From contig JAUWQO010000003.1 of assembly GCA_030610995.1 (NCBI GenBank), forward strand, positions 732 through 64,731: a stretch of 64,000 nucleotides of DNA, in the 5' to 3' direction. The position numbers were made by a program, and so were the translations under genes. Origin of the DNA: Desulfobacterales bacterium (GTDB lineage: Bacteria; Desulfobacterota; Desulfobacteria; Desulfobacterales; ETH-SRB1). This document shows, one piece after another, positions 1 to 64,000 of the stretch; positions within the stretch are counted from its first letter, which is position 1; every line of letters begins with the position of its first letter. The notes beneath the pieces are model-generated. The model worked only from the letters and a program-made list of their open reading frames with translations. It was not told where the DNA came from and made no database searches.

Positions 1-852
1 TTCAGCCCCTTTTGACGTGCTGACATTGCCGGCAATCAGTTCAATATTTTTGAAATTGCTTTTTAATGTTTTTACTGCATCAATAACATTTTTTGTATGT
101 CCATGAGATGTATCTATTAATATAACATCTGCCCTTGCTTTGAGAAGGGCATGCGCTCGCTCCTCCATATCCTGACCGACTCCGACTGCCGCGCCGACCC
201 TGAGCCTGCCCAGGCTGTCTTTGCATGAGTTTGGATATTTTTTTATTTTTTCAATGTCTTTTATTGTTATCATCCCCTTGAGCCGGCCATTTTTATCAAC
301 CACAAGAAGCTTTTCAATCCTGTGTTTATGAAGCAACTTCTTGGATTCCTCCAAGGTAATTCCTTCTGAAACCGTTACAAGATTTTCCTTTGTCATAACT
401 TCAGAGACCTTCTTTTGCAGGTCTGTTTCAAATCGCAAATCCCTGTTAGTTACGATACCTACCAGTTTATCCCCTATTGTAACCGGAATCCCGGAAATGC
501 GATACTGCTCCATCAGCTTCAGCACTTCATGTACCAATTGATCCGGATGGATTGTAATCGGATCAATAATCATACCGCTTTCAGATTTTTTAACCTTGTC
601 AACCTCCAGAACCTGGCTTTTGATGCTCATATTGCGGTGTATAAAACCTATTCCCCCTTCACGTGACATGCTAATGGCTGTGTGCGCCTCTGTTACGGTA
701 TCCATGGCAGCGCTTACAATCGGGATGTTAAGCGCAATATTTTTTGTCAACATGGTTGCGGTATTAACATCTTTTGGCAGCACATCGGAATAGTTCGGAA
801 TTATCAAAACATCATCAAAAGAAAAAGCTTCCTCAGGTGGTATTTTTATCAT
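1..852 (-). CDS. guaB: IMP dehydrogenase, N-terminal 284 codons (3' end beyond window edge)
   Basis: Reverse-strand frame is open from ATG at 852 to position 1; it is absent from the ORF track because it is edge-truncated. Translation is MIKIPPEEAFSFDDVLIIPNYSDVLPKDV...REGGIGFIHRNM, then two CBS-like segments and ...ILIDTSHGH, which is the typical IMPDH layout. Confidence 0.9.
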   Translation of the reverse strand, partial: MIKIPPEEAFSFDDVLIIPNYSDVLPKDVNTATMLTKNIALNIPIVSAAMDTVTEAHTAISMSREGGIGFIHRNMSIKSQVLEVDKVKKSESGMIIDPITIHPDQLVHEVLKLMEQYRISGIPVTIGDKLVGIVTNRDLRFETDLQKKVSEVMTKENLVTVSEGITLEESKKLLHKHRIEKLLVVDKNGRLKGMITIKDIEKIKKYPNSCKDSLGRLRVGAAVGVGQDMEERAHALLKARADVILIDTSHGHTKNVIDAVKTLKSNFKNIELIAGNVSTSKGAE

Positions 853-1130
853 AAGTTTCCTCTATAAAAAATAATTTTTAGATCTTTGAAACAGCTTTTA
901 AAATAATGAAATCAAAAATAACAAATGGATTTACCTTTATCAATCTTTTATTTATTGCATTGAGAGCCTAATAGTATTTATAATTAATATTTGAACGAAA
1001 ATTAGTCAAAATTTCCCCTGCCTTCATCTTAAAGAGGGAATGACAAACTGGGCGGGAATTTGACTTTTACGAGTTTGTCATAATTGATGGTCTTGTAAAA
1101 AGTCGAATTAAAACACATCAACCTATTGCA

Positions 1131-1742
1131 ATGCTTATTAAAATAAATCCAAAAAATCCTCAAGCGCGTCTCATCGCAAAGACCGTTGAACTGCTCAAAA
1201 AAGGTGGGATAATCGCCTATCCAACAGATACCTTTTACGGAATAGGTTGTGATATTATGAACAAAAAGGCTATTGGAAAAATTTACCAGTTAAAGCAGAG
1301 AAATAAAAGCAAGCCTTTTAGTTTTATCTGCTCAGGGCTCAAAAATATCAGCCATTATGCCAAAATTTCAAATTATGCGTATAAAACCATGAAACGGCTT
1401 TTGCCAGGGCCTTATACTTTCATCCTGACAGGTTCAAAACTTGTGCCCAAAATTATGTTGACCAGGCGAAAAACCGCCGGCATACGTGTGCCTGACAATC
1501 CGATTTGTCTGGCGCTTGTGAAAGAACTGGGGAATCCGATTATTACAACAAGCGCAACAATGCCGGATGGAAGCATTATCAATGATCCATCCCTTATCCA
1601 CGATTATTTCCATTCAAGAATTGATATTGTAATTGATGGACAAGTCCCTGTCACGGGGAAACCCTCAAGTGTAATCTCCCTTATAGACGATATACCCGAG
1701 GTTATTCGTAAAGGCATTGGTGATGTGAGTATCTTTATGTAA
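1131..1742 (+). CDS. tsaC: L-threonylcarbamoyladenylate synthase (YrdC/Sua5 domain)
   Basis: 203-aa ORF with YPTDTFYGIGCD, KPFSFIC and GIRVPD segments typical of the YrdC fold. Confidence 0.8.
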   Translation: MLIKINPKNPQARLIAKTVELLKKGGIIAYPTDTFYGIGCDIMNKKAIGKIYQLKQRNKSKPFSFICSGLKNISHYAKISNYAYKTMKRLLPGPYTFILTGSKLVPKIMLTRRKTAGIRVPDNPICLALVKELGNPIITTSATMPDGSIINDPSLIHDYFHSRIDIVIDGQVPVTGKPSSVISLIDDIPEVIRKGIGDVSIFM

Positions 1743-1774
1743 CTCGGTATTTTTGTTGCAAAACCACTTTTATC

Positions 1775-2602
1775 TCAAAAAACTCGTCGCAGATATTCTT
1801 CTTTTTTTATAGATGTATATGAAGACATATCCGGAAGATCGAGCGATTTTTTTGCAAAATCAAACACCTGATTATAATCGAACCGTAAACCCATTCTTTC
1901 GTAGTAGTTTTCTAATATATTTTTTGGCCTTAAGTCTTTAAATTTGCATGGGATGGAAAGCGTGGGTATCTCTTTTTGCGAAATTATCTTAAGAATATCA
2001 TCGTTATTAGATTTGATCAAAGGCCTGAAAATCGTATATCCTTCCTTCATCTTTAGAAGGGGATAAAAACGCTGGGCTGTTTCTTTAAACCTGTAATTTC
2101 TTTCAGCATCGGTTTTATTGTCAGAATCAGAAAATATTTCAGACAGCAAATGCTCTACACAATAGCTGACAATGTCCCAGAGGGAATAACTAACTATGAG
2201 CACCAATTTGTTCCAGTCTGTTATCAAGCCGGTCAAAATTTTTTTTAGAATCTTTTTCCTAAGTTCTTGGCAGGCAAGACACGGGCTTGTTGAATTGTTA
2301 ATATAATCATCCGTCACATCCGGGTCATGCCATATTATATTTACGCCCTGTTTGCTCCAGTAAGATCCGATCCTCTCTTTTTCCTCATCTGAATATCTAT
2401 GTACAGGAAATGCCGCGGCATGCGCCTCAAAATCAAACCCGAAATCCTTTGCCGCTCTTAAAAGAAAATCCATAGCCGCTGATGAATCCTTTCCCCCTGA
2501 AAACAGCATATAATTATTTTTATCAGGAAGGCTCTCAAGTATCGACCTGTAATTCTCTTTCCACTTAAAATAACTCAAATCATAATTTAAGTGTATCTTC
2601 AT
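1775..2602 (-). CDS. PP-loop ATP pyrophosphatase family protein (TtcA/PAPS-reductase-like)
   Basis: SGGKDS PP-loop motif near the N-terminus (LFSGGKDSSAAMDF) and a CxxC pair (PCLACQ). Last gene of a minus-strand operon. Confidence 0.6.
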   Translation of the reverse strand: MKIHLNYDLSYFKWKENYRSILESLPDKNNYMLFSGGKDSSAAMDFLLRAAKDFGFDFEAHAAAFPVHRYSDEEKERIGSYWSKQGVNIIWHDPDVTDDYINNSTSPCLACQELRKKILKKILTGLITDWNKLVLIVSYSLWDIVSYCVEHLLSEIFSDSDNKTDAERNYRFKETAQRFYPLLKMKEGYTIFRPLIKSNNDDILKIISQKEIPTLSIPCKFKDLRPKNILENYYERMGLRFDYNQVFDFAKKSLDLPDMSSYTSIKKEEYLRRVF

Positions 2603-2607
2603 ATAGA

Positions 2608-3759
2608 TTATGGCCTTAAAATTGTGATGGTTTCGGCAGAATTGCTCAGCCGTTTCAAATTTCGCATATTTATTTCAACCCCCAGACCAGGACCAGCCAG
2701 AGGGCCTGCTTTGCCGCCCTGTCCAAAAGTAACATTTTCTTTTGTAATATTTTCCTTTAGCAAGAATTCATCATAAGAACCGTCATAATATAAGGCATCT
2801 TTACAAAGGAGACATAATGCCCTGCCCGCAGCAGAAAGAATGCCCGACTCGCCCAGGTGGCAACCGATCTGAAAAGCAACTTTGTTTTGCCTTAAATAGT
2901 CAATTATTCTAAGTGAATTTCTAAAGCCGCCGCATTTGGAAAGTCTTATGTTAACCATTTGATAACAACCTTCTCTTAGGATTCTTTTAACATCGCCAAG
3001 AGAACAGGCAGATTCATCGGCCATTAAGATAACGCCGCTGCCTTGAATCATTTCAGCAAAATGTGCAATATCCGGATCATCAGGCATTACAGGCTGCTCA
3101 ATAACCTTGACCCTGTACTTATCAATAAGCTGAAACTGTTTTAAGGCCTGGTCACGATCACCCGCGCCGTTAATGTCCACCCTTAAATCATAATTATAAC
3201 CGAACACCGAGCGGACTGTTTCAAGTATCTCTTTGTTTTGCAAATAATTTTTCCCCATTTTAATGCGCAGCTTATTGATTTTCTTTTTATCAATCAATTG
3301 ACATAGCTGCCTTATTCTCTGTTTGTTATCTATTGGGATTGTAGCTCCGTAGCAAACATTGCCTGTGTAAAAATCATTAGGAAAATATTGGGTTATATAT
3401 TTGTGTTGTTGTTTGCCTAAAGCATCTAATATGGCAGTCTCAATGGCGCAAATTGCGGAATTATGCTCTTTGCCGTTGGAAAGACTGTCAGTAAAATCTA
3501 AAACCTGTAAAATATCACTTAACTTCCATGGAAAGTTATTTTTTTCTACAAAACGTTTAATTATTTTGGCAGAGCTTTCTTGAGTTTCTCCTGTTACGTA
3601 TGAACGAGGCGCGCCTTCTCCATAGCCTTTAATTTTTCCCTGTTCGGCTATGACTTCAGCAACTATATTCTTTACTGATGATCTTTTTCTTAAAGAATGA
3701 GTAAAATCGGCTGAAAAAGGCAGTAATACCTGATAAACATTGACTTTATTTATTTGCAT
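2608..3759 (-). CDS. Enolase-superfamily enzyme (mandelate racemase/muconate lactonizing/dipeptide epimerase-like)
   Basis: 383 aa. KxK-type segment (LRIKMG) and metal-ligand-like DINGA, EQP and ADES segments at the spacing typical of MR/MLE family barrels. Confidence 0.7.
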   Translation of the reverse strand: MQINKVNVYQVLLPFSADFTHSLRKRSSVKNIVAEVIAEQGKIKGYGEGAPRSYVTGETQESSAKIIKRFVEKNNFPWKLSDILQVLDFTDSLSNGKEHNSAICAIETAILDALGKQQHKYITQYFPNDFYTGNVCYGATIPIDNKQRIRQLCQLIDKKKINKLRIKMGKNYLQNKEILETVRSVFGYNYDLRVDINGAGDRDQALKQFQLIDKYRVKVIEQPVMPDDPDIAHFAEMIQGSGVILMADESACSLGDVKRILREGCYQMVNIRLSKCGGFRNSLRIIDYLRQNKVAFQIGCHLGESGILSAAGRALCLLCKDALYYDGSYDEFLLKENITKENVTFGQGGKAGPLAGPGLGVEINMRNLKRLSNSAETITILRP

Positions 3760-5753
3760 TGATTTATATTTATATTGGGGAGGGTTAGCGTAAACGTAGT
3801 CCCTTCATCATCAACCTTGCTTTTTACTTCTATGGTTCCACCGTGATCCTGCATATTTTTATGGACAATAAACAGGCCCAATCCTGTACCGTTGTGTATA
3901 CTACTTTTATGCCTGGTGGTAAAATAGGGGTCAAATACCTTGTCAATTATAGGCTGAGGTATTCCAGGGCCATTATCTTTGATTACTATCTGAACAGCCT
4001 CACCTTTTCCACTTTTCATAATTATTTTTGTTGTAAATTCGATTCTTCCTCCATCTGGAGTAAAATCTATAGCATTTGAAAGCAGGTTTAAAATAACCTG
4101 TTTTATCTTTTCCGAGTCCAGCCATATCTGACCCATGTCAGGGGAATAATTACGCACAATATCGATATGTTTTGATTTGCTATGAGGTGAAGTAAGAAGA
4201 ATCATTTTATCTATCAGTTCATTAACATCGTTTAGCTCAAAGTGTAATTCTCTTGTTTTGGCCAGATCCATAAGCTCGGCAATGAGATTATTTATCCTTG
4301 CCGTTTCCTCCATTGCGATTTCATAAAACTCGGTTCTAAATTCTTCGTCATCATATTTTTGTGGCAGCATCTGGATGAATGCTCCTATGGCGGTCATTGG
4401 GTTTTTAATCTCATGAGCCAGTCTTGCCGCCATATTGCCAAGGAAGGAAAGCTTTTCAGCCCTGCTCAAAAGGGCCTGGGATCTTTTCAACTCCTCCATC
4501 TGCTCTATGAGCCTGTTGTATAGTTTTGCGTTTTCTATAGCGATGGCAATCTGTGGGGCAAAGATTTCCAGGGTTTCCCTTGTTTTCCTTGGAATTCCAT
4601 CTTCATCCACAGCATCTGTTGCAATGATTCCAATTACCTTGGATCTCGTTATAAGTGGAACAACGAATGCAGAGGTGGGATTAGCGCTCTTTAAGATGAT
4701 ATTTTTCTTTTTCAGCATTGAATTTTTTATGTCGGGAATATACTCGGACTGTCCTGTGCTGACCACTCTTGCCATTATGTTGCTCAAGCGATCCAGGGCA
4801 ACCGTATAGTTTCTGATCTCTTTCGGGACTTCACCATCAAAACCCATTCCATGCATATATTGAAGGCATTCTTTCTCATCATTTACAAGCATGATTATGG
4901 CCTGGTTTATTTCACATACATTTGATAAAATATTCATGATCAGGGTCAAAAGCTGTTTTAAGTCAAGTATGGAGAGAATTGCCTTTCCTGTATCCTGTAT
5001 GGCCAAAAGCTGCTTGATTTTATAATTAAGCTCGGCATTCAAGCGGTTGACTTCGTCATATTTTTGTTCAATGATTTCCCTGGCTTTTTCTGTCTCCTTA
5101 ATCGTTTCCAGCAAAACTGACCTGGTCGCAAAAAACCTTGATAAAATGCCATAAAACCAATTTTTGTAAGGCCATTGCGGATGGTATTCACAATAAGGCG
5201 CTCCTTCAAAATAACAGCATTTTTCTATCAGGGTAAGGGGTGTTGCGCCCCATGTTAGAGGTATAAAGGAAAGAATCCCTTGATTATATAAACATATATC
5301 TTTGGATGCATTTACTTCAGGATTCCAGTGCAATCTGATAATGGCGCTATTTTTATTTAATTCTACCAGTTCAACTTTTTTGCTTTTATTCCATTTGGCA
5401 TTTATTCTTTGAGCATTTTTAAAAACGCTGCGATATGAGCCAAAGACTCTGCATATTAAACTGTTAAAACCCAGGTCGGTTTTTTCAACAGCATATTTGG
5501 CAATCTTATAAGCAACCCTTTCGTCATGCAGAATCAATCTTGCCCTTTTGTATAATTTAGAAATTACGGCGCATGAAATCCAGTTGTTTGGATCTCGCAA
5601 AAAACTTTCAGGATCGGGAAGGCTGTCTATTTCAGGGTCAAGATCACGTAACAGTTCCAAACAATCGCCGTTGTTATGAGCCCTCATATAATTTATAATG
5701 GACCTGGAATTTATGCAGCTTGTTTCTCTTTCCATACAACATGCCTTTTGCAA
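3750..5753 (-). CDS. Sensor histidine kinase with GAF domain
   Basis: HisKA H-box (RLAHEIKNPMTAI), HATPase N/G boxes (LLSNAIDFTP, DNGPGIP, GTGLGL) and a central GAF-like region. Its 3' end overlaps the start of the next gene by 10 nt. Confidence 0.8.
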   Translation of the reverse strand: MQKACCMERETSCINSRSIINYMRAHNNGDCLELLRDLDPEIDSLPDPESFLRDPNNWISCAVISKLYKRARLILHDERVAYKIAKYAVEKTDLGFNSLICRVFGSYRSVFKNAQRINAKWNKSKKVELVELNKNSAIIRLHWNPEVNASKDICLYNQGILSFIPLTWGATPLTLIEKCCYFEGAPYCEYHPQWPYKNWFYGILSRFFATRSVLLETIKETEKAREIIEQKYDEVNRLNAELNYKIKQLLAIQDTGKAILSILDLKQLLTLIMNILSNVCEINQAIIMLVNDEKECLQYMHGMGFDGEVPKEIRNYTVALDRLSNIMARVVSTGQSEYIPDIKNSMLKKKNIILKSANPTSAFVVPLITRSKVIGIIATDAVDEDGIPRKTRETLEIFAPQIAIAIENAKLYNRLIEQMEELKRSQALLSRAEKLSFLGNMAARLAHEIKNPMTAIGAFIQMLPQKYDDEEFRTEFYEIAMEETARINNLIAELMDLAKTRELHFELNDVNELIDKMILLTSPHSKSKHIDIVRNYSPDMGQIWLDSEKIKQVILNLLSNAIDFTPDGGRIEFTTKIIMKSGKGEAVQIVIKDNGPGIPQPIIDKVFDPYFTTRHKSSIHNGTGLGLFIVHKNMQDHGGTIEVKSKVDDEGTTFTLTLPNININQCK

Positions 5754-5823
5754 TCAAATATAAGACTTCAAATGTTCATCCGACTTGATATGATATTTTA
5801 TTTTGTTAGCATTAGCGCCGGCT

Positions 5824-6801
5824 CTATGCAACCTTGCCAAAAGAAGGCCTAAGCTGTGGCAGATATAATGATTTTTCAACCATTATGCTGGATGATGGAA
5901 TCTGTTCGATGGCCGGATATTTTTTCCATTGGTACCATCCTTCGGGATGATTGTAAATGTATTGCTCCAGATATGTTAACACGATCTCTCCGACTGATGC
6001 ATTTGTTGATTGTTTGAACTGTTTTTTTATTTCTGCCATTGAAGCTGAAATAAACTTATATCGATGGTTATAATCTCTATGCATAATCCCGAACACCACG
6101 GAAGCGCCGCCCCTTTTTGAAATAATATTCATCGTTCTATCCAGATTTATCTCTTTACCCAAAAAGGATATTCTGTTATTTTTAGAAGGTCTCCATTCAT
6201 CTATCTCATCACACTGAGTAAGTACCACACGATTTTCTTTCAGGTTATCAAAAATGGCCTTTACAACATTAGGTGTATTATCGGCGTCGATAATTCTTGT
6301 TGAAAAGTTATTAGACTGTTTCATAGCTGTGTTACGCATGTGGTCTGAAGAAAATCTTACTATCATCGTTACAGGGTATTTCTTATCACAAAGAAAAGCC
6401 GGGATCAGCTCAATGCCTCCAACATGGCCGGTGATTAACAAAACGCCCTTGCCTCTGGAAAGCCCTCTTTTTATGGCTGTTAGGCCTGTACTTTCCATGT
6501 GTGTTCTTGCAAAAGCTCTGAGCGTTTCAGGAGATGAATATGCGTTAAAAAATTTTTCATAATAGTGAGATACTATTCCCCGGAAAATATTTCTGGTAAT
6601 CGACCTTATCTCAGGTCTACTTTTCCGGCCGGCAAATACCTCCTTAACAGAACTTTTTATTTTCCGCTTTTCCTTTCTCTTAAAGAAAAAATATAATTTC
6701 CCTAAAATGGTTATATAAAAAAAAGTAATTCTCCATCCAAGTTTCTTGCACATAAAAATGTTAAACCTTAATTGCAAAAAAGAACTTAAGTTTATCTTCA
6801 T
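5824..6801 (-). CDS. Lipid A biosynthesis (LpxL/HtrB-type) lysophospholipid acyltransferase family protein
   Basis: N-terminal membrane helix and an HX4E acyltransferase motif (ITGHVGGIELIP). The length fits the LpxL family. Confidence 0.6.
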   Translation of the reverse strand: MKINLSSFLQLRFNIFMCKKLGWRITFFYITILGKLYFFFKRKEKRKIKSSVKEVFAGRKSRPEIRSITRNIFRGIVSHYYEKFFNAYSSPETLRAFARTHMESTGLTAIKRGLSRGKGVLLITGHVGGIELIPAFLCDKKYPVTMIVRFSSDHMRNTAMKQSNNFSTRIIDADNTPNVVKAIFDNLKENRVVLTQCDEIDEWRPSKNNRISFLGKEINLDRTMNIISKRGGASVVFGIMHRDYNHRYKFISASMAEIKKQFKQSTNASVGEIVLTYLEQYIYNHPEGWYQWKKYPAIEQIPSSSIMVEKSLYLPQLRPSFGKVA

Positions 6802-6960
6802 TATAATTACCTCCCACGATTTATTATAATTAATGATTATGCCTATAAACCTAATAAACCTTCTTACACTAATTCAAAATGCATACAGCAAAATGCATGC
6901 CAAAAGAAAGATCTGATGCATTGCACAGTCAAAATAAGGACCGCTCTTCCGGATATTTTG

Positions 6961-7550
6961 ACCCTAAATGAGCGAAAAATTATGCTGCTTTCTTGATTTC
7001 AACGTCGCTGAGAGCAGTAGAAATTTTTTTATAAAGTAATTCGATAACAAGTTCCGAATTCAGTTCGGCCAGCGTTTTGAGCGAATCGGATGTAAATTGT
7101 TTAAGAGCGGTTGAAAACTTAGTTCGATGGGGAATAGGGGTTAAACATACAACACGGCAAAATAGCGGATCAGTTCTCAGATAACCAATATGCTGAAGCC
7201 GTTCGGCACCGATTAGGATCATGATCAGCAAAAGGAAAAGAATATTGCCGATCCCGTAATCGTCTTTAAACCCGTAACTTTTCAAAGCTTGCTTTAGCCG
7301 TGAATGAATCCGATGAACTGCCCCGCAGCAAGCTGCGGAGTATCAATCATTAGTATGGATACCCCATTTTATCGAAGCAAGCTTCGGGGAATTAGACCCA
7401 AAGAGATTAAAGAACGTTTTTTATATCTCATCTATAAAAGCCTTTCAGAATATGGGTTTTTGGTTTAGTCACCATATCTATACCCTTATTCTAAAGGCTT
7501 TTCCAGCTTTTTAAGGAGATAATTACTACTTTTTTTAACTCATTTAGGGT
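6961..7550. mobile_element. Degraded IS element / MITE-sized remnant bounded by perfect 12-bp inverted repeats
   Basis: ACCCTAAATGAG at 6961-6972 and its exact reverse complement CTCATTTAGGGT at 7539-7550 bracket a truncated transposase-like ORF. Confidence 0.5.
6980..7285 (-). pseudogene. Transposase N-terminal fragment (IS4/IS1380-like DDE family, truncated)
   Basis: 101-aa ORF. The segment ...GAERLQHIGYLRTDPLF...HRTKFSTALKQF resembles N-terminal regions of DDE transposases. No catalytic domain follows. Confidence 0.45.
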
Positions 7551-7670
7551 TTAATTTATCATTCCGCCAATTCCTGTTTCATAGGTATTTAATACTAATA
7601 TGATGCATAAAATTGTATAATTACATATTAAGACAAATATAACAAAAAGAAATTATATAAATAAATCTTA

Positions 7671-7698
7671 GCAAATGCACATATTTTTGTGCATTTGT
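7671..7698. promoter_or_regulatory. Palindromic operator candidate GCAAATGCACA-N6-TGTGCATTTG upstream of the sigma-54 activator gene
   Basis: Arms of 10/11 nt lie about 50 nt upstream of the ATG at 7747. The TGTGCA/TGCACA core is shared with the palindrome at 9128-9151. Confidence 0.3.
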
Positions 7699-7746
7699 GC
7701 TAAACATCTATTTGACGAAAATAAAAGTTTGTGGTGATATATTATT

Positions 7747-9090
7747 ATGGGGAAAGCTATAATTCTTGTTGTTGACGATGAACATGGAGTTCGCCAGGCC
7801 TTTAACATGGCGCTAAAGAACAAATATCGTGTCATTCTTGCCGGTACTGGTGAAAAAGCCATTGATATCTTTCAGAAAAATTCCATTGATCTGGTTTTGC
7901 TGGACATCCTCCTTCCTGATATTGACGGCATTGATCTTCTTAAAAAACTCAAACAGACAGATCCAAATACCGAAATTATTATGGCAACAGCCGTCAACGA
8001 TCTTCAGGTAGCAGTAAAAGCAATTAAATTAGGGGCTTATGAGTATATCATCAAGCCGTTTATTGTTGATGATGTATTAACCGTAATAGACCGGGCTTTA
8101 GAAAAACGGCGTCTTGTAAGGCAGGTCGCCTATCTTAGGAATGAACTCGAAAGGTATCATCCCTTTGAAAAGATGGTGGGCAAAGATAAAAAGATGAGAA
8201 ACATTTTTGAGTTGATATCGACTGTTTCTCAAAGTGACGGCACCGTACTTATTCAGGGAGAAAGCGGGACAGGCAAGGAACTTGTTGCCAGAGCGGTGCA
8301 TAACCTTAGCCCAAGGAAAAGTCAGCCTTTTGTAGTGATAAATTGTGCGGCCATACCTGCAACCCTGATGGAAAGTGAAATTTTTGGATATAATAAGGGG
8401 ACATTTGCAGGAGCTACAAGCACCAACATAGGAAAACTGGAAATAGCCGATAAGGGCACGGTTTTTTTTGACGATATAGATTCTCTGGATATAAATATGC
8501 AGGCCAAGCTCCTCATGGTCATCCAGGAAAAAGAGTTTCAAAGATTAGGCGATACAAGGCTTATTAAGGCTGACGTAAGATTCGTAGCAGCTTCAAATAA
8601 GGACATTAGCGACCTGATATTACGAGAAGCATTTCGGGAAGATCTTTTTTACCAGCTAAATGTCTTTCCAATAAAGCTTCCGCCTTTAAGGGAAAGAAGG
8701 GAGGATATCCCTTTGCTTTTAAATCACTTTTTTAAATTGTATGCAAAAAAGTCCGGCCGCCCTCAAAAAACGCTTTCTGAAAATGCCTTAAAGGTTCTAA
8801 TGGAATATGATTGGCCCGGAAATGTCAGAGAAATTCAAAATCTGGTGGAAAGGTTATGCACAATAAAACAAAATTTGGTTATTCAATTTAAAGATGTTGC
8901 AACACTTAGTATCAGCAAGAAAAAAATAACAGATAGCTCGCTCAAAGAGGCGGTAAGTTCTTTTGAAAAACAATATATTGCCGAAGTGCTTGAAATGGTT
9001 GACGGCAATAGAAAAAAAGCATCGGAAAAACTCGGCATTCATCGCAACACACTCCTTGCGAAAATTCATGAATACAGCCTGCATATATAA
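7747..9090 (+). CDS. Sigma-54-dependent response regulator (NtrC family)
   Basis: REC domain (ILVVDDEHGV...DLVLLDILLPD), AAA+ sigma-54 interaction domain (GESGTGKE, the GAFTGA-like loop GTFAGA, ...FRLN-type segments) and a C-terminal Fis-type HTH. Confidence 0.9.
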   Translation: MGKAIILVVDDEHGVRQAFNMALKNKYRVILAGTGEKAIDIFQKNSIDLVLLDILLPDIDGIDLLKKLKQTDPNTEIIMATAVNDLQVAVKAIKLGAYEYIIKPFIVDDVLTVIDRALEKRRLVRQVAYLRNELERYHPFEKMVGKDKKMRNIFELISTVSQSDGTVLIQGESGTGKELVARAVHNLSPRKSQPFVVINCAAIPATLMESEIFGYNKGTFAGATSTNIGKLEIADKGTVFFDDIDSLDINMQAKLLMVIQEKEFQRLGDTRLIKADVRFVAASNKDISDLILREAFREDLFYQLNVFPIKLPPLRERREDIPLLLNHFFKLYAKKSGRPQKTLSENALKVLMEYDWPGNVREIQNLVERLCTIKQNLVIQFKDVATLSISKKKITDSSLKEAVSSFEKQYIAEVLEMVDGNRKKASEKLGIHRNTLLAKIHEYSLHI

Positions 9091-9127
9091 TGATACCTTT
9101 AAAACCACTTTGTGCAAATAAACATAA

Positions 9128-9151
9128 ATTGTGTGCATCTTTGCACACAAT
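9128..9151. promoter_or_regulatory. Perfect palindrome ATTGTGTGCA-N4-TGCACACAAT upstream of the REC-kinase gene
   Basis: 10-bp arms with a 4-nt spacer. A related half-site TTTGTGCAAAT lies at about 9109-9119. Confidence 0.3.
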
Positions 9152-9281
9152 ACGCGGCGTCAACAGTCTATTTTTGCTCAAGCGGGATTCGAGTTCAAGG
9201 AAAGCAAGACAGTTGGCAGAGACAAAACAGATTGAAAATGATCTATCAAGTTTCGCCAAATCAGAATAGGAAATAAATATT

Positions 9282-10514
9282 TTGCCGAATGAAGAGGTCT
9301 TGAAGATGTACTCAGAACCAAAGAACGAGGATAAAAATAACAGGCGTGAGGAAAAACCGCATATTTTAGTGGTGGATGATGAGCCGAATATTCTGCGAGC
9401 AATGTCTTTAGTACTCCAATCAGAGTTTGATGTTACCGTAGCAACAACTGGTAATAAAGCAGTCAAAAAAATCCGGCAGGGCATGGATTTTGATGTAATT
9501 TCATTGGACCTGCAAATGCCCGGACTGTCAGGCATAGAATCGCTCAAAGCTATAAAACAATTGAGCCCTTCTACGGAAGTGTTAATCGTTACAGCCCATT
9601 CAGATGTTGAATCAGCAAAAGGAGCTCTCAAACTTGGGGCTTACGATTACATTGACAAACCATTCAGTAATGCTGAATTACTTGCATCAATTCGCAAAGG
9701 TGTAAAACGCCGAAGCAATACAATAGGAGTGGAAAAAACCAAAGAACAACTTGCATTTGTCAAAGCACAATTGATGCAATCGGAAAAATTCTCCGCTATT
9801 GGGCAACTGCTATCAGGGGTTGCCCATGAATTAAATAATCCCTTAGCAACGATTATGGGTTTCTCAGAGATTCTTCTTCTAAGAAAATGCTCACCTGATA
9901 AAACACGAAACTACCTGGAAAAAATAAACGAAAGCTCTTTGCTCTGCAAGAATATCGTCCAAAAGCTGCTTGCATTTTCCAGGAAAGAGGGATCAAAACA
10001 GGAATATATCCAGGTCAATCACGTTATCGAAAGCACCCTTGAGCTTAAACAGCATGATTTCAAAGTAGATGGTATTCAGGTGGTCAAGCAATTAGCAGAT
10101 AATATGCCCTGTACAATGGCTAACTTCTACAAGCTCCAGCAAGTGTTTCTGAATATAATCAACAATGCGCACCAGGCGATGAAAATGGATGCCAAAACGG
10201 GAACACTGACTGTTAAGAGCGCATTTGATGAACAAGTATTACGTATCAATTTCCTTGATACAGGGCCGGGCATCCCTGAAAAAAATCTCCAGAAAATCTT
10301 TGAACCCCTTTTTACCACGAAGAAAAAAGGAGAAGGCACAGGACTTGGTTTAAGTATTTGTTGTGAAATCATCAAGGAACATAAGGGGAATATCTTTGTG
10401 GCCAATGACCAGGGAAAAGGTGCATGCTTCGCAATAGAAATCCCTATTGTTGACCAACTTTCGCAAACTCTACCAACTTCTCATAAAAAAAACGAGACCC
10501 TTGAAAAATGTTGA
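9282..10514 (+). CDS. Hybrid response-regulator receiver / histidine kinase
   Basis: N-terminal REC (ILVVDDEPNILRA...VISLDLQMPG), then HisKA (GVAHELNNPLATI) and HATPase (NAHQAM, DTGPGIP, GTGLGL). Confidence 0.85.
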   Translation: MPNEEVLKMYSEPKNEDKNNRREEKPHILVVDDEPNILRAMSLVLQSEFDVTVATTGNKAVKKIRQGMDFDVISLDLQMPGLSGIESLKAIKQLSPSTEVLIVTAHSDVESAKGALKLGAYDYIDKPFSNAELLASIRKGVKRRSNTIGVEKTKEQLAFVKAQLMQSEKFSAIGQLLSGVAHELNNPLATIMGFSEILLLRKCSPDKTRNYLEKINESSLLCKNIVQKLLAFSRKEGSKQEYIQVNHVIESTLELKQHDFKVDGIQVVKQLADNMPCTMANFYKLQQVFLNIINNAHQAMKMDAKTGTLTVKSAFDEQVLRINFLDTGPGIPEKNLQKIFEPLFTTKKKGEGTGLGLSICCEIIKEHKGNIFVANDQGKGACFAIEIPIVDQLSQTLPTSHKKNETLEKC

Positions 10515-10535
10515 ACCGCAATAGCGAACGCATTC

Positions 10536-10650
10536 TTCGCAGCTTGCTGCGGGGTTAGCGAGTGAATCTAAAAATGGCTAACTTCCTTACGGTCGAAGAT
10601 TCCCTGTAGCTTGCTACAGGGTTCTTCAAACTCCCTGCAGCAAGCTGCGT
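10536..10650. repeat. Three stem-loops with CTTG/CAAG tetraloops between convergent genes
   Basis: CGCAG-CTTG-CTGCG (10538-10551), CCCTGTAG-CTTG-CTACAGGG (10602-10621) and GCAG-CAAG-CTGC (10637-10648). Same hairpin design as at 7284-7386. Confidence 0.5.
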
Positions 10651-10652
10651 TC

Positions 10653-12266
10653 TCAAACCATCTTTTTCAGCCTTTCGAGGTTTTCCCTCGCCAGGATCAT
10701 ATCCGGATCCAATGTTAGGGCCTTTTCGTACATTACTATTGCCTTGTCAAAGTCGCCCTTTTCGCGATAATTCGCTCCAAGGCTTGCATAATCCACGGCA
10801 AAACAGGGATCTATTTTAACAGCCGTGTTAAGGTTTTCGATTGCCTTATCATACTTTTTAAGCTGGAAATAAGAAAATCCAAGAGCGTTGTATATTTCCT
10901 TTATATGGCCGGCTGCTTTCTCTGCTTTTTCCAATACAACGACAGCCTTCTCGTATTCCCCAAGACTGTTATGGCATGAGCCTGCATAAATCAATATCCT
11001 GACAAGATCCTCCTGCTGCGGCTTTAGATCCAGGGCGCGTGAAAACTCACTTAGCGCCGCCTGATAATCTCCCATTTCAAAATAACAACGCCCTTTATAG
11101 AAGTGGAAATAATACTGGCTCTGATATGTGAGTTCAGCCTTGTTAAATGCTTTAACAGCCTGATCAAAGCGTCCAATATTTGTGTAGCCAAGGCCGAGTC
11201 GGAAATTAATATGACCGGCTTCTTGAACCGAAGACAACTTTAATGATTGCTCATATTTTCCCACAGCCTGAATATCGTCTCCCGCGTCATGGTATAATGT
11301 CCCAAAATGACAAAGTAGCGCTCCGATCCCTTGTTTCCTGCCTTGCGATATGGGCAAATCTGCAAAAAATTCAGGAATTCGTCCCCTGCACTCAAGGCAG
11401 TCTTTTTTTGAACTGCCGTGCTCATAATAGAGTCTCATGAGCGCATCTACGCTGTTGCTTTTATAAATATCTGTTAAACTCTCGTTTTTGCGAAATGCGT
11501 CCATACAGGTATAAACCTTACCGTCTTGCGCCGAGATAATGAGCGAAGCCTGACATGGACCTGGTATAAACCGGCCTTCAGACGTTAACATGGCCAATGA
11601 ATTATCAAGAAGATCTCCGTTAAACATATTGCAGGCGATTTCAGCCGGATCTCTTGAGTCATCATCTCCATAATAAACCTTTTCCGTCCTGGCGAGAAGA
11701 TCTTTATCCTGTGCCAGAAAAAAAACGCTTTTGTCGAGGTAAAGACAGGGTAACATAAAAGCGCCTTTAAGCATATCCAGCAAGGTTATAAGTGAAGCAG
11801 GTTCAACCCTGTTGTCGGGAACAATAACCGGAAGCAGCATAAACCTTGGCACTTCCTGATATATATAGCCCTCTTGATCAAATTCTATGGTTTCCCGTTT
11901 CAAATACTGGTAATAATACTGAAAATAATAATCTATTCCTTTGACGGTTGTCTGGGGGACTGTATGAACAAAATGGAGATAAAGCCGGGCAAACAGGTTC
12001 TTTCTGAGAAATTTGATGACATCCTTCTGAATACGTTCTACCTGGGGCATGCTTTCAGGCAGATTCCCGGCCACAAGATAAAGATTAGATGTCATGTTCA
12101 CATATGAAAACAGGCCCGACAACGTCCTGGAAAGCTGCTCAAGATCTCCCTTGTCCTCTTTGCCTAATATCACGTATATTTTATGTATAGCAGTCTTAAT
12201 CATTTCACGACACGATCCGTTTTCCCCCGTCAAGAGAATGAGCTCGCCACATATTTTGAATCTCAT
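10653..12266 (-). CDS. TPR-repeat protein with unrecognised N-terminal domain
   Basis: The C-terminal about 200 aa contain several 34-aa TPR-like units (..YNALGFSYFQLKKYDKAIENLNTAVKIDP..). An internal ATG at 12203 would abut the upstream gene stop (12205) and is the likelier start. Confidence 0.7.
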   Translation of the reverse strand: MRFKICGELILLTGENGSCREMIKTAIHKIYVILGKEDKGDLEQLSRTLSGLFSYVNMTSNLYLVAGNLPESMPQVERIQKDVIKFLRKNLFARLYLHFVHTVPQTTVKGIDYYFQYYYQYLKRETIEFDQEGYIYQEVPRFMLLPVIVPDNRVEPASLITLLDMLKGAFMLPCLYLDKSVFFLAQDKDLLARTEKVYYGDDDSRDPAEIACNMFNGDLLDNSLAMLTSEGRFIPGPCQASLIISAQDGKVYTCMDAFRKNESLTDIYKSNSVDALMRLYYEHGSSKKDCLECRGRIPEFFADLPISQGRKQGIGALLCHFGTLYHDAGDDIQAVGKYEQSLKLSSVQEAGHINFRLGLGYTNIGRFDQAVKAFNKAELTYQSQYYFHFYKGRCYFEMGDYQAALSEFSRALDLKPQQEDLVRILIYAGSCHNSLGEYEKAVVVLEKAEKAAGHIKEIYNALGFSYFQLKKYDKAIENLNTAVKIDPCFAVDYASLGANYREKGDFDKAIVMYEKALTLDPDMILARENLERLKKMV

Positions 12267-13533
12267 GAAGCTCGCTGGTCCTTATGTATTCAGTTTCGTA
12301 CTGAGATCCGATGGATATATATGCGGGACGGTCGGTGTTTAACGGGCGTATATTGTAGTCTTTGTAATGCCCGGCCAGGTGTGTCCCGAAATAGATCTGC
12401 ATCTGCTGTGAATTTGTATTTCCCATAATTTTAACATTGTTTTTTTTCACAAACTCCAGTGTCTTCACCGCATCGTCAAAGGTTTCAAAAGGAAGTCCGA
12501 AGATGGTAAAAAGCTCCACCTCAATTTCCTGCTGTTGTGCCATTTTGATTGCCTGGACTACCTTTTCAAGGGCTAAATGTTTGCCTAATCTCGTCAGAAC
12601 CTGTTCCGAGGCCGACTCCAGTCCAAAGGCGATGGTTTTAACACCTGCCTGTTTCATCTTCTTCATTAATTCTTTGGTTACAAGATCCGCACGTGTCTGC
12701 ATCCACATTTCAAATTCAAGGTTCTCTGATAAAATCCTGTCAAGAAGTTCTATCACCCGCTTTGGCTTAAAGGATATATTTGGATCTGCAAACCAGAGTC
12801 TTTTTACACCTTTTTTGCTTATCCATTTAATTTCTTCAATAACCCTCTCAATAGAATGAAAAGTTATTTTGTGCTTGAATGCGCGTGGTGTGTAACAGTA
12901 GATGCAGTCGTGAGGACATCCGCGAGATGTCAGCATGATGGCTTCCCTCATGCTGGAATAGTCAAAAACGTCATTTAAATATGCAGAGGGATACTTATCC
13001 AGGTCGGTAAAGCCCTCGAGTTCTGGCGTGTCATAAACAGCGCCTTCATTATCTTTGTAAGAAACTCCTAAAAGGTCTGAAAACGGGGTTCCGTTATCAA
13101 CGGCCCTGGCAATCCGCAGCAAAGTTACCTCGCCCGAAGATCGACAGATATAATCAATATCGGCAAGTTCCGCAAAGGCCGAAGAAGGCATGAAGGTGGC
13201 CTGTGGGCCACCAATGATTATTTTAATATTATTATCAATCGATTTTATTAATCTGGCAAAACCTCTCACATAGAGCATGGTTCTCTGATAGGCCGTCAAT
13301 CCAACCAGGGCGGGCTTAAAGCTGTTGATAAGCTCGTGAAAACCGGAGCAGGATAAAGACATATCCTCTCCAACAGCCAATATCTTAACACCAAATCCAT
13401 TCGACTTAAGATAGGCCGCAATGTATCCTAACGAAATAGGAGTCGTTGCCGACGCAAAAGGATTAATTTCAATCAGCAGAATATTCATAGTCATAGAGGA
13501 AAATTTTATAGGAAACAGACAGGTTGATGTCAA
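12205..13533 (-). CDS. B12-binding-domain radical SAM protein
   Basis: N-terminal cobalamin-binding-like region (MNILLIEINPF...LGYIAAYLK) and a canonical CX3CX2C cluster motif (SRGCPHDCIYC). Confidence 0.8.
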   Translation of the reverse strand: MTSTCLFPIKFSSMTMNILLIEINPFASATTPISLGYIAAYLKSNGFGVKILAVGEDMSLSCSGFHELINSFKPALVGLTAYQRTMLYVRGFARLIKSIDNNIKIIIGGPQATFMPSSAFAELADIDYICRSSGEVTLLRIARAVDNGTPFSDLLGVSYKDNEGAVYDTPELEGFTDLDKYPSAYLNDVFDYSSMREAIMLTSRGCPHDCIYCYTPRAFKHKITFHSIERVIEEIKWISKKGVKRLWFADPNISFKPKRVIELLDRILSENLEFEMWMQTRADLVTKELMKKMKQAGVKTIAFGLESASEQVLTRLGKHLALEKVVQAIKMAQQQEIEVELFTIFGLPFETFDDAVKTLEFVKKNNVKIMGNTNSQQMQIYFGTHLAGHYKDYNIRPLNTDRPAYISIGSQYETEYIRTSELHEIQNMWRAHSLDGGKRIVS

Positions 13534-13881
13534 GGTAAAATCTAACGGTCTGCAATTCCGATATAAGGATTAAATCAGTCACAACTTAAACCTAAGTTGA
13601 GCGATTTTTTGCGAAGATATGTGTTGAGACCTTGATGCATAAGGATTTGCAAAAATCGCAGGCATACCCGTGGATATGTTGAGGATTTTTGTGAAGCCTT
13701 TATGCGCAAGAGATCGGCGCAGATCGAGTAAAAAATAGCTCAATTTAGGTTAAAAGATCATGGACACCTAATGTGGTGGTCTTTTTATGTCTTACACGCC
13801 CCCAGAACTATTTCATGCTATATATCTGTCGAGATTAAAATTATATTGACAAAAACAAGACTAAAAAGTACATGTGAAAAC

Positions 13882-15042
13882 ATGAAAATAGATCTTGGTT
13901 TTATCGGAAAAAATGTCCGTAAACTTAGACGGCAACGTAGTTGGACGATGGCTAAACTGGCTGCAAAAGTCGGAATGAGCGAAGCGCCATTAGGAAGAAT
14001 TGAGCGCGGTGTAAACGCCCCTTCCGCTTCTGTAATTTACAGGCTGTCAAAAGAATTGGGCGTATCGGTTGATACCCTTTTTGCCGAGGATAATCAAAAC
14101 TTCAGATATCCTCAGTATGAAAAAGCGCGCGACCCTTTTCCGGCAACAGCCGGCGGAGAAGATGAAGAACTGCCTTCCAGGATCAAAACAATGTCGCACG
14201 ATATAATAGAAGCGTTCTGTGCTCTTGAAGATATTTGCAATGCGCAAAAAAGGGCGAACATCCCACTTCTTGTTCCTTTCGATCCCACACCTGATGGCAT
14301 GGAAGCGCTTTCAGAAAAGGTGCGCTATTTTGCCGGAATTGAGCACGGCATAGTCTTTGACTATTTTGAGCTGTTTGAAACCCTTGGCTTTCGTGTAGTG
14401 GTCGTTCCAATGTCTAAAGACGTGCATAGTTTTTCGTATTATGACCCACCTAATCAGAACGCATTCTTTTTTCTTAACGCCAGGAAAAATCCTGAACGTC
14501 AGCTTTTTTGCCTGGTCTATGAATTGGGAAAGATCTTAATCCTGACTCACACGATACAGCAGGGCGTGGAATTGTTTCAAACCGATGCTGCATCTGATCC
14601 TTCAGGCGAAAAACCGTTTACAGCACATCGTGCTGCCAGGCGTTTTGCCGCTACCTTTCTGATGCCTGCAAAGGCTGTGAGCGATACAGTTAAACAATTA
14701 GGAATTCAAAAAAAGTACTGGTCTTACGAACTCTTGCTTAGAATCAAACATCGCTTTGGTGTTTCAGTAGAAGCTTTTTTATATCGTTTGAATGAACTTG
14801 ACTTAATCGATCCCTCTCTGGTTCAACCGCTTAAAGCTAAAATTCATAAATATTACGGCAAAACAGATTTTGGAGAACCCGACCTTTCCAGAAGGCTTTT
14901 AACCCCCAACGGCCGTCTGTTGGATCTGGTATTAACGGGAAAAGAATCGGAAGAAGGACATAAGGAAGTGCTTGAAATTGAGAAAGTATTGAAAAAATGG
15001 AAGGTTCACCCCTTCAGCCGTCAGGCGAAAGGGAATTTATAG
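13882..15042 (+). CDS. XRE-family HTH fused to a degenerate ImmA/IrrE (M78) peptidase-like domain
   Basis: Start taken at MKIDLGF (ATG 13882) rather than the track start 13771. HTH segment: SWTMAKLAAKVGMSEAPLGRIERG. M78-like core: RQLFCLVYELGKILILTH...AARRFAATFLMPAKAV, with the HExxH position reading YELGK. The stop overlaps a GTG at 15042 that can start cas1. Confidence 0.75.
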   Translation: MKIDLGFIGKNVRKLRRQRSWTMAKLAAKVGMSEAPLGRIERGVNAPSASVIYRLSKELGVSVDTLFAEDNQNFRYPQYEKARDPFPATAGGEDEELPSRIKTMSHDIIEAFCALEDICNAQKRANIPLLVPFDPTPDGMEALSEKVRYFAGIEHGIVFDYFELFETLGFRVVVVPMSKDVHSFSYYDPPNQNAFFFLNARKNPERQLFCLVYELGKILILTHTIQQGVELFQTDAASDPSGEKPFTAHRAARRFAATFLMPAKAVSDTVKQLGIQKKYWSYELLLRIKHRFGVSVEAFLYRLNELDLIDPSLVQPLKAKIHKYYGKTDFGEPDLSRRLLTPNGRLLDLVLTGKESEEGHKEVLEIEKVLKKWKVHPFSRQAKGNL

Positions 15043-15854
15043 TGCAACTGGTAATAAACAGCGCCGGCACATATATTACACAAAAGGATGGTCTTTTCAG
15101 GCTTAAAAATAAAGACAAACGTTTTGATGTTTCACCCCTGAAAATAGAATCAATCGTTATTTCCAACCAGGCCATGATTACTACCCAGGCAATAGCAACA
15201 GCCATGGAGAATAATATAGATATTGTTTTTCTGGATGGATATGGCGATCCGATTGGTCGAATATGGTTTGCCAAAATGGGAAGCACGGCGCTTATCCGCA
15301 GAAAACAACTGGAAATCGCAGAAGATAAAAAAGGGCTTGAACTGGTCACAGATATGATTAAACAGAAAATTAAAAACCAGGTTGGTTTTCTAAAAAAACT
15401 TGTTTATGCCAGGCCGGGCAGAGAAAATCTGTTTGAAAGCCCGATTAAAATTATAGACAGCGCTCTTTCAGGCCTATCCATGCATGACGGGACAATTGAA
15501 GATGCCAGAAACAGCATTATGGGGTTTGAGGGCACGGCAGGCAGAGCCTATTTCCAGTGCCTGTCCAAACTCATGCCTGAAAAATATATTTTCAAAGGAA
15601 GATCGCGGCAGCCTGCCAAAGATCCATTTAATGCTGTTTTAAATTATTGCTATGGAATACTTTACTCAAGGATTGAAAAAGCCTGCATACTTGCAGGGCT
15701 TGATCCCTATGTCGGCTTTCTTCACACCGATAACTACAATAAAAAATCGATGGTATTTGACCTTATCGAGCCATTTAGAATTTATGCCGAACAAACAACA
15801 GTATATCTTTTTACAGGCATAAAAAATAAAAGACGAGTATTTTCATATAGCTGA
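14997..15854 (+). CDS. cas1: CRISPR-associated endonuclease Cas1, N-terminal 285 codons (frame broken near 15823-15851)
   Basis: Cas1-like sequence (LVINSAGTYITQKDGLFRLK...NAVLNYCYGILYSRIEKA...GLDPYVGFLHTD). Alternative GTG start at 15042. The ORF ends prematurely and the rest of Cas1 continues in another frame. Confidence 0.85.
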   Translation: MEGSPLQPSGEREFIVQLVINSAGTYITQKDGLFRLKNKDKRFDVSPLKIESIVISNQAMITTQAIATAMENNIDIVFLDGYGDPIGRIWFAKMGSTALIRRKQLEIAEDKKGLELVTDMIKQKIKNQVGFLKKLVYARPGRENLFESPIKIIDSALSGLSMHDGTIEDARNSIMGFEGTAGRAYFQCLSKLMPEKYIFKGRSRQPAKDPFNAVLNYCYGILYSRIEKACILAGLDPYVGFLHTDNYNKKSMVFDLIEPFRIYAEQTTVYLFTGIKNKRRVFSYS

Positions 15855-16056
15855 TAATGCGGTTTCTTTAAATGACAAAGGAAAACCGGTTGTTGTTGAT
15901 GCGATAAACACTCATATGGAAGAAACTGTAAGATACAAAAAGAAGAATGTAAAAAGAAAGTATATCCCTCAGCACGAAGCCCACAAGCTTGCGAATATAC
16001 TGCTTTCAGGTGAAGACGAAAAAAGGCCGGAATGGCTGGAGATTAAGGAATTCTGA
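15823..16056 (+). pseudogene. cas1: Cas1 C-terminal segment in the +1 frame relative to the cas1 body
   Basis: The frame opening after TAA at 15820-15822 reads KIKDEYFHIADNAVSLNDKGKPVVVDAINTHMEETVRYKKKNVKRKYIPQHEAHKLANILLSGEDEKRPEWLEIKEF, with stop at 16054-16056. Deleting one A from the A6 run at 15821-15826 fuses the two frames. Confidence 0.7.
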
Positions 16057-16062
16057 CATCAA

Positions 16063-16246
16063 GGGGAGACAGGGAAGGGGTGAACCGGGGAACCGGAGAA
16101 CCGGAGAACCGGGGAAGCGGAGAACCGGGGAACCGGGGAACCGGAGAACCGGAGAACCGGGGAAGCGGAGAAGCGGGGAAGCGGGGAAGCGGAGAAACGG
16201 AGAAACGGAGAAACGGGGAGACGGGGAAAGGGAGAGGAGGAGAATG
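16063..16246. repeat. Tandem array of about 23 octamers GGRGAANC
   Basis: Read directly: GGGGAACC GGAGAACC GGAGAACC GGGGAAGC ... GGAGAAAC x3 ... GGAGAGGA GGAGAATG. The last two units supply the SD and the ATG of the next gene. A period of 8 nt is incompatible with coding. Confidence 0.9.
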
Positions 16247-16624
16247 GGGGAAAAGATAAAAAGCTACAAGGATTTGCGGGTTTTTCAGAATGCCATGGAT
16301 GCGGCGATGAAAATTTTTCATCTGACAAAGCAGTTTCCACCTGAAGAAAAATATTCCATGGTTGATCAAATGAGGCGATCATCTCGCTCAGTTTGTGCAA
16401 ATCTGGCCGAAGCGTGGCGAAAACGACGCTATAGGGCGGCGTTTATTGCAAAACTCAGTGATGCTGAAAGTGAAGCCTGCGAGACTCAAGTGTGGATCGA
16501 ATTTGCGCGAAGATGCAGGTACTTAAAAAATAATATCTGTAATGAACTCGACGCGGTTTATGATCAAATTATGGGGCAAATCGTGAAAATGATTGTTGAT
16601 GCAGACAAATGGCTCATAAAGTAA
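16244..16624 (+). CDS. Four-helix-bundle protein (23S rRNA intervening-sequence protein / Avd-like family)
   Basis: 126 aa from MGEKIKSYKDLRVFQNAMDAAMKIFHLTKQFPPEEKYSMVDQMRRSSRSVCANLAEAWRKR..., the characteristic N-terminal signature of this family. The track ORF 15989 adds an artefactual repeat-encoded extension. Confidence 0.8.
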   Translation: MGEKIKSYKDLRVFQNAMDAAMKIFHLTKQFPPEEKYSMVDQMRRSSRSVCANLAEAWRKRRYRAAFIAKLSDAESEACETQVWIEFARRCRYLKNNICNELDAVYDQIMGQIVKMIVDADKWLIK

Positions 16625-16651
16625 TTACCTTTTCTGAGGAAAGGTAATTAC

Positions 16652-16830
16652 GAAACGGCGAGTGGGTGAATCGGAGAACCGGAGAAGGGAGAATGGGAGA
16701 ATCGGAGAATCGGAGAATGGGAGAATCGGGGAAATAAATCACCGTTTCACCGGCACACCGTTTCACCGATTCTCAGTGTCACCGCTTCCCCGTTTCACCC
16801 TTTCTCCGTCTCTTCGTTTCGCAAACACCG
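16652..16830. repeat. Octamer array that switches strand polarity (GAATCGGA-type units, then CACCGTTT-type units)
   Basis: About 10 purine-rich octamers (16652-16735) are followed by about 12 pyrimidine-rich octamers (16738-16830). The pyrimidine-rich units approximate the reverse complement of the purine-rich units and of the upstream array. It is preceded by a perfect 12-bp hairpin, GTAATTACCTTT/AAAGGTAATTAC (16621-16651). Confidence 0.8.
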
Positions 16831-16840
16831 GAGGTGAAAT

Positions 16841-17137
16841 GTGTCTGTCCTTGTCTGGATAATATACGATATTGTTGAAAACAAACCGAGAACAAAGGTC
16901 GCCAAAGAATGTAAAAAGTTCGGTCTTATCAGGGTTCAAAAAAGCGTGTTCTTAGGAAGGCTTGAATCAAGCCGTTTTGATGAACTATCGGAAAAATGTC
17001 GTGACCTGATTGATGAAAAAATAGACAGTGTTTACCTGTTTCCTTTCTGTCAGGAGGATTTCAGGAATATAAAGGTTCTTGGTCAGGGCTTTGATAAAAA
17101 GCTTGTAAATGATGAGATTTTGGCGAAGTTTTTCTGA
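16841..17137 (+). CDS. cas2: CRISPR-associated endoribonuclease Cas2
   Basis: 98 aa with a GTG start preceded by GGAGGTG. Cas2 ferredoxin-fold signature: VLVWIIYDIVENKPRTKVAKECKKFGLIRVQKSVFLG. Confidence 0.85.
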   Translation: MSVLVWIIYDIVENKPRTKVAKECKKFGLIRVQKSVFLGRLESSRFDELSEKCRDLIDEKIDSVYLFPFCQEDFRNIKVLGQGFDKKLVNDEILAKFF

Positions 17138-17304
17138 TCCGCAGATTACGCAGATTACGCTGAAACAAATGGAGCAATTATCAGTTCTATTTTTAATATT
17201 ACTTGATATCGCAGAGATAGATATAAACATTAATACTTGTATTATTTTACAAGATGGACTATTTTATAAAGTAAGAATATATTAATTTGAAGGATAAATA
17301 TAAA

Positions 17305-17568
17305 ATGTATGCAAAAGTATCAAAGAAGGGTCAAATAACGATCCCTAAACCAATTAGGAAAAAATTAAAAATCGAAAAAGATGGCGCGGTTTTGTTTCTT
17401 GTTGAAGACAACGAGATCAAGCTAAAAGGCGTTCCCGGAGTGCAATCGAAACAATTGGCAGGGAGTCTGAAAAAATATGCAAAGGAATATGTTCCTTTAA
17501 AAAAAATAAGAAAAAAAATACAAGGTGAAATTGCTAATGAAACAGCCGCAGAAGGTTTATCTGATTGA
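17305..17568 (+). CDS. AbrB/SpoVT-type antitoxin (VapB-like)
   Basis: MYAKVSKKGQITIPKPIRKKLKI... swapped-hairpin signature. Overlaps the downstream PIN gene. Confidence 0.7.
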   Translation: MYAKVSKKGQITIPKPIRKKLKIEKDGAVLFLVEDNEIKLKGVPGVQSKQLAGSLKKYAKEYVPLKKIRKKIQGEIANETAAEGLSD

Positions 17569-17947
17569 TACAAACATTATTCTCAGGTATTTATTAGGGG
17601 ATCATCCCAAATTCAGCCCCAAAGCAGAGTCATTTATGGCAGACATATCTGAAGGGACAAAAAAGGCCGAGATACTGGATGTGGTTATTGTTGAATGCAT
17701 CTATGTTATGGAAAAATATTATCAGATTCCCAAGAGTGAAATTTCAACAAAGTTAAGCGGAATACTGAATTTTTCCGGCATTGTAAATCCCGATAGATCA
17801 GAAATCCTCGAAGCACTTCTAAAATACGGCAACACCAATATTGATATCGTAGATTGTATTCTTGCGGCCAAGTCATCTCCTGAAAAGGTCGTTGTTTCAT
17901 TTGACAAAGACATGAAAAAATTAAAAGCGGTCAGTGAGATTTTGTAA
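17537..17947 (+). CDS. PIN-domain toxin (VapC-like)
   Basis: Acidic PIN residues in order: YLIDTN, VVIVECIYV, NIDIVDC, SFDKD. The start is ambiguous (GTG 17525 or ATG 17537). Confidence 0.75.
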   Translation: MKQPQKVYLIDTNIILRYLLGDHPKFSPKAESFMADISEGTKKAEILDVVIVECIYVMEKYYQIPKSEISTKLSGILNFSGIVNPDRSEILEALLKYGNTNIDIVDCILAAKSSPEKVVVSFDKDMKKLKAVSEIL

Positions 17948-18125
17948 TAACACAGCGGCTCCAGCGGCCAGCGATATAACCACGGATTTTACGGTCATCT
18001 TTTTGCTCTTTTAAACAACGAAAAGAAAAAGCCCTATCTCCATTTTTTCGATCAGGTCGGCAATTATAAAATAGGCAGGAAAAAAAGCGGATTTTAAAGG
18101 ATGTTACTGAAATCAAGGATAAATT

Positions 18126-18788
18126 ATGAAAAAGGCAACTCTTAGTTTTAGTAATGTCAATTTGAGAGCATCTCATATACATAAATTTCGTGGTTTTATC
18201 GGAAATTTTTTTAAAAAGCATGATCTTATTCACAATCATGATTTGAAAACAGGAAAACCGATATACCGATATCCGTTAATACAGTTCAAGCTGATAGATA
18301 AAAAGCCCGCAATCATTGCTATAACGGACAGGGCTGTAAATATTTTTTCTGAAATTTTCATGAAGCTCGATAAGATTGCCATTGAAGATACTGTTATTCC
18401 TGTTTTTGAGAAGAATCTGAAGATAGAAGAAGTCGAATTCGGATATTCGGATGAAATATTCATGTACGAGTTTGTTTCTCCCTGGATCGGTCTGAATCAG
18501 AAAAACTTCAAAAAATACAGTGATGTAGGAAACGATGAAAAGAACGAAATGTTAAAAAGGGTAATGACAGGAAACATATTATCCATGGCAAAGTATCTTG
18601 ACTGCTGGCTTTCAAAAGATCAGAAAATTAAAATTGATCATAAGTTGAAAGAAATAAAAGTGAACCTTAAAGGTAAAAGCATGACAGCTTTTAACGGGAT
18701 ATTTAAAACCAATTTTTTACTACCTGATTATCTGGGGATCGGGAAATCAGTTTCACGGGGGTTTGGGGCGCTCAAGCAAGTTTTGTAA
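18126..18788 (+). CDS. cas6: CRISPR repeat endoribonuclease Cas6
   Basis: 220 aa with the C-terminal glycine-rich loop GIGKSVSRGFGALKQV typical of Cas6. First gene of the effector operon. Confidence 0.8.
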   Translation: MKKATLSFSNVNLRASHIHKFRGFIGNFFKKHDLIHNHDLKTGKPIYRYPLIQFKLIDKKPAIIAITDRAVNIFSEIFMKLDKIAIEDTVIPVFEKNLKIEEVEFGYSDEIFMYEFVSPWIGLNQKNFKKYSDVGNDEKNEMLKRVMTGNILSMAKYLDCWLSKDQKIKIDHKLKEIKVNLKGKSMTAFNGIFKTNFLLPDYLGIGKSVSRGFGALKQVL

Positions 18789-18824
18789 CAGAACTTTTTA
18801 CTAAAAAGTAAAAACGGAGAGAAT

Positions 18825-20558
18825 ATGAGTTTCGCATATAAATTATGGAAAATTGGACGCATATTGACTGAAAACGAAATCAGGGACTCAGTGTGTGATA
18901 AAGCTGAAATGGCTGAAGGTGAAGAGCCTCAATTTGCAAACATTGATTTTCAAGTTTTAAACAATGAAGTTAAAGATATTTTATGCAGCAAAAATTCTAT
19001 CAGCAAGGGAAAAATGTTTTTTACAAAAAAAATTGGTGGGGCAGGTGACGGTATTTATTACCTATATCCAAATCTAAATATCCAAAAAGAAAACCTTCAA
19101 AAGAAGATTATACAACTTGTTAACACATTAAAAAGTAGCATGCTGGTATATGCCAACGAACAAAACCGAAAAATTGCCGAACTGATTTTTTTAAAATTTG
19201 AGGAAATTAAAAAGTATATTGAGCGGGCTAAAGTTGAGTTGGAACTAATACATCTAAAAAAACAATATGAAGAACTAAATGAAAGCTCAATACATAAAGA
19301 AGATGAGACAACCGCCCAAAAAACAGATAAAAAAATAAAGAAATTTGAGAAAAAAATAGCTGAAAATAACAAAAAATGTACTAAACTTATAGAATCGCGC
19401 AAAATTTGGGATCGTCTATTATTGAAGTTATGCCGAAACCTTGTCGTTTCCCCGAAAGACAATTATTGGCTTTGGCTCTCAATAAACGGAAAAACTTTTT
19501 ATGAACTAATGCCTGAAGTATGGAGTAACTGGTATGAAAATCCAGTTTCTACTCGTAATAATTTAAAAATAGGATACGATGCTTTCACCAACAAGGAGAC
19601 TGAAGTAGGCTATAAACCTGAAGTAAAAGTTTTTTCATATGATCAATACCATAAAAGTATGGAATATCGTCTCAATGAAAACCTGCCATTATCTCTTGAA
19701 AGTGCCAGAAATATTAAATTTGCATGGATGTACATACTTAATAATCTAGTTTTTTACTACAAAGGTTTAGAGTATGTATTAATACCAAATCTTATTTCCG
19801 ATGATGCGGATTTATATAAAACAGTTTTAAACCGTTTCAGACGGGCTAATAAAAATTCAGGCGCAAAGAGATCAATCCTTGAAAAGCTTAATGCTCAGGA
19901 AAAGAAGCTGGAAAAAGATATTGATAAATTAAAGAAGAAAAAATTGAAACCAGCAAATAATGAAAATTTGAACGAATTAGTTCAGCAAAGAGAAGAAACA
20001 CTATCTAAAATAAAAGAGTTTGATACAGGTATGATAAGGGAGTTTGATGAACAGATAGATGAGGTTGGAGACATAAAAAACTCGATCACTATAGATTATA
20101 TTTTCACTTTAATAAATAGAACCAACCTATCCTTTGAGATTAAAGGATCAATTGAAGATGTAATACCAAGTCAGGTTCGGAATGTAGTTACTGAAATGGC
20201 AAACCATAATATAAGTGATCTGGTTAAGCTTGGTAAAAGAGATAGAAATGAAACACTGCTTCAGGATTGTTTTAACAGAGAGGAACTTTCATTCGTTTTA
20301 AACAGATCTCAAAAAAACAATGGAAACAAAATTCTTCAGGAGCGTTTATATCTGGCAAAGTTACTGTTAACAGATACAAAAATAGAAATCGATCAATTGC
20401 TGCAACGCTTTGAAACAAACAGGCTGCTTGGTTATGACAAAAAGAAACGCCTTACCAAAGACGGTATATCCGAATGGATTGAATTTTCAAAAAACTTCAC
20501 TACAAATGAAAATAATATTTATAACTTTTTTAAACGGTTGGGCAAAATAAAGGGGTGA
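18825..20558 (+). CDS. cas8b: Type I large subunit, Cas8b-like
   Basis: The call rests on position (between cas6 and cas7) and size (577 aa). No motif was recognised by eye. It contains two long K/E-rich coiled-coil-like insertions. Confidence 0.55.
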   Translation: MSFAYKLWKIGRILTENEIRDSVCDKAEMAEGEEPQFANIDFQVLNNEVKDILCSKNSISKGKMFFTKKIGGAGDGIYYLYPNLNIQKENLQKKIIQLVNTLKSSMLVYANEQNRKIAELIFLKFEEIKKYIERAKVELELIHLKKQYEELNESSIHKEDETTAQKTDKKIKKFEKKIAENNKKCTKLIESRKIWDRLLLKLCRNLVVSPKDNYWLWLSINGKTFYELMPEVWSNWYENPVSTRNNLKIGYDAFTNKETEVGYKPEVKVFSYDQYHKSMEYRLNENLPLSLESARNIKFAWMYILNNLVFYYKGLEYVLIPNLISDDADLYKTVLNRFRRANKNSGAKRSILEKLNAQEKKLEKDIDKLKKKKLKPANNENLNELVQQREETLSKIKEFDTGMIREFDEQIDEVGDIKNSITIDYIFTLINRTNLSFEIKGSIEDVIPSQVRNVVTEMANHNISDLVKLGKRDRNETLLQDCFNREELSFVLNRSQKNNGNKILQERLYLAKLLLTDTKIEIDQLLQRFETNRLLGYDKKKRLTKDGISEWIEFSKNFTTNENNIYNFFKRLGKIKG

Positions 20559-20563
20559 TAATT

Positions 20564-20986
20564 ATGGAGCAGGAAAGTGTTAATTTTGTGTCATATTTAA
20601 AAAAACGACAGGAAGATGACGAAATTAATTTTTTTAGCAATCCAGCTATTAAAAAAGCATATTTTATCGGAGGATATGCAAAAGCCGTTATACTGAGTTC
20701 CTATATGTCAGAAGTAAGTAGAAAAAATAAAACCTTCAAAAACTGGCTGTCGAATCAGATTATTAATTACAGGAATCTTGATCGGATTTTTGAAATGGCT
20801 TTCAGGTTTGAGCAAAAATTAAAACTCAAGCTCAGGAATGATTCTGAAGTAAGAAAACTTGCGCATGAAACACCTGCATCAAAACCACCAGGCATTTCAA
20901 GCGCACGGATAACGTTTGCCTTTGTTGCCGGCTTTGATGATTACAGGAAATTTGTCGTGGAAAATAAAATAGAAAAAATACAATAA
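20564..20986 (+). CDS. Small helical protein, probable Cas11-like small subunit (equivalent to the Cas8b C-terminal domain)
   Basis: 140-143 aa. The ORF overlaps the cas8 stop (GTG 20555 / ATG 20564, with AAAGGGG 8 nt upstream). The helical pattern AYFIGGYAKAVILSSYM...FKNWLSNQ resembles C-terminal domains of TM1802/Cas8b-type proteins. Confidence 0.4.
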   Translation: MEQESVNFVSYLKKRQEDDEINFFSNPAIKKAYFIGGYAKAVILSSYMSEVSRKNKTFKNWLSNQIINYRNLDRIFEMAFRFEQKLKLKLRNDSEVRKLAHETPASKPPGISSARITFAFVAGFDDYRKFVVENKIEKIQ

Positions 20987-21002
20987 AAAAGGAGACGAAA
21001 TA

Positions 21003-21932
21003 ATGGATAATCTTGCAAAGCAGAGTGAAATTCTTTTTATGTGGGATGCCAGAATGTGCAACCCAAATGGCGATATGGGGGCTGATAATTCACCGCGATT
21101 CGATGATGTTGATGAAAAAGCTATTGTAAGTGATGTCAGGGTAAAAAGAACTGTGAGAGATGACCTACAATATCGAAAAGGAGAAACTATATATATTAAT
21201 AATGAAGAGATACTTTCCAAAGGTTTGAAAGCCGAGGAACGTTTTTCACAACTGAAAGATGTCAATTCTGGGAAAAATGATAAAGATGTTTTTCTTACAT
21301 GTATCGACAACAGGCTTTTTGGTGGTGTTGCCCCTAAAAGCGATATCCAGCTTGTTGGTGCTGTACAATTCTGCTGGGCAAAATCGCTTAATAAAACTGA
21401 AACAGTTTTAAAACCCGGGACCGGTGCTTTTGCAACAAAGGGAGCTGACGGTGAAACAAAGTTTAAAAAAACGTTCCGGGCTGACAATTATATTCCATAT
21501 GGACTTTTTGCGATGTATGGAAGCGTAAACAGATTACAAGCAACGAACGACAATACAACTGAGGATGATATTACAAATATGCTTGATTCTTTGTGGCATG
21601 GAACAAAGTTCCTAAATACAAGAAGCAAGCAGGGGCAAAAACCCCGTTTTCTTCTCAGGATAATTTACAAAGAAGAGAGTAAATATTTTATCGGTCTTTT
21701 AGATGAGTTTATATGTTTAAACAATCAGGAGAATAGCGGAAATATCAGGGAAATCGAAGAGGCGGACATTAAATTTGATAAACTCGTTGCGGCTATATCG
21801 AAAGCTAAAAATCAAATAGAAAAAGTCATGATCGTGCTGGACGAGTCATTAGAAAAATATAGAAATATTTTGGAAAAAATTAAAAATGTCGAATTCACAG
21901 ATGAAATTAACATTATGAAAAAAGAGAGATAG
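21003..21932 (+). CDS. cas7: Cas7 backbone subunit (Csh2/Csd2 family)
   Basis: N-terminal signature ILFMWDARMCNPNGDMGADNSPRFD...VSDVRVKRTVRD, typical of the CT1132/Csd2-Csh2 family. Confidence 0.8.
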   Translation: MDNLAKQSEILFMWDARMCNPNGDMGADNSPRFDDVDEKAIVSDVRVKRTVRDDLQYRKGETIYINNEEILSKGLKAEERFSQLKDVNSGKNDKDVFLTCIDNRLFGGVAPKSDIQLVGAVQFCWAKSLNKTETVLKPGTGAFATKGADGETKFKKTFRADNYIPYGLFAMYGSVNRLQATNDNTTEDDITNMLDSLWHGTKFLNTRSKQGQKPRFLLRIIYKEESKYFIGLLDEFICLNNQENSGNIREIEEADIKFDKLVAAISKAKNQIEKVMIVLDESLEKYRNILEKIKNVEFTDEINIMKKER

Positions 21933-21935
21933 GCT

Positions 21936-22814
21936 ATGTTTGGATTTAAATTATGGGGAAGATTTGGTTCATTTAGAGATCCAATAACCATAACTCAGAA
22001 TATGACTTTCAGTATCCCTCCCAAAACAACAGTGGGAGGGATGTTGGCATCAATTCTGGGCATTGATTATAATGACTATTTTGATGATAATGACTATTTT
22101 GATTTCGGTTACTCGCTGGTTCTCAACAATCCGGTACGCAAAAAGAGTTTTTCGCAAAATTATATAATGGATTATACAAAAACCTCAGCAATCAGATTTA
22201 ATTTAATGCTGACAATCCGGGACAACAATCATGAGGCGATGTTGTACGAAAATCAGAAAAAAGAACTGGCATCAAAAGAAACTCGCACGAAAATGGAAGA
22301 AAGAAAATTAAAAGGCCTGGAAGAGAAGATTGAAACAGCGGAAAAAAAAGTGAGCAAAGCAATCAATAATTGGAGTGAAAAAAGTTCGGGAAGATTTGCA
22401 AAAGCAAAGCCCATATATAGAGAATTGCTGATTAATCCGTCTTTCTATATATTCATAAACAAATTCAAGCACGAAGATAAAATTATTGAATTAATGAAAG
22501 AACATTTGAGTGAATTTCCTTTATACATGGGTAATAGTGAATTTGCGGCAAATTATCAGTTTATTGATTGCCAAAAGTATGAAAAAAAGAAAATCATGGG
22601 ACTTGATTCTTTTACAGGGAATCCGGAAAAAATTAAATTTGAGTCGGGAAAAAAATATACAAGTGTATATGCTGCAACACGCACAACTGGAAGCCGTGAG
22701 TACAGGGATTATAAAAGTATGGTTGTTTGCGATAAAAAGATAATATTATTATCTGCAATTGATGGTTACAGTCTGAATACAGACACGGGAGATTTTAATT
22801 GTGAGTTTATTTGA
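21936..22814 (+). CDS. cas5: Cas5 subunit (with internal K/E-rich insertion)
   Basis: N-terminus FGFKLWGRFGSFRDPITITQNMTFSIPPKTTVGGMLASILG matches the Cas5 signature. At 292 aa it is longer than usual. Confidence 0.7.
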   Translation: MFGFKLWGRFGSFRDPITITQNMTFSIPPKTTVGGMLASILGIDYNDYFDDNDYFDFGYSLVLNNPVRKKSFSQNYIMDYTKTSAIRFNLMLTIRDNNHEAMLYENQKKELASKETRTKMEERKLKGLEEKIETAEKKVSKAINNWSEKSSGRFAKAKPIYRELLINPSFYIFINKFKHEDKIIELMKEHLSEFPLYMGNSEFAANYQFIDCQKYEKKKIMGLDSFTGNPEKIKFESGKKYTSVYAATRTTGSREYRDYKSMVVCDKKIILLSAIDGYSLNTDTGDFNCEFI

Positions 22815-25059
22815 AATACCTGATATTTATTTCTCTCATCCGGATGAATACCCATTATCAACACATATAAAAAATATTGCTGCATCGTTTAATGATCCAA
22901 CTCACAAGAGAGCTGCTGCTTTTCATGATTTGGGAAAATTGAATAATAAATTTCAACAAAATATTAATAATGGAGGGCGGTTACCCTTTCACTCTTTTGA
23001 AGGAGCATTTTTTTTTCTTCTTAATAATAATTTGACAATTGATATTGATTCATTTGGAATATTTTTATCAATTTTAAAACATCATGGCAATCTGCCTGAT
23101 GTTAATTCGCTTGCTGAAGATATACTTGCCGATGAAGATTATATTTTAAGGAATCATCCGGACTTAAAGGATACGATTCAACAAATAAAAAAAATCATAC
23201 AGATAAATTTACATTTTGAACTGGAAGATTGCTATGAAATATTTGATACTGAATCATTTGTTAATGATAACAAGTTGAATGGGCTGTATTCTTTTTTCAG
23301 AATCAGGGAAATATTTTCTCAATTAATATTTGCCGATAAATATGAAGCAATTTTCAAGAAAGAATTCAGGACCGGCTGGTCTTTTGAATTTGATAAATTT
23401 AATAAAAAGCTACTGACCCATATTGGTAGCAAAATGAATGCATTATCTCCGGTTAGGAATGCTGCCAGAGTTGATGTTATTGAAAATTTTAAACAAAATA
23501 ACGATAAAAAAATATTCTTTCTTGAAGCGCCAACTGGAATCGGCAAAACATTTACAGCTCTTCACCTTGCTTTACAGATTGCAGGAGAAAAAAATAAAAA
23601 ACGGATTATTAATGCACTTCCTATGACGTCAATTATTGATCAGACATATGAAGAGTATGCAAAGGTAATTGATCCAAATATATTATTAAAATATCACTAT
23701 TTGACAAATACAAAAGAGTATATTTTTCCGGATAAGGAAAAAGAAAACGAAAAGAATTTTTTCAGGCAAAAGAATGACTTTATCAGTTCATCGTGGGGAT
23801 TGGATCAGGTTATAATAACTACATTTAATCAAATCTTAAATGCATTTTATTCAAACAAAAATCGTGATTTGATAAAATTTTGGACATTAAGGGATTCTGT
23901 AATAATTTTTGATGAGATCCAAGCCGTTCCCAGAATACTGCTAAAAGATTTTTCAGAAACAATCAGTTTTTTATCCAGAGAATTTAATATTGATTTTGTT
24001 CTTATGTCAGCCACCATTCCGGCAATAAAGAAGTTTTTTAAGCCCGAAACGACATCCGAGCTGCTTGATTTAAAATATTATTCCATGGACTTCAATAATC
24101 GGTATTCAATAAAATTTATTGAAAAGATTGATACTGCCGGAAAACTGACAGAACAAATCTTGAGAAAATATGAAAAAAACAACTCTTTGGTTTGCGTCGT
24201 TAATACAAAAAAACTTGCTTTGGAGATATACGAAAAGATTGAAGAAATTTATAAAGCAGATGAAATTTTTTTATTAAGCACATTATTCATACCTCAAGAT
24301 CGAAAAAATATTATAAGCGTAATAAGTAACAGACTGAAAAATAAGCAGAAAACTATTCTTATTTCAACTCAGGTAATTGAAGCCGGTGTTGACCTTGATT
24401 TTGATTACGGTTTCAGGGAGTTCGCGCCTTTATATAGTATTATCCAAACTGCTGGCCGAATAAATCGTGAAAACAGGGATGAAGTAAGAAAAAGCGCAGA
24501 ACTCATCATTACAAACAAGATTGGAGCGAGTCCATACAAACCGGCAGATTTGTTATATGACGAAGTAACCGAATTGCTAAAAACCAAAATAAGAGAAAAT
24601 AGAATACTGCCCTTTTTAAAAAAATATTTCGAAATGGCGATCAAACGAGCTCCGCAGGAGTTTGTTTTAGTCGATCATATGAAACAACTTGATTTTGAAA
24701 AAACAGCGCAACAATTTGACAGCAGTTTTATGCAAACGCTGCCTAATATAATACCTGTATTTATAGAAATTGAAGATGGCTTATACGAGAGCATTTGTTC
24801 TAAAAGAAATAAAATAATCGAAGAATTGAAAGCACCTAATATATCTCTTGAATATAAAATGGAACGAAAAAGTATTTTAAAGCATATGAATAAAACTATT
24901 TCAAAATATGTCATCAATATTTGTAATGATGAAGCTAAAGCATTTCTTGACTTTGAAAATTATGGGGACATGAAGGTTTGTAATTATTCATATGTAAAAA
25001 GTGGTCTGTATTCGGATAAGAAAGGATGGACTGGTTTTTCATCAACATTATTGTTTTAA
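22801..25059 (+). CDS. cas3: Cas3 HD nuclease-helicase fusion
   Basis: HD domain (AAFHDLGKLNNKFQ, LKHHG), then SF2 helicase motifs (EAPTGIGKT, IIFDEIQAV, MSATIP, TQVIEAGVD). GTG start overlaps the cas5 end. Confidence 0.9.
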   Translation: MSLFEIPDIYFSHPDEYPLSTHIKNIAASFNDPTHKRAAAFHDLGKLNNKFQQNINNGGRLPFHSFEGAFFFLLNNNLTIDIDSFGIFLSILKHHGNLPDVNSLAEDILADEDYILRNHPDLKDTIQQIKKIIQINLHFELEDCYEIFDTESFVNDNKLNGLYSFFRIREIFSQLIFADKYEAIFKKEFRTGWSFEFDKFNKKLLTHIGSKMNALSPVRNAARVDVIENFKQNNDKKIFFLEAPTGIGKTFTALHLALQIAGEKNKKRIINALPMTSIIDQTYEEYAKVIDPNILLKYHYLTNTKEYIFPDKEKENEKNFFRQKNDFISSSWGLDQVIITTFNQILNAFYSNKNRDLIKFWTLRDSVIIFDEIQAVPRILLKDFSETISFLSREFNIDFVLMSATIPAIKKFFKPETTSELLDLKYYSMDFNNRYSIKFIEKIDTAGKLTEQILRKYEKNNSLVCVVNTKKLALEIYEKIEEIYKADEIFLLSTLFIPQDRKNIISVISNRLKNKQKTILISTQVIEAGVDLDFDYGFREFAPLYSIIQTAGRINRENRDEVRKSAELIITNKIGASPYKPADLLYDEVTELLKTKIRENRILPFLKKYFEMAIKRAPQEFVLVDHMKQLDFEKTAQQFDSSFMQTLPNIIPVFIEIEDGLYESICSKRNKIIEELKAPNISLEYKMERKSILKHMNKTISKYVINICNDEAKAFLDFENYGDMKVCNYSYVKSGLYSDKKGWTGFSSTLLF

Positions 25060-25305
25060 GTCAAAAGGGGATATCGGGGACATCCATTGGAATATTGGTT
25101 GACAATTAATTAGGATTAAGAACCATAAATAATAATCCAATGGACGTTAAGTGTCAGTAAGCTCCTAAAGTAGCCTAAAATAAAGGTGTTAATCCAAAAA
25201 GCAATAACCTACTAAAATAAAAGTATGTTCATTTACAAACAAACGACTTTATTGCATTTCAAGATACTATTAATTTGTATAAATAAAGCATGGACCTGGG
25301 TTTGA

Positions 25306-25446
25306 AGTGGCTGTATTCTTTTCTTAAAGACACACAAACTCGGCTTCCTCGGCACCTTCTCGGTCAATTTCGAAATTCTTGATTACTGGGGAATCGGCAA
25401 GTCAGTGTCGCGGGGATTTGGGACGGTGAAACGAGTTAAGGAGTGA
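25306..25446 (+). pseudogene. Remnant of a second cas6 gene (C-terminal about 46 codons, no start)
   Basis: The frame reads ...HKLGFLGTFSVNFEILDYWGIGKSVSRGFGTVKRVKE*. This parallels the C-terminus of the intact Cas6 (..FNGIFKTNFLLPDYLGIGKSVSRGFGALKQVL). An in-frame stop lies at 25303-25305. Confidence 0.6.
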
Positions 25447-25492
25447 AAGAGTTCACTCAGCAGCATATAACTGCGATCAAGGAATTACGGCA

Positions 25493-25816
25493 ATGTCTTC
25501 TAAAAAAGATAAAAAGCTAATTTATGCTCTTATAAAAAAGTATGTAAATGTGCTGAAAGAGCATAGCATACCTGTTTGGCGTTTATATCTATATGGCTCT
25601 TATGCCAAAGACACCTATCATCAATATAGCGATATTGATTTAGCCGTTTTTTGGAACAAGGATGAGATAGATGGTTTTGACGAGGATGTATTTTTGATGA
25701 AGCTCACCAGGATAGTGGATTTACGAATAGAGCCGCACTCCTTTGCGAAATCGGACTTTGATGAGACCAATCCGTATATCAAAGCAATAATAGAGACCGG
25801 CGAGAGGATAATTTGA
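25493..25816 (+). CDS. Minimal nucleotidyltransferase (MNT-type) domain protein
   Basis: GS-X9-DxD signature: LYLYGSYAKDTYHQYSDIDLAVF. The stop overlaps the TTG start of cas4. Confidence 0.75.
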   Translation: MSSKKDKKLIYALIKKYVNVLKEHSIPVWRLYLYGSYAKDTYHQYSDIDLAVFWNKDEIDGFDEDVFLMKLTRIVDLRIEPHSFAKSDFDETNPYIKAIIETGERII

Positions 25817-26412
25817 TTGATCAAACCGCTTTTTCCATAACAGCAAGTCATCTTTTGGAATATCTATTCTGCCCACGGTTTACGTATTTTGAATATGTTT
25901 TGGATATTCCGCAGCATGAAGAAAAAAGGTTTAAGGTTCAAAAAGGAAGAGAAATTCATGAAGACAAACAGAGAATAAATCCGGATTACCTGAGGAAGAA
26001 ACTCGGATGCATTGAACGAAAATCTTCGGTCTATCTTTCATCTGCACGGGGTATCAGGGGAATTGTTGATGAAATACTTTTTCTGGATGACGAGAGCGCA
26101 GCGCCGCTTGATTACAAATATGCAGAATACAAGGAACGAACTTTCAAGAATCATAAATATCAGTTGACCTTCTATGGACAGTTGATAAAAGAAAATTATG
26201 ATGTGCCGGTAAAAAGAGGTTTTATCATCTACACTCGAAGCAGGAATAAACTGGTAGAAGTGCCTATTACAGAGAAGATGTATCTGGAATTGGACATTAT
26301 AATCGGCGATCTTACCAATGTTGTTCAGAAGGGGATTTATCCAAAGCCAACAAAATATAAGCAGCGCTGCTCTGATTGCTGCTACAGAAATTTATGTGAA
26401 AGGACTATTTGA
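25813..26412 (+). CDS. cas4: Cas4 RecB-like exonuclease
   Basis: N-terminal Cys (YLFCPRFTYFEY), a nuclease core (DEILF...PLDYKYAEY..YQLTFYGQLI) and the C-terminal cluster CSDCCYRNLC. Confidence 0.85.
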   Translation: MIDQTAFSITASHLLEYLFCPRFTYFEYVLDIPQHEEKRFKVQKGREIHEDKQRINPDYLRKKLGCIERKSSVYLSSARGIRGIVDEILFLDDESAAPLDYKYAEYKERTFKNHKYQLTFYGQLIKENYDVPVKRGFIIYTRSRNKLVEVPITEKMYLELDIIIGDLTNVVQKGIYPKPTKYKQRCSDCCYRNLCERTI

Positions 26413-26415
26413 TCC

Positions 26416-26539
26416 GCAGACCCGCCTGCCATAGCTTATAATAATTCAGTTGGTGATTGATGAACTTAGTGAACAACACCGTTGTGTTTGCTTTGATATG
26501 TAATACAGGCATAGCGGGCAGGTTACGCAGATTACACAG
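26416..26539. repeat. GC-rich word element related to the repeats at 44371-44612, plus GCAGRTTAC words
   Basis: ACCCGCCTGCCAT (26419-26431) is the exact reverse complement of ATGGCAGGCGGGT at 44463-44475 and 44596-44608. GCGGGCAGGT (26514-26523) is the reverse complement of ACCTGCCCGC at 44373-44382 and 44504-44513. Confidence 0.5.
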
Positions 26540-26661
26540 ATTTTTCTGCCTGTGCATTGCACGCAGATAGGCGTGAATTATTGGGTTTAATTTCCCGAAA
26601 CTTGCTTAAATTGTGAAAATCAGATGCACGAAACCAGGCAGGTTGCTGTGGGACCAGTTTA

Positions 26662-26970
26662 ATGGTAAAAATTATAATGCAAAAAGTTAACGTCAAATCG
26701 ATTTTTCGTTCATCTCTTTTCTGGGATGCGGATGAAATAGATGCAGATAAACATGCTGTTTATGTAATCGCCAGGGTTCTGGACTATGGGGATGTTGAAG
26801 ATGTGCGAAAAATCAGAGAATTGTATCCCGATGAGAAAATTATAGAAACAATTCGAACCAGACGAGGAATGTTTCCCAAAACAGGAAAATACTGGGCAGT
26901 AAAATTTAATATCCCTTTTAGCGAGGTGGCATGTTTGAAGAAATATTATCAACAGAAGCAATACCTGTAA
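26662..26970 (+). CDS. Small protein resembling the N-terminal companion domain (DUF6922-like) of AbiEii-type nucleotidyltransferase loci
   Basis: The pattern SLFWDADEIDADKHAVYVIARVLDYGDVEDVRKIRELY..KTGKYWAVKFNIP matches my recollection of that family. Not verified. Confidence 0.4.
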   Translation: MVKIIMQKVNVKSIFRSSLFWDADEIDADKHAVYVIARVLDYGDVEDVRKIRELYPDEKIIETIRTRRGMFPKTGKYWAVKFNIPFSEVACLKKYYQQKQYL

Positions 26971-27092
26971 TTGAATCATTGGCCCCTCATTTAGAAACAT
27001 TTTATCTGGCCGGAGGCAGTGGGCTGGCATTACAATTAGGGCACAGGAAATCCAACATAAAATTGTTCGAGAAAGAATTGTTATTGGAGTAA
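26931..27092 (+). pseudogene. Truncated N-terminal fragment of an AbiEii/AbiGii-family nucleotidyltransferase toxin
   Basis: 53-codon ORF, below the track cut-off: MFEEILSTEAIPVIESLAPHLETFYLAGGSGLALQLGHRKSNI... It then stops, whereas full-length family members are several-fold longer. Confidence 0.5.
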
Positions 27093-27270
27093 AAATATTT
27101 AAAAAGAAAGATGTTTGGTCAATTAATTACGTCAAATCAGGAGGTTAATTATACTATGGCGTGGCAGAAACAAGCCGAAAAATGGGCAATCAAAGCCTTA
27201 AAAGCACAATTATCAGCATTTGAAATAAAATATAACCTGCAAATATTGCAGAATAAAAAGCGAAATCGGG
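27093..27270 (+). promoter_or_regulatory. Putative CRISPR leader
   Basis: A+T-rich non-coding stretch directly upstream of repeat 1. Orientation is inferred from the repeat 3' end ATTGAAAC and from the degenerate repeat at the far end of the array. Confidence 0.5.
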
Positions 27271-27960
27271 ATTGAAGAGAAGAATCCATTAAAACAAGGA
27301 TTGAAACAAGCGTTAAGAGATTCGAATGAAGGAAAGGAAAGGGATTGAAGAGAAGAATCCATTAAAACAAGGATTGAAACTCTTTTCCGCCCCGATATGT
27401 CAAACAGGCAAATCCAAATTGAAGAGAAGAATCCATTAAAACAAGGATTGAAACACGATGGCATCGATGACAGACAGTCCGAGACGTTGATTGAAGAGAA
27501 GAATCCATTAAAACAAGGATTGAAACAGAATATGGGAACTACAAGAGGTAATTCTATTCTTATTGAAGAGAAGAATCCATTAAAACAAGGATTGAAACCC
27601 ATCAATTCGCATCCTGCATCAAACCCGTAAATAATTGAAGAGAAGAATCCATTAAAACAAGGATTGAAACTCTGCGCCAATAAGACAATCGGTATTCTTA
27701 ATTCTTATTGAAGAGAAGAATCCATTAAAACAAGGATTGAAACAGGACATACCACGTCAGGTATGCAGAAATAGCTGGCATTGAAGAGAAGAATCCATTA
27801 AAATAAGGATTGAAACCTGCACCTACCTTTGCCCTTGCCTTAGAAAATCTCATTGAAGAGAAGAATCCATTAAAACAAGGATTGAAACTCCATGAGTGGA
27901 CGTGAGCAAACAGGTTCAGCCGCATTAAAGAGAAGATTCCATTAAAACAAGGATTGAAAC
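27271..27960 (+). CRISPR. CRISPR array, 10 repeats of 37 nt and 9 spacers of 35-37 nt
   Basis: Repeat ATTGAAGAGAAGAATCCATTAAAACAAGGATTGAAAC starts at 27271, 27344, 27418, 27490, 27562, 27634, 27707, 27780 (C25T variant), 27852 and 27924 (G4A, A14T). The internal AATCC/GGATT stem is followed by the 8-nt handle ATTGAAAC. Confidence 0.97.
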
Positions 27961-28082
27961 GCCAGTAAAGTACTCATTTCGCAGATCAAGGTAAAACCAT
28001 TTTGTGTAACTATGCGTAATTGCTGGATTCCGGCTTTCGCCGGAATGACAAAAGCTTGTATTTTCGACTTTTTACGATTCCA

Positions 28083-30782
28083 TCAATTATAATTGTCGCT
28101 CATATTGCGTAAAACGTAAGCCAGTATTCCACCATGCCTGTAGTAACTGAGTTCTATTGGAGAATCAATTCTTGCAATAACCCGGAATTCAGTTTTTTTG
28201 CCGTTTTTTCCTTGAGCAAAAACAGTGAGTTCTTTCAAAGGTTCAAATTTATTTTCTATTCCAGCTACTTCATAAATCTCTGTACCATCTAAGCCCAAGG
28301 ATTTATGGTTTTCACCCGGCGCAAACTGAAGAGGCAAAACCCCCATGCACACAAGGTTGCTCCTGTGTATCCGCTCGAAACTTTCAGCAATTACCGCCTT
28401 AACTCCAAGCAAAGCCGTTCCCTTGGCTGCCCAGTCCCGGGAACTGCCGGCGCCGTAGTCGCTGCCTGCCATAATCAGCAGCGGTGTTCCTTGCTTTTGA
28501 TACCGCATGGCAGCTTCATAGATAGACATTTTTTTCCCTTCCGGCAAACAGATGGTCCATCCACCCTCGATGCCGGGCACAAGCCTGTTTTGAAGACGGA
28601 TATTGCCAAATGCGCCCCGAAGCATAACTTCATGATTTCCACGCCGGGATCCAAACGAATTGAAATCCAAAGGGATTACCCCCTGCTTAATAAGATATGC
28701 GCCGGCCGGACCGTCAACAGGGATTGCGCCCGCAGGTGAAATATGGTCTGTTGTAACGCTGTCTCCAAGAAGAGCCAAAATCCTTGCTCCCTTGATATCC
28801 TGAAGCTTTGAAACCTCACGCGTTATTTTTTTAAAAAAAGGCGGCTCCTTGATATAGGTTGATTTTGGATCCCATTTGTAAATCGCTCTTTCAGGAGCCA
28901 AAATCGATTTCCACATGTTTGATCCTTCAAACACCGCTTTATATGCTTTTCTGTATATTTCCGGTTTTATAGTTTTTTTAACAACTTCTCCAATTTCCTC
29001 CGCGCCGGGCCATATTTCACGCAAATATACAGGCTTGCCACTGGAATCAATCGATATGGGTTCCTTTTCAAAATCGATATCCACTCTCCCTGCAATGGCG
29101 TAAGCAACAACCAGTTGCGGCGATGCAAGAAAATTGGCACGGGTCAGGGGAGAAACTCTCCCTTCAAAGTTACGGTTGCCGCTTATCACAGATACGGCTA
29201 CAAGGTTGTGCTCCTTTATAGCGCTTGAAACAGATTCCAGAAGAGGTCCGCTGTTGCCGATACAGGATGCGCATCCATAGGCAACAAGGTTAAACCGCAA
29301 AGCATCAAGATATTGCATCAGCCCCGCAATCTTAAGATATTCTGTAACCACTTTAGAACCAGGCGCCAGGCTGGTTTTAACCCACGGCTTGGTACAAAGC
29401 CCGCGCTCAACAGCCTTTTTTGCCATCAACCCTGCTCCAACCATAACCGACGGATTTGAGGTGTTAGTGCAACTCGTTATTGCCGCTATAACCACACAAC
29501 CGTGACCAAGGCTGCATGTCTTTCCATTAATATTTACCTCAACAGATTCAGCGGGCTGCAAATCTTGAAAATCATGAGTTGTAAATAAATTTTCAAAGCT
29601 CTTTTTCATATTTGAAAGAGGAATCCGCTGCTGGGGACGGCTTGGGCCTGCCAGGCTCGGTTCTATATTACCCATGTCCACATTGATGGTCTCTGTATAG
29701 ATCGGGTCCGGCATTGTCTTGGTTCTGAAAAGGCCCTGTGCTTTGCAATAGTTTTCAACAAGGCTGACACTTTTTTGTGACCGACCTGATAAACGAAGGT
29801 AATTGATTGTTTCATCATCCACAGGAAAAAAACCCATCGTTGCTCCATACTCGGGAGCCATATTGGATATTGTCGCCCGATCTTCACAGCTTAGGCGCTT
29901 TACGCCGGGCCCATAGAATTCAACGAATTTGCCGACCACCCCTTTTTTTCGAAGCAGCTCGGTTATGGTAAGCACAAGATCTGTTGCCGTGGCTCCGTCA
30001 GGAAGCCTGTTGGTCAGACAACATCCAACTACCCGTGGAGTAAGCATAAAATACGGGCTGCCTAACATCACGGCCTCGGCTTCAATTCCGCCGACACCCC
30101 AGCCAAGAACACCGATTCCGTTAATCATGGTAGTGTGGGAATCAAGGCCGACAAGGCTGTCCGGAAAAGCGATCCTTTGCCCATTTTCTGTTTTGATGAA
30201 TATTACTCTTGCCAGGTATTCCAGATTAACCTGATGAATAATGCCTGTTGCCGGAGGCACTACATTAAAATGTTTAAAATTTTTCTGTCCCCAACGCAAA
30301 AAGGCATAACGCTCTGAATTACGTTGAAACTCTTTTTTAACATTATACTCAAAGGATATTGCAGAGCCGAAAGAATCGACCTGAACCGAGTGATCAATTA
30401 CCAGTTCAACAGGGATATTAGGATTGATTTTCACAGGATCAATATTAAGGCGGCTTGCGGCGTCGCGCATAGCAGCCATATCAACGAGAGCCGGAACCCC
30501 TGTAAAATCCTGGAGCAGGATTCTGGCAGGCATGAAAGGCACCTCATTGTTTCCGGAAACCTTTGTATTCCATCTTGCCATATTTTCTATGTCATCGGCA
30601 TTCACGACAATACCGTCTTCATTTCTGAGCAGGTTTTCCAAAAGTATCTTTATGCAAAAAGGAAAACGATCAATACCAGTAAAGCCCGAATCTGCAATTT
30701 TTTTCAAATCATAATATACAACAGGGCCATAAGAGGTGTTAAGAATCGAGCTTGCCCCAAAACTGTTTTTGCATCCTGTCAT
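28083..30782 (-). CDS. acnA: Aconitate hydratase A
   Basis: 899 aa. Aconitase/IRP-type sequence throughout, with Fe-S ligand regions (ITSCTNTSNP, CASCIGNSG). Confidence 0.95.
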   Translation of the reverse strand: MTGCKNSFGASSILNTSYGPVVYYDLKKIADSGFTGIDRFPFCIKILLENLLRNEDGIVVNADDIENMARWNTKVSGNNEVPFMPARILLQDFTGVPALVDMAAMRDAASRLNIDPVKINPNIPVELVIDHSVQVDSFGSAISFEYNVKKEFQRNSERYAFLRWGQKNFKHFNVVPPATGIIHQVNLEYLARVIFIKTENGQRIAFPDSLVGLDSHTTMINGIGVLGWGVGGIEAEAVMLGSPYFMLTPRVVGCCLTNRLPDGATATDLVLTITELLRKKGVVGKFVEFYGPGVKRLSCEDRATISNMAPEYGATMGFFPVDDETINYLRLSGRSQKSVSLVENYCKAQGLFRTKTMPDPIYTETINVDMGNIEPSLAGPSRPQQRIPLSNMKKSFENLFTTHDFQDLQPAESVEVNINGKTCSLGHGCVVIAAITSCTNTSNPSVMVGAGLMAKKAVERGLCTKPWVKTSLAPGSKVVTEYLKIAGLMQYLDALRFNLVAYGCASCIGNSGPLLESVSSAIKEHNLVAVSVISGNRNFEGRVSPLTRANFLASPQLVVAYAIAGRVDIDFEKEPISIDSSGKPVYLREIWPGAEEIGEVVKKTIKPEIYRKAYKAVFEGSNMWKSILAPERAIYKWDPKSTYIKEPPFFKKITREVSKLQDIKGARILALLGDSVTTDHISPAGAIPVDGPAGAYLIKQGVIPLDFNSFGSRRGNHEVMLRGAFGNIRLQNRLVPGIEGGWTICLPEGKKMSIYEAAMRYQKQGTPLLIMAGSDYGAGSSRDWAAKGTALLGVKAVIAESFERIHRSNLVCMGVLPLQFAPGENHKSLGLDGTEIYEVAGIENKFEPLKELTVFAQGKNGKKTEFRVIARIDSPIELSYYRHGGILAYVLRNMSDNYN

Positions 30783-30808
30783 ATCTTTTCCTTAATTTTT
30801 TAGTAATA

Positions 30809-31040
30809 GTTCAGCCACAAAGTCACAAAGACACTAAGATTCTAAAATGATTATTTATTTCTTTTTACCCCGCCATGGCGGGGTAAAAAGTCGTCACTCC
30901 GGTGAAAACCGGAGTCCAGATAGTTTACAACTACTTGAAAGGATCCGCCAGAGCACTTTGGCGAACTTTCGCCGAAATGACGAAAAAAGGTTTTGAAAAA
31001 TATGTCTTTCTTTTGTGACTTGGTGCCTTGGTGGCTGAAC
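30809..31040. repeat. Word-repeat inverted-repeat cassette (CACAAAG family), copy A
   Basis: Left arm GTTCAGCCACAAAGTCACAAAGACACTAAGATTCTAAAATG. Right arm ...CATATTTTTCAAAACC-type sequence ending TTTTGTGACTTGGTGCCTTGGTGGCTGAAC. Both arms recur in inverted order at 52489-52657. Confidence 0.65.
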
Positions 31041-31132
31041 AGTTGCATTTTTTTCTATATCGAAAACTAAAATTTACCAATCGTCAATCGAAAATCAACA
31101 ATATATTTTTTAAATCGTTTCTTTTTTTATTC

Positions 31133-31161
31133 TTGACAAGATTTTGCAAGTTGATTATAAG
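31133..31161 (+). promoter_or_regulatory. Sigma-70-type promoter candidate upstream of the dsr cluster
   Basis: TTGACA (31133-31138), 17-nt spacer, TATAAG (31156-31161). Confidence 0.35.
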
Positions 31162-31401
31162 GCTTAAATCTAAAGTCAAGCCTTATATACTGATTTTTAT
31201 GTTTTAATTATCAATATGAGACCCCTTGAGACCTTTGAAAAATGTCTAATTTTGTTCAAGTTCAAGGAAGGCGAAAATTTTAAACGTAGGAATACATTGA
31301 GTATTTCGAGGCTTAAAATTTGAGCCTGACGCAGTAATTGGGCAAAAGGGGGCGTTTTGCAAAGGTCTCTCTTTGAAAGTGGTTAAGGAACTGTACTGAG
31401 A

Positions 31402-31947
31402 ATGAGGCTAAGCGATCTACTGAAGAAAAAAAAAGCTGGTATTGTTAAAGAGTGGTTTAATATAGTGATTAATACTTATCCTCTCGACACCTCTCGGTTT
31501 CTCAAAAAACAGAAAGATCCTTTTGCCAATCCTGTTGGAAACACCATTTTGCAGGGTTTGGGGCCTCTTTTTGACGAACTCGTTATGGAGATGGATCCTA
31601 ATACCATAACAACTTTTCTCGATCCTATCATCAGGATCAGAGCTGTCCAGGTAATGTTTTCTCCTTCACAAGCTGTTGCCTTTATTTTTTCCCTGAAACA
31701 AGCGGTTAGAAAAAATTTAAAAAAAGAGCTTCGCGATAATGAAATTGTAAACGAGTTGTTACTTTTTGAGTTAAAAATTGACGAGCTTGGATTAATTGCA
31801 TTTGACATTTTTATGAAATGCAGGGAACAGATTTACAATTTCAAGGCATATGAGGAAAGAAACAGAACTTTCAGAGCATTTAAGAGGGCGGGTTTAGTGG
31901 CTGAAATCCCGGAAGCCGAAATCCAGGAAGATAGACCTGTTCATTAA
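31402..31947 (+). CDS. RsbRD N-terminal-domain-like protein
   Basis: 181 aa. The N-terminal pattern LLKKKKAGIVKEWFNIVINTYPLDTSRFLKKQKDPFANPVG resembles that family as I recall it. Located directly upstream of dsrM. Confidence 0.4.
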   Translation: MRLSDLLKKKKAGIVKEWFNIVINTYPLDTSRFLKKQKDPFANPVGNTILQGLGPLFDELVMEMDPNTITTFLDPIIRIRAVQVMFSPSQAVAFIFSLKQAVRKNLKKELRDNEIVNELLLFELKIDELGLIAFDIFMKCREQIYNFKAYEERNRTFRAFKRAGLVAEIPEAEIQEDRPVH

Positions 31948-31998
31948 TTTCAGATACATATTTTAATATACTTTGGATCACACAGCGAGGTAAAGTTA

Positions 31999-32997
31999 AT
32001 GAATGTCAAGTATATGTTTTCCCTCATATCGGTTATTGTGCTGATTCTGATAGCCTATGTGGGAGTTGAGACGGCCGGACTTCAGGTTCTTTTTGGCATT
32101 ATTATACCTTATATAGCCGTACTCATTTTTATTGTGGGTTTTATATATCGTGTAATGGACTGGGCCAGTTCGCCTGTCCCGTTTCGTATTCCCACTACAT
32201 GTGGTCAGCAGAAATCACTTCCCTGGATCAAACAGAACAAGATAGACAATCCCTTTACCACCGGCGGTGTTATTATCCGGATGATGCTGGAAATTTTGTG
32301 TTTCCGTTCATTGTTCAGGAATACGAGGATGTCGTTGAATGAGGGCCCTAAGATTTCCTATGTATGGGAAAAGTGGTTATGGCTTGCGGCATTGGCATTC
32401 CACTATTCTTTCTTAACTGTGCTGATAAGGCATTTGCGGTTTTTTCTCGAACCTGTGCCTGTATGTATACAATGGCTGGAAAAAATTGACGGATTCTTCC
32501 AGATAGGTTTGCCTGGGCTTTTCATATCCGGCGCAGTTCTTCTGGCTGCTGTAACCTTTCTGTTTTTAAGAAGAATCTATCTTCCACAGATGAGATATAT
32601 TTCTCTTGCCGCCGATTTTTTCCCGCTTTTCCTAATTATCAGCATAGCTATTACCGGCATTCTAATGCGTTATTTTACCAAGGTGGATGTTGTGGGTATT
32701 AAAGAACTCGCAATGGGTCTGGCAAGTTTCCATCCTGTAATTCCCGAAGGTATTGGAGTACTTTTTTATATTCATCTGTTCCTTGTTAGTATTCTTTTCA
32801 TATATTTCCCCTTTAGTAAGCTCATGCACATGGGGGGAGTATTTATGAGCCCAACCAGAAACCTGCCAAACAATACCCGCGCTAAAATGCATATCAACCC
32901 GTGGAATTACCCGGTTAAGGTTCATACATATGACGAATATGAAGATGAATTCAGGGAAAAAATGAAAGAAGCTGGACTTCCACTGGAAAAGGAGTGA
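31999..32997 (+). CDS. dsrM: DsrM, NarI-like heme b membrane subunit
   Basis: Polytopic membrane protein in first position of a five-gene cluster with DsrK/J/O/P-like products. Confidence 0.85.
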   Translation: MNVKYMFSLISVIVLILIAYVGVETAGLQVLFGIIIPYIAVLIFIVGFIYRVMDWASSPVPFRIPTTCGQQKSLPWIKQNKIDNPFTTGGVIIRMMLEILCFRSLFRNTRMSLNEGPKISYVWEKWLWLAALAFHYSFLTVLIRHLRFFLEPVPVCIQWLEKIDGFFQIGLPGLFISGAVLLAAVTFLFLRRIYLPQMRYISLAADFFPLFLIISIAITGILMRYFTKVDVVGIKELAMGLASFHPVIPEGIGVLFYIHLFLVSILFIYFPFSKLMHMGGVFMSPTRNLPNNTRAKMHINPWNYPVKVHTYDEYEDEFREKMKEAGLPLEKE

Positions 32998-33004
32998 GTC
33001 GGAA

Positions 33005-34666
33005 ATGAAAATGATAGATTCAAAACAAAGAGCATCAAAATTAAATTATCTGCCTCCAAAAACCGACTGGATGGATACCCCCACCATATATAAAGAGGGA
33101 ATGTATTGCTACGCTGCTAAACCGAGCAGACTCGAATATATGGATTGGCCCTACCCGAAAGATTGGAGTTGCATGGATGAAGACTGGCAGTTGCCGGAAA
33201 ACTGGAAAGAGATCGTTCTTGAAGGGATGAAGGAACGGCTCGAAAAATATAGAACCTTTAAGATTTTCATGGATATCTGTGTGCGGTGCGGAGCATGTGC
33301 TGATAAATGCCATTTCTTTATCGGAACCGGTGATCCAAAAAATATGCCTGTTTTAAGGGCAGAGCTTATCCGTAGCGTATATAGAGGCGAGTTTACAACT
33401 GCAGGAAAACTTCTGGGGAGAATTGGCGGCGCAAGGGAGCTTACCATAGATGTTTTGAAAGAGTGGTGGTACTATCTTTTTCAGTGCACTGAATGCCGGC
33501 GTTGCTCGGTATTCTGTCCTTATGGAATTGATACAGCAGAAATTACCATAATAGGAAGAGAACTCCTTAATCTGCTGGGTCTTAATATAGACTGGATTGC
33601 GGCTCCTGTTGCTTTTTGTTATAGAACCGGTAATCATATGGGAATTCAGCCTCATGCATTTGTTGATATGCTCGATTTTTTCACAGATGAAATAGAAACT
33701 GTTACAGGCGTAAGAATGGAGCAGACTTTCAATAAAAAAGGGGCGGATCTGCTTTTTATCTGCCCATCAGGGGATGTGTTTGGCGATCCAGGCACATTTA
33801 CATGTATGGGATACATGATACTCATGCATTATTTAAGGGAGGTTCACGGGCTTGATATTACATGGAGCACATACGCTTCAGAAGGAGGAAACTTTGGCCT
33901 GTTCACTTCTCATGAAACCATGAAAAGGCTTAACGCAAAAATGTTTGCTGAGGCCAAAAGGCTTAAGGTAAAATGGATTCTTGGAGCAGAATGCGGGCAT
34001 ATGTGGCGGGTTATAAACCAGTATATGGTTACCATGAATGGCCCGGCCGATTTTCTTGAGGAACCTGTCAATCCATTAACCGGCACCAAGTTTGAAAATG
34101 CAAAAGCCACCAAGATGGTTCATATCACTGAATTTCTCTCAGACCTTATCAAACACAAAAAGCTTGATCTTGATCCAAGCCGAAACGATCGTTTAAAGGT
34201 TACTTTTCACGATTCCTGCAATCCTGCCAGGGGCGCTGGCATACTTGAAGAACCCCGGTATGTCATCAAAAACGTTTGCAATCATTTCTATGAAATGCCC
34301 AGAAACTGTATAAGGGAGCAAACCTTTTGCTGTGGTTGCGGGTCTGGCCTGAATGCTGGTGAAGATATGGAACTGAGGATGACCGGTGGTATGCCCAGAG
34401 GCAATGCAGTAAAATATGTTAATGAAAAACACGGTGTAAATATGCTTGCCTGTATATGCGCTATTGACAGGGCAGTACTTCCCACACTTATGGGCTACTG
34501 GGCTCCTGAAGTGGATGTAACCGGTATTTCTGAGATGGTAGCAAATGCATTGATTATACCCGGAGAAAAAGAAAAAACGGAAAACCTGCGCGGTGAACCA
34601 ATATTGCGAAAAGATGTTGATCCCGATGAGTGGTATACACGACCCGATTTTCCGGGCCGAGAATAG
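33005..34666 (+). CDS. dsrK: DsrK, HdrD-like iron-sulfur subunit
   Basis: Two ferredoxin-type clusters (CVRCGACADKC, CTECRRCSVFCP) and CCG-domain cysteines (FHDSCNPARG, TFCCGCGSG). Confidence 0.9.
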   Translation: MKMIDSKQRASKLNYLPPKTDWMDTPTIYKEGMYCYAAKPSRLEYMDWPYPKDWSCMDEDWQLPENWKEIVLEGMKERLEKYRTFKIFMDICVRCGACADKCHFFIGTGDPKNMPVLRAELIRSVYRGEFTTAGKLLGRIGGARELTIDVLKEWWYYLFQCTECRRCSVFCPYGIDTAEITIIGRELLNLLGLNIDWIAAPVAFCYRTGNHMGIQPHAFVDMLDFFTDEIETVTGVRMEQTFNKKGADLLFICPSGDVFGDPGTFTCMGYMILMHYLREVHGLDITWSTYASEGGNFGLFTSHETMKRLNAKMFAEAKRLKVKWILGAECGHMWRVINQYMVTMNGPADFLEEPVNPLTGTKFENAKATKMVHITEFLSDLIKHKKLDLDPSRNDRLKVTFHDSCNPARGAGILEEPRYVIKNVCNHFYEMPRNCIREQTFCCGCGSGLNAGEDMELRMTGGMPRGNAVKYVNEKHGVNMLACICAIDRAVLPTLMGYWAPEVDVTGISEMVANALIIPGEKEKTENLRGEPILRKDVDPDEWYTRPDFPGRE

Positions 34667-34707
34667 GCCGAGAATAGGCCGAGAATAGATGATTTCAGTA
34701 ATGGAGG

Positions 34708-35115
34708 ATGGAACGGATGAATGATAAAAACATAATCATCACCGGTTTGATCATTTTTTTTGTATTCTTGACATTTCCTTTTTGGTATAACATGGGGAAA
34801 GCATCTCCTGTACCTGAGCCAAAACTGACAGACAAGGCAAAGGCTGCAAAAGAATGTGTTGAGCCGAAAGAGTATATGAAGGTTGAGCACATGCAGATAC
34901 TCGATATCTGGAGAGATGGTGTTGTTAGAGAAGCCAACAGGGTTTATATAAACGAAAAAGGCAAGAAGTTTAATATGAGTCTTTCCACCGGAGATGATTC
35001 ATGTACGGGATGCCATTCCAACAAGGCTGATTTTTGTGATAAATGTCACGATTATACATCGGTAACACCTTATTGCTGGGATTGCCACATAGAGCCGCCA
35101 AAGGAGAAGAAGTGA
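34708..35115 (+). CDS. dsrJ: DsrJ, triheme cytochrome c
   Basis: N-terminal membrane anchor plus three CxxCH motifs (CTGCH, CDKCH, CWDCH). The second ATG at 34717 has better spacing from GGAGGA. Confidence 0.85.
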   Translation: MERMNDKNIIITGLIIFFVFLTFPFWYNMGKASPVPEPKLTDKAKAAKECVEPKEYMKVEHMQILDIWRDGVVREANRVYINEKGKKFNMSLSTGDDSCTGCHSNKADFCDKCHDYTSVTPYCWDCHIEPPKEKK

Positions 35116-35894
35116 TGGAAAACAGTAGAAGAAGCTTCTTGAAATTAGCTGGTATTTCAGCCCTTGGTTTAGGGACAAAGCCGGTTCTGAACGCATTTGC
35201 TTCATCTGGCGAAAAACATGGACCTGAAATATTCCCAAATCAGGAGGCGTTGACAGCAAAAAGATGGGCCATGGTTATAGATACCAGAAAGTTCGAGTCG
35301 GAAGAGGATCTCGAACCGATTATTGCAGCCTGTCACAAAATCCACAATGTTCCAAAACTTAAAGAGAAAAGACATAAGATCGACTGGTTATGGACTGACG
35401 ACTTTAAACATGTCTTTACATACCAGGAACATGAATTTGTTAACGATAGAGTAAAACATTTGCCGTTTCTGGTGCTTTGCAATCATTGCGAAAAACCTGC
35501 GTGTGTAAGAGCATGTCCGACCAAGGCAACCTTTCAGCGGGATGACGGAATTGTTCTTATGGACTTTCACAGGTGTATTGGATGCAGATTCTGTATGGCT
35601 GCATGTCCTTATGGATCGAGAAGCTTCAACTTTAGAGATCCACGTCCTTTTATTAGCGAAGAGGATAAGAATTTCCCCACAAGGATGAAAGGGGTTGTGG
35701 AAAAGTGCAATTTCTGCGCTGAAAGGCTGGCTGTTGGAAAAATGCCCGCCTGCGTGGAAGCATCAAACGGAGCAATCGTTGTTGGGGATCTTCACGATCC
35801 TGAGTCTGAAATCAGAGAATTATTGAAAAATAATTATACAATTCGTCGCAAACCGAGTCTTGGCGCTGGACCGGCCATCTACTACATAGTATGA
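35115..35894 (+). CDS. dsrO: DsrO, periplasmic 4Fe-4S ferredoxin-like subunit
   Basis: Start at MENSRRSFLKLAGISALGLG (twin-arginine signal), overlapping the dsrJ stop by 1 nt. Several CxxCxxCxxxCP clusters. Confidence 0.85.
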   Translation: MENSRRSFLKLAGISALGLGTKPVLNAFASSGEKHGPEIFPNQEALTAKRWAMVIDTRKFESEEDLEPIIAACHKIHNVPKLKEKRHKIDWLWTDDFKHVFTYQEHEFVNDRVKHLPFLVLCNHCEKPACVRACPTKATFQRDDGIVLMDFHRCIGCRFCMAACPYGSRSFNFRDPRPFISEEDKNFPTRMKGVVEKCNFCAERLAVGKMPACVEASNGAIVVGDLHDPESEIRELLKNNYTIRRKPSLGAGPAIYYIV

Positions 35895-35901
35895 GGTTAT
35901 T

Positions 35902-37062
35902 ATGCTTGAATTAGCGATTAAAGGCGGCAAGAAATACTGGATATTGATTGGAGGACTGCTCGCTGTTATGGGCATTGCTTTTGTTTTCTGGCTGTGGCAG
36001 CTTAGTTTCGGCCTTGGAATTACAGGCATGAGCCGGGATGTTTCATGGGGTTTTTATATTGCCCAGTTTACATTCCTTGTCGGTGTTGCGGCAGGAGGTG
36101 TTATGGTGGTTCTTCCATACTACCTTCATGACTATAAAGCTTTTGGCAGGATTACCATTTTAGGGGAGTTTCTGGCTATCGCCGCTGTTATCATGTGTCT
36201 TATGTTTATTATCGCAGATCTTGGACAACCTATGCGCGCTCTTAATGTTATATTCTATCCAACCCCAGGTTCCGTCCTTTTCTGGGATATGATAGTTTTA
36301 AACGTGTATCTTTTGCTTAATATCATTGTAGGCTGGAATGTGATCGAGGCGGAACGTAATAATATAAAGTATCCAGGCTGGATAAAGGCGCTGGCAATTT
36401 TTTCGATTATATGGGCGCCTCTTATCCATACTGTTACGGCATTTCTTTACTGCGGTTTGCCGGGCAGGGGGTTCTGGTTAACTGCTATCCTCGCTCCAAG
36501 ATTTCTTGCATCCGCTTTTGCCGCAGGTCCTGCATTATTAATTCTTTTGTGCCTGATAATAAGGAGGGTAACAAAATTTGATCCGGGCAGGGAGCAGATT
36601 CAATCTCTTGCCAAAATTGTTACATATGCGATAATAATTAATGTATTTTTCTTTCTCTGTGAAATATTTGTAGTCTTTTACAGCAGAATACCGAGCCATA
36701 TGGATCATATAAAATACCTCTTTTTCGGGCTTCACGGACATGGCGCATTGGTTCCATGGATGTGGACAGCAATGGCGTTCATGGTAACATCAATTATTCT
36801 CCTTGTTAATCCAGTTACCCGCAAAAACGAAGCTGTCCTGGCTTTTGCGTGCGTAATACTGTTTATTGGAACTTGGATTGACAAAGGCATGGGAATGATC
36901 TCAGGCGGCTTTGTGCCCAACCCGCTTCATCATGTTGTCGAATATGCTCCTACAATACCGGAAATAATAATTACACTCGGAGTATGGGCAACGGGATTTT
37001 TTATTTTAACTATCCTTTTCAAGATTGCCATTACTGTTAAAGAAGAAGTTTCCGGCGTGTAA
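35902..37062 (+). CDS. dsrP: DsrP, NrfD/PsrC-like integral membrane subunit
   Basis: 386-aa polytopic membrane protein in last position of the dsrMKJOP cluster. Confidence 0.85.
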   Translation: MLELAIKGGKKYWILIGGLLAVMGIAFVFWLWQLSFGLGITGMSRDVSWGFYIAQFTFLVGVAAGGVMVVLPYYLHDYKAFGRITILGEFLAIAAVIMCLMFIIADLGQPMRALNVIFYPTPGSVLFWDMIVLNVYLLLNIIVGWNVIEAERNNIKYPGWIKALAIFSIIWAPLIHTVTAFLYCGLPGRGFWLTAILAPRFLASAFAAGPALLILLCLIIRRVTKFDPGREQIQSLAKIVTYAIIINVFFFLCEIFVVFYSRIPSHMDHIKYLFFGLHGHGALVPWMWTAMAFMVTSIILLVNPVTRKNEAVLAFACVILFIGTWIDKGMGMISGGFVPNPLHHVVEYAPTIPEIIITLGVWATGFFILTILFKIAITVKEEVSGV

Positions 37063-37090
37063 ACAAAATATAACAGTTTTATCAAATTAA

Positions 37091-37127
37091 AGGGGTTCAG
37101 ATTGTTTCTGTCTGACCCCTTTTTTTA
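37091..37127 (+). terminator. Rho-independent terminator candidate after dsrP
   Basis: Stem AGGGGT(T)CAGA / TCTGACCCCT (37091-37101 / 37111-37120) followed by T7 (37121-37127). It overlaps the 3' coding end of the convergent fdhD. Confidence 0.55.
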
Positions 37128-37930
37128 TCAGTTGTTAATAACCGCTGATCACCGCAGAAAATGTATAATCCTGAGTTTTTCGCAAGGCATGCCAGTGTCA
37201 TATTCAGTTGCGATGCAAGCTCAACCGCCAGGGATGTGGGGCGTGATATTGCAAGAATGATAGGAATATGAGCTCTTGCAGCTTTCTGGACAAGTTCATA
37301 ACTGATACGGGAAGAAAGTATTACAAAGGAAGCTTTGTTAAGTATGCGATCAAGAAATAATTTCCCTATTGCTTTATCAATGGCATTATGGCGACCAACA
37401 TCCTCAGCTACAGACAATAGACTGTAATTCGAACCATACAGCGCTGCAACATGTGACGCATGTGTATGATGGCGTAATGGTTGATGATCTGTAAGTTTTT
37501 CAAGACAGTCAATTGCCTTATTAATATCTATTCCGGTTTCATCTTTAAAAGGATGAATGCCTTGATAAAGATTATTTACCATCTCCCTGCAGGAAAGGCA
37601 GCGCCCCGGCTCATAGTTATATCTATGCTTATCAAGGAGATGAAATATTCTATTTATTCTTGATTCGGTCAGGGTAATGATTACCCCATTGGTATCGGTC
37701 GCGTCACAAAACGACAGTGAAGTAAAATCATCAGGCTTTTCAATGATTCCTTCACCAAGGCAGAAGCCGGCGACATGCGGCAATTCATCACCCGGAGTGC
37801 GCATTGTAATTGAAAACAGTTTTTCTTGAACATATATTGATAGAGGTTCTTCGCTAATAAGTTTGTGGCGTAAAGATATGCTGGTTTTATCATCAATAAA
37901 TGTTACCTGATGGTGTGAAAAGGTATTCAA
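37097..37930 (-). CDS. fdhD: Formate dehydrogenase accessory sulfurtransferase FdhD
   Basis: RTPGDELPHVAGFCLGEGII and GRHNAIDKAIG signatures of the FdhD/NarQ family. Confidence 0.85.
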   Translation of the reverse strand: MNTFSHHQVTFIDDKTSISLRHKLISEEPLSIYVQEKLFSITMRTPGDELPHVAGFCLGEGIIEKPDDFTSLSFCDATDTNGVIITLTESRINRIFHLLDKHRYNYEPGRCLSCREMVNNLYQGIHPFKDETGIDINKAIDCLEKLTDHQPLRHHTHASHVAALYGSNYSLLSVAEDVGRHNAIDKAIGKLFLDRILNKASFVILSSRISYELVQKAARAHIPIILAISRPTSLAVELASQLNMTLACLAKNSGLYIFCGDQRLLTTDKKRGQTETI

Positions 37931-38174
37931 TTAGCTCTCCTTGTAAATATAATGCTCAAGTTTCGCGCCTGTTATTTATGATAGTTTGTATACAAGGAAG
38001 CAAGAAAGATTGTCAAGTGAGCGGCGCGAAAGACAAATTTAGCTTGACAAATAACTAATATCAATTAACATAAATTTTTTGTTAGATAAACAGGAATGTT
38101 TCATAATTATCCTGAAAACTCAGGGATATTTAGGGAAAAGTTAAATTTTGATATTGAATGGAGATTAAAATAAT

Positions 38175-38486
38175 ATGTACGCAATAATTGGTTCCGGCGG
38201 GAAACAATATAAAATTCATGAAGGTGAAATTTTAAGGGTTGAAAAGATTCCAGGAGAGGCTGGTGACTTTGTTTCTTTTGACAAAGTCCTCATGTTTTCA
38301 GATGGTAAAACTGTAAATATCGGCAGACCGCTTCTTGATAATGTAGTGGTTAAAGGCCATATCGTTCAACAGGAAAAAGCAAAAAAAATAATAGTTTTCA
38401 AGTATAAAAAACGGAAAAGATACCGCAAAAAGCAAGGACATCGCCAGCAGCTTACTGCAATTAAGATAGATAATATTGAAGCATAA
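38175..38486 (+). CDS. rplU: 50S ribosomal protein L21
   Basis: [25 protein letters not shown]... canonical L21. Confidence 0.95.
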
Positions 38487-38503
38487 CGGGTTTGTAAAAA
38501 CTA

Positions 38504-38586
38504 CCACCGAGAGCACAGAGCACACAGAGTAAATTAATTTGTTTTTTATCTTTCTTATTTCTCTGCGGCCTCTGTGTGCTCTGTGG
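38504..38586. repeat. Word-repeat hairpin (CACAGAG words) between rplU and rpmA
   Basis: ACAGAGCACACAGAG (38515-38529) pairs perfectly over 15 bp with CTCTGTGTGCTCTGT (38570-38584). The loop is 40 nt and A+T-rich. Confidence 0.7.
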
Positions 38587-38604
38587 TAAAAAGGAGTAGA
38601 AATA

Positions 38605-38859
38605 ATGGCACATAAAAAAGCCGGCGGCAGCTCAAAAAACGGTCGCGACAGCAACGGGCAAAGGCGTGGTGTTAAACGATATGGCGGAGAAAAGGTAATA
38701 GCCGGAAATATACTGGTTCGCCAGCTTGGGACAAAGATTCATCCAGGAGATAATGTTGGAATGGGTCGGGATTATACATTGTTTGCCACTGTTGACGGGA
38801 TTGTTGCTTATGAACGAATGGGCCGTTCGCGCAAGAAAGTAAGTGTTTATGCAGAGTGA
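38605..38859 (+). CDS. rpmA: 50S ribosomal protein L27
   Basis: [24 protein letters not shown]... canonical L27. Confidence 0.95.
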
Positions 38860-39854
38860 AATTTATTGACGAAGCGATTATTACTGTTCAGTCCGGGGAT
38901 GGAGGTCGCGGGTGTGTAAGTTTCAGGCGTGAAAAATTTATACCCCGTGGAGGACCGGATGGAGGAGACGGGGGCAAAGGCGGTGATGTTGTTTTTGTGG
39001 CAACATCACGAAAACGTACTTTGTATCAGTTTCGATACAAGAATATTCTGAAAGCTAAAAATGGTGCTCACGGACAGGGCAAAAAAAAAGCAGGCAAGAA
39101 CGGCGAAAATCTTAAAATAGAAATTCCCATTGGCACCCTGGTTGTTGACTCCGAAACCGGGCAGCTAATAAAAGATTTTGTTAAACCAGGCGAAGCTTTT
39201 GTGATAGCAAAAGGCGGCAGAGGCGGCCAGGGAAATGCACGGTTTAAATCGTCAACAAACCGTGCGCCACGGTTTGCCCAGCCGGGTGAATCCGGCGAAA
39301 CACTGACTCTAAAAATAGAGCTTAAACTCCTCGCGGATGTAGGTATTATCGGCCTTCCCAATGCGGGGAAATCCACATTGATCAGCGTAATTTCTTCAGC
39401 GCAACCCAAAATAGCCAGTTACCCCTTTACAACACTTACACCCAACCTCGGCGTAGTTCAAACAGACAAGGGAGAGCCTTTTGTTGTCGCTGATATACCC
39501 GGATTGATATCTGGAGCGCATAAAGGGGCCGGGCTGGGTATAAGATTTCTAAAACACATAGAGCGAACCCGAATCCTTGTTCATCTTATCGATATATCAT
39601 CTATTGACACCAACCATCCTCTTGATGTTTATAATGCTATAAACAGGGAACTTGCATTATACAGCAAGAATCTTGCAAAAAAGCCTCAGATTGTTGTATT
39701 AAATAAGCTTGATATTCCAGGCGCCAAAGAAGCGGCAGATATATTTCAATCCGCTGCCAAGGGGAAAAATATAGCATTAATTTCCGCCATTACCGGAAAA
39801 GGGGTTAACCATTTAAAATCGCAAATCATTCAATTATTGAACGTAACGCATTAG
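38856..39854 (+). CDS. obg: GTPase Obg/CgtA
   Basis: Obg fold ([26 protein letters not shown], glycine-rich GGxGG repeats) plus G domain ([19 protein letters not shown]). GTG start overlaps the rpmA stop. Confidence 0.95.
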
Positions 39855-40008
39855 GCCACTAAGGCACAAAGGCACAAAGGCACAAAGGCACAAAGGCACA
39901 AAGAAGGAATATGATTGAGGGATTAAAATCAATAGAATACTCGCAATTCCTAAATTATAAATTATGAATTTTAGGAGAATTATATTATATTCTTGGTGTC
40001 TTTGTGGC
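39854..40008. repeat. Word-repeat cassette (GGCACAAA x5), CACAAAG family copy C
   Basis: Five perfect tandem octamers GGCACAAA at 39863-39902. The opposing arm TTGGTGTCTTTGTGGC lies at 39993-40008. Confidence 0.7.
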
Positions 40009-40034
40009 TAAACTATTATTATTGGACAAGCTTC

Positions 40035-41171
40035 ATGAATAAAATCAGAAAATCATGTTTTAATTGCGCAAGGCGTGTTGTTGTCAAAATTGGCAGCGGA
40101 GTCCTCACAGAAGATAACGGGTTGAATCTAAAAGTTGTCAGGTCAATCAGCAGGCAGATTTGTTATCTTATTGATGGAGGAATGGAGGTTATCCTTGTTT
40201 CATCCGGAGCTATGGCATCAGGGATAAAGAAAGTCGGTCTTTCCAAAAGGCCGGATGAAATCCCCAAAAGGCAGGCAATTGCCGCTGTCGGTCAAGCCGG
40301 ACTTATTATGCAGTATGAAAAGGCATTTGCCGGATATGGGAAAAAGGTGGCTCAAATTCTTCTGACCAGCGAAGATCTCAGCAACCGAAAAAGATACTTA
40401 AATGCTCGAAACACTTTAAGCACATTACTGTCATGGCAGTTTGTTCCGATTATTAACGAAAACGACACTGTTGCAGTGGAAGAAATTAAATTTGGAGATA
40501 ATGACCATCTTGCCGCCATGATTACAATGCTGATGGATGCCGATATTCTAATTAATCTTACCGATATTGACGGGCTTTATAATAAAGATCCTCGCAGCAA
40601 TCCGGATGCAGAGCTGATTCCGGTTGTATCTACAATAAAAAAGAGCATTGAGAAACTTGCGAGCGATATTCCAGGCGCCCTCGGAACCGGGGGAATGATT
40701 GCAAAGATAAATGCCGCCAAAAAGGTTACTGCAGCAGGGATACCCATGGTAATCGCCGGTGGCGCAGAACCTGATATTTTGAAAAAGATTTTTTCCGGAA
40801 AAGAGCATGGAACCTTTTTTGTTCCGAAAAAGGAAAAGCTTGCAGGGCGTAAATGCTGGATCGCTTATAGTTTGAAGCCAAAGGGGGTTATCAAAATTGA
40901 TAGCGGCGCCGCAACCGCAATACTTAAAAAAGGGAAGAGTCTTCTTCCAAGCGGTATTATTGGTGTGGAAGGTAAATTTAGTGTCGGAGCGCCTGTAGAA
41001 TTTCAAATGGATGATAATAGAACATTGGGAACCGGCCTTGTCAACTACAGCGCAGCCGATATACGTCGGATCATGGGGCTCAAGTCAAGCAAGATTAAGG
41101 AGCGTCTCGGACATAAGCCTTATGACGAAGTTATACATAGGGACAACCTGGCTATTACGTATTATGATTAG
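40035..41171 (+). CDS. proB: Glutamate 5-kinase (with PUA domain)
   Basis: Start taken at MNKIRK (ATG 40035). VVKIGSGVLT, NENDTV and a C-terminal PUA-like region. The track start at 39993 lies inside the repeat cassette. Confidence 0.9.
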   Translation: MNKIRKSCFNCARRVVVKIGSGVLTEDNGLNLKVVRSISRQICYLIDGGMEVILVSSGAMASGIKKVGLSKRPDEIPKRQAIAAVGQAGLIMQYEKAFAGYGKKVAQILLTSEDLSNRKRYLNARNTLSTLLSWQFVPIINENDTVAVEEIKFGDNDHLAAMITMLMDADILINLTDIDGLYNKDPRSNPDAELIPVVSTIKKSIEKLASDIPGALGTGGMIAKINAAKKVTAAGIPMVIAGGAEPDILKKIFSGKEHGTFFVPKKEKLAGRKCWIAYSLKPKGVIKIDSGAATAILKKGKSLLPSGIIGVEGKFSVGAPVEFQMDDNRTLGTGLVNYSAADIRRIMGLKSSKIKERLGHKPYDEVIHRDNLAITYYD

Positions 41172-41240
41172 AAACTGTTTCCGATTATACTTTGGACGGC
41201 TATAAACTGCGCTTTTTGAAACGGTCAGGATTATACTTAT

Positions 41241-41539
41241 AAAATCCCAAATTTCAAGCATCAAATTACAAATAATTCCCAAATTTCAATATTCAATGAC
41301 CAAAACATGTTTGGAATTTTAAATTTAGGTCATTTTGATTTTTCCAGTATTGCTGAACTGGGGGCTTTTATCACAATTGTTTGCCATCCTCGATACTTGC
41401 AATGTTTTCGGCAATCTTTTAACGAAAAGCATAGGCAGCTATAGCGAATTGAAATGTTCTTTCTTTAAGATCATATGCAGGTTTGGGATTTTGAATTTTG
41501 GTCATTGTAATTTATTTGATATTTGATATTTGTGATTTG
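41241..41539. repeat. A+T-rich word-repeat inverted-repeat cassette between proB and proA
   Basis: CAATGACCAAAA (41294-41305) and TTTTGGTCATTG (41496-41507) are a perfect 12-bp IR. AATCCCAAA (41243-41251) and TTTGGGATT (41482-41490) are a perfect 9-bp IR. A third arm lies at 41311-41343. Confidence 0.55.
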
Positions 41540-41626
41540 TTATTTCAGGAAAGGAAATTCCTATACTATAAAATTAGGATCATCTCCAAAAGGGTTGATA
41601 GGATTATAAGGATTCAAGGGGGAAAA

Positions 41627-42883
41627 ATGTCTGTTGAATTAACAATTCTTGAAATGGCAAAAGCCGCAAGATCTGCTTCAATAGAGATGGCAAAATGCCC
41701 GTCAATTAAAAAAAACGGAGTTCTTCTCGGAATTGCCGGTAAAATCGAAAAGGAAGCTTCATATATAAAGGAAGAAAACAATAAGGATCTTTCACGTGCA
41801 AAGGAGATGGGGCTTTCAAATGCAATGATTGATCGGCTTACTGTATCTGATTCAACTATAAAATCTATGGCTGATGGACTGAGAGAAGTGGCGCAACTTG
41901 ACGACCCTGTCGGTTCCATGAGCAAGACATGGATAAGACCCAACGGTTTGCAGGTGGCGCGTATGCGCATACCTCTAGGTGTTATAGGCATAATTTATGA
42001 ATCAAGGCCAAACGTTACCGTAGATGCCGCCGGCCTGTGCCTGAAAGCCGGCAATGCAGTTGTGCTTCGCGGTGGTTCTGAGGCGCTCCATTCTAATCAG
42101 GCATTAGCCGGAATTATAGGCCAGGCTCTTGTTGAAAGCGGGCTTCCGGAGGCTGCGGTCAATGTTGTGCCTGTAAGGGACAGGGCTGCCGTTAATGCGC
42201 TGTTAAATCAGGAGAAATTTGTTGATCTTATTATACCGCGCGGCGGCGAGGGTTTGATCCGTTTTGTTGTGGAAAATTCAAAGATACCTGTATTAAAACA
42301 TTATAAAGGCGTATGCCATGTATATGTTGATGATAGCGCAGATCTGTTTATGGCTGAAGATATTTGTTTTAATGCAAAGGTTCAGCGCCCCGGCGTATGC
42401 AATGCCATGGAGACAATGCTTGTTCACAAATCAGTGGCCCAGGAATTTTTGCCGGCCATGGAAAAACGCTTTGTTAAGGCTGGTGTTGAAATCAGGGGTT
42501 GCCCTGAAACATGTCGTATCCTGCCAAAAGCAGTAAATGCAACCGAAGAGGACTGGCCTGCCGAATATCTGGATCTTGTTATTGCCGTCAAGGTTGTGGA
42601 TGATATGGATCAGGCCATAGCACACATGGCAAAATACAGTTCCAGCCATACTGAAGCTATTGTTACCTCAGATTATAAGAGAGCCAGGCGTTTTATACGC
42701 GAAGTCGATTCTTCTGTTGTTCTTGTAAATGCTTCAACACGCTTCAACGATGGAGGACAGTTAGGATTAGGGGCTGAAATCGGCATAAGCACTTCTAAAC
42801 TTCATGCCTTTGGGCCAATGGGAGTGGAGGAGCTTACCACTACTAAGTTTGTAGTTTTCGGGGACGGGCAGATAAGGCTATAA
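41627..42883 (+). CDS. proA: Gamma-glutamyl phosphate reductase
   Basis: Start taken at [18 protein letters not shown] (ATG 41627, preceded by AAGGGGGA). Aldehyde-dehydrogenase-type ProA sequence with the catalytic Cys region ([12 protein letters not shown]). Confidence 0.9.
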
Positions 42884-42888
42884 ATAAA

Positions 42889-43060
42889 GGTTCATGGGTT
42901 CAGAGGTTAATTATTCACAATTGATTATTGATTATTGATTATTTTCCCTGCGTGAATATCATCACCTCTATTCATATTTAACAATTAATAATCAATTGGT
43001 AATAATTAATTTTTAACTTAGCGCTTATGGGGTTCAGAGGTTCAAGGTTCTGGGTTAAGG
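42889..43060. repeat. Word-repeat cassette (GGTTCA octamers, TGATTAT heptamers) between proA and nadD
   Basis: GGTTCATG GGTTCAGA GGTTAATT at 42889-42912 and GGGGTTCA GAGGTTCA AGGTTCTG GGTTAAGG at 43029-43060, in the same orientation. Internal perfect 11-bp IR AATTGATTATT / AATAATCAATT (42919-42929 / 42987-42997). Confidence 0.5.
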
Positions 43061-43106
43061 AATGGTACGAAACTTGAGTTGGTTATATTGAAACAGGCAA
43101 TGGGCA

Positions 43107-43784
43107 ATGCATATAGGACTTTTTGGCGGTACATTTAATCCGATTCATAATGGACATCTAAAGGCTGTCGAAGAAGTGCAAAAGGGGTTTTCTTTAGATG
43201 AAAGTTATCTTATTCCATCCGCCCTTCCCCCACATAAAGAGCAAAAAGATCTGGCTGACGCAAAAAACCGTATGGAGATGATACGCCTCGCTGTTGCAAG
43301 CTGCCCGGCTCTTATGAAATCGGTCACTGTTTCCGATGTTGAGCTGAAACGTTCAGGGCCTTCATATACAATCGATACTGTTTGCCATTTCAAATCCATA
43401 TTACCGAAAGACAGCCGGCTTTATCTTATCCTCGGCCTTGATGCTTTCCTTGAGATAGACACATGGAAATCTTATATGGATCTTTTCATGCTTACCTCCT
43501 TTATTGTAATTCCCAGGCCGGGGACAGGGAGCTCTGATAGATCCATTATCCTGAAATCTATTGAAAATTATCTAAAAAAGAGCATATCTCACGGTTATAA
43601 CTATTCCTTTTCGCAATCATGCTATATCCATTCTGATAAACAGCCTGTCTTTTTCTTTGATGTAAGCCCAATAAATATTTCGTCAACAAAAATACGCAAA
43701 CTTATCAACCAGGGCATGTCTATTAAATCTTTAGTTCCTGAAAAGGTAGAAGAATTTATTAAAACAAAAGGACTTTATCTATGA
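43107..43784 (+). CDS. nadD: Nicotinate-nucleotide adenylyltransferase
   Basis: GLFGGTFNPIHNGH nucleotidyltransferase motif and a C-terminal ISSTKIR motif. Confidence 0.9.
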   Translation: MHIGLFGGTFNPIHNGHLKAVEEVQKGFSLDESYLIPSALPPHKEQKDLADAKNRMEMIRLAVASCPALMKSVTVSDVELKRSGPSYTIDTVCHFKSILPKDSRLYLILGLDAFLEIDTWKSYMDLFMLTSFIVIPRPGTGSSDRSIILKSIENYLKKSISHGYNYSFSQSCYIHSDKQPVFFFDVSPINISSTKIRKLINQGMSIKSLVPEKVEEFIKTKGLYL

Positions 43785-44143
43785 CCAATGATCTTGATCC
43801 GTTTCTTGCCCACTGCGTTAAAGCAGTTATGGGGAAAAAGGCGATTGATCTTGTGCTTCTTGATGTTAGGGGACTGACCTCTATTGCAGATTTTTTTATC
43901 ATTTGCAGCGGCAGTTCAAACCGCCAGGTCATGGCAATTGCCGAATTTATTCAGGTCGATCTCAAAAAGCACGGAATAAAGCCGCTTAGTGTAGAAGGTA
44001 TAAAGGAAGGACACTGGGCTTTGTTAGACTACGGCCATGTTATCATTCATGTTTTTTATGAACCTTTACGCAGTTTCTATGATCTTGAAGGACTATGGAC
44101 AGATGCAAAAAGGATAAATACTGAAAGCTTGATGAATTCGTAA
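43781..44143 (+). CDS. rsfS: Ribosome silencing factor RsfS
   Basis: 120 aa with the ADFFIICSGSSNRQVMAIA signature of the RsfS/IojAP family. ATGA overlap with nadD. Confidence 0.85.
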   Translation: MTNDLDPFLAHCVKAVMGKKAIDLVLLDVRGLTSIADFFIICSGSSNRQVMAIAEFIQVDLKKHGIKPLSVEGIKEGHWALLDYGHVIIHVFYEPLRSFYDLEGLWTDAKRINTESLMNS

Positions 44144-44278
44144 AAAGTCTCCTAAACTTGTCATTTCGAGCAAAGCGAGAAATCTTTAAGCTGTAACCAA
44201 TTGAAAACATAAGATTTCTCCCTGCGGTCGAAATGACACATTTGACGAATTTGACTTTTTACGAATTCATCAAAGCTT
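44126..44278. repeat. MITE-like element with 24-25-bp terminal inverted repeats overlapping the rsfS stop
   Basis: AAGCTTGATGAATTCGTAAAAAGTC (about 44126-44149) against GACTTTTTACGAATTCATCAAAGCTT (44253-44278). Inner arms are GTCATTTCGAGC... and ...GTCGAAATGAC. Confidence 0.7.
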
Positions 44279-44370
44279 GAATTGACTTTATTTTTTTGAA
44301 TATCGAATATCGAACAAGGAATTTCGAACAGCAGAAGTTTTTTAAAATAATAAAACAGTATTCTTCACTT

Positions 44371-44612
44371 CGACCTGCCCGCAATGCCTTTACGTTGTTC
44401 GTATAGAATGCTGTAAAGTGATGGTATGGTGACATTTATCACCTTAACACCAATTGCGATGCATGGCAGGCGGGTATTCTGCGGTTCCTTGTTCTGCGGT
44501 TCGACCTGCCCGCCAATGCATTTTTGTACGAATTGCTTTGGCCGTACTTAGAGTTATGATATTTGAGTAAATAAATACTGTTATACATAAATGGCATGGC
44601 AGGCGGGTATTC
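44371..44612. repeat. Two tandem ~132-bp units with conserved GC-rich ends upstream of gpmI
   Basis: CGACCTGCCCGC(C)AATGC at 44371-44387 and 44502-44519. GCATGGCAGGCGGGTATTC at 44461-44479 and 44594-44612. The interiors are divergent. Confidence 0.6.
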
Positions 44613-44619
44613 AAAATAG

Positions 44620-46236
44620 ATGACTAAAGAATCAACCTCGAAAAGTGTAAACTACAAAATGAAGGATGCCCAACGTCCTATGACATTTAATAAAAAACCC
44701 TGCATGTTGATGATTCTGGACGGATGGGGAATCAACCCCAACCATGATGGAAACGCTGTTTATCTTGCCAAAACTCCCTGCCTGGACAGGCTGAAGAAAG
44801 AATATCCTAATACCACCCTCCTGTGTTTTGGCGAAGCTGTAGGACTTCCAAAAGGATTCATGGGTAACTCCGAGGTGGGGCATCTTAACATAGGTGCAGG
44901 CAGGATAGTCTATCAGAATTTACTTAGAATAAATACGGCAATTAATGATGGATCATTTTACGAAAATAAGGTGATAAGCTCAATAATGTCCAAAGTAAAG
45001 GCTAATAATTCTGCGCTTCATATGATGGGGCTTGTCTCAGACGGAGGCGTGCACAGCCATCTGAATCATCTGTTTGCCCTTCTAAATATGGCTAAACAAA
45101 AGGGGCTTAGCCGGGTTTATATACATGCCATAACCGATGGCCGCGACACACTGTCCGACAGCGGAGCAGGATATGTTAAAGATTTGCAGGATCATATCGA
45201 CTCTATCAATTTCGGCTCCATTGCGACCATTTGCGGCCGCTTTTATGCTATGGACAGGGACAGTAGATGGGACCGTACGGAAAAGGCTTTTCGCCTGTAC
45301 ACACTGGGTGAAGGAATAAAAGAAAAGGACCCTGTAGAAGCGATAAAAAATGCCTATTTGCGGGAGGAAACCGATGAATTTATCCGCCCAACCGTAATTA
45401 CAGGCAAGGATGATAATGCCCTGAAAATAATCGAAGATGGTGATGGAATTATATTTTTCAATTTTCGCGCCGACCGTGCCAGACAGATAACTCACGTCTT
45501 TACAGACCCGGTTTTTGATCCATTTAAAAGAGAACCATTGCCAAAGCTTTGCGAATATCTCTGCATGACCTTATACGATGAAGAGTTTAGTTTGCCTCTG
45601 GCCTTTCCCCCTGTTCATCTCGATAAAATCCTGGGACAGGTAATAAGCGAGCAGGGATTAAAGCAGCTCAGAATTGCGGAAACAGAAAAGTATGCCCATG
45701 TAACCTATTTTTTTAACGGCGGAGAAGAAAAGCCTTTTCCGCTCGAGGATCGATGTCTCATTCCATCGCCGCGCGAGGTGGCAACCTATGACTTAAAGCC
45801 GGAAATGAGCGCCCCTCTGGTGACTGAAGAGGTTATTTCACGCTTGCGATCAAATAGCTATGGCAGCTATGACCTGATTATTCTAAACTTTGCCAACATG
45901 GATATGGTGGGTCATACAGGGGTTCTTAAGGCTGCAATCAAAGCATGCGAAACAGTTGACAGATGTGTAAGGAAAATAGTCGATGAAATGCGGCTGATAG
46001 GCGGCGTTATTCTGATTATCGCAGATCACGGGAATGCAGAAGAAATGATAAATAAAAACGGTCACATCCATACCGCCCATACACTCAATCCTGTTCCTTT
46101 TATATTAGTTGACGATAATTACAAGGATGCTGAACTGAAATCCGGCATCCTTGCAGATGTTGCCCCTACCATCCTAAATATTTTAGGGATTGACAAACCA
46201 GAAGAGATGACCGGAAATTCTCTGATCCATAAATGA
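44620..46236 (+). CDS. gpmI: 2,3-bisphosphoglycerate-independent phosphoglycerate mutase
   Basis: LMILDGWG, NSEVGHLNIGAGR and ADHGNAE metal-binding signatures of iPGM. Confidence 0.9.
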   Translation: MTKESTSKSVNYKMKDAQRPMTFNKKPCMLMILDGWGINPNHDGNAVYLAKTPCLDRLKKEYPNTTLLCFGEAVGLPKGFMGNSEVGHLNIGAGRIVYQNLLRINTAINDGSFYENKVISSIMSKVKANNSALHMMGLVSDGGVHSHLNHLFALLNMAKQKGLSRVYIHAITDGRDTLSDSGAGYVKDLQDHIDSINFGSIATICGRFYAMDRDSRWDRTEKAFRLYTLGEGIKEKDPVEAIKNAYLREETDEFIRPTVITGKDDNALKIIEDGDGIIFFNFRADRARQITHVFTDPVFDPFKREPLPKLCEYLCMTLYDEEFSLPLAFPPVHLDKILGQVISEQGLKQLRIAETEKYAHVTYFFNGGEEKPFPLEDRCLIPSPREVATYDLKPEMSAPLVTEEVISRLRSNSYGSYDLIILNFANMDMVGHTGVLKAAIKACETVDRCVRKIVDEMRLIGGVILIIADHGNAEEMINKNGHIHTAHTLNPVPFILVDDNYKDAELKSGILADVAPTILNILGIDKPEEMTGNSLIHK

Positions 46237-46246
46237 GAAAAGATAA

Positions 46247-46969
46247 TCACAGGCCCGCAACCTCTTTGCCGCAGTGCTTGCAGATTTTGGCCCTCTTTTT
46301 GATTATTTCGGCGCAGAACGGACATTCCCGTGTATAATATTTTTCATGTATCTTTTTTATAGCTTCATCAACCTGTTTTTGAATAATCTCATTGCCGAAT
46401 TTTACATTTATTATGAGATCGAGCGCCTCCAGCCCTCCAATGTCACCGATCATTTCGGCTGCTTTAAGCCTGACCTTTGCAGGCTCTGTTGCATCTAAAA
46501 GCAGCCTTAATACCGTGACAGCATCCTTTTCTACATAACAGCCGGCAAGAATTGAAAACCCTTTCTTTATAGCCTCTTTCAACACCTCCTCTTGCATAAG
46601 GACCTGTTCATCAATAACCTGCCCTGCTCCGCCCAATTTACCGAATACCGGCATACATTCGAACTTCCCTGAACTGGGATAACACATGCACCTGTAAGAA
46701 GCTTTATGGCCATAATCCTCCTCCACTTTATCCCACCCCTTGGTATATAATGGGCATTCATCATTAAAACATACAAACAGGTAAGGTTCGCCCCATCCAA
46801 GGCCATCGCCCATAGGAATAGAAGGCACCTCCCATAAAGTCATCTCTTTGCCGCAGTGAGGACATTTTGGTTTTTCCTGATCTAATATCTTTTCTAAAAC
46901 TTGTTCCTTTGTTTCAAAAGTCATTGGTTTTCCTCTAAGATTGATGGTTTTGTAAATTGAGCTTTTCAC
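46247..46969 (-). CDS. Zinc-ribbon protein with HEAT-like helical repeat region
   Basis: CPHCGKEM...C..C near the N-terminus and CPFCAEIIKKRAKICKHCGKE at the C-terminus. Function not recognised. Confidence 0.4.
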   Translation of the reverse strand: MKSSIYKTINLRGKPMTFETKEQVLEKILDQEKPKCPHCGKEMTLWEVPSIPMGDGLGWGEPYLFVCFNDECPLYTKGWDKVEEDYGHKASYRCMCYPSSGKFECMPVFGKLGGAGQVIDEQVLMQEEVLKEAIKKGFSILAGCYVEKDAVTVLRLLLDATEPAKVRLKAAEMIGDIGGLEALDLIINVKFGNEIIQKQVDEAIKKIHEKYYTRECPFCAEIIKKRAKICKHCGKEVAGL

Positions 46970-47095
46970 TCAATTGAGATTACATACATTCTTCGATCAA
47001 CCAGGTCAATAATAATAACTCAGGTTTCGCACCCTTAATTTCTATCAATGACAAGGCCGTAAAGGATTAAAAACCGGCGACAACGAAGAAAAATT

Positions 47096-47128
47096 TTGAC
47101 ATATAAATACCCCTGCAGTATATACTGC
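47096..47128 (+). promoter_or_regulatory. Sigma-70-type promoter candidate with overlapping 14-bp palindrome
   Basis: TTGACA (47096-47101), 17-nt spacer, TATATA (47119-47124). The perfect palindrome GCAGTATATACTGC at 47115-47128 covers the -10. Confidence 0.35.
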
Positions 47129-47157
47129 GAGGGCATTTTATATATAGGCTGCATATT

Positions 47158-47373
47158 ATGAAAAAATTTGTCTTGCCGGCTACAATTCTGATATTAATAT
47201 TCCTGTCTTTTATCACCCTCAACCCGGAAACCTCCATTGCCAAAGGAATTGGCAGCTCAAGTCAATGTGTTAATTGCCATACAAACGTATCGAAACTGAT
47301 CCGTCTTAGCTGGGAGATCGAAAAGATCAGGCCAAAACCAGGCAAATCCGCTAAAACATCCGGGGAAGGGTGA
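47158..47373 (+). CDS. Small secreted c-type cytochrome-like protein (possibly continuing through TGA to 47427)
   Basis: Signal peptide MKKFVLPATILILIFLSFITLNPETSIA and one CxxCH (CVNCH). A second in-frame CxxCH (CETCH) lies after the TGA. Confidence 0.5.
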   Translation: MKKFVLPATILILIFLSFITLNPETSIAKGIGSSSQCVNCHTNVSKLIRLSWEIEKIRPKPGKSAKTSGEG

Positions 47374-47455
47374 GGCGAACACAGGGAAATTGCATGCGAA
47401 ACTTGCCACGGCAATACCGGTGAGTAACCATTAACAACAAAAGGAGGGATTAATT

Positions 47456-47818
47456 ATGAACATTGCGATTTTGGCTTGCAAAAACATCAAGGATGAAAGC
47501 TGTTTTGGCTGTCATAAGTGCCTGATGGCTTTTGACAAGAGAGAAGGCGAATTTGAAAGATACAAGGATACAGATGCTAAACTCAGGGCTATACTCCATT
47601 GCGGTGGATGTCCAGGCATGTCTCCGGTGGTTCGATTGGCCAATCTGAAGTGCTGGATGGCGCCCGCAGGGGAAACTATTGATGTTGTGCATATAGGGAC
47701 ATGTTTGTTAGACAATTGTCCCTATGGAGATACTATTATCAAGAAAGTTAAGGCCAAAGCAGGAGTTGAAGTTATTGAAGGCGCCCATCCCTACCGGCCG
47801 GATAAAATATTCGGGTAA
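47456..47818 (+). CDS. CGGC-domain protein
   Basis: 120 aa with CFGCHKC and HCGGCPG cysteine motifs characteristic of the CGGC domain. Confidence 0.7.
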   Translation: MNIAILACKNIKDESCFGCHKCLMAFDKREGEFERYKDTDAKLRAILHCGGCPGMSPVVRLANLKCWMAPAGETIDVVHIGTCLLDNCPYGDTIIKKVKAKAGVEVIEGAHPYRPDKIFG

Positions 47819-47845
47819 CTTCATTCAAGGAAAGGAGGAAAGAAA

Positions 47846-48427
47846 ATGAAGCACGTTAAAAAGACATTGGTACTATCATTGGCTATGGTTTTTGTTTTAA
47901 GCGGACTTGCCTTTGCAGGATTTGCATACAAGGCAAAAAAGGCCCATATCGGTGGCGATCTCACGCCTTCACAGGCCTTTGAGATGATCGAGAAAGATCC
48001 TGATCATACCTTTCTGGTTGATTCCAGAACCCGTGCCGAATATCAATTGATCGGTCATCCCAAAGGAGCCTTCAATATCCCTTTGAAATTCTGGACAGGC
48101 AAGTTCGGAGAAAAAAAGTATGGAATGACCGCTAATCCGAATTTTGGCAAGGATCTTCTGGCCCGGTTCAATCCAAAGACCGACACATTGTTATTTATGT
48201 GCCGGAGCGGCAGCAGGAGCTGCGCCGCATGCAACGAGGCAGTTAAGGCGGGATTTGCCGAAGACAAGGTGTTTAATATAATGGGCGGTTTTCAAGGTGG
48301 CAAGGTAAAATGCAACTCAAGCGCCTATTGCGGCCAGCGCAAGCTTGGCGGCTGGCGTAATGAAGGCCTCTCCTGGACCTATAGCATAGATAAACAACTG
48401 GTCTATCAACCTGATCTTGCAAAATAG
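47846..48427 (+). CDS. Secreted rhodanese-domain sulfurtransferase
   Basis: Signal peptide (LAMVFVLSGLAFA) and the active-site loop CRSGSRS. Confidence 0.75.
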   Translation: MKHVKKTLVLSLAMVFVLSGLAFAGFAYKAKKAHIGGDLTPSQAFEMIEKDPDHTFLVDSRTRAEYQLIGHPKGAFNIPLKFWTGKFGEKKYGMTANPNFGKDLLARFNPKTDTLLFMCRSGSRSCAACNEAVKAGFAEDKVFNIMGGFQGGKVKCNSSAYCGQRKLGGWRNEGLSWTYSIDKQLVYQPDLAK

Positions 48428-48523
48428 GTAGCCGTTCACGGCTTGAAACTTGAAATTGGAAAGTAGAAATTTGGGAGACCTGTCTGCGTGCGGGCACGCA
48501 CAGGCAGGGATGAAACGAGTAAA

Positions 48524-48554
48524 GGCTCACACTGACACAGTGTGGGCCTTTTTT
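48524..48554 (+). terminator. Rho-independent terminator after the rhodanese gene
   Basis: GGCTCACACTG-ACA-CAGTGTGGGCC, an 11-bp stem with one G-T pair, followed by TTTTTT. Confidence 0.7.
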
Positions 48555-48632
48555 ATGGAGCGCCTGCCGGCATCTCCGGCAGTCCAAAAAATAATCTTGC
48601 CAAAAAATCGAAGCAATGCGATAATTTTTAAG

Positions 48633-49514
48633 ATGGAACGTATTGCAGAACAAGACAGGTTTCGCCAGATCAGCAGGGTCTTATGGATTGTCTTGATCCT
48701 GAACTTTGGCGTTGCGGCTGCCAAGCTGTTCTGTGGTTGGTTAACGAATAGCGCCAGTATCATGGCAGATGGCTATCATTCATTCTCTGACGGTTCATCC
48801 AATGTTATCGGCCTGATAGGCATATGGATGGCTTCCAGACCTAAAGATGAGCGCCATCCTTACGGTCATGCCAAGTATGAGAGCCTTGCCTCAGCAGGCA
48901 TTGCGCTGCTCCTCTTTCTGGTCTGTTTCAATGTTCTAAGCGACTCGATAGAACGATTCTCGCATCCTATCCAGCCCAAAATTGACAGGGTAAGCTTCGT
49001 AGTCATGGGGATTACTTTGCTGATTAATATTGTCGTTATGCTATATGAGCGCAATAAGGGCCGGTTGCTCCAAAGTCAAATATTGATATCCGACTCAGTC
49101 CACACCGCGGCAGACATCTTTACAACCTCTTCCGTAATACTCGGCCTTTTAGTCATCCGGGCCGGATATCCCATCGTTGATCCTATAATAGCATTTTTAA
49201 TCAGCATATTCATCGGTTACGCGGGAATCAAGATCTTTACAACAAGCTTCAACATATTAGTCGATTCGGCGGCTGTGGATAAGGAACAGATAAAAGCCAT
49301 AGCCTTGGCTATAAACGGCATTGAAAATTGCCACAAAATAAGAAGCCGGGGTTGGGAGGGGAATATCCACGTTGACATGCATTGTCAAATCAAACGCCAT
49401 ACGTCTTTAGAGAAGGCTCACAACATAGCTCATTTAGTCGAAGATAAAATCAAGGAAAATATCCATGGCATTAAGGATGTCACCATCCACATAGAACCAT
49501 ACATGGATAAATAA
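48633..49514 (+). CDS. Cation diffusion facilitator family transporter
   Basis: Start taken at MERIAEQD (ATG 48633) because the longer track ORF (48450) spans the terminator. CDF signature SASIMADGYHSFSDGSSN, six TM segments and a C-terminal cytoplasmic domain. Confidence 0.85.
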   Translation: MERIAEQDRFRQISRVLWIVLILNFGVAAAKLFCGWLTNSASIMADGYHSFSDGSSNVIGLIGIWMASRPKDERHPYGHAKYESLASAGIALLLFLVCFNVLSDSIERFSHPIQPKIDRVSFVVMGITLLINIVVMLYERNKGRLLQSQILISDSVHTAADIFTTSSVILGLLVIRAGYPIVDPIIAFLISIFIGYAGIKIFTTSFNILVDSAAVDKEQIKAIALAINGIENCHKIRSRGWEGNIHVDMHCQIKRHTSLEKAHNIAHLVEDKIKENIHGIKDVTIHIEPYMDK

Positions 49515-49545
49515 AAAAACAAAGCCCTGAAGGACAAAATCATAT

Positions 49546-51408
49546 ATGGCCGACCGCCTGAAACCCATTGTTTTAGTTTCCACTCCATGGCCCCTTTATA
49601 GCCGGCCATCGATTCAGCTTGGAGCATTAAAGGCCTATTTGAAATCCGAGTTTCCGGAACTGCAAATAAAGGCGCTTCACCTGTATTTAAAGGTGGCGGA
49701 AAGAATTGGCCGCAAACTTTATCATGAAATTTCGGAAAGGACATGGCCCGCGGAATCAATATATGCGGCCCTGTTATTTCCTGAGCAGATTAATGAAATT
49801 AAAAAGGTTTTTTATCACGAGGCGAAAAACAATATAGGGCTTCGAAAAACCGACTTTGATGCTCTCACAGTCGTAGTCAAAGAAGCATCCGACAACATGA
49901 TAAAGGCCATAGACTGGGGTAAATTCGGGCTCGCGGGTTTTTCAATCTGTCTTTGTCAACTCACATCCTCCCTTTATTTTATCAAAAAAATTAAAAAAAG
50001 CTTTCCGAATCTTCGTATAGTGACAGGCGGCTCAATGTTTACCGGAGATACGATCTTTCAACTGCTTGAGACATTCAGCGAGATAGACCATGTAGTTAGC
50101 GGCGAAGGTGAGCTGCCTATGGCCGGATTAATTCGCTATTTAATGAAATCTGACAGCCCTAACAAAACACCTTCTATTCCCGGACTTGTATCAAGAAACG
50201 GTTCCCGAATAATCGGTGATATTTCCTTTAATCAAATAAAGGATCTAACCTCATTGCCCCCGCCCGATTATGATGATTACTTTGATTTGCTTAAAACAGT
50301 TAGCCCGGGCAAAACCTTTTTTCCGACTCTGTGTGCCGAAATTTCCAGAGGCTGCTGGTGGAAATCTCACAAAAAATCAAACCAATCGAAAAAACAAAGA
50401 GGCTGCGCCTTTTGCAATCTTAACCTTCAGTGGAACGGCTACAGAAAAAAAGGGATCAGGCAGGTTGTCTCTGAAATTGACTATCTGACAAAAAGGCATA
50501 AAAGCCTGTCTATCGCCTTCATGGATAATATGCTTCCGTTGAGGGAGGGCAAGGAAATATTTTTATGCGTTTATAAACTGGGCAAAGATCTGCGTCTGTT
50601 TGCAGAGATACGGGCAACCACGTCATATGAGGTGTTAAAAGCCATGCGCTCAGCCGGTGTTGAAGAGGTCCAGATAGGAATTGAGGCATTAAGCAGCCAG
50701 CTTCTTAAAAAGTTTAATAAGGGAACCACCTGCATCCAGAATCTGGAAGTAATGAAAAATTGCGAGGAGTTAGGCATTGCCGACATATCAAACCTGATCC
50801 TTTGCTTTCCAGGAAGCGATATAACCGATGTAAAGGAAACCTTGCGCTCCCTTGATTTTGCATTCCCTTTTCGCCCTTTAAGGATCGTTAGCTTCTGGTT
50901 AGGGCTTGGAAGCCCTGTCTGGGATAACCGGCGCGCCTTTGGCCTTACAGCGGTTTTTAACCACCCCAACTATGCGGCATTATTTCCACCAAATGTTTTC
51001 CAATCGATTAGTTTCATGATACAGTCCTTTAGAGGGGATCGTGGATATCAGAAAAAACTGTGGCAACCTGTTAAGAAAAAGGTAAAAGCCTGGAAAAAGG
51101 CGTATGCCAAACTCCACGGCAATCTTTCATATTCGCCGATTCTCAGCTTTCGTGACGGAGGCGATTTTTTGATTATCCGTCAGAAACGCCCGGAGGAGGA
51201 TCCGCTGACCCATCGTGTGAACGGAATCTACAGAGATATATACCTTTTTTGCCGGACCAATCGTTCGGTAAAACGTATTATAGCCAATTTCCCGCAGATA
51301 AGTGAAGACAGGATTATAAAATTTTTAAAGATGATGAAGGACAAGAAATTAATATACGAAGAAAACAGCATATACTTAAGCCTTGCTGTCAGAGTGCGAA
51401 AGGAATAG
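49546..51408 (+). CDS. B12-binding-domain radical SAM protein, RiPP-maturase-like subfamily
   Basis: The N-terminus IVLVSTPWPLYSRPSIQLGALKAYLK and the cluster region SRGCWWKSHKKSNQSKKQRGCAFCNLN resemble the GCWWG...CTFCGLN signature of the rSAM_ocin_1 type, with an insertion. Confidence 0.7.
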   Translation: MADRLKPIVLVSTPWPLYSRPSIQLGALKAYLKSEFPELQIKALHLYLKVAERIGRKLYHEISERTWPAESIYAALLFPEQINEIKKVFYHEAKNNIGLRKTDFDALTVVVKEASDNMIKAIDWGKFGLAGFSICLCQLTSSLYFIKKIKKSFPNLRIVTGGSMFTGDTIFQLLETFSEIDHVVSGEGELPMAGLIRYLMKSDSPNKTPSIPGLVSRNGSRIIGDISFNQIKDLTSLPPPDYDDYFDLLKTVSPGKTFFPTLCAEISRGCWWKSHKKSNQSKKQRGCAFCNLNLQWNGYRKKGIRQVVSEIDYLTKRHKSLSIAFMDNMLPLREGKEIFLCVYKLGKDLRLFAEIRATTSYEVLKAMRSAGVEEVQIGIEALSSQLLKKFNKGTTCIQNLEVMKNCEELGIADISNLILCFPGSDITDVKETLRSLDFAFPFRPLRIVSFWLGLGSPVWDNRRAFGLTAVFNHPNYAALFPPNVFQSISFMIQSFRGDRGYQKKLWQPVKKKVKAWKKAYAKLHGNLSYSPILSFRDGGDFLIIRQKRPEEDPLTHRVNGIYRDIYLFCRTNRSVKRIIANFPQISEDRIIKFLKMMKDKKLIYEENSIYLSLAVRVRKE

Positions 51409-51413
51409 AGAAA

Positions 51414-52487
51414 ATGATTAAAAACTTTCAGGCAAACTGTCTTCCGGTTTTGATCGGAAGCCTTCCAATGGATAGCCATGCGGAAGCTATAAAGCTTGTT
51501 TATAAATATACTCCTGAAATACCACTATGGGTTCAATTGCCTGTTTTTAAAGAGGAAGGAATGCTGTCTCAATTTCTGCCGGGAATGCCCGGTCTAACCA
51601 TTGAAAATGACAAATCCTTTATAGACACTGCCGGCAATAATTTTGATAACGAACTTGTTTCATTCTACGAAGATTACATAGCTGTAACTGAAGGCATGGC
51701 CGATCTTTTATCGTCGCGATTTGTCCTTACAACCGATACAGCTAAGGGGTTTTTTGAATTAATAAAACAGACTAAGACTTTTCCCGACCCTCTGATTGCA
51801 GTCAAAGGGCAAATCACAGGCCCAATAACATTTTGCACAGGTGTAAACGATCAAAATGGAAGGGCTATTTTTTATAACGAGCAGATAAGGGACGCTGCCG
51901 TAAAGCTATTGGCCATGAAAAGCAAATGGCAGGTCAGGCAGCTTTCTCAATTCGGATGTCCGGTGATGATTTTTTTCGATGAGCCTGCCATTGCCGGATT
52001 CGGATCATCTGCATTTATCAGCATATCACGTGATGAGGTTTTAAAATGCTTTGAAGAAACCTTTGAAGCGGTACACTCCGAAGGCGGCCTTGTTGGAATA
52101 CATGTCTGTGCCAATGCAGACTGGTCGCTGGTTATGGAATCTTCCGCAGATATTGTCAGCTTTGATGCTTATTCCTTTTTTGACAGGTTCATTCTTTACC
52201 CTGAGCAAATTAAGAGGTTTATGGATTCGGGCCGCATCTTGGCATGGGGGATTGTGCCGACCTCAAATGCTGAAGATATTGACAGAGAAACAACCGATTC
52301 ACTAATATCAAAATGGGAGAATAAGGCTGCTCAAATAGAGCTGATAGGCATTGACAGGTCGCAAATACTGGCCCAGTCCCTTATAACTCCGAGTTGCGGA
52401 ACAGGCTCACTGAACATAGAACATGCAATAAAGGTGCTTGATTTAACAAAAGAGGTTTCAAAGGAGTTAAGAAATAAAATAAGGTGA
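51414..52487 (+). CDS. MetE-C-terminal-like / URO-D-like zinc methyltransferase-fold protein
   Basis: GIHVCAN and ITPSCGTGS segments sit where the cobalamin-independent methionine synthase family places its His/Cys zinc ligands. Only 5 nt downstream of the radical SAM gene. Confidence 0.5.
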   Translation: MIKNFQANCLPVLIGSLPMDSHAEAIKLVYKYTPEIPLWVQLPVFKEEGMLSQFLPGMPGLTIENDKSFIDTAGNNFDNELVSFYEDYIAVTEGMADLLSSRFVLTTDTAKGFFELIKQTKTFPDPLIAVKGQITGPITFCTGVNDQNGRAIFYNEQIRDAAVKLLAMKSKWQVRQLSQFGCPVMIFFDEPAIAGFGSSAFISISRDEVLKCFEETFEAVHSEGGLVGIHVCANADWSLVMESSADIVSFDAYSFFDRFILYPEQIKRFMDSGRILAWGIVPTSNAEDIDRETTDSLISKWENKAAQIELIGIDRSQILAQSLITPSCGTGSLNIEHAIKVLDLTKEVSKELRNKIR

Positions 52488-52488
52488 C

Positions 52489-52657
52489 AGTTCAGCCACC
52501 AAGACACAAAGGCATAAAGGAAAGACATATTTTTCAAAACCTTATATGAAAGGAAGAATTCATTCCCTAAAAAAATTACAGATATTGCTTTTTACTGTGC
52601 ATAAGAAATAAATAACCATTTTAGAATCTTAGTGTCTTTGTGACTTTGTGGCTGACC
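52489..52657. repeat. Word-repeat cassette, CACAAAG family copy B (inverted relative to copy A)
   Basis: Left arm GTTCAGCCACCAAGACACAAAGGCATAAAGGAAAGACATATTTTTCAAAACC. Right arm CATTTTAGAATCTTAGTGTCTTTGTGACTTTGTGGCTGACC, nearly identical to the reverse complement of the left arm of copy A. Confidence 0.65.
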
Positions 52658-52680
52658 TATTATAAAATAAGGAGGAAACA

Positions 52681-52917
52681 ATGAGTGAGATAAGGATGTA
52701 CGGAGAAATTCGCACTGATTACGATTGTGAAACCACGGGCCTTCCGGCAGAAAGATGGGGAGAAGCGGTATTCAAGGTTGGAGATGAAGATATTGCCCTG
52801 GAAGTAAGCGTGGAAGAAAATGTAATAGTGTCGATAATGGCAGGAGATGATGCTATGTGGAAGGGCACTCTCGAAGGCTTAAAGAAGATGCTTAAAGGTG
52901 AAATCAAGGCCGGATAG
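52681..52917 (+). CDS. Hypothetical small acidic protein
   Basis: 78-aa ORF with a strong SD (AAGGAGGAAACAATG). No recognisable motif. Confidence 0.4.
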   Translation: MSEIRMYGEIRTDYDCETTGLPAERWGEAVFKVGDEDIALEVSVEENVIVSIMAGDDAMWKGTLEGLKKMLKGEIKAG

Positions 52918-53025
52918 GGCGGGTGCCGGATGAAAACTGATCAACGATTATTTCGTAAAATTTTCTCTGTTGCAATGGCGAAAGGAGTTCCTTGGAAGTA
53001 CGGGGCAGATTTTTCACGCGGCAAC

Positions 53026-53964
53026 TCAGGATTGTCCATGTTGAAAGTCCCCGATGTTTTCTTCCTGTGTTAAGTTTACCTCTTTGACAAATGATTTTAA
53101 TGAAACCGGAAGTCTTGCAAAATCCATGGTTAGAGGAGAAACCAGGGGTTCCTGACCGTTTTCCTTTAATATTTTTTGCCCTTGCGGGCCTACAACCAGT
53201 CTAATAAATTCCAGGGCCTTATCATAATTAAGGCTATTAGTTAGCGCTGAAATCCCGTAAATCATTGCTTTACCATTTATAGTAATAAGAGAATCAGGTT
53301 TTTTCCCTGCTATCCTTATAGAAACCCGGCTATAAAACTGATTATATTCAGGCGAGCTAAGATTGATATTCTGAGGCAAGAGCAGATGTAAAATATCTCT
53401 TTGTGCGGCAACTGAACGGTACAAAAAAAGATAATCTAACCTCCTTTCATTAAATGCTAACAGGGCTCCTTTCTCTCCATCAAAAACATGGCTATTTTGA
53501 CAATGCAGCTTTAACGAATTGTAAAGTAAAGGTGTTTTATAATACTTTTCGGCTAACTTCCACATAAGTAAAGTTCTATAGCCGCAAGGATCTTTGTTAG
53601 GATTCGTATAACCAAAACACACATTATTTCTAAGTAGTGTTTCCGGCCAATTTTGTATATTGATATGATCTGAATACCTGCTATCCTTTCTGTATAGAAT
53701 TACCATTTCATTGCTGGTAAATTGTATGTTCCAGGATATATATTCAGATTTTAAAAAATCATCAATTATCTGATAATCAGCCAGGGCGATGACATCGCAA
53801 GGCTTGTGCTCCTCTATAATCCATCTTGCACAAGTTTGGCTTCCAGCCGCCTCTAAACGCACTTCAAATTCAGGATTTGCCTTTTCAAAGACCTTTACTA
53901 TCTGCCCAAATGGAACAGTCAAGCTTCCTGCAATGAATACAGTAAGTTTTTTTCTTTGATTCAT
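53026..53964 (-). CDS. WtpA/ModA-like tungstate/molybdate-binding protein homolog
   Basis: VFIAGSLTVPF...AAGSQTCARWI...DVIALADY...NPNKDPCGYRT pattern of WtpA-type oxyanion-binding proteins. No obvious signal peptide and no adjacent permease or ATPase. Confidence 0.65.
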   Translation of the reverse strand: MNQRKKLTVFIAGSLTVPFGQIVKVFEKANPEFEVRLEAAGSQTCARWIIEEHKPCDVIALADYQIIDDFLKSEYISWNIQFTSNEMVILYRKDSRYSDHINIQNWPETLLRNNVCFGYTNPNKDPCGYRTLLMWKLAEKYYKTPLLYNSLKLHCQNSHVFDGEKGALLAFNERRLDYLFLYRSVAAQRDILHLLLPQNINLSSPEYNQFYSRVSIRIAGKKPDSLITINGKAMIYGISALTNSLNYDKALEFIRLVVGPQGQKILKENGQEPLVSPLTMDFARLPVSLKSFVKEVNLTQEENIGDFQHGQS

Positions 53965-54253
53965 AGATCACAGCCTCAAAGTCTTACATATAAATGACGG
54001 CCTACTCTCCCCGACAACATAAGCAGCTATCTTTTCGCGTTCAATCGCTTAATTTTATCCTTCACCCCAGCAACTTAATAAAAAGCACCCCCATCAACAT
54101 GATCAAAGCCCCCAGTATTAAAAAAGCGGCGATAAGTGCAAAATCGCTTTCTCAAAAATGAAAACTACTAAAAAGTTGGCTTGTAAGCAAGCTAAAGCAT
54201 ATTTAGCGCTAAAATTTTACAAGATTATTATTTGATATATATCCAAATAAAGC

Positions 54254-54283
54254 TTGACAAATATGGTATTATGCTATAGCATA
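54254..54283 (+). promoter_or_regulatory. hsdM promoter candidate with overlapping 14-bp perfect palindrome
   Basis: TTGACA (54254-54259), 17-nt spacer, TAGCAT. The palindrome TATGCTATAGCATA lies at 54270-54283. The track ORF start at 54254 is this -35 box. Confidence 0.4.
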
Positions 54284-54307
54284 TATAATATAATTACGGA
54301 GGAAGTC

Positions 54308-56131
54308 ATGTTGGAAATCAGAGATATCAGCAAGGTTGTTAAGGAAATCAGACGCAGATTGAACATGAGCCAGGAAGAGCTTGCCGCAAAACTTGGGGTT
54401 TCATTTGCAACAGTAAACCGCTGGGAAAACGAAAGAATTAAACCACGCGGCAAGGCAAGAAAAGCTATCTTTGCCTTAATTGAAGAGATTGGACTTAAGC
54501 AGGATGATCTGGAAAATTCTAAAGACAGCGCCGGCCTTATAAAGAAACGCCGCAGAAAAATATCTAAAAACGATGTTCTCGGCACTAAATCCATGGAGCA
54601 GATGCTCTGGAGCGCCGCATGTTCCATCCGTGGCGAAAAGGATGCTCCTAAATTTAAGGATTATATTTTACCTCTTTTATTTATAAAAAGGCTTTCAGAT
54701 GTATTCGAGGATGAAGTGAAATGGCTTTCCGAAACATACGGTAACAGGGAGACAGCGCTTTCAATTATCGACGCTGATAATACACTTGTAAGATTTTTTA
54801 TACCGCCCGAGGCGCGCTGGCCGGTTGTCAGCGGGCGGGAGCAGTTTGACTGGCCCGAGGACCGCATGCCCAAAACCCTTGGAGAGCAGCTTACTTCAAC
54901 AGTAAGGGCAATTGTTAAAAAGAACCCTGATCTTGGAGGTGTGATTGATATTGTTGACTATAATGAGACCCGAAACAATGAGCGAGAGATCAGTGATGCA
55001 GCTCTTTCCGGTGTCATTGAAGCGCTTTCCGATCCACGCTACAGAATCGGTCTTTATGATGTTGAGCCTGATTTTCTTGGCAGAGCATATGAATATCTTT
55101 TAAGAAAATTTGCGGAAGGCCAGGGACAGAGTGCGGGAGAGTTTTTTACACCCGCTGAAGTCGGGTGGCTAATGGCATATATTATGAGGCCCGGGCAGGG
55201 TGAAGAGGTTTATGACTATGCGTGCGGATCAGCAGGGCTTCTCATAAAGTGCGAGCTTGCCCTCCAGGAGCGTGAAATCAAAGTGCAGCGGCCCCTGAAG
55301 CTTCACGGACAGGAGCTTACTGGTTCCAGCTATGCCATAGCAAGAATGAATATGGTAATTCATGACATGACAGGGGAAATTTTGCGCGGAAACTCCATGG
55401 TTAATCCGAAATTCAGGGAATCGGATTCCAGCCTGAAAAAGTTTGATATTGTTGTTGCAAATCCCATGTGGAATCAGCCGTTTGCCACAACTGTTTATGA
55501 AAATGACCCATTTGACCGTTTTGAATCACAGGGCGGAGTCACAACCAGCAAGGGGGACTGGGCGTGGCTACAGCATACAGTTGCATCGCTTAATCAGACA
55601 GGACGCGCGGCGGTTGTCATAGACACAGGAGCTGTTACGCGCGGCAGCGGAAGCAGAACAGAAGATAAGGAAAAGAAAATACGCAAATGGTTTGTGGATA
55701 ATGACCTGATTGAAGGGGTTATTCTTCTTCCTGACAACCTTTTTTATAATACAACGGCAGCAGGAATAATCATTGTATTCAATAAAAACAAACAGCCTGC
55801 AAAAAAAGGAAAGATTGTGCTTGTTAATGCAAGCCAGGAGTTCAAAAAAGGGAAACCAAAAAATTATATACCGGATAAAAGCATACGGAAGATTGCGGGT
55901 GCATTTATAAAAGGCGACGATGTAGAGCGGTTTGTAAAGGTTATTAAGGTAAGAGAAGCAAAAAAGAATGATTACAACCTTTCGCCGTCAAGATATGTGG
56001 ATACAAGCGAAAAAGTAACTTATTGTGAAATTCCAGAGTTGTTGAAAGAACTAAAAGTGTTTGAAAAGCAAGAGGTTAAAATAAATACAGAGCTGAAAGA
56101 TGTGTTTTCTAAACTTGGATATAATTATTAA
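54308..56131 (+). CDS. hsdM: Type I R-M methyltransferase subunit HsdM with N-terminal XRE-type HTH
   Basis: Start at MLEIRDI (ATG 54308, GGAGGA upstream). HTH segment [23 protein letters not shown], HsdM_N region ([10 protein letters not shown]...[11 protein letters not shown]), AdoMet motif [10 protein letters not shown] and catalytic VANPMWN. Confidence 0.9.
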
Positions 56132-56152
56132 AAGTAACTTAGTGGCAATAAA

Positions 56153-57352
56153 ATGAAAAATTGCTCATCAGATTGGAAAAATAAAGTATTCCCAAATTGT
56201 ATCGTACCAGTTAGATTTGAGCGATCAAAGCAAATAAAGACCAATTCTTATTTGCCGAACGGTGATTTCCCAATTATCGATCAAGGGCGGACTAAAATAG
56301 CGGGTTGGACCAATGATAAATCAGCAGTGATAAAGGACAACATTCCACTCATTATTTTTGGTGACCACACACGTGTCTTTAAATATATAAATTCCCCTTT
56401 TGCGATTGGTGCAGATGGTACAAAATTAATCAAACCAGATGAAGATGAATTTTGCTCAAGATATTTCTATTATTATCTAATAAACCTAAATTTGCCCAGT
56501 AAAGGATATAGCCGCCACTATAACTTATTGAAGGAAAGCGAAATTTCGTATCCTGAAATTCCTGAACAGGAAAAAATCGCAGCAATCCTTTTTAAAATCC
56601 AGCAGGCAATTGAAGTGCAGGAATCCATTATCGAAGCAGCGCAGGAATTGAAAAAATCAACCGTGCAGCATGTTTTTACCTATGGCTTGCGGAGGGAGAA
56701 GACAAAGGAAACGGAGATTGGGAGGGTGCCGGAGAGTTGGGAGATATGTTCTTTAGGGGCGTTAGCGTTGATTATTATGGGACAGTCACCAAAAGGGGAT
56801 TATTATAATAAAGAAGGTGAAGGTCTACCTTTGTTAAATGGACCAGCAGAATTTACAAGAAAATATCCAAGGCCTGTACAATGGACCATGAAATCTACAA
56901 AAGTTGCAAAAAAAGGTGATGTCCTTTTCTGTGTCCGTGGAAACACTGTAGCAAGAATGAATATTGCTGATCAGGATTATTGCATAGGAAGAGGAGTTGC
57001 AGCTATCAGGGGTAAAGAACCTCAATCAATAACGGAGTTTGTTTTCTATTTAATCGAACACAATTCTCAAAAAATATACTCCTATGCCACTGCTGGGGGT
57101 TCAACTTTTCCAAATTTTTCAAAGACAGACTTTGATATGTTTCATGTAACTAAGCCATCTGTATCTGAACAACGAGAAATTGCTGATATACTAATTTCTA
57201 TAGACGAAAAAATCGAACTTCACACATCAAAAAGAACCACCCTGCAAGACATGTTGAAAACCATGCTGAACAAACTCATGTCAGGAGAAATAAGAGTTAA
57301 AGACGCTGATATTGATACTTCATGTGTACTGGAAATGAAAAATAGAGGATAA
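56153..57352 (+). CDS. hsdS: Type I R-M specificity subunit HsdS
   Basis: Two target-recognition halves, each followed by a conserved helical spacer (YPEIPEQEKIAAILFKIQQAIE and KPSVSEQREIADILISIDEKIE). Confidence 0.85.
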   Translation: MKNCSSDWKNKVFPNCIVPVRFERSKQIKTNSYLPNGDFPIIDQGRTKIAGWTNDKSAVIKDNIPLIIFGDHTRVFKYINSPFAIGADGTKLIKPDEDEFCSRYFYYYLINLNLPSKGYSRHYNLLKESEISYPEIPEQEKIAAILFKIQQAIEVQESIIEAAQELKKSTVQHVFTYGLRREKTKETEIGRVPESWEICSLGALALIIMGQSPKGDYYNKEGEGLPLLNGPAEFTRKYPRPVQWTMKSTKVAKKGDVLFCVRGNTVARMNIADQDYCIGRGVAAIRGKEPQSITEFVFYLIEHNSQKIYSYATAGGSTFPNFSKTDFDMFHVTKPSVSEQREIADILISIDEKIELHTSKRTTLQDMLKTMLNKLMSGEIRVKDADIDTSCVLEMKNRG

Positions 57353-57355
57353 TAT

Positions 57356-58240
57356 ATGGAACATTTGCCAGATATAAAACAATTACAGGATTCATTAAAA
57401 GGAAAAGTTGATAGACTTTCATACTTTGACCAGGGAGGCTTTAAAGCGGTTTACAAAGGATATGTTCATGAAAGGCCTGAAGCAATCAAAGTGGTATATA
57501 TTCCGGCTGATATTAATGAAGAAGACCGTATCGAATTAATTGGTCGAGTAAAAAGAGAGATAGAGGCTCTGGATAAATGTAAATCTCCCGAGTTCGTACG
57601 GCTTGGATCATTACCACCAGAATCAATAAATATTAATAGAATTGATTATATCATCTATAGTGAAGAATTTCTTGATGGTGAAAATTTACGCTCAAAACTT
57701 AAAGAAAATTATAAACCAGATTTGCCCGAATTAGTTCAATTAACAAAGACTTTATTAAAAGCGATAAAACTGCTCAAAGAAAACGACCTCATACACCGGG
57801 ATATCAAGCCTGACAATGCAATAAAACTGAAAAGCCCTGAAAGACCTTTTGTGATACTTGATCTTGGAATTGCTTTTAAAATACACGGTACAGCGCTAAC
57901 GAGGAATTCAATGTTCAGGCCAGGAACACTTCCCTATATGGCGCCTGAAATGTTTAATCCAAGATTTAGGGAAAACCTGGATTATCGCAGTGATATGTAT
58001 TCAGCCGGAGTTACAGTATATGAATATGCGTCCGGAGTACACCCCATAAGAAAAAGAGGTGAGGATGCTTACACAACCATGTACCGAATTCTAAAAACAC
58101 AAGCTCAGCCGTTATCAACTTTAAGGCCCGATTTGCCTCCGGATTTTTGTAAAATAATTGACCAGTTAATTAAAAAACTGCCTGCATTAAGACCAGCTTC
58201 AATCCAAATGCTTCTTAACAAAGTAAAGGAGTTGTCATGA
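57356..58240 (+). CDS. Minimal Hanks-type Ser/Thr protein kinase (kinase domain only)
   Basis: GGFKAVYKG, AIKVV (VAIK Lys), IHRDIKPDN (catalytic loop), LDLG (DFG-equivalent) and YMAPE. 294 aa with no accessory domain. Starts 4 nt after the hsdS stop. Confidence 0.85.
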   Translation: MEHLPDIKQLQDSLKGKVDRLSYFDQGGFKAVYKGYVHERPEAIKVVYIPADINEEDRIELIGRVKREIEALDKCKSPEFVRLGSLPPESININRIDYIIYSEEFLDGENLRSKLKENYKPDLPELVQLTKTLLKAIKLLKENDLIHRDIKPDNAIKLKSPERPFVILDLGIAFKIHGTALTRNSMFRPGTLPYMAPEMFNPRFRENLDYRSDMYSAGVTVYEYASGVHPIRKRGEDAYTTMYRILKTQAQPLSTLRPDLPPDFCKIIDQLIKKLPALRPASIQMLLNKVKELS

Positions 58241-59436
58241 AATTGTTTGCCCAGCATGGATATGGCCCAGGAGATAAAATAATTAATGGGTTTAAGGATG
58301 ACGCTATAGATGGCGTAATATTCAGCGCTCGTTATGAAAAGATAGAGAAAATACCAGGTGATGCTAAAGATATAAACTCGGTTTCCTCCCATGCCGAGAT
58401 CCTTTTAGATCCGGAATTTTATGCGTGTTTTTACGCCCATCAACCTGATGCAAAGCTTGGAGGATTAAATGAATGGCCTTATTTCTCTACACAACGCCGT
58501 AGTCAATTAGAATCCTCTGAAACAGTTGAAAAAATTTTAGCAGATACATTTGATACAGTCGTTGATCTACCGTTAACATCGATTATTGCTCCAAATATTT
58601 TTATACCAAGATCATTCAATTCCATTGAAGCAGTTATTGCCAAAAATTTTATTAGAAAAACTCAACAATTATTTAAGAAAACAGGCGATAAACGCAACGT
58701 ATTTGCAACATTGGCAATCGATCGTGATACTCTACTTGACCAAACTGAATTTGAGGCATTTTTAAATGATATAACCGTACTGGATAACCCGCCTGATGGT
58801 TTTTATATAATTGTTGGCGGTGGTATTACTGATGACCGAACAAAGATTTCACGTTCAGAGCTTATTCATGCGGATGTTATTGCGGGTTGGATGATGTTAA
58901 ATTTTACACTGTCAATTAATGGCTTTAAGGTTATTAATGGTTTTTCTGATATATTAACTCCATTCTTAGGATGTGCTGGAGGCTATGCCGGTGCAACAGG
59001 ATGGTGGTCAAATTTAAGAATGTTTTCAATGAGTCGTTATATTAACACTGTCAGCGGAGGGAGGTTGCCGACGATTCGATATTTAAGTAATGCATTATTA
59101 AATCGGATAACTCATGATGAGCGTAGAGCTTTCGTAAAAGTAATACCTGAAATCAATAATGGCCTGCCTCGTGATAGTGACTATGAGGGGGGGGAACCTG
59201 ATAGAAAAGTTGAGGTATTACAATCCTGGGAGGCAATTTCACATCTTAATAATGAAAATATCGTTTCAGACATGGACGAAAGTTTGCAGTTACTTGAAAA
59301 TATGGTGAATAGATCTGAAATAACCTATACAAATCTTGCCGGATATGGTCTGCCTGTTAACAGGGAAGCAAACAGGGAATATATGGAAGCTTTGATGGAA
59401 TCGATACAGGCTTTCAGGAAGAATGCAGAGATTTAG
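58237..59436 (+). CDS. Unrecognised 399-aa protein translationally coupled to the kinase
   Basis: ATGA start/stop overlap with the kinase gene. The alternating hydrophobic-strand/helix pattern suggests an alpha/beta (possibly barrel-like) fold. No motif I can name. Confidence 0.6.
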   Translation: MKLFAQHGYGPGDKIINGFKDDAIDGVIFSARYEKIEKIPGDAKDINSVSSHAEILLDPEFYACFYAHQPDAKLGGLNEWPYFSTQRRSQLESSETVEKILADTFDTVVDLPLTSIIAPNIFIPRSFNSIEAVIAKNFIRKTQQLFKKTGDKRNVFATLAIDRDTLLDQTEFEAFLNDITVLDNPPDGFYIIVGGGITDDRTKISRSELIHADVIAGWMMLNFTLSINGFKVINGFSDILTPFLGCAGGYAGATGWWSNLRMFSMSRYINTVSGGRLPTIRYLSNALLNRITHDERRAFVKVIPEINNGLPRDSDYEGGEPDRKVEVLQSWEAISHLNNENIVSDMDESLQLLENMVNRSEITYTNLAGYGLPVNREANREYMEALMESIQAFRKNAEI

Positions 59437-59998
59437 ATGCCTTGGCTATTAATTCTATAGCCAAGGGTTTATATTTTGGTTCCAACGGGTTTTGGGGACG
59501 CGGGGTATAGCAGGTGATAATTTTGTTGTTGTTTGGATTGAATGCCCATAGACCGACATTAATTTTTTTAAAAGTATCAATGTATTCAAAAGCATTTTTC
59601 AACTTGTCGGAATGGAGAACAACTATAGAAGAATTTGCAAAATATCTGTATCTATGGGCTTGCATCATTGCCCTGCGCCAGTCAGATATTTTAAGCTCAA
59701 AAGCTCTTATTACCGATGAATCAATTTTTGAAAGAAGGCTTTGTGAATTATCATTTGTTTTATTACAGTAAACAGCAACAAAGTCAGCTATGCCATAACC
59801 ATTTATCGGTATTTCTCGCGCATACTTAACAATAGTTTTTTTGGTTTTGGAATGTATAGATTTTAAATTTGGAATATATGCGCGGGCAAAACTTAAGGTG
59901 AAGTCACGTTCTTTGTTTTTTCGTGATATTTTGGCTGGCAGATTCTTACGAGGATTCCAGCAATTTGATTTTGGTATCTTTAACGATGATGATTTCAT
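59414..59998 (-). CDS. Hypothetical protein with PD-(D/E)xK-nuclease-like signature
   Basis: GIADFVAV ... IRAFELKISDW gives a D ... E-x-K arrangement at typical spacing. Basic N-terminus. The 3' end overlaps the convergent 399-aa gene by 23 nt. Confidence 0.35.
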   Translation of the reverse strand: MKSSSLKIPKSNCWNPRKNLPAKISRKNKERDFTLSFARAYIPNLKSIHSKTKKTIVKYAREIPINGYGIADFVAVYCNKTNDNSQSLLSKIDSSVIRAFELKISDWRRAMMQAHRYRYFANSSIVVLHSDKLKNAFEYIDTFKKINVGLWAFNPNNNKIITCYTPRPQNPLEPKYKPLAIELIAKASKSLHSS

Positions 59999-60081
59999 GT
60001 CAGGATTATGTATATGTGTAATCCTTTAATGTAAACAGCTTTTTTCAATAGCGTGTATTATTTTATTGGAAGGATAACGAA

Positions 60082-60540
60082 ATGCCAAAATATTACACTG
60101 TAAAAAAAAACAGGAGAACTTGAATTGCTGACTCAGGAGATTAATGATCTGCAAGTCAGGATTGATGAAAAGAAGTCTTTGCGGTCGGAACGCTGGGAAA
60201 CGGTTATGGAAAAACTGAAAATGGAAAAACTGATTTCGTGGATAAATGAGAATATTTACAAAGAACATGGGCTGATAACAGGATCTGTCGCCCATTATAA
60301 CATGGTAAGAATTCATCCGTTTGATGATGGTAACGGCAGGGGGGCTCGGCTGCTTATGAATCTGATTTTCATAAAAAAAAGTTGCCGCCTGCGGTTATCA
60401 GAAACGAAAGGCGCAGGCTTTATCTTGATACACTTGCCAAAGCGGATAAAGGTGATCTGGAACCTTTTGTGCGCTTTGTGGGAGAATCGCTTGTGAGTAC
60501 GCAGAAAAGAATTGTTAAAGAGATTATAAATGCCGGTTAA
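60082..60540 (+). pseudogene. Fic/DOC-domain gene interrupted by two homopolymer frameshifts
   Basis: Core motif HPFDDGNGRGARLLMNLIF (HPFxDGNGRxxR). The frame breaks at the A9 run 60102-60110 and the A8 run 60373-60380. The third frame segment reads KLPPAVIRNERRRLYLDTLAKADKGDLEPFVRFVGESLV...INAG*, with stop at 60538-60540, overlapping the hsdR ATG. Confidence 0.7.
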
Positions 60541-63445
60541 CCTTGGCACAGAAACAGCGACTGTTCAGGACCCTATTATTAGATATGCGGGGGAAATCAA
60601 GTGGAAGATTGTGTCCCGTGAAGATGCGCTTACTTTAAGAAAAGGTGAAAGCGGGACCCTGTTTTACCGCGTACTTGAAGACAGTCTGATTAAACTTAAC
60701 AAGGGGCTGGTTTCCCGGAAAAATGTTGGTGAAATAATCAGCGCTATTGAAGCTGTAAAGAATAATATCGAAGGGAATGCGGAAATTCTTTCCTGGATAC
60801 GCGGGGAAAAGAGCATTTTTGACGAAAAGGAAAAGCGCAGGCGCAATGTGACTGTGATCGACTTTGACAGACCTAACCGCAATACTTTCCAGGTTACTGA
60901 CGAATGGCAATATAATAATGGCAGGGAAAAGAATCGGGCTGATATCATGTTTCTGATAAACGGGATTCCGGTTGCCGTTGTAGAAACGAAAAGTGCAAGA
61001 ATAATCAACGGAATTGAAAAAGGGTTGATACAGATCAGGGAATATCACAGGGAAACTCCGGAAATGCTGACTGCCCCGCAGGTGTTTGACATCACGCACC
61101 TGATCGATTTTTATTACGGATCAACATGGAATCTTGACCGGAAAAATCTTTTTAACTGGAAAGATGAGGCAAAGGGAAATTTTGAAAAAAAGGTAAAGCA
61201 TTTTTTTGACCGAGAGCGGTTTTTGAAAATGCTTAAAGAGTGGATTCTGTTCTATATCAAGGATGACGAGCTTCACAAAACAATCCTGCGCCAGCACCAG
61301 ACAAGGGCAATTGAAAAGGTCGTTGAAAGATGCGCGGACAGTGAAAAAACGACCGGCCTTATATGGCATACGCAAGGATCGGGCAAGACTTTTACAATGA
61401 TTACCGCTGCTAGGCAGGTACTTGAAAACAAGGAAGTTTTTGGCAAGGCAACCGTAATTCTTATGATTGACAGAAACGAGCTTGAGGGTCAGCTTTCAGG
61501 CTGGGTTGACCGTATTTTAGGGGAACTGCGGACACTTGACATCAAAATTGAACAGGCATCAAGTAAAAGAAGACTACGCGAGCTTCTGGAATCTGATTTC
61601 AGGGGGCTTATAATCTCAATGATTCACAAGTTTGACAAGATACCGAAAAACATTTGCGAACGGGATAATGTTTTCGTTATGGCTGATGAAGCGCACCGGT
61701 CATTCGGGAGGGATCTCGGCAATTACCTTGTTGCCGCTTTGCCCGATGCCACAATGATAGGATTTACCGGCACACCCATTGATAAAACAGCTTACGGGAA
61801 AGGCACCTTCAAAATATTCGGAAAAGAGGACGACAAAGGTTACCTTGATAAATATTCAATCAAAGAATCCATAGAAGACAAGACAACCCTCCCGCTTAAT
61901 TACGCTCTGGCTTCAAATGATATGAGGGTCCCGGAGAAGGAACTTGAAAAGGAGTTTTTAAGCCTTGTTGAAGCAGAAGGCGTAAGCGAAATAGACGAGC
62001 TTAACAAAATTCTTGATAAGGCTGTAAATCTCAAGGCATTCCTGAAATCAAAGGATCGCATAGAAAAAGTTAGCAGGTTTGTTGCCGGACATTTTACCGA
62101 GAATGTCGAGCCTTTGGGATACAAAGCATTTCTGGTTGGTGTTGACCGCGAGGCATGCGCACTTTACAAGGAAGCTCTTGACAGACTTCTACCGCCTGAA
62201 TATTCCACGCCGGTTTATACTGCTGCGCAGCATGACAGTGAAAAATATCCGCTTGTTTACAAATACCAGATAAAGCCGGAGGATGAGAAAAAAGAGAGAA
62301 AGCTTTTCCCAAAGCCGGACACTCAGCCTAAAATATTTATTGTAACGGATAAATTGCTTACAGGATTTGACGCACCTGTTCTTTACTGCATGTATCTTGA
62401 TAAACCAATGCGTGATCACGTACTGCTTCAGGCCATAGCTCGTGTTAACCGGCCATATGAAGAAGACCGGGTAAAAAAATCATGCGGCCTTGTAGTGGAT
62501 TTTGTCGGAATGTTTGAAAACCTGGAAAAGGCATTATCGTTTGATTCCGATGTTGTCAGCGGTGTTATAAAAAATATTGATGTGCTTATGAAACGCTTTG
62601 CCAGACTTATGACAGGCAAAGCACAGAAATATCTTGAACTTGCTCGCGGCAGGATAGATGACAGGGCTGTTGAGGCGGCAATTGATGCATTTGCCGATCA
62701 GGAAAAAAGAGAAGAGTTTTACAGATTTTTCAAGGAACTGGAAATGCTTTATGAAATCCTGTCCCCGTCTCCTGATATGAGGAATTATGTTGAAGACTTT
62801 GGACAGCTTTCAGTTCTTTATCAGATTTTGCGCAACGCATTCAGAAAAAAGACGGTTCTGTATGGCGATGTGGCAAGAAAAACCGAACTTTTAGTTAGAG
62901 AAAGGGTTGAAACATACGGTCTGTCAAGAACTACATCAACAGTAAAAATAGATGAAAAAACCCTTGAGGCAATAAAGGACGGCAAATACTCAAAAACTTC
63001 AAAAGTGATAAATCTTTTGAAGAGCATCGGGGAAACCGTCAGCGATGACGGTGATGACAATCCGTATCTCAAACCGATTGGAGACAGGGCTGAGGCAATA
63101 CAGGATGCCTTTGATAACCGACAGATAACGACACAGGATGCTCTTGAAAAAATTGAAAAGCTTATTGATGAAATGGTCAAAGCGGGAAAAGAGCAGAAAA
63201 AAACCGGTTTTGACAAAAACACTTTCGCGGTTTACTGGACTTTGAAACAGGAGGGCATAAAAGGATCCCAAAAACATGCTCCTGTGATAAACAGTCTGTT
63301 TTTGCGGTTTCCAAATTATAAATATAATCCTGATGAACTCAGACAACTTAAGGCCGAGCTGTATAAGCTTGTGCTTTCATTTCTTGGCAAAGACAACATG
63401 GTATCTGTGGTTGATAAACTTCTGAAGTTGAACAGGGAGAAATGA
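60530..63445 (+). CDS. hsdR: Type I R-M restriction subunit HsdR
   Basis: N-terminal PD-(D/E)xK region (ADIMFLINGIPVAVVETKS), SF2 motifs (HTQGSGKT, MADEAHRS, GFTGTP, QAIARVNR) and a long C-terminal helical domain. Confidence 0.92.
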   Translation: MPVNLGTETATVQDPIIRYAGEIKWKIVSREDALTLRKGESGTLFYRVLEDSLIKLNKGLVSRKNVGEIISAIEAVKNNIEGNAEILSWIRGEKSIFDEKEKRRRNVTVIDFDRPNRNTFQVTDEWQYNNGREKNRADIMFLINGIPVAVVETKSARIINGIEKGLIQIREYHRETPEMLTAPQVFDITHLIDFYYGSTWNLDRKNLFNWKDEAKGNFEKKVKHFFDRERFLKMLKEWILFYIKDDELHKTILRQHQTRAIEKVVERCADSEKTTGLIWHTQGSGKTFTMITAARQVLENKEVFGKATVILMIDRNELEGQLSGWVDRILGELRTLDIKIEQASSKRRLRELLESDFRGLIISMIHKFDKIPKNICERDNVFVMADEAHRSFGRDLGNYLVAALPDATMIGFTGTPIDKTAYGKGTFKIFGKEDDKGYLDKYSIKESIEDKTTLPLNYALASNDMRVPEKELEKEFLSLVEAEGVSEIDELNKILDKAVNLKAFLKSKDRIEKVSRFVAGHFTENVEPLGYKAFLVGVDREACALYKEALDRLLPPEYSTPVYTAAQHDSEKYPLVYKYQIKPEDEKKERKLFPKPDTQPKIFIVTDKLLTGFDAPVLYCMYLDKPMRDHVLLQAIARVNRPYEEDRVKKSCGLVVDFVGMFENLEKALSFDSDVVSGVIKNIDVLMKRFARLMTGKAQKYLELARGRIDDRAVEAAIDAFADQEKREEFYRFFKELEMLYEILSPSPDMRNYVEDFGQLSVLYQILRNAFRKKTVLYGDVARKTELLVRERVETYGLSRTTSTVKIDEKTLEAIKDGKYSKTSKVINLLKSIGETVSDDGDDNPYLKPIGDRAEAIQDAFDNRQITTQDALEKIEKLIDEMVKAGKEQKKTGFDKNTFAVYWTLKQEGIKGSQKHAPVINSLFLRFPNYKYNPDELRQLKAELYKLVLSFLGKDNMVSVVDKLLKLNREK

Positions 63446-63762
63446 TGGCCGGAAAATCAATATCGAATGATTTTCGATCAAAAGATCAGTTTAAAGCCGA
63501 AGTGATGAAATGGGCAGAAAAGATAAGTGTAAATCCAGGGCAGATTCGTGTTCAGAAAATGACGAAAAAATGGGCGTCCTGCTCCACAAACGGATGGGTC
63601 TGCTTCAGCACGGATCTTTTAAAGGAACCACGGGCTTTTCAGGATTATGTAATTGTGCATGAACTTCTCCATCTTCAGACGCCGAATCATGGAAAGCTTT
63701 TTAAAAGCATGTTAAATGCCTATCTGCCTGACTGGAAGAAGGCCCTCCCAGTCAGTCCTTGA
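63442..63762 (+). CDS. YgjP/DUF45-type (M48-like) metallopeptidase domain protein, short form
   Basis: WASCSTNGWVCFSTDLL and the HExxH motif (VIVHELLHLQTPNH). ATGA overlap with the hsdR stop, a common hsdR companion. Confidence 0.7.
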   Translation: MMAGKSISNDFRSKDQFKAEVMKWAEKISVNPGQIRVQKMTKKWASCSTNGWVCFSTDLLKEPRAFQDYVIVHELLHLQTPNHGKLFKSMLNAYLPDWKKALPVSP

Positions 63763-64000
63763 TAGCCCTGTTCATATTTCCCTGGATATAACCTTCAAGG
63801 TCAACTGTGACATGGGAAAATCCGATTTTTCTGAATTTTCCGACAATAGTTTCCCTGTTTTTTTTATCTGAAATGCTTTCAATTTCCTCTGGATTTACCT
63901 CTATCCTTGCCATGTTCTCATATTTTCTTACGCGGCAAACGTTAAATCCAAAGTTTATCAAAACATCTTCCGCCTGGTCAACCATTTCAAGGGCCTTCAC
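63752..64000 (-). CDS. LarE-like PP-loop sulfur transferase, C-terminal part (5' end beyond window edge)
   Basis: The C-terminal pattern FGFNVCRVRKYENMARIEVNPEE...FRKIGFSHVTVDLEGYIQGNMN matches the TIGR00268/LarE family tail. The M at 64000 is probably not the true start. Confidence 0.65.
   Translation of the reverse strand: MKALEMVDQAEDVLINFGFNVCRVRKYENMARIEVNPEEIESISDKKNRETIVGKFRKIGFSHVTVDLEGYIQGNMNRAIKD

What the first reader, a model, noticed from the sequence alone, without database searches (positions are those of the whole stretch)
13882..15044. XRE-HTH / catalytically degenerate M78 (ImmA-IrrE-like) protein translationally coupled to cas1
The 386-aa product has an XRE HTH and an ImmA/IrrE-like core (RQLFCLVYELGKILILTH...AARRFAATFLMPAKAV). 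The zinc-binding HExxH position reads YELGK, so both histidines are lost and peptidase activity is unlikely. Its TAG stop (15040-15042) overlaps a GTG (15042) that can start cas1, placing it in the adaptation operon. It may be a sensor or regulator of CRISPR adaptation derived from a phage-immunity-type antirepressor module.
Basis: partly seen in the sequence, partly recalled or inferred. Interest (0 to 1): 0.55.

Follow-up and report, generated by a model that had tools for sequence, protein, structure and literature searches.

The report
Dead-peptidase repressor heading CRISPR-Cas operons
The gene encodes a DNA-binding regulator fused to a peptidase-like domain that has lost its metal-binding residues; relatives of it sit as the first gene of CRISPR-Cas operons of at least four subtypes, so it is most likely a portable on/off switch for CRISPR immunity, not a factor specific to spacer acquisition.

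Summary
ORF 13882-15042 (386 aa) has an XRE HTH (aa 12-65) and a Peptidase_M78 domain (aa 166-304). YELGK stands where HExxH should be. Its TAG shares one base with the GTG start of cas1.

The protein belongs to a large family (469 close homologues; 86 clusters at 50% identity). In that family the zinc ligands are almost always lost, while the Glu is kept.

In 30 of 37 loci (36 genome loci plus the window) with at least 6 kb downstream, cas genes follow on the same strand. The first cas gene is cas3 in 27 loci, cas1 in 8 and cas6 in 4. The operons are types I-B, I-C, I-E and I-F. Gaps are often 4-25 nt. Two relatives flank CBASS operons instead.

Upstream, 54 of 62 loci have TTGACA 34-41 nt before the ATG and 53 of these lack a Shine-Dalgarno motif, which implies a leaderless mRNA. 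An ACT-N4-AGT palindrome sits between TTGACA and the ATG. A second copy lies 50-53 bp upstream in 23 of 54 loci.

Best reading: an autoregulated, non-proteolytic repressor cassette that controls the whole cas operon. Its closest known relatives are CapH-CapP fusions, VapB52/RmrA antitoxins and C-protein-like Xre regulators. I rate it a new variant of a known kind. The inducing signal is unknown.

The parts
13804..13829 (+). Distal conserved block, the candidate distal operator (AGAACTATTTCATGCTATATATCTGT). Homology with close relatives begins here.
   Evidence: The alignment of six loci is conserved from this block to the ATG, while the sequence further upstream is unrelated. A second operator-like copy lies 50-53 bp upstream of the proximal site in 23 of 54 loci. 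In the window itself the match is weak (5 of 12 mismatches, counted by eye from the sequence).
13846..13851 (+). TTGACA, the inferred -35 hexamer, 36 nt before the ATG.
   Evidence: TTGACA lies 34-41 nt before the start codon in 54 of 62 loci, and 53 of those lack a Shine-Dalgarno motif.
13859..13871 (+). Proximal operator candidate GACTAAAAAGTAC (ACT-N4-AGT palindrome). It overlaps the promoter spacer and the first bases of the putative -10 hexamer TACATG (13869-13874).
   Evidence: Its position relative to TTGACA is conserved in all clades. Its sequence changes with the protein clade: ACTATATAGT, AATTATATGGTT, ACYAAAAAGT.
13882..15042 (+). CDS of the XRE-HTH / degenerate-M78 regulator (386 aa). 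The transcript is probably leaderless and starts at or next to A13882.
13915..14076 (+). XRE-type helix-turn-helix domain (aa 12-65).
   Evidence: Pfam HTH_3, E 2.8e-12. The model matches C.AhdI, SinR and the CapH N-terminal domain with target TM 0.8-0.9.
14377..14793 (+). M78 (ImmA/IrrE)-like domain (aa 166-304), not catalytic.
   Evidence: Pfam PF06114, E 2e-13. Foldseek matches to IrrE/PprI and CapP. PADLOC capP and RmrA profiles also match.
14518..14532 (+). YELGK in place of the zinc-binding HExxH.
   Evidence: Aligned to HEFVH of 9vzy_A. Among 103 full-length family representatives only 7 keep HExxH; Glu is kept in 94.
14875..14928 (+). Family-specific C-terminal motif EPDxSRRxLTPNGRxWDL (aa 332-349), inside a short helical C-terminal region. 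No GAF domain is present.
   Evidence: Ten invariant residues in the 49-sequence alignment. The model has low confidence here, and helices 311-326 and 346-372 flank the motif. RmrA profiles stop before it.
15042..16056 (+). cas1, starting at a GTG that shares one base with the regulator's stop codon. It is frameshifted near 15822-15830.
16841..25059 (+). Rest of the type I-B operon downstream: cas2, MazE/PIN pair, cas6b, cas8b, small ORF, cas7, cas5, cas3. cas4 (25813-26412) and the CRISPR array (27271-27960) follow.
18793..18809 (.). Palindrome ACTTTTTACTAAAAAGT between cas6b and cas8b. It holds an exact 11-nt copy of the proximal operator and may be an internal operator. The evidence is weak.
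   Evidence: At 2 mismatches 1.8 matches are expected by chance, so this is only a lead.

Best explanation
The gene encodes the first product of the cas operon: a transcription factor that binds operators in its own promoter and so sets the expression of itself and of the co-transcribed cas genes. Shown: (i) domain architecture XRE HTH + M78-like core + short helical C-terminal region; (ii) loss of the zinc ligands across the family; (iii) conserved position and orientation at the 5' end of cas operons of types I-B, I-C, I-E and I-F, often with gaps of 4-25 nt; (iv) a conserved promoter module made of TTGACA 35-36 nt before the ATG, no Shine-Dalgarno motif, a palindrome between TTGACA and the ATG, and a second copy five helical turns upstream. 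Inferred: the mRNA is leaderless. A dimer on the proximal palindrome blocks RNA polymerase (autorepression), and the distal site adds cooperativity or activation, as in C-protein-like Xre controllers. The dead peptidase domain with its family-specific C-terminal motif acts as a sensor or oligomerisation module that releases the DNA without cleavage. The signal is unknown. Single-stranded DNA or DNA damage is the best guess, by analogy with CapP, IrrE and VapB52. The promoter-plus-regulator unit behaves as a portable cassette that has been recombined in front of different immune operons.
For: Domains. Fold matches to IrrE/PprI, CapP, the CapH N-terminal domain and C.AhdI. PADLOC RmrA (E 1e-25), capP and capH profiles. 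Family size: 469 homologues at E<1e-5; 86 clusters at 50% identity with E<1e-30. Active-site loss: only 7 of 103 representatives keep HExxH, and none of the 13 readable cas-, CBASS- or other-linked locus copies printed keeps it. Neighbourhood: 30 of 37 loci with at least 6 kb downstream have cas genes downstream, all on the same strand. Subtypes were confirmed with NCBIfam and PADLOC. Metagenome contigs with precomputed Pfam give independent confirmation. Gaps of 4-25 nt or overlaps occur in 9 loci. The regulator does not track the cas subtype: copies 82-87% identical to the window protein head I-C operons, 74-75% copies head I-B, 67-74% copies head I-E, and 46-48% copies head I-F. L047 keeps a cas1/cas6 deletion remnant between the regulator and a I-F operon. 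Promoter: TTGACA lies 34-41 nt before the ATG in 54 of 62 loci and 53 of these lack a Shine-Dalgarno motif, whereas the three loci with a distant TTGACA have strong ones. Operators: the best distal match lies 50-53 bp upstream in 23 of 54 loci against about 3 expected, and the operator sequence changes with the protein clade. Homology among close relatives begins about 80-85 nt upstream of the ATG. No second M78 gene lies in the window or within 10 kb in any locus. Precedents: CapH/CapP regulate adjacent immune operons and occur as fusions. C-protein-like Xre regulators with distal and proximal sites repress tniQ-cas operons.
Against: Nothing here is experimental. DNA binding, repression, the transcription start and the signal are all inferred. 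In the window's own clade the proximal site is only a 3+3-bp palindrome and the distal block matches it poorly. The -10 hexamer is mediocre in several clades. In loci where other genes separate the regulator from cas3, I found no second operator in front of cas3. Control of cas there would need read-through. Seven of 37 loci with long downstream sequence show no cas genes. The model gives low confidence for the conserved C-terminal loop, so no sensing mechanism can be read from it. The protein lacks the GAF domain that forms half of the ssDNA groove in CapP and IrrE.
Confidence: 0.6

Rival explanations
1. C-protein-like timing controller without ligand sensing. The HTH alone does the regulation: expression bursts when the cas module enters a naive cell and is then shut down by autorepression. 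The dead M78 domain is only a dimerisation or stability scaffold.
For: The two-operator layout, the leaderless first gene and co-transcription with nuclease genes resemble controller proteins of restriction-modification systems and the Xre regulators of I-F3 CRISPR transposons. The HTH is structurally closest to C.AhdI and C.BclI. PADLOC Control_protein matches at E 6.5e-6. The cassette is clearly mobile between operons.
Against: About 300 residues beyond the HTH are under strong constraint, with many invariant positions including the old catalytic Glu and a family-specific C-terminal motif. That is more than a dimerisation scaffold usually needs. Controller proteins are 70-100 aa.
Confidence: 0.22
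2. Antitoxin of a toxin-antitoxin or RosmerTA-like module (VapB52/RmrA type) that happens to lie in defence islands. Its partner would be a neighbouring toxin such as the PIN protein, or a Cas nuclease held in check by the C-terminal helices.
For: RmrA profiles match nearly full length (E 1e-25). The best solved relative is VapB52, an HTH + M78 + helical C-terminal-domain antitoxin of a PIN toxin. Xre-COG2856 fusions are often linked to PIN toxins. A PIN gene lies in this operon, and in L018 it lies directly after the regulator.
Against: The PIN gene has its own MazE/AbrB antitoxin and occurs in only 2 of 67 loci. In 18 or more loci the next gene is cas3, cas1 or cas6 with no candidate toxin between. 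The peptidase that triggers VapB52 is dead here. The regulator does not co-vary with the cas subtype.
Confidence: 0.08
3. Hitch-hiking XRE cassette with no functional link to cas. It would be a small selfish module, perhaps with ORF6N partners, that inserts preferentially at the edges of defence loci.
For: ORF6N, Fic, DUF1016 and other small mobile-looking genes often lie next to it. Some copies have no cas neighbours.
Against: Orientation is the same as cas in 30 of 30 loci, and the gene is always at the 5' end. Under random orientation that has probability about 1e-9. Gaps of 4-25 nt with ribosome-binding sites, or overlaps, mark true operon membership.
Confidence: 0.07
4. Active self-cleaving (LexA-like) CapH-CapP fusion that uses unconventional ligands for metal binding.
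For: The catalytic Glu is kept in 94 of 103 representatives. The window protein has His at the third-ligand position. Active fusions of this kind exist, for example VapB52 and CapH-CapP fusions.
Against: The three ligand positions are variable across the family (Y/F/C/A/L; R/N/K/S; R/D/H/E), so no metal site is conserved. Some cas-linked members have lost the Glu as well: L061, L063, L064.
Confidence: 0.03

Closest known systems
CapH + CapP (and CapH-CapP fusions), regulators of CBASS, DISARM and other immune operons
   Same: An XRE HTH repressor plus an M78/IrrE-family domain, encoded next to the promoter of an immune operon. Fusions of the two are known. PADLOC capP and capH profiles match, and the model matches CapP and the CapH N-terminal domain. 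Two family members flank CBASS operons divergently, as CapH/CapP do.
   Different: The zinc ligands and the cysteine switch are absent. There is no GAF domain. The gene is on the same strand as, and co-transcribed with, the operon it precedes, and is not divergent from it. The linked operons are mostly CRISPR-Cas, an association not reported in the papers read.
VapB52 (Rv2515c, PDB 9vzy) and RmrA antitoxins: Xre-COG2856 fusion proteins
   Same: The same three-part architecture: N-terminal XRE HTH, M78 core with its helical subdomain, and a short helical C-terminal domain. VapB52 is the best sequence match among solved structures. RmrA profiles match at E 1e-25.
   Different: VapB52 has HExxH, binds zinc and cleaves itself when ssDNA is present, and it neutralises a PIN toxin. 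The window family has no metal site and no consistent toxin partner.
Controller (C) proteins of restriction-modification systems and the C-protein-like Xre regulators of type I-F3 CRISPR-associated transposons
   Same: An XRE HTH encoded with the genes it controls. Two palindromic sites lie upstream of its own gene, with the proximal site repressing. In the transposons it represses a tniQ-cas operon. The HTH fold is closest to C.AhdI.
   Different: Those proteins are 68-100 aa with no extra domain. Their operators are adjacent, not 52 bp apart. They were described in transposon-borne I-F3 systems only.
ImmR/ImmA and DdrO/IrrE
   Same: The ancestral logic of an XRE repressor paired with an M78 peptidase that responds to DNA damage. 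There is fold similarity to IrrE/PprI.
   Different: Those are two proteins, the peptidase is active, and they control mobile-element induction or DNA repair and not CRISPR-Cas.

Membership tests
Peptidase M78 (ImmA/IrrE) metallopeptidases | Sequence match to the family profile above the curated threshold | tested here: met
   PF06114, 50.6 bits against a cut-off of 22, covering 2-123 of 123 profile positions.
Peptidase M78 (ImmA/IrrE) metallopeptidases | HExxH zinc-binding and catalytic motif | tested here: not met
   YELGK aligns to HEFVH/HELGH. Only 7 of 103 family representatives keep the motif.
Peptidase M78 (ImmA/IrrE) metallopeptidases | Third zinc ligand (Glu of the E-x-x-A-N-x-F-A segment) | tested here: not met
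   It is His249 in the window protein, and the position varies across the family (R/D/E/H).
CapH-CapP type immune-operon regulators | HTH repressor plus M78 domain encoded beside an immune operon | tested here: met
   30 of 37 loci have cas operons downstream and 2 loci lie next to CBASS. The capP and capH profiles match.
CapH-CapP type immune-operon regulators | Upstream of and divergent from the regulated operon | tested here: not met
   Same strand as cas in 30 of 30 loci. Divergent only in the two CBASS-linked loci L042 and L044.
CapH-CapP type immune-operon regulators | C-terminal GAF domain forming the ssDNA groove, and a cysteine switch on the zinc | tested here: not met
   After the M78 core only about 80 residues of helices remain. 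There is no zinc site. The features themselves are as described.
CapH-CapP type immune-operon regulators | ssDNA-stimulated cleavage of the repressor and derepression after DNA damage | not testable with these tools
   This needs biochemistry and reporter assays.
RmrA / VapB52-type antitoxins (Xre-COG2856 fusions) | Full-length similarity in architecture | tested here: met
   RmrA profiles align to residues 6-323 (E 1e-25 to 1e-13). 9vzy_A is the best match among solved structures.
RmrA / VapB52-type antitoxins (Xre-COG2856 fusions) | Adjacent cognate toxin gene | tested here: not met
   The next gene is cas1 here, and cas3, cas1 or cas6 in 18 or more loci. PIN occurs in 2 of 67 loci and has its own MazE/AbrB partner.
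C-protein-like Xre controllers | Small (about 70-100 aa) single-domain HTH protein | tested here: not met
   386 aa with two further regions.
C-protein-like Xre controllers | Two palindromic operators upstream of its own gene, and co-transcription with the controlled genes | tested here: met
   Binding itself was not tested.
CRISPR-associated (cas-linked) gene in the neighbourhood sense | Non-random, conserved linkage to cas genes across taxa and subtypes | tested here: met
   30 of 37 loci, same strand, four subtypes. Hosts include Desulfobacterales and MAGs labelled Calditrichaceae, Kiritimatiellae and Eubacteriales.

The most novel reading that the evidence does not exclude
A family of catalytically dead XRE-M78 proteins forms a portable promoter-plus-repressor cassette. 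It places CRISPR-Cas operons of many subtypes, and occasionally CBASS or methyltransferase loci, under one infection- or damage-responsive switch. The switch would work by ligand-induced release and not by proteolysis. The former peptidase cleft and the invariant C-terminal motif (EPDxSRRxLTPNGRxWDL) would be the sensor.
Probability: 0.3. Interest if true: 0.72.

Novelty: new variant of a known kind. Interest (0 to 1): 0.58.

Why it matters
How CRISPR-Cas expression is switched on is known for only a few model organisms, and there it mostly involves global regulators. Here a dedicated regulator encoded in the operon recurs in front of type I-B, I-C, I-E and I-F systems in many uncultured sulfate reducers and some other phyla. 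It comes with a compact predicted control region of about 85 bp that can be tested directly. If the dead peptidase domain is a sensor, it would show how a proteolytic immunity switch (ImmA/IrrE/CapP) was converted into a non-proteolytic one. It would also give a handle for inducing or silencing native CRISPR-Cas systems. If the domain is only a scaffold, the family is still a useful annotation marker for the 5' boundary of cas operons.

Tried and rejected
- **Adaptation-specific role:** rejected. Most homologues precede cas3, not cas1.
- **Active or self-cleaving peptidase:** rejected on the ligand positions.
- **PrpR/RamB-type acyl-CoA regulators:** the NCBIfam RamB model matched only the HTH, so I did not pursue this.
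- **Second M78 or second copy acting in trans:** none in the window or within 10 kb in any locus.
- **Operator copies in front of cas genes or inside the operon:** the only hit is the 18793-18809 palindrome, which is not significant on its own. Nothing was evident upstream of cas3 in L069.
- **Rfam:** only CRISPR repeats were found, and nothing for the upstream hairpin.
- **Literature:** searches for M78, COG2856, ImmA or XRE together with CRISPR found no report of this linkage. The 2018 gene-neighbourhood survey of CRISPR-linked genes is not in the library, so prior mention there cannot be excluded.
- **Source contig:** a look-up of the window protein returned only a 1.6-kb contig.
- **Structure model:** too uncertain in the C-terminal loop to support a pseudo-substrate or ligand-pocket argument.
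Full report
**1. The observation**

The + strand ORF 13882-15042 encodes 386 aa. Pfam finds an XRE-type HTH (HTH_3, aa 12-65, E 2.8e-12). It also finds a Peptidase_M78 (IrrE/ImmA) domain covering the whole profile (aa 166-304, E 2e-13, 50.6 bits against a cut-off of 22).

The best solved relative by sequence is chain 9vzy_A. In that alignment YELGK of the window protein lies opposite HEFVH, and His249 lies opposite the Glu that supplies the third zinc ligand.

The stop TAG (15040-15042) shares its G with a GTG. That GTG aligns with the ATG starts of intact cas1 genes in related loci. It also opens a strong Cas1 match (E 1.1e-71).

Two refinements apply. The long ORF from ATG 13771 is not the gene, because homologues and a conserved promoter fix the start at 13882. 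The one-base overlap with cas1 is local: homologues end ...KWKVVKK, while the window protein has a different 11-residue tail (8 residues longer) that runs into the cas1 ribosome-binding region.

**2. The family and its active site**

The protein has 469 homologues at E<1e-5 in the 90% clustered collection, mostly 378 aa and from Desulfobacterales metagenomes. It has 86 clusters at 50% identity with E<1e-30.

In an alignment of 103 full-length representatives, the first His position is Tyr in 53 and His in 9. The second is mostly Arg, Asn or Lys. The third ligand position is Arg, Asp, His or Glu. Only 7 peripheral members keep a full HExxH. The former catalytic Glu is kept in 94 of 103.

None of the 13 readable locus copies printed has HExxH, and three have lost the Glu too. 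Loss of the metal site is therefore an old, conserved property of a large clade and not a defect of this copy.

The rest of the M78 core is highly conserved, as is a family-specific C-terminal motif, EPDxSRRxLTPNGRxWDL.

An AlphaFold2 model (mean pLDDT 78) gives an HTH, two linker helices, an alpha/beta M78 core and about 80 residues of helices. No GAF domain is present. The model has low confidence in the conserved C-terminal loop.

Foldseek matches the core to IrrE/PprI and CapP. It matches the HTH to C.AhdI, C.BclI, SinR and the CapH N-terminal domain.

**3. Neighbourhood**

A scan of one genome per species returned 66 loci with 37-95% identity. I called ORFs, clustered them and named the clusters with NCBIfam and PADLOC.

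Downstream of the regulator, on the same strand, four kinds of complete operon appear:
- type I-C: cas3-cas5c-cas8c-cas7-cas4-cas1-cas2;
- type I-E: cas3-cse1-cse2-cas7e-cas5e-cas6e-cas1;
- type I-F: cas1f-cas2/3f-csy1-4;
- type I-B: cas1-cas2-cas6b-cas8b-cas7-cas5-cas3, as in the window.

Of 37 loci (36 genome loci plus the window) with at least 6 kb downstream, 30 have cas genes there, every one in the same orientation. The first cas gene is cas3 in 27 loci, cas1 in 8, cas6 in 4 and cas5c in 1.

Nine loci have gaps of 4-25 nt with a ribosome-binding site, or an overlap. Metagenome contigs with precomputed Pfam hits show the same picture: regulator, ORF6N, cas3, cas5d, csd1, cas7, cas4, cas1, cas2.

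Upstream genes are unrelated housekeeping genes, so the regulator marks the 5' edge of the cas module.

The regulator does not track the subtype. Copies 82-87% identical to the window protein head I-C operons. Copies at 74-75% head I-B, at 67-74% head I-E, and at 46-48% head I-F.

In L047 a remnant ORF lies between the regulator and a complete I-F operon. It joins the first 52 residues of Cas1 to the last 48 of Cas6. That looks like a footprint of module replacement.

Exceptions are informative. L042 and L044 (47-48% identity) lie divergently beside CBASS operons, and L025 precedes a large methyltransferase. L028 has a WYL regulator as well. A few loci show nothing defence-related.

**4. The control region**

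Aligning the 120 nt upstream of all copies shows a fixed geometry. TTGACA lies 34-41 nt (mostly 35-36) before the ATG in 54 of 62 loci, and 53 of these lack any GGAG/GAGG/AGGA motif. The three loci whose TTGACA is far upstream have strong Shine-Dalgarno sequences.

Thirty-five or 36 nt is the canonical distance from the start of a -35 hexamer to the transcription start. The simplest reading is a leaderless mRNA that begins at the ATG.

Between TTGACA and the ATG lies a short palindrome. It reads ACTATATAGT in many clades, AATTATATGGTT in others, and ACYAAAAAGT in the window's clade. It overlaps the spacer and the start of the -10 region.

The best second match to each locus's own proximal site falls 50-53 bp upstream in 23 of 54 loci, where about 3 would be expected. 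That spacing is five helical turns, on the far side of the -35.

Among the six closest relatives, sequence identity starts about 80-85 nt upstream of the ATG. It is absent further upstream.

In window coordinates:
- distal block: 13804-13829;
- TTGACA: 13846-13851;
- proximal site: 13859-13871;
- putative -10: 13869-13874;
- ATG: 13882.

This is the layout of an autoregulated XRE repressor. A site between -35 and +1 is expected to repress.

**5. Mechanism**

The following is shown: the architecture, the loss of the metal site, the operon position, and the conserved promoter and operator module.

The following is inferred. The protein binds the two sites as a dimer or higher oligomer. It represses its own promoter and thereby the co-transcribed cas genes, and it is released by a signal sensed through the non-HTH part.

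The analogy is with CapH/CapP, where ssDNA activates CapP to cleave CapH and derepress an adjacent immune operon. A second analogy is VapB52, the same architecture with an active site, which cleaves itself when ssDNA is present. Here cleavage is excluded, so release would have to be allosteric, as in WYL-type regulators.

The window protein keeps the conserved Arg seven residues before the first ligand position. Read off the sequence and not from an alignment, this is the equivalent of CapP R90, an ssDNA contact in CapP (not aligned or tested here). It lacks the GAF half of the groove, so ssDNA is only a guess.

A simpler alternative is that no ligand is involved. The cassette would then act like a controller protein or the Xre regulators of I-F3 CRISPR transposons. 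Expression would be high on arrival in a new cell and then repressed, with distal-site activation and proximal-site repression. The strong constraint on 300 non-HTH residues argues for more than that, but it does not prove it.

**6. Rivals**

A toxin-antitoxin reading (RmrA/VapB52-like) is suggested by PADLOC, by the PIN gene in this operon and by the literature on Xre-COG2856 fusions. Against it, PIN occurs in 2 of 67 loci and has its own MazE partner, and most loci have no toxin candidate.

Chance hitch-hiking is contradicted by 30 of 30 same-strand, 5'-end placements and by operonic gaps.

An unconventional active site is contradicted by the variability of all three ligand positions.

**7. 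Comparison and novelty**

The protein is a member of the M78 fold family by sequence. It fails the family's catalytic features, so it should not be annotated as a metallopeptidase.

It works most like a CapH-CapP fusion or a C-protein-like Xre controller. It fails their defining features: active site, GAF domain and divergent orientation for the former, and small size for the latter.

I found no report linking this family to CRISPR-Cas in the searchable literature. One relevant neighbourhood survey could not be read.

I classify the finding as a new variant of a known kind: a catalytically dead, operon-leading XRE-M78 regulator cassette for CRISPR-Cas.

**8. Verdict**

Interest is moderate to fairly high (0.58). 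The linkage and the control-region architecture are strong and directly testable. The signal and the role of the dead domain remain open.

Noticed in passing
window 15042-16056 (frameshift near 15822-15830): cas1 is split by a +1 frameshift in an A-run. Frame 1 stops at 15852-15854. The last ~70 residues, 48-73% identical to intact Cas1 of L018, continue in another frame to TGA 16054-16056. This could be an assembly error, a pseudogene or a slippery site.
   Followed up: partly
window 16063-16820: A four-helix-bundle (23S rRNA intervening-sequence protein family) gene, 16244-16624, is inserted between cas1 and cas2. It is flanked by 8-nt tandem repeats (GAACCGGA, GAATCGGA) and by their inverted version. 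The same insertion is present in L029.
   Followed up: partly
window 17287-17947; L018 1948-2596: A MazE/AbrB-PIN toxin-antitoxin pair sits inside the cas operon between cas2 and cas6b. In L018 the same pair lies between the regulator and cas1.
   Followed up: partly
window 13589-13752: A 165-nt near-perfect hairpin (dG -75.8 kcal/mol, z -10.1 against shuffles) lies between the divergent radical-SAM gene and the regulator. It has no Rfam match. Its right arm (GCTCAATTTAGGTT) recurs just upstream of the regulator in L001, L005, L007 and L008. Other long hairpins of different sequence occur there in L007 and L008.
   Followed up: partly
window 18793-18809: The perfect 17-bp palindrome ACTTTTTACTAAAAAGT lies in the 36-nt gap between cas6b and cas8b. 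It contains an exact 11-nt copy of the regulator's proximal operator. It may be an internal control site, but it is not statistically significant alone.
   Followed up: partly
L005, L007, L010, L011, L014, L022, L024, L029, L030, L046, L047, L068-L072: ORF6N-domain (KilA-N/antirepressor-like) genes lie immediately beside the regulator in a dozen or more loci, sometimes in two copies. Fic, DUF1016, DUF5131 and AAA-ATPase genes also intervene between the regulator and cas3.
   Followed up: no
L042 7693-9829 and L044 6526-9685 (minus strand): Homologues of the regulator (47-48% identity, also without HExxH) lie divergently next to CBASS operons: cyclase + E2 + 2TM effector in one, and patatin phospholipase + cyclase in the other.
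   Followed up: partly
L047 11421-11663: A remnant ORF joins the first 52 residues of Cas1 (I-B type) to the last 48 residues of Cas6b directly after the regulator. A complete type I-F operon follows, which suggests replacement of one cas module by another behind the same regulator.
   Followed up: partly
window 20555-20986: A 143-aa ORF between cas8b and cas7, overlapping the cas8b stop, has no Pfam or NCBIfam match. It may be a small-subunit-like protein. cas8b itself only just reaches the Pfam TM1802 threshold.
   Followed up: no
window 25493-26412 and 27271-27960: A minimal nucleotidyltransferase gene overlaps the start of cas4 downstream of cas3. The CRISPR array (10 repeats of 37 nt, Rfam CRISPR-DR7) follows about 850 nt later.
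   Followed up: no

What the first reader, a model, noticed from the sequence alone, without database searches (positions are those of the whole stretch)
16057..16840. Avd/IVS-type four-helix-bundle gene wrapped in octamer tandem arrays, inserted exactly between cas1 and cas2
cas1 ends at 16056. From 16063 about 23 tandem octamers (GGRGAANC) run straight into the SD and ATG of a 126-aa four-helix-bundle gene. That family contains 23S rRNA intervening-sequence ORFs and the DGR accessory protein Avd. After the gene comes a perfect 12-bp hairpin, then about 10 more purine-rich octamers, and then about 12 octamers of roughly complementary polarity (CACCGTTT...) ending at the cas2 SD/GTG. The arrays can pair locally or across the ORF into a very long imperfect stem, as in RNase III-processed rRNA intervening sequences. 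An IVS-like, ORF-carrying structured cassette inside a CRISPR adaptation operon is not something I know to be described. It could modulate cas2 expression, provide a nucleic-acid-binding accessory factor, or be a selfish insertion.
Basis: partly seen in the sequence, partly recalled or inferred. Interest (0 to 1): 0.7.

Follow-up and report, generated by a model that had tools for sequence, protein, structure and literature searches.

The report
Selfish four-helix-bundle cassette inside cas operon
The gene wedged between cas1 and cas2 is one copy of a widespread, apparently mobile cassette (a small four-helix-bundle gene wrapped in inverted runs of 8-base repeats) that sits between genes of many unrelated operons in many phyla, so it looks like a passenger in the CRISPR locus and not a CRISPR part.

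Summary
A frameshifted cas1 ends at 16056. About 22 purine octamers (16063-16243) run into a 126-aa PF05635 gene (16244-16624). Then come 8-9 purine octamers (16663-16733), about 10 complementary octamers (16739-16820), and the cas2 SD/GTG.

The cassette is not peculiar to this locus. In 80 loci of relatives from at least eight phyla, period-8 arrays are 22-fold enriched next to the gene. The two arms co-vary. The gene is co-directional with its upstream neighbour in 88% of loci, and the neighbours belong to 88 different Pfam families.

Among cas1-cas2 junctions of related type I-B systems I found every state:
- empty junctions (0-30 nt);
- full cassettes;
- an internally deleted gene;
- ORF-less octamer hairpins;
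- a 26%-identical PF05635 gene with a different octamer at the same junction.

These states are interspersed on the Cas1 tree. The gene is under purifying selection.

Best reading: an IVS-type selfish cassette, transcribed by read-through, whose arms fold into a long duplex. RNase III processing is inferred, not shown. PF05635 genes in cas loci were already reported. I found no description of the octamer-array architecture, the ORF-less derivatives or the intra-operon habit.

The parts
14997..16056 (+). cas1 (type I-B context), disrupted by a 1-nt frameshift in an A-run near 15826-15836
   Evidence: PF01867 E 1e-71. The two frames are shown. The alignment with six intact orthologues places the shift at ...LFTG|KK.... 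The same sequence occurs in ENA contig L001.
16063..16243 (+). A1: upstream purine-rich tandem octamer array (about 22 units, GGRGAANC). Its last units supply the SD (GGAGG, 16236-16240) and merge into the first codons.
   Evidence: TRF period 8, 20.9 copies. Pattern search gives 36 matches against 4.2 expected.
16244..16624 (+). 126-aa four-helix-bundle protein gene (PF05635 / TIGR02436, the 23S rRNA IVS-protein family), with the family motif RxxxSxxxNxxE
   Evidence: PDB sequence relatives 2RLD and 2GSC. Among cas-linked copies the median pN/pS is about 0.12.
16621..16651 (+). Perfect 12-bp hairpin overlapping the stop codon. It is private to this lineage and probably not functional.
   Evidence: fold. 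Absent from L002, whose protein is 97% identical.
16663..16733 (+). A2: downstream purine octamer array (8-9 units), a direct repeat of A1
   Evidence: TRF period 8, 8.4 copies. L088 and L089 differ only by a 16-nt (two-unit) indel in the equivalent array.
16739..16820 (+). PY: pyrimidine-rich octamer array (about 10 units, TCACCGTT), complementary to A1 and A2
   Evidence: TRF. Duplex energies A1xPY -106.5 and A2xPY -77.5 kcal/mol. The local hairpin 16622-16845 has z -4.3.
16830..17137 (+). cas2 with its own SD (GGAGG, 16830-16834) and GTG start (16841) immediately after the cassette
   Evidence: PF09827 E 9e-22. The right-edge motif ACCGGAGGTGAAAT is shared with L098, L111 and L114.

Best explanation
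The 784-bp cas1-cas2 spacer holds one copy of a widespread cassette with no detectable promoter: a PF05635 four-helix-bundle (4HB) gene embedded between inverted arrays of 8-nt tandem repeats. It is an IVS-type selfish element, mobile now or in the past, that lives in intergenic junctions of operons in the sense orientation. It is a passenger in this CRISPR locus and not a dedicated adaptation component.

Shown:
- The architecture recurs across phyla and across deep PF05635 subfamilies, each with its own octamer.
- The two arms co-vary.
- The cassette is present, absent, ORF-deleted or reduced to an ORF-less hairpin at the same cas1|cas2 junction in related systems.
- A second subfamily inserted there independently.
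- The arrays change by whole octamers.
- The ORF is under purifying selection.

Inferred:
- The cassette is transcribed by read-through from cas1. No promoter or terminator match lies inside it, and the orientation bias points the same way.
- The purine array provides the ribosome-binding site.
- In the transcript the pyrimidine arm pairs with a purine arm (A1 across the ORF, or A2 locally) to give a long imperfect duplex. By analogy with ORF-carrying rRNA intervening sequences, RNase III would cut this duplex, releasing the 4HB message and separating the cas1 and cas2 cistrons. cas2 keeps its own SD.
- Recombination or slippage between the direct purine arrays A1 and A2 deletes the ORF and leaves the ORF-less hairpins seen in relatives.

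The biochemical role of the protein is unknown. It is probably nucleic-acid binding for the element's own benefit.
For: Generality:
- 570 of 600 candidate stretches in the genome collection encode relatives. The best 80 (61-97% identity) come from Desulfobacterota, Nitrospirota, Acidobacteriota, Bacteroidota, Cyanobacteriota, Chloroflexota, Verrucomicrobiota and others.
- Period-8/16/24 arrays occur at 3.08 per kb within 250 nt of the gene and at 0.14 per kb elsewhere in the same loci. Of 72 loci with full flanks, 46 have an upstream array, 47 a downstream array and 34 both. Period 8 dominates: 147 of 239 arrays.
- Upstream arrays are purine-rich in 43 of 48 loci. The array ends a median of 16 nt before the start codon.
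- Arms co-vary. The upstream consensus matches the reverse complement of its own downstream consensus at 5.97 of 8 positions, against 5.09 of 8 across loci; 0 of 5000 permutations reach this.
- The architecture is seen in finished genomes of cultured strains: Nostoc punctiforme PCC 73102 pNPUN02 and Nostoc edaphicum pNe_5.

Promiscuity and orientation:
- The 75 upstream neighbours hit 88 Pfam families; only 6 are Cas1.
- The upstream gene is co-directional in 66 of 75 loci, against a background of 65.5% (p 9e-6).
- L006 (WYL / ORF6N context) and L007 (flavin reductase / ComB context) fall inside the cas-linked 4HB clade.

Dynamics at cas1|cas2:
- 13 full cassettes with both flanking genes on the contig.
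- 6 ORF-less hairpins: L082, L087, L091, L111, L114, L137.
- 1 internally deleted gene: L094.
- About 50 empty junctions.
- These states are interspersed on the Cas1 tree.
- L134 carries a 26%-identical PF05635 gene with GAGTTGTA octamers at the same junction. L156 carries a 78% relative of that gene, with the same octamer type, at cas3|cas1.
- L088 and L089 differ only by 16 nt in an array.
- In Nostoc plasmids a 498-nt cassette corresponds to 27-30 nt at homologous empty sites.

Selection and turnover:
- Median pN/pS is 0.12.
- Third-position divergence of the 4HB gene is lower than that of the adjacent cas2: 6/126 against 23/97 (p 4e-5) for L001-L002, and 18/126 against 37/98 (p 8e-5) for L005-L103.

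Structure. No promoter or terminator match lies inside the cassette.

Precedent: the Coxiella ORF-carrying IVS is bordered by inverted repeats and excised by RNase III (PMC4990558).
Against: - There are no expression or processing data. RNase III cleavage is an analogy only.
- Arm mismatches show no G.U over A.C bias (58 against 51), and transversions predominate (148). Nothing therefore shows that pairing is selected at the level of the sense RNA and not of DNA.
- No target-site duplication or clean boundary was found, and no recombinase is encoded. Mobility is inferred from distribution only.
- The 4HB tree is broadly congruent with the Cas1 tree within the cas-linked clade, and dS is saturated between distant members. 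Long residence with repeated loss explains much of the pattern, and such persistence could also reflect usefulness to the host.
- In my Cas1-centred sample, at least three independent insertions into cas operons is compatible with chance only if genomes carry tens of copies. I did not measure copy number.
Confidence: 0.55

Rival explanations
1. Domesticated adaptation accessory. The 4HB protein, a relative of the DGR reverse-transcriptase cofactor Avd, works with Cas1-Cas2 (for example in prespacer or nucleic-acid handling), and that is why it is kept between the two genes.
For: - The cas1-4HB-cas2 order is kept in at least 13 loci whose Cas1 proteins have diverged to about 70% identity, with the ORF intact and pN/pS about 0.12.
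- A second PF05635 subfamily sits at the same junction (L134) and a third copy at cas3|cas1 (L156).
- The literature reports 18 PF05635 genes in cas loci (PMC3936711) and an adaptation-linked IVP system, UAS-8 (PMC10910872).
Against: - Members of the same protein clade lie in unrelated operons.
- Close relatives have lost the ORF and kept cas1-cas2 (L087, whose Cas1 is 94% identical to that of a full locus; L082) or have an empty junction (L083, L092, L130).
- The window's own cas1 is frameshifted.
- UAS-8 is a different arrangement: IVP plus DUF2325 downstream of cas2, without arrays.
- No PADLOC model matches.
Confidence: 0.12
2. DNA-level mobile element. The octamer arrays are subterminal repeated binding sites, or DNA hairpins, and the pentameric 4HB protein recognises its own octamers and promotes movement, copying or gene conversion of the cassette. 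The ORF-less array hairpins would be non-autonomous derivatives. RNA folding would be incidental.
For: - The octamer type travels with the protein subfamily, not with the host or the target. L134 and L156 (78% identical) share GAGTT-type octamers at different junctions. One genome (L037) carries two subfamilies (34% identical) with GAATCGGA and AGTGTCAA octamers.
- No RNA-type (G.U) bias appears in arm mismatches.
- ORF-less forms exist.
- Synonymous divergence is lower in the 4HB gene than in its flanks, which suggests exchange or conversion.
- Whole-cassette presence/absence is seen in Nostoc plasmids.
Against: - There is no nuclease or recombinase domain; the only Pfam hit above cut-off is PF05635.
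- There is no target-site duplication.
- Linkage alone explains why octamer and protein are inherited together.
- An 8-bp spacing is an awkward geometry for binding duplex DNA.
- The orientation bias relative to host transcription is not required by a purely DNA-level mechanism, except to express the ORF.
Confidence: 0.2
3. Host cis-regulatory device. The arrays are kept because they tune cas2 (or cas1:cas2) expression. For example, the pyrimidine arm could sequester the octamer-like cas2 ribosome-binding site unless it is titrated by the purine arms, or the hairpin could stabilise or punctuate the mRNA.
For: - The cas2 SD region (CCGGAGGTGAAAT) resembles a purine unit and is complementary to TTTCACC units of the PY arm. 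The L111 fold pairs them.
- ORF-less hairpins persist at the junction in six loci.
- Empty junctions place the cas2 SD inside the cas1 3' end, so any insertion must change the coupling between the two genes.
Against: - The same arrays flank PF05635 genes in operons of every kind.
- Array length is highly unstable, with the cas1 stop to ATG distance ranging from 19 to 206 nt.
- Many close relatives do without any insert.
- Hairpin z-scores of the ORF-less forms are modest, -2.0 to -2.5.
Confidence: 0.1
4. Assembly artefact or chance low-complexity sequence.
For: Most close homologues lie on short metagenomic contigs, and repeats often break assemblies.
Against: - An identical sequence occurs in an independent ENA contig.
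- The same architecture is present in finished genomes of cultured Nostoc strains.
- There is strong statistical enrichment.
Confidence: 0.01

Closest known systems
ORF-carrying 23S rRNA intervening sequences (Leptospira, Coxiella burnetii IVS with S23p; PMC4990558)
   Same: Same protein family (PF05635). The ORF is enclosed by complementary flanks that fold into a long stem. It sits inside a host transcript in the sense orientation, is sporadically present or absent among relatives, its ORF is prone to decay, and it is regarded as selfish.
   Different: It lies between two protein-coding genes and not in an rRNA helix. Its arms are long tandem arrays of 8-nt units (tens to about 200 nt, imperfect) and not a unique stem of about 28 bp. 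There is an extra direct purine array (A1 plus A2). The ORF here is under purifying selection. RNase III excision has not been tested.
PF05635 genes reported in cas loci (Zhang, Doak and Ye 2013, PMC3936711) and UAS-8, '23S rRNA IVP + DUF2325 + RT sometimes' (Altae-Tran et al. 2023, PMC10910872)
   Same: A PF05635 gene physically inside CRISPR-cas loci or adaptation modules.
   Different: UAS-8, as seen in Pseudanabaena pPg_04, is cas1-cas2-IVP-DUF2325, with no flanking octamer arrays and a protein only 38% identical. The 2013 paper lists the genes but neither the repeat architecture nor the presence/absence series.
DGR accessory protein Avd
   Same: Remote homology and a four-helix-bundle fold. 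Avd is a basic pentamer that binds a reverse transcriptase and RNA.
   Different: Scores fall below the Avd model cut-offs (23.5 against 80; 24.3 against 40). Among the neighbouring genes I scanned there is no reverse transcriptase, and I did not look for template/variable repeats.
REP/REPIN elements with their RAYT gene, and MITEs
   Same: A small gene flanked by inverted repeats that also occur, far more often, as ORF-less inverted-repeat doublets in intergenic spacers. This gives an autonomous / non-autonomous look.
   Different: There is no HUH/Y1 or any other transposase domain. The arms are tandem octamer arrays and not a single palindromic unit. No target-site duplication was found.
Cyanobacterial short tandemly repeated repetitive (STRR) heptamers (from my own knowledge)
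   Same: Short tandem units in intergenic regions, sometimes forming hairpins between co-transcribed genes. Heptamer arrays are seen beside some cyanobacterial copies (L069).
   Different: STRRs are heptamers and, to my knowledge, are not known to be tied to a gene family. Here the period is 8, the arrays come as inverted pairs, and they are attached to PF05635 genes.

Membership tests
PF05635 / TIGR02436 (23S rRNA IVS protein, 'four helix bundle protein') | Profile score above the curated cut-off | tested here: met
   PF05635 105.3 bits against 33.8; TIGR02436 97.7 bits against 24.
PF05635 / TIGR02436 | Family motif GxxRxxxSxxxNxxE (PMC3936711) | tested here: met
   The translation reads ...DQMRRSSRSVCANLAEAW..., which matches RxxxSxxxNxxE; the leading G of the motif is Q here.
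PF05635 / TIGR02436 | Four-helix bundle assembling into a pentamer | not tested
   Only sequence relatives with solved structures were found: 2RLD at E 1e-8 and 2GSC at E 9e-8. No model was built.
DGR Avd | Score above the equivalog cut-off | tested here: not met
   NF033474 23.5 bits against 80; PF22296 24.3 bits against 40.
DGR Avd | Adjacent reverse transcriptase and template/variable repeats | tested here: inconclusive
   The genes I scanned from 13771 to 25059 are IrrE-HTH, cas1, cas2, mazE/PIN, cas6, cas8b, cas7, cas5 and cas3, plus one 143-aa ORF with no Pfam hit. None is a reverse transcriptase. Template/variable repeats were not searched for.
rRNA intervening sequence (IVS) | Inserted in a 23S/16S rRNA helix | tested here: not met
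   It lies between the cas1 stop (16056) and the cas2 start (16841). No Rfam hit reaches the gathering score in 15800-17300.
rRNA intervening sequence (IVS) | Complementary flanks forming a stem that encloses the ORF | tested here: met
   Predicted only. The MFE pairs A1 with PY (z -5.2). The duplex energy is -106.5 kcal/mol.
rRNA intervening sequence (IVS) | Excision from the transcript by RNase III | not testable with these tools
   This needs end mapping or an rnc mutant. The precedent is PMC4990558.
rRNA intervening sequence (IVS) | Sporadic presence among close relatives | tested here: met
   Full, ORF-less, remnant and empty states are interspersed on the Cas1 tree.
UAS-8 adaptation-linked IVP system (PMC10910872) | IVP gene followed by a DUF2325 gene (sometimes with an RT) next to cas1-cas2 | tested here: not met
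   There is no DUF2325 gene. The 4HB gene lies between cas1 and cas2 and is followed directly by cas2. The real UAS-8 layout is seen in L164.
Transposable element (IS/MITE) | Encoded transposase or recombinase | tested here: not met
   The only Pfam hit above cut-off is PF05635. PADLOC gives nothing and PHROGs only a weak Avd match.
Transposable element (IS/MITE) | Target-site duplication at the boundaries | tested here: inconclusive
   None is visible at cas1|cas2 or at the Nostoc full and empty sites, where 498 nt replaces 27-30 nt. Array decay blurs the ends.
Transposable element (IS/MITE) | Related copies in different genomic contexts, with presence/absence polymorphism | tested here: met

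The most novel reading that the evidence does not exclude
PF05635 genes with their inverted tandem-octamer arms would form a previously unrecognised, phylum-spanning class of mobile elements, with autonomous (ORF-bearing) and non-autonomous (ORF-less array hairpin) forms. In this reading the pentameric four-helix-bundle protein specifically recognises its own 8-nt repeats, on RNA or single-stranded DNA. It would then drive copying or conversion of the cassette into operon junctions and rRNA helices, possibly with a reverse transcriptase supplied in trans, as Avd does in DGRs. The fixed 8-nt step would reflect the protein's footprint or a templated repeat-addition step. That would finally give the 'IVS ORF' a function.
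Probability: 0.2. Interest if true: 0.85.

Novelty: new variant of a known kind. Interest (0 to 1): 0.6.

Why it matters
For CRISPR biology this is a caution. A gene family that association screens flag as 'adaptation-linked' can be a promiscuous intergenic passenger. The junction series (full, ORF-deleted, hairpin-only, empty) shows how such passengers come and go between cas1 and cas2, and how they must alter the coupling between the two genes.

For mobile-element and RNA biology, the result links the 30-year-old puzzle of the ORF in rRNA intervening sequences to a much larger population of cassettes in mRNA operons. These cassettes have a simple, searchable hallmark: inverted arrays of 8-nt repeats whose sequence is specific to the protein subfamily. 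That makes the function of a very large uncharacterised protein family directly testable in cultured organisms such as Nostoc punctiforme.

Tried and rejected
- G.U against A.C mismatch asymmetry in the arms, to decide between RNA-level and DNA-level selection: no bias (58 against 51).
- RNAduplex z-scores of 220-nt flanks across the 80 loci: not discriminating, because purine-rich and pyrimidine-rich shuffles still pair. I replaced this test with array counts, k-mer sharing and consensus permutation.
- Target-site duplications and exact boundaries: none at cas1|cas2 or in the Nostoc full/empty comparison.
- 'Octamers are derived from the target.' L134's GAGTTGTA resembles the cas1 3' end GAGTTTTAG. 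I rejected this as a general rule, because L156 carries the same octamer type at a different junction.
- 'Octamers are SD mimics.' Rejected as a general rule, because other subfamilies use AGTGTCAA, GAGTTGAG or GTATCGGT.
- Rfam: only sub-threshold miRNA-precursor-like hits, which reflect a generic long hairpin.
- Promoter and terminator scan: nothing inside the cassette and no excess over shuffles.
- The 12-bp hairpin as a functional element: not conserved in L002.
- Viral-contig scans for broader sampling: one alignment was too divergent to search with and the other gave only 2 loci.
- Literature searches for a description of octamer arrays around PF05635 genes found none. The library is incomplete, so absence is not proof.
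- The dN/dS values for L009 are invalid because of a frame error in my extraction, and I ignored them.
Full report
OBSERVATION

- cas1 stops at 16054-16056, but it is broken by a frameshift in an A-run near 15826-15836. One frame runs 14997-15854 and the other continues to 16056. Six orthologues read straight through ...LFTGKKMKDKYF....
- Tandem Repeats Finder reports a period-8 array of 20.9 copies at 16063-16229, with its core at 89% match. Degenerate units continue into the SD (GGAGG, 16236-16240) and the ATG at 16244.
- The ORF 16244-16624 encodes 126 aa. It matches PF05635 (23S_rRNA_IVP) at E 2.5e-30 and TIGR02436 at E 4e-28. The Avd models score below their cut-offs. Its closest solved relatives are the uncharacterised proteins 2RLD and 2GSC.
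- A perfect 12-bp hairpin (16621-16651) overlaps the stop codon.
- Then come 8.4 purine octamers (16668-16733), 10.2 complementary octamers (16739-16820), the cas2 SD (16830-16834) and the GTG start at 16841.
- The octamer pattern occurs 36 times in the window against 4.2 expected, and 32 of those are here.
- The sequence is identical in an independent ENA contig.

FOLDING

- As RNA, 16040-16860 folds to -280.1 kcal/mol (z -5.2). A long imperfect stem joins the 3' half of the upstream array (A1) to the pyrimidine array (PY) and encloses the ORF.
- PY can instead pair with the adjacent purine array A2 (local hairpin, z -4.3).
- A1xPY is the stronger duplex, at -106.5 against -77.5 kcal/mol. Forbidding long-range pairs costs about 40 kcal/mol.
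- Rfam has no family for it; there are only sub-threshold miRNA-precursor-like hits.
- No promoter-like or terminator-like site lies inside the cassette.

THE CASSETTE IS A GENERAL THING, NOT A PECULIARITY OF THIS LOCUS

A protein search returned thousands of relatives at 80-96% identity, mostly on short contigs. The best 80 loci (61-97% identity) come from Desulfobacterota, Nitrospirota, Acidobacteriota, Bacteroidota, Cyanobacteriota, Chloroflexota, Verrucomicrobiota and more.

- Almost every locus has period-8 tandem arrays directly upstream of the gene and complementary ones downstream.
- Arrays of period 8, 16 or 24 occur at 3.08 per kb within 250 nt of the gene, against 0.14 per kb in the rest of the same loci.
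- Of 72 loci with full flanks, 46 have an upstream array, 47 a downstream array and 34 both.
- Upstream arrays are purine-rich in 43 of 48 loci and end a median of 16 nt before the start codon.
- The octamer differs between lineages (GAAACGGA, GACACGGA, GCGGGGAC, GTATCGGT, GGGCGAGC, GCAGGGGA...), but the two arms of a locus match each other. Own arms agree at 5.97 of 8 positions, against 5.09 across loci, and 0 of 5000 permutations reach this.
- The architecture is present in finished genomes of cultured strains. In Nostoc punctiforme PCC 73102 plasmid pNPUN02, GCAGGGGA units precede the annotated 'four helix bundle protein' NPUN_RS36250, and CCCCTGCT-type units follow it, inside a co-directional gene row. 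Nostoc edaphicum pNe_5 is similar.
- Deeply divergent PF05635 subfamilies show the same design with their own repeats:
  - L134, 26% identical, GAGTTGTA;
  - L156, GAGTT-type;
  - a second gene in L037, 34% identical to the first, AGTGTCAA / TTGACACT;
  - Calothrix, TAGGGTGT upstream;
  - one case with period 7.

CONTEXT

- The 75 upstream neighbours hit 88 different Pfam families, including response regulators, MCPs, T2SS-K, aminotransferases, EF-G and biotin carboxylase. Only six are Cas1.
- The gene is co-directional with its upstream neighbour in 66 of 75 loci and with both neighbours in 48 of 67. The background co-directionality in the same loci is 65.5% (p about 1e-5 and 2e-6).
- The cassette usually fills the whole intergenic spacer.
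- The picture is of a cassette without a detectable promoter that sits inside operons in the sense orientation.

THE cas1|cas2 JUNCTION

The closest relatives (82-97% identity: L002-L005, L008-L010) are also between cas1 and cas2. Their Cas1 is only about 70% identical to the window's.

A Cas1-directed metagenome scan gave 80 further loci:

- Many have cas1 and cas2 separated by 0-30 nt or overlapping. In these the cas2 SD often lies inside the cas1 3' end.
- Six more have the full cassette: L086, L088, L089, L098, L103, L119.
- Six have a 95-206-nt spacer made only of purine octamers followed by pyrimidine octamers: L082, L087, L091, L111, L114, L137. These fold into hairpins (z -2.0 to -2.5).
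- L094 has an internally deleted 4HB gene between arrays.
- L134 has the unrelated-looking (26%) PF05635 gene with different octamers at the same junction.
- L156 has a 78% relative of that gene between cas3 and cas1.

On a Cas1 tree the states are interspersed within the clade at 63% identity or above. For example, L003 (full) pairs with L087 (hairpin only). The window and L002 (full) group with L082 (hairpin) and L083 (empty). L119 (full) pairs with L092 (empty). The states are absent from the 51-57% clade.

Two otherwise identical cassettes, L088 and L089, differ only by a 16-nt, two-unit indel in an array. The cas1 stop to ATG distance ranges from 19 to 206 nt among full loci. The post-stop hairpin of the window is missing in L002.

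SELECTION AND HISTORY

- Among cas-linked copies the 4HB gene has a median pN/pS of about 0.12, which is lower than cas1 (0.20) and cas2 (0.13). Synonymous sites are saturated between distant loci.
- In closer pairs the 4HB gene is less diverged at synonymous sites than its flanks. L001-L002 has pS 0.08 against 0.44 and 0.41, and third-position differences of 6/126 against 23/97 (p 4e-5). L005-L103 has 18/126 against 37/98 (p 8e-5).
- The cas-linked proteins form one clade that also contains L006 (after a WYL gene, before ORF6N) and L007 (between flavin reductase and ComB).
- In Nostoc plasmids a 498-nt cassette corresponds to 27-30 nt at homologous empty sites, with no target-site duplication.

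My reading of these facts:
- The cassette has resided at this junction for a long time and has repeatedly been lost or decayed.
- There were at least two further independent insertions into cas operons.
- There was some exchange or conversion of the ORF.
- Because A1 and A2 are direct repeats flanking the ORF, recombination or slippage between them is a simple route to the hairpin-only forms. This last step is inferred.

MECHANISM

Shown:
- the anatomy, its generality and the co-variation of the arms;
- the orientation bias;
- the unit-wise instability of the arrays;
- the presence/absence series;
- purifying selection on the ORF.

Inferred:
- read-through transcription from cas1;
- use of the purine array as the ribosome-binding site;
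- formation of the A1:PY or A2:PY duplex in the transcript;

Weak points:
- Arm mismatches show no G.U over A.C bias (58 against 51, with 148 transversions). Selection for pairing in the sense RNA is therefore not demonstrated, and a DNA-level role of the arms remains open.
- No recombinase is encoded, and no boundary signature was found.

COMPARISON WITH WHAT IS KNOWN

- The protein is a bona fide PF05635 / TIGR02436 member and is not an Avd.
- The element works like an rRNA IVS but fails the defining location, since it is in an mRNA operon.
- PF05635 genes in cas loci were listed in 2013 (PMC3936711).
- 'UAS-8: 23S rRNA IVP + DUF2325 + RT sometimes' was linked to adaptation modules in 2023 (PMC10910872). 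I saw that layout in Pseudanabaena pPg_04. It is cas1-cas2-IVP-DUF2325 without arrays, so it is a different thing.
- I found no paper that describes the tandem-octamer arms, the ORF-less derivatives or the intra-operon habit. The library is incomplete.

VERDICT

- The CRISPR-specific interpretations are not supported, and the 'selfish insertion' option is favoured.
- The wider pattern is a family-wide hallmark architecture for a very large uncharacterised protein family. It is the interesting part and appears to be new.
- I rate it a new variant of a known kind (IVS-type selfish cassettes), with interest 0.6.

Noticed in passing
window 15826-15836 (cas1 14997-16056): cas1 carries a 1-nt frameshift in an A-run. 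Six orthologues are intact. The same sequence is in ENA contig L001, so this is either a real pseudogene or a shared homopolymer error.
   Followed up: partly
window 30816-30838 / 31011-31033; 39857-39903 / 39992-40006; 52497-52519 / 52628-52650: A second family of ORF-less inverted octamer-array elements: CACAAAGN units, then 100-170 nt, then CTTTGTGN units, with the conserved outer motif CAGCCAC...GTGGCTG. The pattern gives 15 hits against 0.7 expected. The arms are conserved and the interiors are unrelated.
   Followed up: partly
window 17140-17160 and 26518-26542; L004 just after the cas1 stop: A 9-nt tandem repeat (GCAGATTAC, 2.3-2.8 copies) directly after the cas2 stop and again about 0.9 kb upstream of the CRISPR array. 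A similar CAGATTACG / CCGATTACG run lies between the cas1 stop and the purine array in L004.
   Followed up: no
window 17287-17947: A MazE-type antitoxin / PIN toxin pair sits between cas2 and cas6. It is conserved at 82-95% identity in L002, L003 and L009, but in L003 and L009 it lies upstream of cas1, so its position within the locus has moved.
   Followed up: partly
window 27418-27888: CRISPR array (period 72) downstream of the type I-B genes cas6, cas8b, cas7, cas5 and cas3 (18126-25059).
   Followed up: no
L134 2104-2552; L156 1830-2500: Independent insertions of another PF05635 subfamily (26% identical to the window's protein; the two are 78% identical to each other) with GAGTT-type octamers, at cas1|cas2 and at cas3|cas1. 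In L134 the array starts inside the cas1 stop region, and cas1 ends ...KEL* and not ...KEF*.
   Followed up: yes
L088 and L089 cassettes: The cas1, 4HB and cas2 sequences are identical. The only difference is a 16-nt (two-octamer) indel in the downstream purine array, so array length changes faster than point substitutions accumulate.
   Followed up: yes
L001-L002 and L005-L103 pairs: Synonymous divergence of the 4HB gene is 3-5 times lower than that of the flanking cas1 and cas2. This suggests exchange or gene conversion of the ORF, or an unusual constraint on synonymous sites.
   Followed up: partly
L162 (Nostoc edaphicum pNe_5) against L168 and L169: The whole cassette is present or absent between homologous plasmid sites in cultured Nostoc strains. 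A 498-nt segment replaces 27-30 nt, with no target-site duplication.
   Followed up: yes
L164 (Pseudanabaena galeata pPg_04) 1-2225: A long cas1, then cas2, a PF05635 gene and a weak DUF2325 gene. This is the published UAS-8 layout. It has a C-rich / G-rich hairpin upstream of the 4HB gene but no octamer arrays.
   Followed up: partly
window 16795-16840; L111 3610-3644: The cas2 ribosome-binding region (CCGGAGGTGAAAT) looks like a purine octamer unit and is complementary to TTTCACC units of the PY arm. In the L111 fold the two pair, so the arm could mask the cas2 RBS.
   Followed up: no
L109 and L112 cas1-cas2 spacers (194 nt): A different, unrelated 194-nt insert with its own hairpin occupies the same cas1|cas2 junction in two loci.
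   Followed up: no
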